This document shows positions 1-22,809 of a stretch of 22,809 nucleotides of DNA, piece after piece. The position numbers were made by a program, and so were the translations under genes. Below the pieces are notes generated by a model. The model was not told where the DNA came from, did not search any database, and saw only the letters and a list, made by a program, of their open reading frames with translations. This stretch comes from Thermoplasmatales archaeon SW_10_69_26 (GTDB lineage: Archaea > Thermoplasmatota > SW-10-69-26). Location of the stretch: the NCBI GenBank assembly GCA_003009755.1, contig PXUB01000008.1:1-22809 (forward strand), read 5' to 3'. The first letter of the stretch is position 1. Each line of letters opens with the position of its first letter.

Positions 1-1107
1 ACGGCTCGAGGCACGATCGAGGCCGACCACCTCGCCCGCGCCGGCTTCGAGGTCGTCGGGCTCGACCCCCGCGACCCCCCGCACAGCGAGGGCTCCCACG
101 GCGGCCGGACCCGCATCATCCGCAAGGCCTACTTCGAGCACCCGACCTACGTCCCGTGGGTCCGCCGAGCCTACCAGCTGTGGGCCCAGCTGCAAGAGGA
201 CGCCGACCGGGAGCTTTTCGTCCGCACCGGCGGCCTCCACGTCTCGACACCCGAGGGTCGGCAGAAGACCGACGCCCAGTACGCCGTACAGGCCCACGGC
301 CTCACCGCCGACGAGCTGGACGACCAAGAGCTGGTCGACCGCTTCCCCGGCTTCGCCCACCGCGAGGACCTCGAGGCGATCTACAGCCCACACTCCGGGT
401 TCCTCTGGGCTCGCGAGGCGATCGACGCCCAGCTCGCCCGCGCCCGCAACCACGGCGCGACCCTCTCCACGGGGGAAGGCCTGCAAGCCTGGGGGTCGAC
501 GGCGGAGGGGGTCCGCGTCCAGACGGCTCGAGGCACGATCGAGGCCGACCACCTCGTGCTCGCCGTCGGCGCCTGGCTGCCCGAGATCGCGCCCGCCCTC
601 CCCGTCACGTTCACCGTCGAACGCCAGGTCCAGTTCCGCTTCCCGGCCCGACGCCACGCCGACCGCTTCACGCCGGAGACGTTCCCCGTCTTCGCCTTCG
701 ATGGCCCCGACGGCCAGGTCTTCTACGGCATCCCCGTGCCCGACCGTGGCGTGAAGATCGCCGCCCACCACGGCGGCCAGACGACGACGGCCGACACCGT
801 CGACCGCACCGTCCGCGACGCCGACGAAGCCAAGGTCCGCCGCTTCGTGCGCTCGATCCTCCCCGACCTCGACGGCGCTCCCGCCCACGCCGAGGTCTGC
901 CTGTACACGAACACGCCCGACCACCACTTCCTGCTCGACCGCCATCCCGCCCACGAGGACGTGGTCGTGGCCAGCCCCTGCAGCGGTCACGGGTTCAAGT
1001 TCGCGCCCGCGATCGGCGAAGGCATCAAGGACCTGCTCGTCGCCGACGAGACCCGCCAACCCCGCTACCTCTTCCGCATGGGTCGGTTCGGGGCCTCCCG
1101 CTCGTAG
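1..1107 (+). CDS. solA: N-methyl-L-tryptophan oxidase / monomeric sarcosine oxidase family FAD oxidase, 5'-partial
   Basis: Frame 1 is open from base 1 to TAG at 1105-1107. Family motifs: ...DHLARAG...GSHGGRTRIIRKAYFEHPTYVP, LAVGAW, CLYTNTPDHHFLLD, SPCSGHGFKFAPAIG. The N-terminal GxGxxG is not in the window. Confidence 0.88.
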   Translation, partial: TARGTIEADHLARAGFEVVGLDPRDPPHSEGSHGGRTRIIRKAYFEHPTYVPWVRRAYQLWAQLQEDADRELFVRTGGLHVSTPEGRQKTDAQYAVQAHGLTADELDDQELVDRFPGFAHREDLEAIYSPHSGFLWAREAIDAQLARARNHGATLSTGEGLQAWGSTAEGVRVQTARGTIEADHLVLAVGAWLPEIAPALPVTFTVERQVQFRFPARRHADRFTPETFPVFAFDGPDGQVFYGIPVPDRGVKIAAHHGGQTTTADTVDRTVRDADEAKVRRFVRSILPDLDGAPAHAEVCLYTNTPDHHFLLDRHPAHEDVVVASPCSGHGFKFAPAIGEGIKDLLVADETRQPRYLFRMGRFGASRS

Positions 1108-1109
1108 GC

Positions 1110-2093
1110 TCAGCTCTCCGAGACGGGGTCGGCGGTGTGTTGGTCCGCCGGGAAGAAGCACCGCAACGGACCCCGGCGCTCGTCCACGACCTCCTCGCGC
1201 TCGTCGAGCCGATCGAGGTGGTGCTTCACGGTCGCCTTGGCGGCGTCGAGGCGCCGGGCGATCTCGGACAGGTGCAGGCCCGGGTCCTCCGCGAGCAACG
1301 ACAACAGCCGCCGCTGGATCTCGGGCCGATCCGGCTCCTCGAGGACCTGGGCATCCGCCGGCCGGGCCCACCGCCAGGCGCCGCGCCGTTTCGTCTGCAC
1401 GACCAGATCGAAGCGCGCCAGAACCTCCAGGTGGTGCCGGGCGGTGCGGTAGCAGACGTCGAGCTCGTCGGCGACGTCCGGCGTGCCCAGGCCGGGCTCC
1501 TCCGCGAGCAACGACAGGATGCGTTGGCGGGCCGGGTGTTCGAGCGCCCGGTCCTTGCTCAGCTTGTGGTAGAGCCCGATGCCGGCCAGCCCGAGCAACA
1601 GCGAGGCCGTCAACGACGCCGCCGAGGCCTCGAGGCTGTTGCCCTGCGTCGTCGGCCACGCCGGATCGGCGTGCGCGGCCTCGCCCTGGCTGTGGGGCCC
1701 CGCGGTCCGGTGCTCGGCCGCGTGCTCGCCGTCCAGCCCAGCAGGGCCCGACGCCGTAGGGGGTTCCCGCTCGGCGGGATCGGGCTCCGCCTGGGCCCCA
1801 GCCACGCTGGCGGTCTGCCCCTCGTCCAGCTCCAGTGGGTCGTCGTCGCCAGGCAGGTGGGTTTCGGCGATCACGGTCAACCGGTCGATCGGGTCCAGGC
1901 TCCCTGCCGAGCGATCGATCCGGGCGGTGAGACGATCGACGTCGTCGCCGGCGTCCGGGCTCGCGGGGGCCTCGTCGACCAGGGCGGCCTCGGGGTCCGG
2001 GAGCTCGGGGAGTTCCTCGGCCGAGCACACCGTCGGGCAAGCCCCGGAAGCGGTCAGCAGCGCGAGCACGATAGCCGGCCAAGCGGGCATCAT
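1110..2093 (-). CDS. Membrane-anchored transcriptional regulator with two C-terminal winged HTH domains (COG3398-like)
   Basis: Start placed at ATG 2093 (MMPAWPAIVLALLTASGAC, signal-peptide-like), followed by an acidic Pro/Ala-rich region and a TM helix (ASLTASLLLGLAGIGLY). Then two repeats: ALEHPARQRILSLLAEEPGL..DVADELDV...TARHHLEVL and IQRRLLSLLAEDPGLHLSEIARRLDAAKATVKHHLDRL. Confidence 0.8.
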   Translation of the reverse strand: MMPAWPAIVLALLTASGACPTVCSAEELPELPDPEAALVDEAPASPDAGDDVDRLTARIDRSAGSLDPIDRLTVIAETHLPGDDDPLELDEGQTASVAGAQAEPDPAEREPPTASGPAGLDGEHAAEHRTAGPHSQGEAAHADPAWPTTQGNSLEASAASLTASLLLGLAGIGLYHKLSKDRALEHPARQRILSLLAEEPGLGTPDVADELDVCYRTARHHLEVLARFDLVVQTKRRGAWRWARPADAQVLEEPDRPEIQRRLLSLLAEDPGLHLSEIARRLDAAKATVKHHLDRLDEREEVVDERRGPLRCFFPADQHTADPVSES

Positions 2094-2107
2094 CGAGGGG
2101 TTCGGCG

Positions 2108-2132
2108 GTTGCCACTTGAGCGTTTTGGCAAC
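2108..2132. promoter_or_regulatory. Candidate operator: inverted repeat GTTGCCA-N11-TGGCAAC between divergent wHTH genes
   Basis: Perfect 7-bp dyad in the ~100-bp divergent intergenic gap; function is inferred. Confidence 0.35.
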
Positions 2133-2197
2133 GGTGTTGAACGCCCGTTCGAACCCGGTGGAGGGGAGCTCAAGGGCTCGGCGGGCGACGTGTCGCC

Positions 2198-2743
2198 GTG
2201 TCTGGTCGCGACGGTTCACCGACCCGCGAGGAGATCAAGGCGTGGCTGAACGAGGACCCGGGGGCCCGGCCCTCGGACGTGGCGGACGCGTTCGACCTGC
2301 ATCCATCGACGGCCGACTACCACCTGCGGCGGCTGGCCGAGAGGGGAGCGATCGTGCGCGAGCGCGTCGGCCGAGAGCTGCACCACTACCCGCACGGCGA
2401 GGGGTGGTGCCAGGATGCCCGGGCCGTGCACGCCCGGCTGACGGCCGCCGGCCGCGCCGTGATCGAACGCCTGCTCGACCGCGGCCTGGTGTCCCGACGG
2501 GCGATCGTCGCCCGCGGGCACTCGCGATCCGCGACGCGGTGGGCGATCGACAAGATGAGCGAGGCCGGCGTGATCGAGCGCGCCGGCTGGGGGATCTACG
2601 AGCAAGGCAGCGTGGACCTCGACTGCGCGACGGCGGCGCTGCGCGAGGAGCCGTGCCCGGCGTGCAACGACGTCGATCAGCCCACGCGACCGACGAGCAA
2701 CCCGTCACCCAAGGGCAAGATGGTGGCGTCGAGGTTCGACTGA
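2198..2743 (+). CDS. Winged HTH DNA-binding protein (two wHTH-like segments, C-terminal Cys motif)
   Basis: REEIKAWLNEDPGARPSDVADAFDLHPSTADYHLRRLAERGAIVRERVGRELHHY is a wHTH; there is a second HTH-like segment and a C...CPAC motif. GTG start. Confidence 0.75.
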   Translation: MSGRDGSPTREEIKAWLNEDPGARPSDVADAFDLHPSTADYHLRRLAERGAIVRERVGRELHHYPHGEGWCQDARAVHARLTAAGRAVIERLLDRGLVSRRAIVARGHSRSATRWAIDKMSEAGVIERAGWGIYEQGSVDLDCATAALREEPCPACNDVDQPTRPTSNPSPKGKMVASRFD

Positions 2744-3312
2744 TCGAGGGCCTCCTGCACGAAGGCGCGGACCTCCGCGGTCCCGTCGATCTCGCGGCCC
2801 TCGGTGAAGGTCGTGCCCTGCCAGAACACGTTGTCGGCGAACACGAGCCCGCCGTGGGCCGTCAACCGCGTGGCGAAGTCGAGGTACTCGGTCATCGACT
2901 CCTTGTCGGCGTCGATGAACACCGCGTCGTAGTAGTTCGTCGGCAGCGTGGGTAGCACGGCGCGCGCCTTGCCCGTGTGCACCTCGACGCGGTCGTCGAC
3001 GTCGGCCTTCTCGAACCACTCGCGAGCCTCGTCGGCGCGCTCGCTGTCGACCTCGATCGTCTCCAACGTGCCCGAGGAGGGCAGCGCCCGGGCGATCCAG
3101 ACGCCGGAGTAGCCCAGGCAGGTTCCGATCTCGAGCACGCGCTCGGTCTCGATCGAGCGCAGCATCAGCTGGATGAAGCGACCGGCCTCGGGCGTGATGC
3201 TGGGCAGGTCCCGCGAGCGGCAGGTGCCCTTGATCGAGGCGAGCACGCCGTCCTCGGTCGCGAAGCTGCGCCGGACGAAGTCGACGGCGGCCTCGTCGAC
3301 GAAGTTGGCCAC
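2677..3312 (-). CDS. O-methyltransferase (caffeoyl-CoA OMT / Methyltransf_3 family)
   Basis: VLEIGTCLGYSGVWIARAL, YDAVFIDADK, GGLVFADNVFWQG, ILPLGDGL. Confidence 0.9.
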   Translation of the reverse strand: MANFVDEAAVDFVRRSFATEDGVLASIKGTCRSRDLPSITPEAGRFIQLMLRSIETERVLEIGTCLGYSGVWIARALPSSGTLETIEVDSERADEAREWFEKADVDDRVEVHTGKARAVLPTLPTNYYDAVFIDADKESMTEYLDFATRLTAHGGLVFADNVFWQGTTFTEGREIDGTAEVRAFVQEALDQSNLDATILPLGDGLLVGRVG

Positions 3313-3360
3313 GAGGTCCCCTACGTCCCATCGGCGGTAAAAGTTGCCGGCCTTGCTCGA

Positions 3361-3921
3361 TCACCGGTCCGCGATCACGCACACGCCCTCCTCGCCGGTC
3401 AGCCGGCGCGGGCGCTGGAACCCGGCGCGCACGAGCGCGTCGGTGAGGCCCTCGGCTGCGTCCGCGTGGCCCGGCGTGAACCCCACCGACAGGCGTCCGC
3501 CGTCGACGAGCACCCGCTCGAGCTCGCCCAGTGCGGTCACCGGGTCCCGCCAGGCTTGGTACGTGTCGACGGTGAACGCGCGCTCGAAGCTGGCGTCCGG
3601 CCACGGGAGGTTCTCGGCGACCCGGGCCCGCAGGTCCACCGTGCCCTCGTCGACCGCGGGCCGGTTGCGCTCGCGGGCGGCCTCGAGCATCGGGCCCGAC
3701 GGGTCGACGCCGCTGACCTCGGCGCCGGGTTGCTGGTCGAGCACTTCCTCGATGCCCACACCCGGCCCGAACCCGATCTCCAGGACGCGATGACCAGGGT
3801 TGAGGTCGAGCAGGTCCACGGTCCAGGCGATCGTCTCCCGGTTCCGGTGGGCCATCCACCACCCGCCAAGCCGGCCGAGCCAGCCCTCCGGGCGGTCGAA
3901 GGCGCGGTCGAGCAGACGCAT
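3361..3921 (-). CDS. Class I SAM-dependent methyltransferase
   Basis: RPEGWLGRLGGWWMA..N, VLEIGFGPG, GVDPS..ML, AENLPWPDASF, ELERVLVDGGRL. Confidence 0.88.
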   Translation of the reverse strand: MRLLDRAFDRPEGWLGRLGGWWMAHRNRETIAWTVDLLDLNPGHRVLEIGFGPGVGIEEVLDQQPGAEVSGVDPSGPMLEAARERNRPAVDEGTVDLRARVAENLPWPDASFERAFTVDTYQAWRDPVTALGELERVLVDGGRLSVGFTPGHADAAEGLTDALVRAGFQRPRRLTGEEGVCVIADR

Positions 3922-4013
3922 CCGTCGATCCTCACAGGCCAGCGACGCTTATCGGTTCCGCCGGGAGAGGGGCGTGGATGCGGTTGGCAGGCCACCTGTC
4001 GACCGCGAGCGCG

Positions 4014-4742
4014 TCACGGTTCTTGCAGGTCGTACACGATGCGCGTGCGGCCCGATCCCTTGTTCTCGGTGCGGAGGATGCGCATCTCGCCGATCTCGCC
4101 GGTGCGTTCGACGTGCGTGCCGGCGCAGGGGGTGATGTCGACGTCGCCGATCTCGACGACGCGCAGCGTCGTGATGTGGTCGGGGATCAGGTGCAGCAGC
4201 GTGCGCTCGGTGTCGATGCGCTTCTTCAGCCGCGAGCGCTCCTCCTCGTAACCCTCGACGGGGATGTCGTCGTCGAACACCTCGTTGCAGGCGTTCTCGA
4301 TGCGCTCGAGCTCGTCCTCGGTGACCTCGTCCACGTCGAAGTCGACCCGGCTGTAGTCGGTGTGGATCTGGTTGCCCTTGGTGACGGCATCCCACTCGTC
4401 GTAGACGACGGCGGAGAGGACGTGCTGGGCGGTGTGCATCCGCATCAGCTGGTGGCGGCGCGTCCAGTCGATCTCGCCGGTCACGGGCGTGCCTTCGGCG
4501 GGCACCTCGCCGGTCACCTCGTGCAAGGGGTCGCCGTGGTCCTTGCGGACATCGGTGACGGACAGCTGGCGCCCGTCGACCTCGATCGTGCCCTCGTCGT
4601 GCGGCTGGCCGCCGCCGGTCGGGTAGAACAGGGTCCGATCGAGCTTGAGGTGGTCGTCGCTGGCCTCGACGACCTCGGCCTCGAACGTCTTCTCGTAGGC
4701 CCGCTCGGGGTCGGGCAGGTACAGCAGATCGGTGTCCGCCAT
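4014..4742 (-). CDS. alaX: Alanyl-tRNA editing protein AlaX (AlaX-M type)
   Basis: LDRTLFYPTGGGQPHDEG, plus the zinc ligand motifs HTAQH and CAGTH. Confidence 0.93.
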   Translation of the reverse strand: MADTDLLYLPDPERAYEKTFEAEVVEASDDHLKLDRTLFYPTGGGQPHDEGTIEVDGRQLSVTDVRKDHGDPLHEVTGEVPAEGTPVTGEIDWTRRHQLMRMHTAQHVLSAVVYDEWDAVTKGNQIHTDYSRVDFDVDEVTEDELERIENACNEVFDDDIPVEGYEEERSRLKKRIDTERTLLHLIPDHITTLRVVEIGDVDITPCAGTHVERTGEIGEMRILRTENKGSGRTRIVYDLQEP

Positions 4743-4797
4743 CTCGCCCCGACAGGGGATGGCAGGGGTGTTAGGCGTTTCGGCGGGGCCCCTGGGC

Positions 4798-6573
4798 TCA
4801 CCCGGAGCTGACCGGGAGGCTGGCGTACCCGGCCACGGGTCCCTGGCCGGCGACGGGTTGGCCGGGCCAGACGGCCGCGGTCACCTCGTGGTGGGCCTCG
4901 ACGACGGGCCCGGTGCCCGCCTCGACGAGGAGCGCGGGACCGACCGGGCTGGGCCGCGTGATGACGTCCGCGTCGCCGTAGCGGAGGCCCGTGCCGGTCC
5001 CCGAGCTGACGCCGCTCACCCGGTCCTGCGCGCAGGTCGTCGCGTCGGCCGAGACGGTGGCCGTCGTCTCGAAGGCGCCGGCCTGGTAGGCGGCGGAGGG
5101 ATCGAACACGGGCACGAACAGCTGCGTCGACGGCTGCGCGGGGGCTCGCGCCGCGGCGCTGGCGGTGGCGGGCGGAGCCGTCGTCGTCTCGACGGGCACG
5201 CGCTCGAGGATGGGCTCGGCGTCCACCGGCTCGAGCGGGGCGGCCGGCGACGCGCCGCCCTCGTCGAGGAGGAGGGACAGCTCCATCGCCTTAGAGACGG
5301 CGACCGTCACGTCGACGACGCCGGCCGGGAGGCTGCCCTGGGTCTGGGAGCGGGTCAGCGTCGCTCGGCCGTCCTCGTCGGCGGGCTGGACCCCGACCCC
5401 AGTCGACCAGTCCTCGGGCACCGACCGGCACGTGGTGACCTCGGGGGCCGTGGAGCCGGTCGGGTGGGCCAGCGCGGCTGCGAGGGTCGTCTCGGTCGTC
5501 GCCTCCGTCCACACCGAGCGGAGGGCGTTCCCCGTGGGGAGGTCGAGCTGGAAGCGGTAGACGCCTGGACCGGGCGCTTCAACGTCCACGATGCGCTCGT
5601 CGACGTGCACGTTCCGGGCGGTCCCGTTCGTGCCGTCGCCGGCGAGCTCGGCCGCGTCCCGGTCGGGGCAGTCGGCGACCTGGCTTCGCGCGGGGATCTC
5701 GGTGACCAGCTCGAGGTCGAGGTGGCGGAACCGGTCGACGTCCTCGACGATCGAGCCGGTCGTCTGGGCGGCGAACGCGGCGGCGCCCAGGTCCCAGGTC
5801 ACCATGCCGAGCGCTGCGCCGCCCTGCAGGGTCGGGTTCGCGCGGTCGACCCGCACGACGGGCGCGCCCTCGTCCCCGTGCGAGGTCGGGCCGACGGCCT
5901 CGAACCACCGCGTGTTGATCCCGCCGTCGAGGTCGGCGATCGTCGCCGTCCGCTGCTTGGTGGCCGGTCGGGCGTCGAAGCCGGCGCCTTGCCCGTGGTA
6001 GAGGACGACGTCGCCGCGTCGCGCGTCCCCGAGCCCGGTGGGCCCGCCGCGCAACGGGAGCGTGGCTTGGGCCTGGTAGACGAGGTCGGGCGGGACGCAG
6101 ACGAGGCCGACGTCGGTGTTCACCGGCTCGGTCGCATCGCGGGCGAACACGACGGGGCCCAGCTCGACGTACTCGGGAGGGCCATCGGGGCACCAGCGAG
6201 CCTCCGCGTCCGAGGTGTTCGTGCGATACAGGCAGCTCTGCGTCACCGCTTCCACGGTCACGTTCCTCGGGTGGACGTTGGCCCCCGGGCCGTGCGTGGC
6301 GGTGGCCTCGGCCGGGCCGGTGATGCAGCTCCCGGTGGTCCCGAGGTACAGCCGGTCGTCCCGGTCCTGCCAGTAGAAGCTCGCCGTGCACGACCCCGTG
6401 TCCCCGTCGCCAGCCGCGGCGACGAGCTCCGATCCCGGCCCCACGCCGGGGTTCACGATCGAGGCGGCAGGGTGCGCTTGGGCGTCGACCGCGACCGACA
6501 GCGCGGTCAGGCTCGCCACCGCGGCGAACGCAGCGATCCCGGCGACGAGCGCGAGCCTCCCCACGCCTCTCAT
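4798..6573 (-). CDS. Secreted protein with N-terminal trypsin-like (S1/PA clan) domain lacking catalytic His and Ser, plus uncharacterised C-terminal domains
   Basis: Signal peptide, then SCTASF...LYLGTTGSC (cf. TAGHC), TDVGLV and GDEGAPVV (cf. GDSGGP). Confidence 0.65.
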   Translation of the reverse strand: MRGVGRLALVAGIAAFAAVASLTALSVAVDAQAHPAASIVNPGVGPGSELVAAAGDGDTGSCTASFYWQDRDDRLYLGTTGSCITGPAEATATHGPGANVHPRNVTVEAVTQSCLYRTNTSDAEARWCPDGPPEYVELGPVVFARDATEPVNTDVGLVCVPPDLVYQAQATLPLRGGPTGLGDARRGDVVLYHGQGAGFDARPATKQRTATIADLDGGINTRWFEAVGPTSHGDEGAPVVRVDRANPTLQGGAALGMVTWDLGAAAFAAQTTGSIVEDVDRFRHLDLELVTEIPARSQVADCPDRDAAELAGDGTNGTARNVHVDERIVDVEAPGPGVYRFQLDLPTGNALRSVWTEATTETTLAAALAHPTGSTAPEVTTCRSVPEDWSTGVGVQPADEDGRATLTRSQTQGSLPAGVVDVTVAVSKAMELSLLLDEGGASPAAPLEPVDAEPILERVPVETTTAPPATASAAARAPAQPSTQLFVPVFDPSAAYQAGAFETTATVSADATTCAQDRVSGVSSGTGTGLRYGDADVITRPSPVGPALLVEAGTGPVVEAHHEVTAAVWPGQPVAGQGPVAGYASLPVSSG

Positions 6574-6682
6574 CGCTGGCCGTGATCCGCTCGGCTATGC
6601 AAATCGGTTTCCCTCCCTTCGACGGAGGGGGGACCTTCCGCGGGCCGGCACGTTCATGTCCGGACCCGAGCTAGCCCGGCGC

Positions 6683-7369
6683 GTGCCCACGGTCCCCGAC
6701 CACGTGGACCTCGACGAGCTCGAGGCCGAGCAGCGGGAGCTGGCCAGGAAGGTCCGCATCGAGGACGACCTCGACGACCCCGAGACGGTGGCCGGCTTCG
6801 ACGTCGGCTACCAGGGTCCCCGCGGTTTCGGCGCGCTCGTCGTCGCTCGTCTCGACGACGGTACGATCCTCGAGACCCTCGAGACGGTGACCGAGGTCCC
6901 GATGCCCTACATCCCGGGCCTGCTGGCGTTCCGCGAGCTGCCGGTGCTGCGGGAGCTTTGGCCCGAGACCACCGAGGACCCCGACGTGTTGATCGTGGAC
7001 GGCGGCGGCTTGATCCACCCGCGCCGGTTGGGCAGCGCCTCGCACGCCGGCGTCGAGCTCGACGTGCCCGCGATCGGTGTCACGAAGAACCTGTTGCTGG
7101 GCGAGGTCCACGGATCGCTGGCCGATCAGGGCGACGTGGCCGAGATCGTCGACGACGGCGAGCGGCTGGGCTACGCCTACCGCTCGTGCACGCGGCCCAA
7201 CGCCAAGCACCCGGTCTACGTCAGCCCCGGGCACCGAATCACGGCCGAGACGAGCCTCGAGATCGTGCGAGGGCTGTGCTCGGGCCGCTCCAAGCTGCCC
7301 GATCCCGTGCAGGCCGCCCACCGCGCCGCCGCCCGGCTGAAACGCTACCACGACCAGGTGGACCGGTGA
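6683..7369 (+). CDS. nfi: Endonuclease V (deoxyinosine 3' endonuclease)
   Basis: VAGFDVGY, PYIPGLLAFRELP, DVLIVDGGGLIHPRRLGSASHAG, PAIGVTK, PVYVSPGHRI, KLPDPVQAAH. Start is GTG 6683, with ATG 6656 as the alternative. Confidence 0.93.
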   Translation: MPTVPDHVDLDELEAEQRELARKVRIEDDLDDPETVAGFDVGYQGPRGFGALVVARLDDGTILETLETVTEVPMPYIPGLLAFRELPVLRELWPETTEDPDVLIVDGGGLIHPRRLGSASHAGVELDVPAIGVTKNLLLGEVHGSLADQGDVAEIVDDGERLGYAYRSCTRPNAKHPVYVSPGHRITAETSLEIVRGLCSGRSKLPDPVQAAHRAAARLKRYHDQVDR

Positions 7370-7424
7370 GGCATCTGTGCAGGCCGACAACGTGAAGAGC
7401 CGCCGACGATACGAGGTCGAACCC

Positions 7425-8123
7425 GTGCCCACTCCCGATCCGACGCGGATCCCCCGGCTCGCGCTGACGGTGATCGTCGCCCTCGTGTGCTTGGCGGGAT
7501 CCAGCCAGGCGGCCGTCGAGGGCGAGGTCGACGTCGAGCTGCACACCCTCGAGGAGGGCGCCCTCGAGGCCGAGCTGACCCTCACCGACGCCGAGGCCGA
7601 CGAGCTCCGGTCCCGCGCCGACCGGGACGACGACGGCGAGGTCGGCACGCTCGAGGCCGCCGGCGCCGAGCAGGTGCTGGCCGACCGCTTCGAGGGATCG
7701 ACCGACGCGTACGCGATCGACGGCAACCCGCTGGATCTGCAGGGAGCCGGCGTCGACGCCGACCGGCTGCAGGGACCGGTCGACCGCACCGAGCCGGTCG
7801 GGCTCTCCGTGGAGGCCGACACCCGCGTCTCGCCCGGCGAGGCCCCGCACACGTTCGCCCTCGAGGGCACGTTGACGACGGTCTCCGGCGAGACGCGCAT
7901 CGCCCACACCGTGCGAGCCCCCGGCGGGTACGCCATCGGCGCGACCGAGGGCTTCACCGCCGAGGACGACTGCCAGGCCCGCAGCCCCGCCGGGACCGAC
8001 GAGGCCTCGATCACGTTCGAGGAGAGCGAGGCCTGCTCCCGCGACACCCCGATCGATCCCTGGTTCGCGCTGGCCGGGATCGCGGCTGCCGGGCTGACCC
8101 GCCGCCGTCACGAGGACCCGTAG
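7425..8123 (+). CDS. Secreted/surface protein with EF-hand-like loop and C-terminal membrane anchor/sorting signal
   Basis: Signal peptide (RLALTVIVALVCLAGSSQA), acidic body, DRDDDGEVGTLE loop, C-terminal DTP + hydrophobic helix + RRR. Start uncertain (GTG 7425 or 7377). Confidence 0.7.
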   Translation: MPTPDPTRIPRLALTVIVALVCLAGSSQAAVEGEVDVELHTLEEGALEAELTLTDAEADELRSRADRDDDGEVGTLEAAGAEQVLADRFEGSTDAYAIDGNPLDLQGAGVDADRLQGPVDRTEPVGLSVEADTRVSPGEAPHTFALEGTLTTVSGETRIAHTVRAPGGYAIGATEGFTAEDDCQARSPAGTDEASITFEESEACSRDTPIDPWFALAGIAAAGLTRRRHEDP

Positions 8124-9586
8124 AGGGCCGCAGCGTCACCACGGTTGCTGTTCGACTCGTAGAACGACAGGCCCTCGACCTCGTCCTCGTGGGGGCCCTC
8201 GTAGTCGAGGACGTACAGCCCGTTGCGGATGTCGACCACGTACACGAGCCCATCCTGGACGACGGGGTAGCTCCACATGCCGACCTTGACCGGACCCTGC
8301 GTGAGGGCCGGGTCCTCGACGGCGACCGCGGGCAGCGGCTCGGGTCGGAACTGGGCCACCTGCTCGGGCGCGCCCGGGTCCGAGATGTCCGCGACCACGA
8401 CGCCGCCAGCGTACCACGTGTGCAGCGCGAGGTTGGGGGTCACGGTCGGGTTGTGCGAGCTGTAGCTGGTCGTGTTCGAGGCGACCTGACCTTCGGGGGT
8501 CCGGCAGAAGCTGTCCGTGTTCTCCTCGATCTTGAACTCCGAGCGGACCTGCGGGTGCGCGGGGTCCGTCAGGTCGATGGCGCGCGCCCACGACCACGGG
8601 CACCCGGTGATCACGTCGCTGAAGCCGACCACCGGCGTGTTGCCGAGCCCGGCGTACCAGCCGTAGGTCTCGTCGGTCGTCCACACGTAGGGCCGGTCGG
8701 GCACCTTGACGGCGCTGTGGGCACCCGGGGAGCCCCAGCGCGCGCTGTCCTCGGGCGAGGTCACCAGTTGCATCTGGGGCTCGTCGGCGTCGGCCGCGAG
8801 GGCGCTCGTGTCGAGGACAGCCATGCCGCCCTCCGAGTGGGCGAGGTAGGCCCGCGTGCCGTCGGGGTGCACCGACAGCGAGTGCAGCGATCCCGGCAGG
8901 CCCCCATCCCAACTGGGGCCCTCCTCGACCGTGAGGCCGTCCGCCGTCGGCGACAGCTCGGCGACGAGGAGCTCGCCGTGGTCGCCGTGGGGTGTGGACT
9001 GGAACAGCAAGGCCCGTTGCGAGGGTCGGCTGGGGTCGATCCACAGGTGGAACTCGTGCGGCGTGTCGCGGGGATCGTAGGTGGCCAGGTGCTCGGGGTC
9101 CTCGGCGTGGGCGCCCGAGACGTCGTAGAGCTCGTACTCGGCGTCCGGCTGGGCGTCCTCGGCGTTGTAGCAGGCGTGGGCGGCCGGATCGCAGGGGATG
9201 TCGAGCACGATCAGCACGCCGGCGTCGGGCCACAGCCGGAGCTCGCGGCTGGACTCGCCGGGTTGGGCGTGATGGGGCTCGGCGATGCGGTCCACGACCT
9301 CCGGCTGGCTCGGGTCGCTCACGTCGACGACGAGCACGCCGGCCTGGGCGTGGGTGCCGTCGGCGCGGTACCCGACGTAAGCGTGGTCCTCGCCCACCGC
9401 CAAGGCCGAGTTCATCCCCCGACGGTCGAGCGGGCTGTGACCCACGACGTCCACCTGGTCGGTCGTCCGCTGGCCCCAGGGGCTCAGCGGCAGCTGTCCA
9501 GCGGCGGGCACGACCAGGGAGACCGCTGCGAGCACAGCCACGGCCGCGGCCAGCAGCGATCCCCGTTCTCCCCAGCGTCCATCCAC
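8108..9586 (-). CDS. Secreted LVIVD-repeat (beta-propeller) protein
   Basis: Start placed at GTG 9586 (signal peptide SLLAAAVAVLAAVSLVVPAAG). Repeats GVLVVDVSDPSQP, GMAVLDTS, AIDLTDPAHP, GVVVADISDPGAP, VYVVDIRNGLYVL. Confidence 0.85.
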   Translation of the reverse strand: MDGRWGERGSLLAAAVAVLAAVSLVVPAAGQLPLSPWGQRTTDQVDVVGHSPLDRRGMNSALAVGEDHAYVGYRADGTHAQAGVLVVDVSDPSQPEVVDRIAEPHHAQPGESSRELRLWPDAGVLIVLDIPCDPAAHACYNAEDAQPDAEYELYDVSGAHAEDPEHLATYDPRDTPHEFHLWIDPSRPSQRALLFQSTPHGDHGELLVAELSPTADGLTVEEGPSWDGGLPGSLHSLSVHPDGTRAYLAHSEGGMAVLDTSALAADADEPQMQLVTSPEDSARWGSPGAHSAVKVPDRPYVWTTDETYGWYAGLGNTPVVGFSDVITGCPWSWARAIDLTDPAHPQVRSEFKIEENTDSFCRTPEGQVASNTTSYSSHNPTVTPNLALHTWYAGGVVVADISDPGAPEQVAQFRPEPLPAVAVEDPALTQGPVKVGMWSYPVVQDGLVYVVDIRNGLYVLDYEGPHEDEVEGLSFYESNSNRGDAAALYGSS

Positions 9587-9700
9587 GGTTCCACTCCCAG
9601 CCCCCCATGCGTGACCGTGACAAAGACGTTGCGGGTGCCGGGATCGGGAGGCCGGCCAGCCCCCACGGGTCACCGATCGTCGGGCGGCGGAGGCCAGCCG

Positions 9701-9870
9701 CGCGCTGTAAGGATAAGAAATGGGGGGGACCACCAAGTACGCGAAGGGACGCCAGGGCACAAGGGGGAGCAGCTGCCGTGACAGAGCCGCCCGGCGGCGA
9801 GTCACTAGGCCCTTCGTGGCCTTGGCGATCCTTCGTGTCCTTCGCGGCCCCTGCTTAACGAGACAGCCCG
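9701..9870. mobile_element. MITE copy 1 (170 bp), complete
   Basis: Ends CGCGCTGTAAGGATAAG ... CTTAACGAGACAGCCCG form an imperfect TIR. Perfect 9-bp flanking direct repeat GGCCAGCCG at 9692-9700 and 9871-9879. Homologous to copies 2 and 3. Confidence 0.88.
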
Positions 9871-9919
9871 GGCCAGCCGGGCCCGCCCTTTCAAATAAGG
9901 AGGGGGCGTATGGCCGGGC

Positions 9920-11860
9920 GTGCGCCGCATCCTGGTCCCCGACGCCAGCGTCCTCGTGTCCGGTCGCTTGACCCACCTCATCGAGGAGGGCGACGTCGAG
10001 GAGGCGGATATCGTCGTGCCCGAGGCCGTGCTCGCCCAGCTCGAGCACCGTGCCGTCGAGGGCCGCGAGTCCGGCGTCACCGGCATCGACGAGGTCTCCA
10101 CGCTGCAGGACCTGGCCCGCGACGACCGGGAGATCGACGTCCACTTCACCGGCGAGCGTCCCCACCCCCGCGATCTCGAGCAGGAGAACGAGACCGAGAT
10201 CCGCGGCCGGATCCGCGAGGCCGCCAGCCAGGAGGGCGGTCAGCTGGTCACCAGCGACCGCGTGCAGGCCCACGTCTCCCGAGCCCGCGGCCTCAACGTC
10301 TGGTACCTGCATCCGTGGGCCGAGGAGGACGAGCCGGAGACCGAGGAGCTCGAGCTGTTCCGCTTCTTCGACGACGACGTGATGAGCGTCCACCTCAAGG
10401 CCGGCACCGCGCCCGTCGTCAAGCGCGGCACACCGGGCAGCATGCGGCTCGAGAAGCTGGCCGGGGGCCCGCTCGAGCACGCCGAACTGTCCCCGATCGC
10501 TCGCGAGATCATCGAGGGGGCCCGCCGCGATCCCGACGCCTTCGTCGAAATCGAACGCCCCGGCGCGACCGTGTGCCAGCTGGGCGCCACGCGCGTCACG
10601 ATCGGTCGCCCGCCCTTCTCCGAGGGCCTGGAGATCACGGCCACGCGCCCGGTCGCCAAGCTGGGCCTGGAAGCCTACGATCTGTCGGGCGAGATCCTCG
10701 AGCGCACGATCGACGGCTCGCGCGGCATCTTCATCTCCGGCAGCCCCGGGTCGGGCAAGTCCACGTTCGCCCAGGCGTTGGCCGACGAGCTGCACGGCCA
10801 GGACACCGTCGTCAAGACGATGGAGGCGCCTCGGGACCTGCAGGTCGACGAGGACATCACCCAGTACGCGCCGCTGGAGGGCTCGATGGAGCTCACCAGC
10901 GACGTCCTGTTGCTCGTGCGGCCCGACTACGTGATCTACGACGAGGTCCGCAAGACCGAGGACTTCTCGATCTTCGCCGACATGCGGCTGGCCGGCGTCG
11001 GCCTCGTCGGCGTCACGCACGCCAACCGCGCCATCGACGCCGTCCAACGCCTGCTGGGCCGCGTCGAGCTGGGCATGATCCCCCAGGTCGTCGACACCGT
11101 CATCCACATCGACCGCGGCCAGATCGACCACATCCTCGAGCTCGAGCTCACCGTCAAGGTGCCCGAGGGCATGCAGGAGGCCGACCTGGCTCGCCCGGTC
11201 GTCACCGTCAGCGACCACGGGACCGGTCGGGCGCTGCACGAGATCTACACGTACGGCGAGCAGACCGTCGTCATGCCGATCCAGGAGCCCGGCCAAGGCC
11301 CCGGCGGGCAGGATTCCCGCCGCGACGAGCTCGCCGAGAGCCAGCTGGCCTACAAGCTGCGCCGCCACATCGACGGCAACTTCGAGGTCGACGTCACCGG
11401 GTCCAACAGCGCAACCGTGTACGTCTCGCAGTCCCAGATCGCCAGCGTGATCGGCTCCGGCGGCCGCAACGTGCAGCGCCTGGAGGACCAGCTCGGCGTC
11501 GACCTGGACATCCGCACCTTCGAGGACAAGCGCGAGGAGGAGAGATCGCGGTCCTCGGGGGCATCGACGAGCTCGACCAGCTCGGGCCCTCACGGTGGCG
11601 GCGGTGGCGGATCGACGCCGGACGCCAGCGAGCGCTACCAGCAGCTCTCGCCGGAGGTCCGCCGCACCGAGCAGAACGTCGTCCTCGTCCTCAGCCCCGA
11701 GATGGCCGGCGAGCACGGCGCCGTCTACGTCGGCGACGAGCGCCTGTTCGCGGCCACGATCGGCCGCAACGGCGAGATCCGCGTCCGCCGCGGCTCGGCC
11801 GAGGGCCAACGCCTGCAACAGGCGTTCCGCGACGGGCCACCGGTCACCGTGCGGGTGTGA
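9920..11860 (+). CDS. PIN-domain P-loop ATPase with KH domain (archaeal PINA / PINc-VapC ATPase family)
   Basis: PIN N-terminus (ILVPDASVL, VPEAVLAQLE, LVTSD), Walker A GSPGSGKST, Walker B VIYDEVR, HANRAIDAVQR..GRVELGMIPQVVDT, KH motif VIGSGGRNV. Confidence 0.92.
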   Translation: MRRILVPDASVLVSGRLTHLIEEGDVEEADIVVPEAVLAQLEHRAVEGRESGVTGIDEVSTLQDLARDDREIDVHFTGERPHPRDLEQENETEIRGRIREAASQEGGQLVTSDRVQAHVSRARGLNVWYLHPWAEEDEPETEELELFRFFDDDVMSVHLKAGTAPVVKRGTPGSMRLEKLAGGPLEHAELSPIAREIIEGARRDPDAFVEIERPGATVCQLGATRVTIGRPPFSEGLEITATRPVAKLGLEAYDLSGEILERTIDGSRGIFISGSPGSGKSTFAQALADELHGQDTVVKTMEAPRDLQVDEDITQYAPLEGSMELTSDVLLLVRPDYVIYDEVRKTEDFSIFADMRLAGVGLVGVTHANRAIDAVQRLLGRVELGMIPQVVDTVIHIDRGQIDHILELELTVKVPEGMQEADLARPVVTVSDHGTGRALHEIYTYGEQTVVMPIQEPGQGPGGQDSRRDELAESQLAYKLRRHIDGNFEVDVTGSNSATVYVSQSQIASVIGSGGRNVQRLEDQLGVDLDIRTFEDKREEERSRSSGASTSSTSSGPHGGGGGGSTPDASERYQQLSPEVRRTEQNVVLVLSPEMAGEHGAVYVGDERLFAATIGRNGEIRVRRGSAEGQRLQQAFRDGPPVTVRV

Positions 11861-11861
11861 G

Positions 11862-12018
11862 TCCGGAGAGCGGCGAAACCGCCCGCTCTCCGGAGAGGCC
11901 GAATCTCCGATTCGGCCGAATTGCGAGGGTTCCTGCCGCCAGGCGAACCCTCGCATCCTTGCCGAAGGTTTTCTTCTTCCGGGGGTCGGCAGACACCGAG
12001 GCCCCCTGAAAAAGAAAA
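11862..12018. other. Array of adjacent hairpins downstream of the PINA gene (candidate structured RNA/terminator)
   Basis: Stems at 11862-11873/11883-11894 (12 bp), 11897-11905/11909-11917 (9 bp), 11922-11932/11945-11955 (11 bp) and 11957-11968, plus an imperfect stem at ~11969-12018. Confidence 0.6.
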
Positions 12019-12261
12019 CGTTCCGTCGTTGCCCGTCGAGCGCGCCTGGGGAACGAGCGCCCGAGGCAGCGGTGGCGTGCCCGCGCGGAGGAGGAGAGGA
12101 AGGCGGCCGACGAGTCGTGGTGGGAGCCTCCCCGGCGGCCGCCAGGCACCCGGCCCCCCGCTCGGTCCTCGCAGGGGTCAGGGCCCACCGAGGGCACGGT
12201 CGGGACCACGGATAACGTCGCTCAAGGCGACGGTTCGGGGCTTGCAAGGATGTCGTCCCCG

Positions 12262-14853
12262 TCAGAGGCTATCCATGGGGTCCGATCCCCCCCCCTCCCC
12301 CCAGAAGACGAGGACCGCCCCGTCGATCCGGTCGTCGTCGTCGGTCCGGTAGGGCTTGATGCGCAACCGGTAGCGGTTCCCCTCGTCGTCGGTGAGGCTG
12401 GTCCGGTTCACCGACAGCGTGTCGAGGACCTCGCGGATCTCGGCCTGCAGGTCCACGTCGAAGGGGATGTTGAGGTCGGCCAGCGGGCGGCCGACGTCGG
12501 CCGCGATCAGGCCCAGAAGCTCGGCCGCCTGCGGCGTGAACCGCCGGATGTCGAGCTCCGCGCCCAGCATGACGATCGGGAGACCGACGCCCTCGAGCAG
12601 GTTGACGAGGTCGGCGTTCACCTGCTTGATCTCCTCGTTGCGCTGCCGCAGCTCCTCGTTGGCGCGGTTGAGCTCCTCGTTGGTGGACTGCAGCTCCTCC
12701 TTCGTCGTCTCCAGCTCCTCGTTGGTGGACTGCAGCTCCTCGTTCGTGGAGAGAGCCTCCTCGTGCGCGGACCGCAGCTCCTCGTTCGTCGCCTCGTAGT
12801 CCTCGATCACGGACTGCAGGTAGCCGCGCGTGGCCTCCAGCTCCTCCTCGAGCTCCTGCACCCGCCCGGCGTCCTCGTCGGGCCCGGGCTCGAAGAGATC
12901 CCCGAGCAGCCCGCCGACGCGGTCGAACAGCCTTCCCTCGGTCCGCTGGGGGTCCTCGAAGGCGACCATCAGGTGCCCGGCTTGCGGGTCGCCCGGCGGC
13001 ACGGGGGCGACCTGGAGGCCGACCTCGCGGCGCTCGTCGCCGCGACGGAAGCGGACGGGCGCTCCGCGGACGGGCCCACCGGTCTCGCGGATCTCGTCCA
13101 CGGCCGAACGGATCGCCACGGCCAGACCGCGGGGCGCGATCCGCATCAGGTCCAGGCTGGCCTGGCCCTCCTCGGGATCCAGGTAGTCGCTCACGTCGCC
13201 GCGGAACTCGGTGACGGTGAGGTCCTCGTCGAGGACGATCGCCGGCGGGGCGTACAGGTCCAGCGCGACCTGGTCGACCTCGCGGCTCACGTCCTCCGGT
13301 TCCACGGGTCCACGATCTCCTCCCACGTCCGTCCGGCTCCGCGAGACCGTGCCCAGGCCCGTGGGTGCCACCGGGTGGCGGGCCTGGCTGGCTCGCTTGG
13401 GGCGGTAGATGTTGTGATCGTGGTCCAAGGGCTCGAAGAGCTTCTGGAAGCGGTGGACGCTCTCCGAGGAGCCGAGGACGAGGGCGCCCTCCGCGTCGAG
13501 CGCGTAGTGCAGCGCCCGCGCGACCTCCTCCTGGTGGTCGCGGTCGAGGTAGATGAGCATGTTGCGACAGCTGACGATGTCGATCTCCGAGAAGGGGGGA
13601 TCGTTGAGCAGGTCGTGGCGGGCGAACACGCAGGCGTCGCGCAACCGCTCCCGCACGCGGTAGGCGCCATCTTCCTCCACGAAGTGGCGCTCCAGGCGCT
13701 CGTCGCCGAGGTTGTCGGCGATCGCGAGCGGGTAGCGGGCCTCGCGCGCGATCTCGATCACGCGCTCGCTCACGTCGGTCCCGAACAGCTGTATCTCGCG
13801 GTCGAGGCCGCGCTCGGCGAGGTGCTCGTCGACGACCATCGCCAGCGTGTACACCTCCTCGCCGGTCGCACAGCCCGGCACCCAGATCCGGATCGGGTCC
13901 TCGTCCGTGTCGTCGACGAGCTCGGGGAGGACCTCGTCTTCGAGGGTCTGGAAGACCTCCGGGTCGCGGAGGAACTCGGTGACGTGGATCAGGCTCTCGT
14001 CGTGCAGGCGCCAGATCTCGTCGGCGTCCTCCTCCAAGCGATCGACGTAGTTGGCGATGCCGACCGTCCGCGTGGCGACCATGCGCCGACGGATGCGGCG
14101 GACCAGCGTCGAGCGCCGGTAGCGGGAGAAGTCCACGCCGGTCCGCTCGCGCACGCGGTCGAAGATCTCGGCAAGCGCGTCGTCTGGCAACGCGTCCGCG
14201 TCCCGGCGGCTGGCCCACCGGTCCCGGACGCGCTGGAGCTCGTCCGCGATCGCGGCGGGGGCCAGCACGTGGTCGACGTAGCCAGCCTCGATCGCGCTGC
14301 GCGGCATGCTCTCGTGCTTGGCGGTCTCGGGGTCCTGCACGATCGCGATGCCGCCGCGCTGCTGGATGGCTTGCAGGCCGCTGGCGCCGTCGGCGAGGCC
14401 GCCCGACAGGACCACACCGACGGCCTGGGCCCGGTAGGTGGCCGACAGGGACCGGAAGAAGCGATCGATCGCGTAGGAGATGGCATCCTCGTCCGCGACG
14501 ACGGGTGCCAGGCGATCATCCTCGACGCCGGGGACCTGACCGGATGGGGCGACGTGGACGACGTTCTCCTCGATCGCCATCCCCTCCTCGATCTCGACGA
14601 CGTCCATCTCGGTGGCGGCCGCCAACAGGTCGGTGAGCTGGCTCTCCTCTCCCGGCTCGCCGTGCGTGACGACGACGATCGCCATGCCCGGTTCAGCCGG
14701 CAGCTCGCCGAGCAGGGGCGAGAGGGCTCCGAGCCCGCCGGCCGAGGCCCCGACACCGACCACGGGGAACCCGTCGCGATCGGCGGATCCGAGAGCTCGC
14801 GCGGCGGGCCGGTCGGCGGCGGTGTCGGTCGGTTCCTCGCGGTCGTCGTGCAT
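12262..14853 (-). CDS. cheBR: CheB methylesterase-CheR methyltransferase fusion with coiled coil and C-terminal PAS domain
   Basis: CheB: [22 protein letters not shown]. CheR: [55 protein letters not shown]. Also [10 protein letters not shown] repeats and a PAS segment (IRRFTPQA...DVGRPL). Confidence 0.93.
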
Positions 14854-14894
14854 GGGAGCTTCGACCCAAGGCGCGCTCGTTGGAAAAGGGTTCC

Positions 14895-15593
14895 TCAGCC
14901 GCCCTCGGAGCTTGTGGTCTTCGTCGGCTTGGCGCTTTCCGCCTGTGGGAGATCCGAGCCGACCGAGAGGGCCGGACCGCGGAGCTGGTGCACCGCGTAG
15001 GCGGCGACGAGGCGTTCGATCCCCCGACGCAACAGCGTCGACAGCGACCCCGTCGACCGATCCATGTCCTCGGCCACGTCCGCCAGCTGGACCTCGCGAG
15101 GCACCGAGAAGTACCCGGCCTCGAAGGCGGCCAACACCGCCTCGCGCTCCTTGCGCGTGAGCGGGTCCTCGCTGTCAGCCTCGGGCTCGCCGTCGGGCTC
15201 GGTCACCTGCTTGAGCACCGCTTGGTCCCCCAACCCGTCGACGAACGCGGACACCTCGTCCCGGCGGCCGACGAGGGTCACGAGGGCCGATCCATCCTCG
15301 CTCACCACCACGGACGAGGAGGCGAAGTGATCGAAGATCTCGACCCACGGGGCCGGGAGCTCGTCGGTCTCGACGGCGAGGATGCGCTCGGCGGACCCGG
15401 CTTGGCGCACCGTGAAGCGCCCGTGCAGGCGGATCCAGGAGGTCAGCGCGTCTCGGTCGGCGTCCCGGCTCCAGAGGTAGAGGACCCACACCCCTCGGAC
15501 GTGGATCCCCCGCAGGTGGCACTCGACCGGAGGTTGACGGAAGCCGAGCACCTCCGCCGGGACCCTCACTTGCGCGTGCACGTCATCCGCCAT
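14895..15593 (-). CDS. HTH-10 (bacterio-opsin activator-type) transcriptional regulator
   Basis: C-terminal LTRKEREAVLAAFEAGYFSVPREVQLADVAEDMDRSTGSLSTLLRRGIERLV. Start placed at ATG 15593 because the longer ORF runs into MITE copy 2. Confidence 0.88.
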   Translation of the reverse strand: MADDVHAQVRVPAEVLGFRQPPVECHLRGIHVRGVWVLYLWSRDADRDALTSWIRLHGRFTVRQAGSAERILAVETDELPAPWVEIFDHFASSSVVVSEDGSALVTLVGRRDEVSAFVDGLGDQAVLKQVTEPDGEPEADSEDPLTRKEREAVLAAFEAGYFSVPREVQLADVAEDMDRSTGSLSTLLRRGIERLVAAYAVHQLRGPALSVGSDLPQAESAKPTKTTSSEGG

Positions 15594-15660
15594 CGCAGCG
15601 TTCCCCTTACAGCCCTCCCCATCGGCACCGCGACGGTTAGGTTTTGGCATGCCCCGGGCG

Positions 15661-15829
15661 CGGGCTGTGAGTATAAGAAACGGGGGGACCACCAAGTACG
15701 CGAAGGGACGCCAGGGGCACAAAGGAGAGCAGCTGCCGTGACAAAGCCGCCCGGCGGCGAGTCACAGGGCCTTCGTGGCCTTGGCGATCCCTCGTATCCT
15801 TCGCGGCCCCTGCTTAACGAGACAGCCCG
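15661..15829. mobile_element. MITE copy 2 (169 bp), complete
   Basis: Ends CGGGCTGTGAGTATAAG ... CTTAACGAGACAGCCCG with a perfect outer 8-bp IR. Flanks CCCCGGGCG (15652-15660) and CCCCCGGCG (15830-15838) match 8/9, consistent with a TSD. Confidence 0.85.
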
Positions 15830-15890
15830 CCCCCGGCGTTGAACCTCCTAGGACGAGGAACCATGCCCCCTTCCCGGAGTTGGTATACCT

Positions 15891-16607
15891 ATGAAAGGCA
15901 ACGGGGGGGCTGGCCGAAGCGATCGCGGCGACATCGACGAACGACTGGTCCGGCGCCTGAAGGCGATCGCCTCCCCGAGCCGATTGCAACTGCTCGCCCA
16001 GCTGAAGCAGCCGAGCCCTGTCTCGGAGATCCGGTTGGAAACCGCCGAGGACGAGGGTCGCGACGCGAAGATGACCGCGCAGGGGGTCCGCCACCACCTC
16101 GCCAAGCTCCGCAGCGCCGGGTTCGTCGAAAGCCGGTCCGTCGACAACGAGGGCCAGCGGGTGAACGAGTACCTGGCCCGGACGGACCAGCTCTACGAGC
16201 TCGCCGAGGCCATCCGGGCGATGCCGACAGCGCCTGGCGGCTCGATCGAGGACCTCGGCGCACCCCCGACGTGGGACCCGCCCGCGATGATCCCCTCGCT
16301 CACCGTCGTCCACGGCGAGGAGATCGGGCGCTCGTTCGCGCTCGCCGGCGAGCCGAGCTTCGAGCACCGCGGGTGGGTCATCGGCCAAGGCCCCAACGTC
16401 GACGTCCCCCTGGCGTGGGACGCCCTCGTGGACGATCAGGCCGGCGAGATCGAGCGCGAGGGCGGCGAGTTCCGCCTGATCGACCTGCGCTCGGCCTCCC
16501 GCCGGTTGTCCCTCAACGGCGAGGAGCTCGAGCGCGGCGCCAGCCGCCCGATCGCCGACGGCGACCTCGTCGGCGTCGGTCGCTCGCTTCTGTGCTTCCG
16601 CGAGTAG
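15891..16607 (+). CDS. ArsR-type HTH + FHA-like domain protein
   Basis: LKAIASPSRLQLLAQL...TAQGVRHHLAKLRSAGFV (ArsR wHTH). C-terminal WVIGQG...FRLIDLRS...LSLNGEEL...IADGDLVGVGRSLLCFR is FHA-like. Confidence 0.85.
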   Translation: MKGNGGAGRSDRGDIDERLVRRLKAIASPSRLQLLAQLKQPSPVSEIRLETAEDEGRDAKMTAQGVRHHLAKLRSAGFVESRSVDNEGQRVNEYLARTDQLYELAEAIRAMPTAPGGSIEDLGAPPTWDPPAMIPSLTVVHGEEIGRSFALAGEPSFEHRGWVIGQGPNVDVPLAWDALVDDQAGEIEREGGEFRLIDLRSASRRLSLNGEELERGASRPIADGDLVGVGRSLLCFRE

Positions 16608-16721
16608 CTGTCGGGATCTCCCCGCGAGCGAAGCCGTCCTCGCTGCCGCGAGGTGGGTTCATGTTCGGTCGACCCAAACCCCTCCAACGACGAGGGACCA
16701 TCCCTCGTTCGGGAGCCACCC

Positions 16722-18788
16722 GTGACCGAAGACGTCGACGAGGAGCCGCCGGGCTCGGACCAGGACGAGGCGATGGAACGCCGGTTGGCCCAAAGCCAGG
16801 CCCTGACCGAGTTCACCCAGCGCGCGCTCAAGGGCATGAACTTGGACTACCTGCTCCAGCAGGTGTGCGTGGCCATCGTCGACGTGCTCGAGACCGACTA
16901 CTGCGACGTGTTCCAGCTATTGCCCGAGAAGGAACAGCTGATTCTGCGCGCCGGCGTCGGCTGGCCTGAGGAATACTACGATACCAAGACGCTGGACACC
17001 TCGCCCGGGTCCCAGAGCGGCTACACGGTGAACACGTGGGAGCCGACCGTCGTCGAGGACATCGAAGAGGACGGGCGCTTCCGCCGGCCCGAACTGTTCG
17101 AGGAGGCCGAGGTCCGGGGTGGAGTCACCGTCACCGTGCCCGGACCCGACGTGCCGTGGGGCGTGTTCGGCGTCCACTCGCGCGAGCCGCGCTCCTTCGA
17201 CCAGTACGATGTGACCTTCGTCCAGTCGATGGGCCAGGTCCTCAGCCAGGCCGTGCAACGCGCCCGTTCCGAGCGCGCCATCCAGGACGAGAAACGACGC
17301 TTCGAGAGCCTCCTCCAGGAGGCCGAGGACTACGCCATCTTCAGCCTCAACCCGGAGGGACACGTCGACAGCTGGGCCCTCGGCGCCGAGCGCATGATGG
17401 GGTACACCGAGAAGGAGATCCTCGGCATGCACTTCCAGATCCTTTACCCCGAGGAGAAACGCCGGGAGGGCCGCCCGATGCACGACCTCCAGCGAGCCCT
17501 CGCGCAGGGTGGCGCCGAGGACGAGGGCTGGCGGATCCGCAAGGACGGCTCCCGGTTCTGGGCCAACGTGACGATCAACCCCTATCACGACGAGGAGGGC
17601 AACCACCAGGGGTTCTGGAAGATCGTGTACGACATGACCGAGCGGGTCGAGCGCGAGCGCGAGCTCGAGCGCAGCGAGCGGCGCTACCGTGCGCTCGTCG
17701 AGAACTTCCCGAACGGCAACGTCGGCATCTTCGACCGCGATCTCACCTATCGAGCCGTGGGCGGCGAGCTGTTCGCGGAGGTCGGCGTCGACCCGGAGCA
17801 GCGGCTGGGGCGATCGATCTTGGAGGCCTACCCGGAGGACATCGTCGAGGAGGCCGAGGAGCACTTCCGCGCCGCCCTGGCAGGCGAACCCCGGTCCTTC
17901 GAGGTCGATTTCTACGGCCGCCACCTCCAGGTCCGCACCGTCCCGCTGCGGGACAGCGAGGGCGACGTCTTCGCCGGACTGGTCATGGCCCAGGACGTCA
18001 CCGAGCGGGAGATCTACGAGGACAAGCTCGAGGAGTCCAACCAACGGCTCGAGCAGTTCGCCTACGCCGCCAGCCACGACCTGCAAGAACCGCTGCGGAT
18101 GGTGACCAGCTACCTGGAGCTCGTCGACGACCGCTACGGCGAGCAGTTCGACGAGGAGGGCCGCGAGTTCATGCGGCACGCCCTCGACGGCGCCGAGCGC
18201 ATGAGCCGCCTGATCGACAGCCTGCTCGCCTACGCCCGCGTGGCCGGGGAAGGCGCCGAGACCCAGCGGGTGGATACCCAGGCGGTCTTCGAAGATGCTC
18301 TCCACGACCTCGAGATGCACATCCAGGAGACCGGGGCCGAGGTGGTGGCCGAGCCCCTACCCGACGTCGAGGCCGACCCCAACCTGCTGGCCCAGGTGTT
18401 CCGCAACCTCCTGTCGAACGCGCTCAAGTACAGCGGCGACGAACCGCCTCGGGTCCACGTCGGGGCCGACCGCGCGGGGGACCGCTGGCGGTTCTGGGTC
18501 GAGGACGAGGGCATCGGCATCGAGGAGACGGACATCGATCGCATCTTCGACGTCTTCGAGCGCGTCAGCGACCCGCGGACCGACGAGGAGGACCAGGGGG
18601 CCGGGGTCGGGCTGGCGATCTGCCAGCAGATCGTCGACCGCCACGGCGGGGAGATGGACGTCGAAAGCGTGCCTGGCGAGGGCTCGGTCTTCTCCTTCAC
18701 GATGCCGGCCGCCGACACGATCGAGCCCCCCGAGCCCGACCACCCGGGCACGGAGGGAGCCTCCAGCGCGGCCGCGGCGTCGGAGTGA
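16722..18788 (+). CDS. Soluble sensor histidine kinase, GAF-PAS-PAS-HisKA-HATPase
   Basis: GAF (LILRAGVGW...GVFGVHSREPRSF), PAS (YAIFSLNPEGHVDSW...EGWRIRKDGSRFWANV), second PAS, H-box FAYAASHDLQEPLR, N-box NLLSNALKY, DEGIGI, GAGVGLAIC. Start uncertain (GTG 16722 or 16653/16660). Confidence 0.93.
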   Translation: MTEDVDEEPPGSDQDEAMERRLAQSQALTEFTQRALKGMNLDYLLQQVCVAIVDVLETDYCDVFQLLPEKEQLILRAGVGWPEEYYDTKTLDTSPGSQSGYTVNTWEPTVVEDIEEDGRFRRPELFEEAEVRGGVTVTVPGPDVPWGVFGVHSREPRSFDQYDVTFVQSMGQVLSQAVQRARSERAIQDEKRRFESLLQEAEDYAIFSLNPEGHVDSWALGAERMMGYTEKEILGMHFQILYPEEKRREGRPMHDLQRALAQGGAEDEGWRIRKDGSRFWANVTINPYHDEEGNHQGFWKIVYDMTERVERERELERSERRYRALVENFPNGNVGIFDRDLTYRAVGGELFAEVGVDPEQRLGRSILEAYPEDIVEEAEEHFRAALAGEPRSFEVDFYGRHLQVRTVPLRDSEGDVFAGLVMAQDVTEREIYEDKLEESNQRLEQFAYAASHDLQEPLRMVTSYLELVDDRYGEQFDEEGREFMRHALDGAERMSRLIDSLLAYARVAGEGAETQRVDTQAVFEDALHDLEMHIQETGAEVVAEPLPDVEADPNLLAQVFRNLLSNALKYSGDEPPRVHVGADRAGDRWRFWVEDEGIGIEETDIDRIFDVFERVSDPRTDEEDQGAGVGLAICQQIVDRHGGEMDVESVPGEGSVFSFTMPAADTIEPPEPDHPGTEGASSAAAASE

Positions 18789-18805
18789 CCCCGCATCGTC
18801 GGCCC

Positions 18806-18950
18806 CGCGCTGTAGGGATAAGAAACGGGGGGGGACCATCAAGTACGCGAGGGGACGCCAGGGCACAACGGGGAGCAGCTGCCGTGACAACGCCGCCCGG
18901 CGGCGAGTCACAGGCCCTTCGTGGCCTTGGCGATCCTTCGTGTCCTTCGC
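18806..18950. mobile_element. MITE copy 3, right end truncated
   Basis: Starts CGCGCTGTAGGGATAAG and aligns with copies 1 and 2 to ...GTGTCCTTCGC at 18950. The right TIR and the second TSD are missing. Confidence 0.85.
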
Positions 18951-19666
18951 AGTCCTACGAGCTGCTGGCCCACCACTACGACGCCATCCACCGATCCAAA
19001 ACCTACCGGCGCGAGGCCGACCGGGTGCTGGCCCACCTCGACCACCAGCTCGAGGGTCCCGGCGACCAGCTGCTGGGCGTGGCCTGCGGATCGGGGCGCC
19101 ACATCGCCGAGTTCACCCACCGCTACGCGTGCCTGGGCGTCGACGCCAACGCCGGCATGCTGCGCCTGGCCCGCGACCGGGTGCCCCAGGCGCGGTTCGT
19201 GCAGGCCGACATGCGCGAGCTGTGCCTCGCCAAGCGGTTCGACGCGCTCACGTGCCTGTTCGGCTCGATCGGCTACCTGCGGACGTGGGCCAACCTCGCG
19301 CAGGCCGTCGAGCGCTTCGCCGACCACCTCCGCGAGGGCGGCGCCTTCGCGATCGAGAGCTGGATCCCGCCCGAGCGTCTGCGCAAGCCCCTGCGCAAGG
19401 TCCGTTCCTACGAGGACGGCGACCGCGCCATCGCCCGCGTCGGGGTCGCCTCGCCGCCTGTGGATGGCTGCAGCGAGCTCACGCTCGAGTGGCTGATCGC
19501 CGAGGAGGGCGAGGAGATCAGCCGGCACACCGAGCACCAGCGGTTGGGCGTGTTCGGCGTCGACGAGACGCTGGATCTGCTCGCCGAGCACGGCCTCGAA
19601 GCGACCGTCGACGAGCAGGGCCTCACCGAGGACCGCGTCCTGTTCGTCGGGAACCGCGTGGGATAG
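18884..19666 (+). CDS. Class I SAM-dependent methyltransferase, 5' end abutting/fused to MITE copy 3 (possibly pseudogene)
   Basis: From 18953: SYELLAHHYDAIHRSKTY...LLGVACGSGRH...GVDANAGML...FVQADMREL...FDALTCLFGSIGY...HLREGG. The nearest in-frame start is GTG 18884 inside the MITE. Confidence 0.75.
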   Translation: MTTPPGGESQALRGLGDPSCPSQSYELLAHHYDAIHRSKTYRREADRVLAHLDHQLEGPGDQLLGVACGSGRHIAEFTHRYACLGVDANAGMLRLARDRVPQARFVQADMRELCLAKRFDALTCLFGSIGYLRTWANLAQAVERFADHLREGGAFAIESWIPPERLRKPLRKVRSYEDGDRAIARVGVASPPVDGCSELTLEWLIAEEGEEISRHTEHQRLGVFGVDETLDLLAEHGLEATVDEQGLTEDRVLFVGNRVG

Positions 19667-19766
19667 GGAGCACGAGGGACACCAAGGTGAAGGGCACGAA
19701 GGGACAAGCTGGGGAGGTCAGGGTGGGGACCACGAGGGACACCAAGGGGGCTAAGGGCACGAAGGA
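19666..19766. repeat. Two tandem ~40-bp 'TKDTK-type' repeats built of ~9-nt units CAC(G/C)A(A/G)GG
   Basis: GGGAGCACGAGGGACACCAAGGTGAAGGGCACGAAGGGA (19666-19704) and GGGGACCACGAGGGACACCAAGGGGGCTAAGGGCACGAAGGA (19725-19766); both are similar to the MITE arms. Confidence 0.85.
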
Positions 19767-19830
19767 CCGAGCAGGGAAGGCGGCAGGCAACGCCGGGCCG
19801 TCCGACGGAGTGGGAAGGGCCCGTGGAAGA

Positions 19831-19950
19831 TCAAAGGATCAAACGCTTGATGCCGTTTCGGAGGTGGGGGTTCGCCGACGTTCAGCAGAAAGCCAAGACG
19901 CTTCCCCGTGGCCTCCAGATACGTGAGGGTCTGAGCCGTGTGAGCGGACG
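19831..19950 (-). pseudogene. C-terminal remnant of a GxxExxY (PD-(D/E)XK nuclease superfamily) gene, frameshifted
   Basis: Minus strand reads HTAQTLTYLEATGKRLGFLLNVGEP. Removing one base from the G5 run (19866-19870) continues it as HLRNGIKRLIL-stop (19831-19833), matching the family C-terminus H.AQLL.YL..TG...GLL.NF....L..GIKR.IL. The N-terminal GxxExxY motif is absent. Confidence 0.8.
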
Positions 19951-20040
19951 CGAAGGGATTTGGAATCCCCGCTCCGGAGAACCCGGGGGGTAGGGCGTCT
20001 GAGCCCACCCCCGCTCCCAATCGCAAGACGCCGTCCGCCG

Positions 20041-20072
20041 CCCCCCGCTCGGGGGGCTCTCCTTTTCTTTCT
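20041..20072 (+). terminator. Possible terminator-like hairpin with T-rich tail
   Basis: CCCCCC-GCTC-GGGGGG stem-loop followed by CTCTCCTTTTCTTTCT. Confidence 0.3.
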
Positions 20073-20193
20073 ATTACGCTCACCCAGCGTCAGCTGCGTC
20101 GATTTCAGCAGGACCTTGTCAAAGCCGCGAGCGATCCCCAGCTGATCGAGCTGGGCATCCCACCGTCCTGGCCGCTGGCCCTCGCCATGCACC

Positions 20194-20397
20194 TTGAGGC
20201 GCTGGCCCCGCGGCTGGCGCTTCCACCGCCGGGACGCCTCCCGTCACCCCTGGCGATGCGATCTCTCGCTCAAGTGCGTACGCTGCGCGCACGTCTGGTG
20301 TCACGGTCTCGCCGTGACTGAAGAGGAGTCCGAGCGCCACGGCGAGGGCGTGCTCGACCGGCGAGAGGCCGAGACCCTCCTGCGCGAGGACGGGTGA
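20194..20397 (+). other. Small Cys/His-containing ORF or gene remnant
   Basis: KCVRCAHVWCHG followed by an acidic, coding-like tail. Weak TTG start; may be a truncated zinc-binding protein gene. Confidence 0.25.
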
Positions 20398-20685
20398 TCG
20401 CTGTGACGGTCGTCTTGGAGATCGCGACGAAGCCCGCCGACCGGGCGCGGTTCGCCGAGGGGGGAGAGATCGCGTTGGCCGGTTGGTCGTTGGGTCTTGC
20501 GAGGATGCTCCTTCGACCGAAGGAACCATAGAGGCTGAAATGCCCAATGCGGCGGCCACCGGCGGAGTGTGCGTTGTACAGCCCGGGATGCCGTGACGAC
20601 CTTGCCAGGAAGCCGACGACCGCCGACTTCTCCACCACGCACCCTCCCGACGATTCGGCGCGGGCCATTCCAGCGGCTGAGGAGC

Positions 20686-21552
20686 CTATGGTTCCTCCAC
20701 GTGCACGACGCAGGATCGATGGAACCGCCAATCGTCGGGGTCCGGAGATCCAAGTCCTAGTCTGTCGAAGGTTGCGTTAACGGCTCGCCCAGGGGTTTCT
20801 GCGTCGTCATCACCTCGGACCAGGACGGTCACAGTATCAAGAGCGTCGACCTTAACGCTGACGTTTGTTGCATTTACCGTTTGGCTGATCTCCGCCACGG
20901 CAACACCTGTCCGGAACCCCCACGGCTCGGCCTCGAAGGAACGCTCCTCCCCGGCGGCCTGCTCACGCGCTACCGGACGCGGGTCAACGTCCTCAAAGAG
21001 AGTATCTGTGGCCCAGGGCCCGTTGAATGGCATCTCGTATCGTGTAACGTTAACCATTTCTCCCTCGGGAGTCGACCGGACCGCCTGCCAGGCCTGAGCT
21101 TCGAAGAAACGGTCCGTCTCCTCCTCCACGGATCGCCGATCAAGGTCGGTGACGTTCTCAACGAACGACCGAAAGCGATCCCGGGTCTCCTCCAGGGGGC
21201 CATCCTCGAACGTACCCAGGACTGTTGCGTCACCACGGTTGTAGACGAGACGGAGTTCGGAAACGCGATCTTCCGCCGGCCGCCATTCGACGGATAAAAG
21301 CGACATGTTCGTCCCCTCCTTTCGATCTTCTGGGAGAGGAAACCCTTCTGGCGGGATGTTCACCGTCACGGGTCCGTGTTCCCCAGAACGCGAAGCGACT
21401 TCCTGGTAGATCCCTGATTGTTCCCAGGTCAGAGACGCCGGGCAGTCACTACTCTCTCTTTCCCCTGCTGGCTCACCAACCCCGAGGCAGCCGGCGGCAG
21501 CAGAGAAAGCTACGAGAAGGGCTACCATGGCGCCTGTTGCGTTCATCCACAT
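20686..21552 (-). CDS. Putative lipoprotein, unknown function
   Basis: Hydrophobic signal ending in a lipobox-like SAAAGCLG; 288-aa acidic ORF. Confidence 0.7.
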   Translation of the reverse strand: MWMNATGAMVALLVAFSAAAGCLGVGEPAGERESSDCPASLTWEQSGIYQEVASRSGEHGPVTVNIPPEGFPLPEDRKEGTNMSLLSVEWRPAEDRVSELRLVYNRGDATVLGTFEDGPLEETRDRFRSFVENVTDLDRRSVEEETDRFFEAQAWQAVRSTPEGEMVNVTRYEMPFNGPWATDTLFEDVDPRPVAREQAAGEERSFEAEPWGFRTGVAVAEISQTVNATNVSVKVDALDTVTVLVRGDDDAETPGRAVNATFDRLGLGSPDPDDWRFHRSCVVHVEEP

Positions 21553-21665
21553 GTTAGGGCCGAACAGAGACGGTTAAATCTTGCTACGCAAGTGTTCACC
21601 ACCCCCAGCGAAGTGTCTACTTCGTATCGTTCATAACAGGGTAGTCCTTTTTGTGCAAGGGGAAC

Positions 21666-22475
21666 ATGTTCCGGAAATCGTTCGTACTCGTCGTATCGCT
21701 AAGCTTGATGTTCGTCCCGATGACTGTTGCTTCAACGAGTGTCGTTCCCGAACCCGTTGAGGACAGGCCTCTAACACCACCGCCGATGGGACCTGTTTCC
21801 CACTTGTACGAAGAGGCAGAGCCGACATTCACGAGTGAAGGTCCCGCTCTCAGCGAGGGGGAAGCAAGCATCGCAACCGTCAGCGATCATGTCGTGGGGA
21901 TGCGCGCCGACGAGCCCGAAACCACAGGGGTCGAGATTGAGTTGAAGGTCTCTGATCCGGAGGTGCCGGCCGACGGCAGTAGCTGTTGTTTCTATTGGTC
22001 TGCAATAGGAACTAGCAGCGATTCTATCACAAGCTCTGTGTTCGTGGGTTGGACCGAAACATCCTGGGAGGGAGGATCGAGCGACCAGTACGTTTTCGTA
22101 TACGATGGGTACGACGGTGTGTGGAATTTCTACGGGCAGTACAGTATCCTCCCAGGCGAAGTTGTGTCATTCTCGCTGACTCACGATAGCGGAAATTATT
22201 GGAATGCCTGGGTGTACTCCGGTGGAAGCTGGGATCTCTTGTGGAACGAATACGTGGGGTACTCATATGCGGACAACGGCCACCAGCAGGGAAGGGTCGC
22301 CGACGACGGTACACACTTCCTTATCCACGACCCGTACTTTAGCGATACCGGTATCGGATTGGACTACGGATGGAATACCTGGGATACATCCATCGACACA
22401 CACCAACATAGTGATTCCGAGTACCAGGCCCAAGTTGGAACCCAATGGACGGAATGGTGGGCTGAGAAGTCCTGA
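21666..22475 (+). CDS. Secreted Trp/Tyr-rich beta protein, possibly neprosin/glutamic-peptidase-like fold
   Basis: Signal peptide MFRKSFVLVVSLSLMFVPMTVA; motifs SSVFVGWTE, YVFVYDG, GNYWNAWV, QQGRV; lower GC than the rest of the window. Confidence 0.65.
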   Translation: MFRKSFVLVVSLSLMFVPMTVASTSVVPEPVEDRPLTPPPMGPVSHLYEEAEPTFTSEGPALSEGEASIATVSDHVVGMRADEPETTGVEIELKVSDPEVPADGSSCCFYWSAIGTSSDSITSSVFVGWTETSWEGGSSDQYVFVYDGYDGVWNFYGQYSILPGEVVSFSLTHDSGNYWNAWVYSGGSWDLLWNEYVGYSYADNGHQQGRVADDGTHFLIHDPYFSDTGIGLDYGWNTWDTSIDTHQHSDSEYQAQVGTQWTEWWAEKS

Positions 22476-22809
22476 GCTGAGACATCGTCGCGGCTTCTAT
22501 CGATGGTTCGCCGAGCGGGCCTCTCCCGCCTCCTTGGCGTAACCCACCCCGGCCGGGCCGACGCTTCCCGCAGGGTGCTGACCGTTGGCTCTCAATAGAG
22601 GCTGCCTTCTCCCGCTGGTCAAACTGGCGCGAGATGAAAACTGCCAACGCCCGAGCTAGAGGAACTGGAACTCAGTCTCGGAGGGTCAGGGGTCCCGTCA
22701 GGTTACGAGTTCTGACGGGAGTCGCATCGGGGGGCAGAGGAGGAAAAGGGCCCTTGTCGTCCGTGACCGGACGGTCGAGCTGGTGATCGGCGGCACCGAG
22801 CGCCCTCTT

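Follow-up and report, generated by a model that had tools for sequence, protein, structure and literature searches.

Three copies of a repeat of about 170 bp lie within 9.3 kb on a contig of Thermoplasmatales archaeon SW_10_69_26, and the locus raises the question of what these repeats are, which enzyme moved them and whether their placement follows a rule. The stretch of DNA analysed here (22,809 nucleotides of contig PXUB01000008.1) is referred to as the window. On re-examination of the window, the coordinates, common orientation, TIRs and target duplications (TSDs) that the initial annotation had assigned to the three copies were borne out (Table 1). The repeats are real copies of a non-coding mobile element and the designation MITE, also made there, holds on the grounds of a short non-coding palindrome with TIRs, 9-bp TSDs and many copies in the genome. 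Copy 3 agrees with the family as far as ..GTGTCCTTCGC; it lacks the right TIR, its final 25 nt, and has no TSD. The right junction of this copy (18950/18951) is given as it stands in the assembly, in which three other copies break off at the same point. Copy 1 folds into a single extended, imperfect hairpin (free energy -84.2 kcal/mol, z -3.5, with 0/200 shuffles as good), and a gathering-threshold scan of the window returned 0 Rfam families. The region 19640-19900 was considered as a fourth copy and rejected, since its sequence, which contains an internal duplication, is unique to that place; it has only a short-unit style in common with the MITE.

Table 1. Features at and around the three MITE copies (positions are those of the window)
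Feature	Position	Strand	Basis or remark
Copy 1, MITE, full length 170 bp, both TIRs	9701..9870	+	blastn, end comparison
Copy 1, left target duplication GGCCAGCCG	9692..9700	.	9 bp
Copy 1, right target duplication GGCCAGCCG	9871..9879	.	TSD 9/9
TATA-like box TTTCAAATAA of the GTG-9920 gene	9889..9898	+	19 nt outside copy 1 right end
PilT/T2SSE-type ATPase gene with KH domain, downstream of copy 1	9920..11860	+	Pfam
HTH_10 gene faced by the BRE/TATA-like stretch of copy 2	14895-15593	-	
BRE/TATA-like stretch AAAACCTAACC	15635..15645	-	16-26 nt outside copy 2 left end
Copy 2, left target duplication CCCCGGGCG	15652..15660	.	9 bp
Copy 2, MITE, full length 169 bp	15661..15829	+	blastn, end comparison
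Copy 2, right target duplication CCCCCGGCG	15830..15838	.	TSD 8/9
Copy 3, MITE, 3'-truncated, left TIR and 145 bp kept	18806..18950	+	family comparison
SAM-dependent methyltransferase frame, begins directly at the copy 3 break	18953..19666	+	

A blastn search of the 2.8-Mb genome (a 95%-complete assembly of an uncultured halite archaeon), as the initial annotation had recommended, recovered 47 copies or fragments of the family on 27/49 contigs, at 80-96% identity. The element is ~168 bp long (162-172 bp in nearly all copies), non-coding and palindromic; its outer ~25 nt are the TIRs, which in two-ended copies read CG(C/G)GCTGT-N5-TAAG on the left and CTTA-N5-ACAGCC(C/G)G on the right, and the whole element is a single long imperfect palindrome. 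When the flanks were tabulated for TSDs, a further check proposed there, with the element ends fixed in 34 two-ended copies without N, perfect 9-bp TSDs were found in 18/34 and 8/9 matches in 7/34, while the remaining 9/34 score 5 or less, some of them being shifted by 1 nt. When the left flank of one copy is paired with the right flank of another, only 3/1122 pairs score at least 8, and register 9 alone works (k=8 gives 1 perfect TSD and k=10 gives 0). Three extra copies, whose left TIR carries an indel, have TSDs of 9/9, 9/9 and 8/9. The duplicated sequences vary from site to site at a constant length of 9 bp, in keeping with the independent insertions that had been suspected. The copies have a median identity of 95% to the consensus and 92% pairwise, and not one of 595 copy pairs reaches 99%, so that the earlier view of them as not very recent also stands. 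In the Logan run with the largest share, the summed contig depth in element bins is ~345 vs ~12. Either a high genome-wide copy number or a hotspot had been offered to explain the local density; the former was found, whereas a local hotspot was rejected, as three of 47 random positions cluster within 9.3 kb in 34% of simulations (P = 0.34). With so many copies in the genome as a whole, three in this interval call for no hotspot.

The element has no gene of its own, and no transposase was found in the window by Pfam scans of its 18 ORFs or by searching the whole genome with an IS6 profile, in agreement with the first reading of the sequence. That reading had also taken the TIRs and TSDs as typical of DDE transposases and advised looking for the TIR near transposase genes. 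Such a gene is present in the same genome (G000), within an ~800-bp IS at C38:59702-60500 and C41:50952-51749, whose ends agree with the MITE right end at 18/21 bases; the second IS end agrees less with the MITE left end (about 12/17, by eye). Similarity between MITE and IS is confined to the outer ~20 nt, and blastn revealed none in the interior. The three IS copies in the genome align at 84%, are 799-804 bp long with a single 238-aa ORF (intact on C38 and C36) and have no TSDs in this genome. Relatives of the IS in two other genomes do have TSDs, 8/9 in register 9 in G001 and a perfect 9-bp TSD in G052. The 238-aa DDE transposase matches the NCBIfam IS6 profile NF033587 (E 6e-21, 75 bits, against a cut-off of 125), and 15/15 aligned homologues match NCBIfam transpos_IS6 (best E 9.8e-31), all of them under the 125-bit cut-off. 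Pfam DDE_Tnp_IS240 (PF13610) is matched weakly by 12/15 homologues, and D89, D164 and E192 are invariant in the alignment. An IS6 profile search detected no other IS6-like gene in the genome. A transposase search of GTDB genome contigs yielded one relative, and 82 pattern matches in JGI metagenome contigs included none that was confirmed. From the profile match of the partner IS and the shared ends, the MITE is assigned on sequence to a divergent IS6-like clade whose duplications measure 9 bp instead of 8 bp, the profile matches of the partner lying below curated cut-offs. None of the families named as examples in the initial annotation (IS256, IS4/IS10 and IS5/IS903) fits.

The partner IS resembles the archaeal IS6 clade (ISH14, ISH15, ISH29) in its length of ~800 bp and in its one ORF encoding a 238-aa DDE transposase that matches IS6 profiles. 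It shares the identical TIR core CTGTCTAGTT with the canonical haloarchaeal IS6 tips GGCACTGTCTAGTT, and CTGT and the following CTAGTT are as in canonical archaeal IS6. However, its tips are CG, CC or GC and not the GG of IS6, and its protein shows no more than 25-28% identity to the IS6 transposases annotated in haloarchaea, compared with 30-34% to a ‘DDE-type integrase’ group. The MITE and the relatives of the partner IS have 9-bp TSDs rather than the usual 8 of IS6, as given in the available part of PMC7986276. IS6 elements are described as cointegrate-forming with 8-bp duplications (PMC7986276 and PMC6807381, in the parts available), an account from which one would not expect a 168-bp element to insert cleanly and simply with duplications of 9 bp; insertions of this kind speak for a different pathway or for efficient resolution, without proving either. 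ISfinder records with 9-bp TSDs do exist for ISH15 and ISPfu5, the former with CG/CA ends (PMC6807381, Table 5, as excerpted). Among seven canonical IS6 plasmid copies, whose tips were anchored for comparison of TSDs and boxes, two have perfect 8-bp TSDs, both AT-rich, and no box lies at offsets 16-24.

The MITE itself can be compared with other transposase-less elements. MITEBth2 and MITEHarch3 (227 and 336 bp), listed in ISfinder as IS6-derived according to the portions available of PMC7986276 and PMC6807381, are likewise non-autonomous with IS6-type ends and no transposase; the present element is shorter (168 bp) and of another lineage, and on those portions is set apart from them by description only. 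The MITEs and small mobile repeats of Haloquadratum walsbyi, as reported in the accessible part of PMC3119063, are also archaeal, halophilic and without transposase, and resemble resident IS in the terminal bases only. Some of them have a strong target preference, but in that account the preferred targets are other mobile elements (PATEs, IS605-type), not promoters.

The placement of the copies relative to genes, a subject absent from the initial annotation, follows a fixed register. With gene starts predicted by a crude GC-frame caller and promoters taken as sequence-predicted boxes, a predicted start codon lies 46-54 nt from the element in 19/35 two-ended copies and at 29-45 nt in 0/35. Convergent spacers hold 1/47 copies, as against 358/2013 spacers genome-wide. 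A BRE/TATA-like AT-rich box starts 17-24 nt outside an end in 29/35 copies, on one side only in 28 of these 29, and the same box was met at 24% of 5000 random intergenic positions. When all 69 flanks are taken without selection, the AT fraction has two maxima, at offsets 16-17 (0.51-0.54) and 21-24 (0.52-0.61). In the 27 box-oriented copies, A stands at 16 in 18/27 and at 17 in 18/27, T at 21 in 23/27 and A/T at 23 in 27/27. Counted outward from the element end, a BRE-like AA thus lies at 16-17 nt and a TATA-like TTTWW at 20-24 nt. Aligned on their predicted starts, 1098 genes across the genome have AT maxima at -35..-33, -29..-26 and -11/-10, so that the boxes beside the copies occupy the usual place of promoters. 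The 9 bp that are duplicated have no consensus and are rich in GC; counted from the start codon, they fall at about -49 to -41. The box is faced by the left end in 17 copies and by the right end in 11, and the adjacent genes, by their predicted starts, are mostly leaderless; Pfam scans disclosed no common theme among them.

Within the window, the predicted GTG start of the PilT/T2SSE-type ATPase gene is 49 nt from the end of copy 1. The box beside copy 2 is weaker than most, and the predicted HTH_10 start is 67 nt from the element. Truncated MITE copies directly abut start codons of same-direction genes, and at copy 3 an in-frame GTG for the methyltransferase frame lies inside the element, at 18884. 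The register extends to full-length IS copies. In this genome, the C38 copy has AA at 16-17, TTTAA at 20-24 and an ATG 48 nt out; of the other copies with an intact end, that on C36 is without a box and that on C41 is off by 1-2 nt. In other genomes, an IS of the same family in G001 has AA at 16-17 and TTTT at 21-24, the IS of G013 has AA at 15-16 and TTTT at 21-24, and that of G016 has CATAT at 21-25 and an ATG at 54. The occurrence of the register in both orientations, and for full-length IS elsewhere, suggests promoter-guided integration by an archaeal DDE transposase. The IS6 literature, in the accessible parts of PMC7986276 and PMC6807381, makes no mention of insertion in a promoter register, and no report of promoter-directed insertion in archaea was present in the literature searched, which included available parts of PMC7986276, PMC6807381, PMC6640164, PMC11602168 and PMC3119063.

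The element is probably an IS6-like MITE that is mobilised in trans and directed, on integration, to the upstream edge of archaeal core promoters. In this reading the ~800-bp IS would supply the 238-aa DDE transposase that moves, or once moved, the MITE, inserting it through cuts staggered by 9 bp. The transposase complex would read the basal promoter and integrate at its upstream edge, the cue being either the BRE/TATA sequence itself or the DNA as TBP and TFB bind and bend it, and either element end could face the promoter. The core promoter would be left intact, which would make such a site safe to land in where the genome is compact. The copies, their TIRs and TSDs, the IS with matching ends and the register beside promoter boxes are observed; mobilisation by this particular transposase, active targeting in place of survival and the promoter feature that may be recognised are the parts of this account that we infer.

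A similar distribution could also be left by selection, if a real MITE inserted roughly at random and purifying selection removed the insertions that hit genes and core promoters, sparing the strip upstream of the BRE as the nearest tolerated place. The copies are old, as judged from the lack of near-identical pairs, and survival bias therefore had time to act. Moreover, many spacers are short (median 90 nt for tandem gene pairs); for about eight of the 19 in-register copies the spacer is too short for any other tolerated site, and at C20:39261, for example, only 1 position is allowed under the selection-only null. That null, which places copies uniformly in the same spacer and leaves 40 nt or more free upstream of each start, nevertheless expects 5.25/34 copies in register when 18/34 are observed, a number reached in 0/200,000 simulations. 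In spacers of at least 150 nt, 7/21 copies lie at 46-54 nt vs 1.34 expected (P about 9e-5), and the box is in register for 19/21. The register is also sharp to about 1 nt, as with the T at offset 21, and is shared by IS copies of three other genomes, so that selection alone appears unlikely. A related proposal, that the element is retained by promoters for a function (its TIR or hairpin serving, for instance, as an upstream regulator site, as an insulator of adjacent transcription units or as a terminator of the gene upstream) and that copies elsewhere were lost, could draw on the strong hairpin, on the fixed distance between element and core promoter and on the truncated copies that abut same-direction starts as if supplying upstream sequence. 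However, the element faces promoters in both orientations, full-length IS copies with different interiors keep the same register, the neighbouring genes are without a common theme, the copies decay like neutral DNA and no Rfam family matches, all of which make retention for a function highly improbable.

The identity of the enzyme can likewise be questioned, in that the MITE might have been moved by another transposase encoded outside the 95%-complete assembly, in which case its ends would resemble those of the IS6-like IS through a family trait only. The restriction of this likeness to the outer ~20 nt, the weaker agreement at the MITE left end and the lack of TSDs at the IS copies in this genome are consistent with such a source. 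It is nonetheless improbable, given that the genome holds no other IS6-like gene by the profile search, and that relatives of the IS have the same unusual 9-bp TSD (G001 and G052) and the same promoter register. Mobilisation in trans by the resident IS6-like transposase, directed to promoter edges, is thus retained as the preferred account.

Taken as a MITE family alone, the element adds a new IS6-like MITE, from an uncultured halite archaeon, to those known, which is nothing unusual; what is new, and out of the ordinary, is the fixed register beside BRE/TATA-like boxes. Among retrotransposons targeted to Pol III genes, Ty3 inserts at TFIIIB-bound start sites and TRE5-A of Dictyostelium about 48 bp upstream of tRNA genes. 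If targeting is true here, these systems would be alike in their fixed distance from a TBP/TFIIB-like complex and in finding a safe haven in a compact genome, by analogy only; they use reverse transcription and an integrase, in contrast to the IS DDE transposase, and there is no homology. It is an even chance, in our estimation, that the archaeal IS6-like clade and its MITE pick targets through BRE/TATA or the TBP-TFB complex, with a 9-bp stagger at about -49 to -41; they would then parallel, in prokaryotes, the retrotransposons that TFIIIB guides in yeast and Dictyostelium. Promoter-edge insertion may also be a habit of IS relatives on plasmids from haloarchaea in culture (Salinigranum, Natrinema). 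Targeting, if true, would provide a simple system for studying the recognition of an archaeal pre-initiation complex, or of its DNA signature, by a transposase, would explain the persistence of such elements in genomes with very little spare DNA and would offer a natural tool for marking or perturbing promoters. The family also bears on whether archaeal ‘IS6’ elements transpose like IS26, since obligatory cointegrates do not predict simple insertions flanked by 9 bp.

The element appears to be confined to its host among the sequences compared. It is absent from 40 relatives, where just three chance-level matches to the CCTTCGTGGCCTTGG stretch were obtained, and was present in 0/20 other genomes of the class (completeness 72-100%), in neither G001 nor G041, in no plasmid by blastn and in no JGI metagenome contig by an exact 31-base pattern. 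Logan contigs from four halite runs (9000-19600) end at the element edges and are therefore uninformative on empty alleles; their joints are repeat-to-repeat jumps, none of which removes exactly one element and one TSD. The 47 sites mark putative promoters in this genome. Upstream of the orthologues of the copy 1 gene, the element is absent in the 260 nt examined in 4/4 relatives, the far flank not being syntenic, and in all four (4/4) the spacing between the box and the conserved GTG is unchanged.

The three stretches recognised in the initial annotation as copies of one family have been confirmed as such. That finding is real and its interpretation holds, and the fixed placement of the copies at promoter edges is a new aspect of this MITE family that deserves a bench test. 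Blastn with copy 1 as query recovered 47 copies, fragments included, spread over 27 contigs of the genome itself (2.82 Mb, 49 contigs, 69% G+C), of which the window is one entire contig (C8). In the alignment, conservation stops sharply at both ends, CG(C/G)GCTGT (left) and ACAGCC(C/G)G (right). Median identity is 95% to the consensus and 92% pairwise, with 0 of 595 pairs at or above 99%; the family is therefore not young, in agreement with the earlier view that the copies are not very recent. Their local density had been taken to imply a high copy number or a hotspot, and the count of 47 bears out the former; against the latter, when 47 positions were placed at random, 34% of simulations also contained three within 9.3 kb. 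The MITE has no ORF of its own and matches no Rfam family, and both strands fold as a single long imperfect hairpin (-84 and -80 kcal/mol, z about -3.5). It was absent from the other genomes of the class (21 species genomes only in the collection), from G001, a genome of the same family, and G041, and from the JGI metagenome contigs and plasmids searched. The host is archaeal, since a TBP gene was found, and the sequencing runs containing the stretch are labelled halite metagenome.

Features of the MITE family, its putative partner IS and the window (C, contigs of the same genome; G, other genomes; L, loci; offsets in nt outside the element end)
Feature	Location	Description	Flanks or register
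MITE copy 1	window 9701-9870	complete	GGCCAGCCG/GGCCAGCCG
Box beside copy 1	window 9889-9898	TTTCAAATAA	GTG start at 9920
MITE copy 2	window 15661-15829	complete	CCCCGGGCG/CCCCCGGCG
MITE-like stretch	window 15600-15620, minus strand	GGGCTGTAAGGGGAACG, like MITE left end (GCTGTAAGG...AACG); could be a relic of another end, or chance	about 40 nt from copy 2
MITE copy 3	window 18806-18950	family match up to ..GTGTCCTTCGC; last 25 nt absent; same-point truncation	duplication absent; coding N-terminus follows
SAM-methyltransferase frame (Pfam)	window, start 18953	follows copy 3	in-frame GTG inside element at 18884
Same-point truncations	C19:31769, C35:21773, C23:40440		different coding N-terminus after each
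MITE pair	C6:21089-21387	head to tail; second begins at about element position 39-48 straight after first
Partner IS	C38:59702-60500	ORF intact	TGGGAGTCC GCTAGGAACA TTTAAG..; ATG 48 nt out
Partner IS	C41:50952-51749	ORF split	register off by 1-2 nt
Partner IS	C36:10916-11692	ORF intact	box absent
Partner IS fragments	C37	two
IS relative	G001	duplication CCTCTAGCC/CCTCAAGCC, 8/9	AA at 16-17, TTTT at 21-24
IS relative	G013	duplication 9 or 10 bp, set by one ambiguous base	AA at 15-16, TTTT at 21-24
IS relative	G016		CATAT at 21-25, ATG at 54
IS relative	G052	duplication TAAGGAGGT, perfect, 9 bp
Plasmid IS	L069 (Salinigranum rubrum), L070 (Natrinema pellirubrum)	33%-identical transposase	downstream: IclR regulator, restriction endonuclease
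Tandem repeat	window 12632-12846	eight 21-nt (7-codon) units	in CheB-CheR-PAS fusion gene, 12262-14853, minus strand
Short-unit stretch	window 19660-19790	single-copy, CACGAGGGACACCAAGG-like units, internally duplicated

The 9-bp target duplications reported for copies 1 and 2 extend to the family. With element ends held fixed in 34 two-ended copies free of N, identical 9-mers flanked 18 and 8/9 matches another 7; the remaining nine scored 5 or less, several of them reaching 7-9 of 9 after a one-base shift of an end. Nine is the sole working length (one perfect match at k = 8, none at k = 10), and per-position agreement of the flanks is 25-31 of 34 across exactly nine positions and 13-16 at adjacent ones. 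Left and right flanks of different copies, compared as a control, gave at least 8 matches in 3 of 1122 pairs. Three further copies with a small left-TIR deletion scored 9/9, 9/9 and 8/9. No empty allele came to light; the Logan contigs end at the repeat and so cannot reveal one.

When the genome was searched for the end motifs, further solitary ends came up on C38 and C41, which are part of a longer element (about 800 bp). Identity to the C38 copy is 82-85% (blastn), and mean column identity in a three-copy alignment is 84%. One end (CGGGCTGTCTAGTTAAGCG) agrees with that of the MITE (CGGGCTGTCTCGTTAAGCA) at 18 of 21 positions over the searched motif, while the opposite end shows a weaker likeness. 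The product of its single ORF (238 aa) matches two models below their curated cut-offs, NCBIfam transpos_IS6 (E 6e-21) and archaeal ISC774 (2.5e-11); the same models matched 15 of 15 aligned homologues, likewise sub-cut-off (best 9.8e-31), 12 of which also touched Pfam DDE_Tnp_IS240. Residues D89, D164 and E192 are invariant among the aligned homologues. The transposase is rare, with only 24 relatives in 5.8 billion clustered proteins and none of these with a precomputed Pfam domain. The nearest relatives on haloarchaeal plasmids ('DDE-type integrase/transposase/recombinase') are 30-34% identical and annotated IS6 transposases 25-28%; the TIR core CTGTCTAGTT is the same as in canonical haloarchaeal IS6 copies (GGCACTGTCTAGTT). 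On the profile matches, invariant DDE residues and TIR core, the partner is classed here as a putative divergent IS6-like IS, with the repeat as its presumptive MITE. The earlier expectation of a DDE-type element stands, and the family, previously left unassigned, can tentatively be placed in an IS6-like clade that is divergent and makes 9-bp duplications.

Members of the IS6 family are described as 700-890 bp long with 8-bp duplications, GG tips and a cTGTt motif, moving by cointegrate formation, and two IS6 MITEs are listed from ISfinder, MITEBth2 and MITEHarch3, with lengths of 227 and 336 bp (PMC7986276; PMC6807381). The MITE described here differs from the family in its 9-bp duplication, a length on record, in Table 5 of one source, for ISH15 (ends CG/CA) and ISPfu5 (PMC6807381). 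The present family, possibly listed before, would be an addition to the IS6-like MITEs. Duplications are absent at all three IS copies of its own genome. Canonical IS6 elements on haloarchaeal plasmids have perfect 8-bp duplications in 2 of 7 copies, CCTAAATA and TCCATATT (L075, Haladaptatus sp., and L078, Natrinema sp.). Both are themselves TATA-like, a hint that target choice is here of another, AT-directed kind.

Genes and starts were predicted from a simple GC-frame score. By these calls the 47 copies occupy divergent (19), tandem (21) and convergent (1) spacers, overlap a called ORF (5) or lie at a contig edge (1); genome-wide, 358 of 2013 spacers are convergent. Distances from element end to facing predicted start codon, sorted for 35 two-ended copies, run 28, 46, 47, 47, 47, 47, 48, 49, 49, 49, 49, 49, 50, 50, 51, 51, 52, 52, 53, 54, 62 and upwards, so that the interval 46-54 nt takes in 19 copies and the interval 29-45 nt none. 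Their flanks all share one layout, in which the element end is followed by the 9-bp duplication, some 10 nt (often with a CGCAAC-like BRE), a TATA-like box, a further 25 nt or so and the start codon. The promoter is faced by the left end in 17 cases and by the right in 11. Independently of gene calls, an AT-rich heptamer (at least 5/7) beginning 17-24 nt outside an end was present at 29 of 35 copies, on a single side in 28, compared with 24% of 5000 random intergenic positions. With the 69 flanks pooled, whether or not they lie on the promoter side, the AT fraction reaches 0.51-0.54 at offsets 16-17 and 0.52-0.61 at 21-24, and is mostly 0.15-0.39 elsewhere. When 27 copies were oriented by the box, A occupied 16 and 17 in 18, T occupied 21 in 23 and A/T occupied 23 in all 27. 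The duplicated 9-mers are GC-rich and share no consensus. The boxes coincide with AT peaks found upstream of the start codons of 1098 genes (-35..-33, -29..-26 and -11/-10), a pattern that is that of leaderless archaeal promoters. Box and GTG start beside copy 1 are conserved, with unchanged spacing, in four related genomes, where the element is absent from the 260 nt upstream that were examined.

Such a distribution could also result from survival alone, if insertion were random and only promoter-edge copies were left, and the age of the copies is in keeping with this main rival. Under a model of uniform insertion within the same spacer, tolerated if at least 40 nt remain upstream of the start, 5.25 of the 34 copies would fall at 46-54 nt, against 18 observed; none of 200,000 simulations reached 18, the maximum being 15. 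For the 21 spacers with a pre-insertion length of 150 nt or more, 7 were observed against 1.34 expected (P about 9e-5), and the box was in register at 19 of the 21. The full-length IS, moreover, behaves in the same way, sharing the promoter register of the MITE. The best explanation is therefore that the element actively chooses the upstream edge of the core promoter. What it recognises could be either the BRE/TATA sequence itself or DNA bound by TBP and TFB, and such a choice would resemble that of Ty3 and TRE5-A. In the literature searched, no account was found of archaeal IS elements inserting in promoter register. Within the clade at 30-34% identity, plasmids of cultured haloarchaea carry four copies, two of which stop 53-58 nt short of an annotated start, on its upstream side, and have an AT-rich box at about offset 20, a lead rather than a count, and the promoter-edge habit may be present in these organisms.

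Four MITE copies, copy 3 among them, share a single breakpoint, exactly where the right TIR begins on its inner side, and lack the duplication. On C35, C23 and C2 the intact left end is still 49-54 nt from the leftward gene, and these truncations look like deletions from inside the element into the promoter of its neighbour. One Logan contig fits window positions 18951-19600 with 0 mismatches, but its 167 upstream letters are unlike the window, so that a variant or a misjoin may lie at the copy 3 junction.

The stretch at 19660-19790 shares its short-unit style with the MITE arms (CCTTCGYGN units) and with a hairpin from a related genome (L004, G002), and native hairpins of this kind may have given rise to the MITE interior. 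From 19700 to 22809, no ORF passes the GC-frame gene score and four ORFs compared with Pfam gave only a weak PD-(D/E)XK match (19751-20083); in composition or coding status this end differs from the remaining contig. The tandem repeat in the CheB-CheR-PAS fusion gene probably encodes a coiled-coil linker.

What the first reader, a model, noticed from the sequence alone, without database searches (positions are those of the whole stretch)
19666..19950. GxxExxY nuclease remnant whose flanking repeats match the MITE arms: candidate GxxExxY-REP/MITE mobile system
Seen in the sequence: a truncated, frameshifted GxxExxY C-terminus on the minus strand, with two ~40-bp repeats starting ~65 bp past its stop. 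Repeat GGGGACCACGAGGGACACCAAGGGGGCTAAGGGCACGAAGGA aligns with the MITE left arm (GGGGACCACCAAGTACGCGAAGGGACGCCAGGGCACAAGGGG) and with the reverse-complemented right arm (GGGGCCGCGAAGGACACGAAGGATCGCCAAGGCCACGAAGGG). Read in the gene's direction it has the orientation of a right arm. Known: GxxExxY proteins (TIGR04256) are PD-(D/E)XK-fold proteins of unknown function, and from my recollection are often flanked by such TKDTK/FVSFV-reading repeats. Inference: arm-GxxExxY-arm is an autonomous unit and the arm-hairpin-arm core is its non-autonomous derivative, analogous to RAYT/REPIN but with a restriction-like nuclease. Here that core is either captured inside a TIR/TSD MITE or mobilised by the nuclease itself.
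Basis: partly seen in the sequence, partly recalled or inferred. Interest (0 to 1): 0.88.

Follow-up and report, generated by a model that had tools for sequence, protein, structure and literature searches.

The report
Nuclease gene cassette with hairpin-repeat offspring
The window holds the tail end of a small nuclease gene that, like its relatives across bacteria and archaea, sits between inverted arrays of short tandem repeats, and gene-less copies of those repeat arms have multiplied through the genome, here by riding inside a transposon-derived mini-element.

Summary
Window 19831-19954 (-) is the 3' part of a GxxExxY (TIGR04256/PF13366) PD-(D/E)XK gene. About 62 nt past its stop lie two direct ~44-nt repeats that match the arms of the window's three MITEs (34/43).

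The gene is not a decayed relic. Its 5' part and 5' arm lie on contig C20, which abuts this contig. Contigs of three runs join the halves directly.

In 70 of 77 GxxExxY loci from 15 or more phyla, and 25 of 28 archaeal loci, the gene is bracketed by inverted arrays of 3-4 tandem 8-9-nt units with core C-R-C-N-R-A-G.

Gene-less arm hairpins occur in tens to about 200 copies, almost only in genomes that carry the gene. They often share the resident cassette's flavour. Cassettes and hairpins are present or absent at orthologous sites. This resembles REPIN/RAYT, but with a restriction-like nuclease and no HUH transposase.

The MITE itself (47 copies, 9-bp duplications) has ends like an IS6-like element of the same genome, so a DDE transposase most likely moves it, not the nuclease.

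Mobilisation by the nuclease is still inference. Four-helix-bundle genes carry analogous arms.

The parts
19831..19954 (-). 3' part of a K-flavour (CACGAAGG-type arms) GxxExxY / PDDEXK_3 gene. Stop at 19831-19833. A +1 frameshift lies in the G5 run at 19866-19870.
   Evidence: HMM hits. Translations. 72 nt identical to the C20 gene. One base is left out at 19866 in contigs of runs X2 and X4.
19725..19768 (-). Right arm, copy A: four tandem ~9-nt units, GGGGACCACGAGG GACACCAAGG GGGCTAAGG GCACGAAGGACC on the + strand.
   Evidence: (family D3).
19666..19705 (-). Right arm, copy B: a direct duplicate of copy A that abuts the stop codon of the convergent methyltransferase gene.
   Evidence: (35/37 identical to copy A).
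19955..22565 (.). DNA that interrupts or replaces the 5' two-thirds of the gene in this contig. It is single-copy in the assembly and its ORFs have no Pfam family.
   Evidence: Run X1 record 2 covers 19925-22603.
22566..22809 (.). Part of a 348-bp multi-copy repeat that continues on contig C20 (41371-41538). The last 64 nt of C8 and of C20 are identical in reverse orientation.
9701..9870 (+). MITE copy 1: an IS6-like end, left arm, central GC hairpin, right arm and second IS6-like end, with the 9-bp duplication GGCCAGCCG.
15661..15829 (+). MITE copy 2.
18806..18952 (+). MITE copy 3, with the right end missing. It abuts the start of the methyltransferase gene.

Best explanation
SHOWN.
- The feature is the 3' end of a GxxExxY cassette. 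This is a ~0.6-kb unit made of a 5' arm, a leader, a ~120-aa minimal PD-(D/E)XK nuclease gene and one or more 3' arms.
- Each arm is 3-4 tandem units of 8-9 nt with the heptamer core C-[A/G]-C-N-[G/A]-A-G. The two arms are inverted.
- This architecture is the rule for TIGR04256 genes in Bacteria and Archaea.
- The unit sequence ('flavour') differs from cassette to cassette, but the two arms of one cassette match each other.
- The arms also exist without the gene, as 90-130-bp hairpin elements in tens to about 200 array matches per genome. These are almost confined to genomes that carry the gene, and in several genomes they have the flavour of a resident cassette.
- Both cassettes and hairpins are present or absent at orthologous intercistronic sites in congeneric species.
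- In this genome one K-flavour arm-hairpin-arm core sits between ends that resemble an IS6-like insertion sequence. It was amplified to 47 copies with 9-bp target duplications.

INFERRED.
- The nuclease is the trans-acting partner of the arm arrays. It would read the heptad units or the hairpin they form and make the cuts that let arm-bounded DNA be copied. That would be a REPIN/RAYT-like gene-plus-hairpin replicator built on a restriction-like fold.
- The MITE in the window is moved by the IS6-like DDE transposase, not by the nuclease.

My odds:
- The cassette architecture and the gene-hairpin association are real: about 0.9.
- The MITE is IS6-driven: about 0.7.
- The nuclease itself mobilises the hairpins: about 0.4.
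For: This genome.
- All four GxxExxY cassettes have inverted arms. These are C36, C30, C35, and the cassette split between C20 and the window.

Across phyla.
- The best inverted alignment of 300 nt upstream against 250 nt downstream scores 26 or more in 70 of 77 testable loci, against 0 of 64 displaced controls. Medians are 42 and 18.
- In the archaeal relatives plus this genome the figures are 25 of 28, against 2 of 20 controls.
- The unit skeleton and the 8-9-nt period (52 of 68 arms) are.

Association with the gene.
- The pattern CACRGAG x3 occurs in 8 of 41 relatives. All 8 are among the 14 genomes with the gene, and none of the 27 without it has a match.
- The generic skeleton x3 gives 4 or more hits in 13 of 14 gene-positive genomes and in 2 of 27 gene-negative ones. 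Reversed-pattern controls are near 0.

Matching flavours.
- Bacterial genus: G069 CGCAGAG with 144 hits, G075 CGCAAAG with 29, G041 CGCGGAG with 3. Each equals its single cassette's arms.
- G019: the L017 arms equal about 15 dispersed copies. G006: the C55 gene arms equal dispersed CACGAAG hairpins.

Gain and loss.
- The trpE-trpG spacer is 7-17 nt in relatives such as G060, G061 and G071. It holds cassettes with three arm flavours in G041, G069 and G075.
- Flanking proteins are 87-98% identical, while the GxxExxY proteins at that site are 46-69% identical.
- A hairpin in G069 sits in a permease/ATPase spacer that is 1-16 nt in six of seven relatives and 52 nt in the seventh.

Other points.
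- The catalytic D...E-x-K and the G..E..Y motif are invariant or nearly invariant in 21 sequences. The model is confident (pLDDT 96.6) and has a PD-(D/E)XK fold.
- No HUH/Y1 transposase was found in G000, G006 or G069.
- MITE: 47 places. A 9-bp duplication is seen in 18-20 of the 25 copies in which both ends were recognised.
- MITE ends: the right end matches the left end of an ~800-bp element at 17/20. That element's 239-aa ORF hits the IS6 transposase model NF033587 at E 6e-21.
- A MITE end abuts 19811 in contigs of runs X2 and X4 but not in this contig.
- The MITE was found in none of the 40 other relatives.
Against: - No experiment or direct trace links the nuclease to movement.
- No target duplication or clean footprint is visible at cassette or hairpin sites. 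The comparisons are between species about 20% diverged.
- Arrays without a gene: G070 has 51 and G030 has 10.
- Abundant families with no cognate gene found: CACAGAG in G006 (79 hits, 99% complete assembly), CACGGAG in G002, CACCAAG in G020.
- Four-helix-bundle genes (TIGR02436), which are not nucleases, carry analogous inverted tandem arrays in 8 of 10 loci. One flavour occurs 399 times in its genome. The architecture therefore does not need a nuclease cargo.
- The K-flavour gene of this genome has E-V-E in place of E-x-K and a frameshift.
- The arms of one cassette are only about 83% alike (488 mismatches in 2877 positions).
- Related genomes are not independent, and most are incomplete MAGs.
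- The IS6 assignment is below NCBIfam's cut-off (75 against 125 bits), and Pfam found nothing.
- The MITE left end resembles the IS end only weakly. This is my reading. The 21-nt left-end search found no site outside MITEs.
Confidence: 0.55

Rival explanations
1. Insertion elements of the IVS type, acting at RNA level. The arms matter as a stem in the transcript. The stem lets a small selfish gene sit inside operons or rRNA without harm, because it is cut out, terminates or insulates. The nuclease would be cargo with another job, and hairpins would spread by host processes.
For: - Cassettes and hairpins sit in very short intercistronic spacers. The cassettes lie in the same orientation as the operon (trpE-trpG). 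A gene-less hairpin lies in a permease-ATPase spacer.
- In bacteria the 5' arm ends a median of 38 nt before the HMM start, so it is probably transcribed.
- The four-helix-bundle family has the same kind of arms. From my recollection, that family was first described in 23S rRNA intervening sequences.
Against: - Arm mismatches show no G-U bias. The upstream arm has A where the reverse complement of the downstream arm has G 103 times, and the reverse case occurs 91 times.
- A sequence skeleton and an 8-9-nt period are conserved across phyla, which a plain stem does not need.
- The same architecture occurs in archaea. There a ~100-nt leader with its own conserved motif separates the arm from the gene.
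- The dispersed flavour tracks the resident gene.
Confidence: 0.2
2. The hairpins are moved by something else, such as a host replication or repair process or an unlinked enzyme. GxxExxY would be a passenger or a domesticated structure-specific nuclease that handles these hairpins. That would be guardian or regulator rather than transposase.
For: - Array families occur without a gene or without a cognate gene: G070, G030, G006, G002, G020.
- The parallel four-helix-bundle system has a non-catalytic cargo.
- Structural neighbours include junction- and end-processing nucleases. Cas4 scores Z 8.0, NucS 7.0 and Hjc 6.8.
Against: - Gene and arrays co-occur: 13 of 14 genomes against 2 of 27.
- Flavours match in 3 of 3 genomes of one genus.
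- No Y1 transposase was found in three array-rich genomes.
- The gene is always inside its own arms, which a mere guardian would not need.
Confidence: 0.2
3. The MITE of this window is mobilised by the GxxExxY nuclease, which would cut with a 9-nt stagger.
For: - The MITE arms are the K flavour of the cassette in the window (34/43).
- In runs X2 and X4 the K-flavour gene is contiguous, and the base whose presence causes the frameshift here is left out.
Against: - Gene cassettes and arm-only hairpins elsewhere lack these ends and show no duplications.
- The MITE right end matches an IS6-like element at 17/20.
- The K-flavour gene lacks the catalytic lysine.
Confidence: 0.05

Closest known systems
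REP/REPIN elements with their RAYT (REP-associated tyrosine transposase)
   Same: - One gene is flanked by inverted copies of a short repeat.
- Gene-less inverted doublets of the same repeat are dispersed in tens to hundreds of copies in intergenic and intercistronic sites.
- The flavour of the repeat population matches the resident gene.
- In one genus the gene is single-copy and sits at the same locus in several species.

The REPIN/RAYT properties are taken from the abstract starts listed (10.1101/2022.05.22.493013, PMC3337134, 10.1101/119735). The rest is recalled.
   Different: - The protein has a ~120-aa PD-(D/E)XK fold, not an HUH/Y1 fold. PF01797 was not found in G000, G006 or G069.
- The repeat is an array of 3-4 tandem heptamer-core units, not a single imperfect palindrome.
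- The system occurs in Archaea as well as many bacterial phyla.
- Several genomes hold multiple cassettes of different flavours.
IS6-family insertion sequences and their MITE derivatives
   Same: - The window's 170-bp elements have terminal inverted repeats and target duplications, with 47 copies.
- Their right end matches the left end of an ~800-bp element at 17/20. That element's ORF hits the IS6 transposase model.
   Different: - The interior is not IS-derived. It is an arm-hairpin-arm core of the GxxExxY type.
- The duplication is 9 bp, whereas IS6 usually gives 8 bp (recalled).
- The transposase scores below the curated cut-off.
Four-helix-bundle / '23S rRNA intervening sequence' proteins (TIGR02436, PF05635)
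   Same: A small gene is bracketed by inverted arrays of tandem 7-8-nt units in 8 of 10 loci. The flavour flanking one of these genes is also dispersed in that genome, at some places as close inverted pairs.
   Different: - The protein fold is unrelated and non-catalytic.
- The unit sequences differ (TGAAYGA, TGGTTAA, CAGTCAT and others) and lack the C-R-C-N-R-A-G skeleton.
- The family was not found in the window's genome.
Cas4, Hjc and type II restriction nucleases (the PD-(D/E)XK fold)
   Same: - The core fold is shared. VIA-align gives Z 8.0 (rmsd 3.1, 96 aligned) to Cas4 SSO0001 and Z 6.8 to Hjc.
- The only PDB sequence hit is Cas4 4r5q at E 0.055.
   Different: - No match is specific. 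Foldseek found nothing at E 1e-3 or below.
- The protein is the bare nuclease domain.
- The genomic context (own inverted arms) is unlike that of any of these families.

Membership tests
TIGR04256 / PF13366 (GxxExxY, PDDEXK_3) | HMM score over the curated cut-off | tested here: inconclusive
   The window fragment alone scores 21.5 bits (cut-off 35) and 20.7 bits (cut-off 22). It covers only 29 of 116 profile positions. The gene of which it is the 3' part (C20 piece) scores 107.2 bits, and 72 nt are identical.
TIGR04256 / PF13366 (GxxExxY, PDDEXK_3) | G-x-x-E-x-x-Y motif near the N-terminus | tested here: met
   The motif is present in the C20 5' part (GLLEKVY) and invariant in 21 of 21 aligned sequences. 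It lies outside the window.
PD-(D/E)XK nucleases | Catalytic D ... E-x-K | tested here: not met
   This refers to the copy in this cassette. The D and E are present, but the lysine position reads E (IEVESV) in the C20 sequence. The lysine is 90% or more conserved across the alignment, and D62 and E72 are invariant. The family as a whole meets the feature.
REPIN/RAYT system | Gene flanked by inverted copies of the dispersed repeat, with gene-less inverted doublets elsewhere | tested here: met
REPIN/RAYT system | The associated protein is an HUH/Y1 (IS200-like) transposase | tested here: not met
   The protein has a PD-(D/E)XK fold. PF01797 was not found in G000, G006 or G069.
REPIN/RAYT system | The repeat unit is a single short imperfect palindrome (REP) | tested here: not met
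   The arms are 3-4 tandem 8-9-nt units and do not fold alone. The REP definition is recalled.
IS6-derived MITE | Terminal inverted repeats shared with an autonomous IS in the genome | tested here: met
   The reverse complement of the MITE right end, CGGGCTGTCTCGTTAAGCAG, compares with the C41 element end CGGGCTGTCTAGTTAAGCGC at 17/20. The left end matches more weakly.
IS6-derived MITE | The partner IS encodes an IS6-family DDE transposase | tested here: inconclusive
   NF033587 gives E 6.2e-21 and 75 bits, below the cut-off of 125. Pfam gives no hit.
IS6-derived MITE | Target-site duplication | tested here: met
   A 9-bp duplication is seen in 18-20 of the 25 copies in which both ends were recognised, out of 47 places.
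23S rRNA IVS-type elements | A stem that is cut out of the transcript by RNase III | not testable with these tools
   No run on record as RNA was listed. The indirect test for G-U bias gave none.

The most novel reading that the evidence does not exclude
GxxExxY proteins are the enzymes of a previously unrecognised class of replicators found in both Bacteria and Archaea. A bare ~120-aa PD-(D/E)XK nuclease would read arrays of C-R-C-N-R-A-G heptads and mobilise any DNA bounded by two inverted arrays. That DNA includes its own gene and a population of gene-less hairpins. No DDE, HUH, serine or tyrosine recombinase would be involved. Four-helix-bundle 'IVS' proteins would head a parallel class with their own heptads.
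Probability: 0.3. Interest if true: 0.92.

Novelty: new variant of a known kind. Interest (0 to 1): 0.8.

Why it matters
GxxExxY (TIGR04256/PF13366) is a very widespread family. Its function is listed as unknown in the only survey I found that names it (PMC3424549, passage seen).

Three results give the family a concrete, testable biology:
- The gene always comes inside inverted heptad arrays.
- Those arrays breed gene-less hairpin populations.
- The whole unit comes and goes at orthologous sites.

The result also extends the REPIN idea beyond HUH transposases and into Archaea. It explains a class of purine-rich and pyrimidine-rich intergenic repeats, and the odd TKDTK- or TEDTE-like N-terminal extensions in annotations (the latter recalled). 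It links the four-helix-bundle 'IVS' proteins to the same architecture.

For annotation, the arms are a simple marker of these cassettes and of their relics.

In four literature searches, plus the REPIN/RAYT search, I found no paper that describes this.

Tried and rejected
Structure and binding.
- Homodimer prediction of the nuclease gave no verdict (score 0.00). It is not evidence either way.
- Foldseek against the PDB found nothing at E 1e-3 or below.

Expression and read cover.
- No run on record as RNA was listed.
- Runs X2-X4 gave no contig cover over 19970-22477, apart from a trace in X2 around 21452-21565. I draw nothing from that blank.

RNA stem test.
- The test for G-U bias between arms was negative.

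Searches for other cargo.
- The 1.5-kb interval between two arms on C29 holds a PKD-domain gene. The interval next to the L047 cassette holds a DUF2911/TPR gene.
- These are ordinary genes with arms or hairpins on either side, not alternative cargo.

Solo arms and cognate genes.
- Twelve solo arms of the CACAGAG flavour in this genome have no partner within 3 kb.
- A cognate gene for the CACCAAG family of G020 was not found. The two remaining genes have other arms.

MITE ends.
- The search for the MITE left end outside MITEs found nothing at 4 or fewer mismatches.
- Pfam gave no hit for the IS ORF.

- TIGR02436 was not found in the window's own genome.
I ran a reworded one.
- Supplementary files of papers were not consulted. 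Those of PMC3424549 may hold more on PF13366.
Full report
**1. What is in the window**

The window is a whole 22.8-kb contig (C8) of a 2.8-Mb, 70% G+C assembly that is 95% complete. Its genes look archaeal. They include HVO_0163-type and HTH_10 regulators, a T2SSE-KH ATPase, a CheB-CheR fusion and a histidine kinase.

A relative of the same class carries a contig that also appears as a record titled Thermoplasmatota archaeon (L010 and L053). All runs that share words with the region are labelled halite metagenomes.

On the minus strand, 19868-19954 matches the last third of the GxxExxY models. TIGR04256 gives E 5e-4 and 21.5 bits, and PF13366 gives E 5.8e-4. The reading frame shifts in a G5 run (19866-19870). 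The shifted frame ends with the family-typical ...GIKRLIL* at 19831-19833.

About 62 nt further on lie two direct repeats, 19725-19768 and 19666-19705, which are 35/37 identical. They are pyrimidine-rich on the gene strand. The second abuts the stop codon of a convergent methyltransferase gene.

Repeat A aligns with the reverse complement of the right arm of the window's MITE at 34/43, score 35. Five hundred shuffles gave 13.7 +/- 2.6, maximum 26. Against the left arm it aligns at 34/42, score 26, with a shuffle maximum of 27.

**2. The 'remnant' is half of a cassette**

The genome has five GxxExxY places.
- C36 and C30 hold intact genes.
- C35 holds a gene cut by a ~210-bp insert.
- C20 holds a gene lacking its 3' end.
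- The fifth is the window fragment.

The last 72 nt of the C20 gene are identical to window 19883-19954. C20 then runs into a 348-bp multi-copy repeat. The last 64 nt of C20 and of C8 are identical in reverse orientation.

In the assembly the order is therefore:
- 5' arm, leader and gene 5' part, ending in the 72-nt segment
- the 348-bp repeat
- about 2.6 kb of unique DNA (window 22565-19955, no Pfam hit)
- the 72-nt segment again, then the gene 3' part
- two right arms

Contigs of public runs change this picture. In run X1, which may be the source, one contig covers 19400-19954 without a difference. It then runs straight on into the reverse complement of the C20 5' part. A second contig starts 30 nt before 19955 and covers the 2.6 kb.

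Contigs of X2 and X4 also run from the 3' part into the 5' part. In them one base of the G5 run is left out, which removes the frameshift.

The break at 19954/19955 is therefore one of three things: an insertion allele flanked by a 72-bp repeat, a separate molecule, or an assembly path. It is not gene decay.

The C20 sequence has E-V-E where the family has E-x-K.

**3. The arms are a universal feature of the family**

All four cassettes of this genome have inverted arms.
- Three have CACAGAG/CACGGAG units.
- One, split between C20 and the window, has CACGAAGG-type units like the MITE.

I measured the best inverted alignment of 300 nt upstream against 250 nt downstream.
- In 28 testable loci of 13 related genomes plus this one, it scores 26 or more in 25. 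Displaced controls reach that in 2 of 20.
- In 80 loci from Acidobacteriota, Gemmatimonadota, Chloroflexota, Verrucomicrobiota, Planctomycetota, Desulfobacterota, Proteobacteria, Bacteroidota, Elusimicrobia, Bdellovibrionota, Methanosarcinales and others, 77 were testable. Of these, 70 reach 26 or more, against 0 of 64 controls. Medians are 42 and 18.

Arms have a median length of 34 nt and a period of 8-9 nt in 52 of 68. The unit core is C-[A .65/G .29]-C-[A/G/C]-[G .70/A .28]-A-G. The outermost unit is typically (TT)CACCAC.. or AACCGC...

The flavour varies from cassette to cassette: CACAGAG, CGCAGAG, CACCAAG, CGCAAAG, CGCGGAG and more. The two arms of one cassette agree at about 83% (2389 of 2877 positions).

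On a tree of 64 proteins the flavour changes less often than chance, but still often. Core position 2 shows 11 changes, against a shuffled mean of 18.4 and a minimum of 13 in 300 shuffles.

**4. Arms without the gene**

In this genome, CACAGAG-type arms also occur as two ~270-bp gene-less inverted pairs and 12 solo arms.

Among the window's genome and its 40 relatives (41 genomes), the gene is present in 14.
- Three tandem CACRGAG units occur in 8 genomes. All 8 have the gene, and none of the 27 without it has a match.
- The generic skeleton x3 gives 4-195 hits in 13 of the 14 gene-positive genomes. The reversed-pattern control gives 0-11, and G003 is not clearly above its control.
- Among the 27 gene-negative genomes, two reach 4 or more hits (G030 with 10, G008 with 7). 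The rest have 0-2.

In G006 the hits are ~90-bp hairpins of the form CCAGCC-ACAGAGGACACAGAGGNCACAGAG-loop-inverse.

In a bacterial genus (61 genomes, Polaromonas by the titles of L043 and L046) the gene is found in 3 genomes, one copy each. Skeleton arrays number 144 in G069, 29 in G075 and 3 in G041. In each genome the flavour of the dispersed arrays equals that of its own cassette arms.

The same cognate relation holds for the L017 cassette in G019 and for the C55 cassette in G006.

Against it:
- G070 has 51 arrays of the G069 kind and no gene found.
- The CACAGAG family of G006, the CACGGAG family of G002 and the CACCAAG family of G020 have no cognate gene in the assemblies.

No HUH/Y1 transposase was found in G000, G006 or G069.

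**5. Presence and absence at orthologous sites**

The cassette of G041 lies between trpE and trpG/pabA, in the orientation of the operon.
- All 61 genomes of the genus hold the flanks.
- In L116, L117 and L123 the flanks are 7-17 nt apart. By coordinates they are 7-17 nt apart in six further genomes.
- Others hold a ~320-nt small gene, a 1.3-kb transporter gene or a 124-nt spacer.
- G041, G069 and G075 hold cassettes with three different arm flavours.

The flanking proteins are 87-98% identical. The GxxExxY proteins at that site are 46-69% identical. This means replacement, repeated insertion at a hot spot, or very fast divergence.

A gene-less hairpin of G069 sits in a permease/ATPase spacer. 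That spacer is 1-16 nt in six of seven relatives and 52 nt in the seventh.

No target duplication is evident, but these species differ by about 20%.

Hairpins are often nested in the centre of another palindrome.

G076 of this genus is an unpublished genome.

**6. The MITE**

The 170-bp element has 47 places in this genome at 80-97% identity. It was found in none of the 40 other relatives.

Its structure is CGCGCTGTAAGGATAAGAAAC, left arm, a GC hairpin, right arm, CTGCTTAACGAGACAGCC(C/G)G. As single-stranded DNA it folds to a long imperfect hairpin of -43.1 kcal/mol, z -2.4.

A 9-bp duplication flanks 18-20 of the 25 copies whose two ends my pattern recognised.

The right end matches, at 17/20, the left end of an ~800-bp element present twice (C38 and C41). 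The 239-aa ORF of the C38 copy hits the IS6 transposase model at E 6e-21, below its cut-off. Pfam gives nothing. The left end is similar only loosely.

Contigs of X2 and X4 carry a MITE end next to 19811, between the gene stop and the arms. This contig has none there.

The gene cassettes lack these ends.

I conclude that an arm-hairpin-arm core came to lie between IS6-like ends and was amplified by a DDE transposase.

**7. The protein**

G17, E22, Y25, D62, E72 and Y90 are invariant, and K74 is nearly so, in 21 sequences.

The AlphaFold model (pLDDT 96.6) is a bare alpha-alpha-beta-beta-beta-alpha-beta core.

The neighbours are generic PD-(D/E)XK proteins. Cas4 scores Z 8.0, with restriction-like proteins, NucS and Hjc at Z 6.8-7.6. 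Foldseek found nothing at E 1e-3 or below.

**8. Mechanism**

Shown:
- the architecture
- the association of gene and arrays
- matching flavours
- gain and loss at orthologous sites
- the IS6-like ends of the MITE

Inferred at about 0.4: the nuclease recognises the heptad arrays, or the hairpin they form, and makes the cuts that let arm-bounded DNA be copied. That would be as RAYT does for REPINs, but with another fold.

The main doubts:
- Some array families have no gene.
- No footprint is visible.
- Four-helix-bundle genes have inverted tandem arrays of their own in 8 of 10 loci. One flavour occurs 399 times in its genome, against a control of 1.

That parallel fits a model in which a small nucleic-acid-binding protein marks its own arrays while host functions do the chemistry. 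It also fits an RNA-level role for the arms. The lack of G-U bias between arms does not favour the RNA-level role.

**9. Literature**

- 'GxxExxY' occurs in 3 papers, in passing only. I saw the passage of PMC8934634.
- PF13366 is listed as 'Unknown' in PMC3424549 (passage seen).
- Nothing relevant came up for the heptamers or for four-helix-bundle/IVS proteins. I saw passages of PMC8700078.
- For the REPIN/RAYT papers I saw only the listing and abstract starts.
- The properties of IS6, REP and IVS elements that I use beyond those abstracts are recalled.

Noticed in passing
L152-L161 (genomes G043, G045, G106, G107); G107 genome-wide: Four-helix-bundle genes (TIGR02436, the '23S rRNA IVS protein' family) are bracketed by inverted arrays of tandem 7-8-nt units in 8 of 10 loci. 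The units are of other types (TGAAYGA, TGGTTAA, CAGTCAT, GAACCAA). The TGAAYGA flavour occurs 399 times in G107 (control 1), at some places as inverted pairs about 49 nt apart.
   Followed up: partly
window 19954/19955; G000:C20:41299-41538; window 22746-22809: A 72-bp segment of the gene is present twice, and contigs C20 and C8 overlap by 64 bp. This implies a ~3-kb insertion allele, a separate or circular molecule, or an assembly path. Run contigs also show the uninterrupted gene.
   Followed up: partly
window 22566-22809 plus G000:C20:41371-41538: A 348-bp repeat has further copies on C2, C14, C19, C31 (two), C46 and C22. It is a second small repeat family, not characterised.
   Followed up: no
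G000:C35:11318-11835: A CACAGAG-flavour GxxExxY gene is interrupted by a ~210-bp insert. The insert has inverted ends (GTGTCTCAGTTGG ... CTGGCTGAGACAGC) and the sequence CCCTTGCGC on both sides. Its GGCTGTCTC-like terminus resembles the MITE and IS6-like ends.
   Followed up: no
G000:C38:59702-60500 and G000:C41:about 50950-51749: Two copies (85% identical) of an ~800-bp IS6-like element. The C38 copy has an open 239-aa ORF, and the C41 copy is frameshifted.
   Followed up: partly
leaders of archaeal cassettes (L010, L013, L015, L019, L026, L028, L031, L033, L001, L002 and others): A semi-conserved motif, (GAC)CTCGGGA(C/G)AA or TCCGGAGAA, lies 65-117 nt before the HMM start in 12 of 26 leaders and in 0 of 26 control windows. 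It may be a promoter or a binding site.
   Followed up: partly
L049 (2903-3267), L094, L079, L087, L060: Arms amplify locally. There are ten tandem right arms after one gene, and small inverted gene-less pairs directly beside others.
   Followed up: no
L167, L168, L171, L174 (G069); L128, L130 (G006); L010, L021 (G011): Hairpins or cassettes sit exactly in the centre of a second, outer palindrome. In G006 they sit between inverted (AGCCTC)n arrays. This hints at palindrome centres as the target, or at composite elements.
   Followed up: no
window 19811 (runs X2, X4): Contigs of two other halite metagenome runs carry the right end of the MITE next to 19811, which this contig does not. This is a polymorphic MITE insertion.
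   Followed up: partly
window 18806-18962: MITE copy 3 lacks its right end and abuts the start of the methyltransferase ORF. Several other copies in the genome are cut at the same point of the right arm.
   Followed up: no
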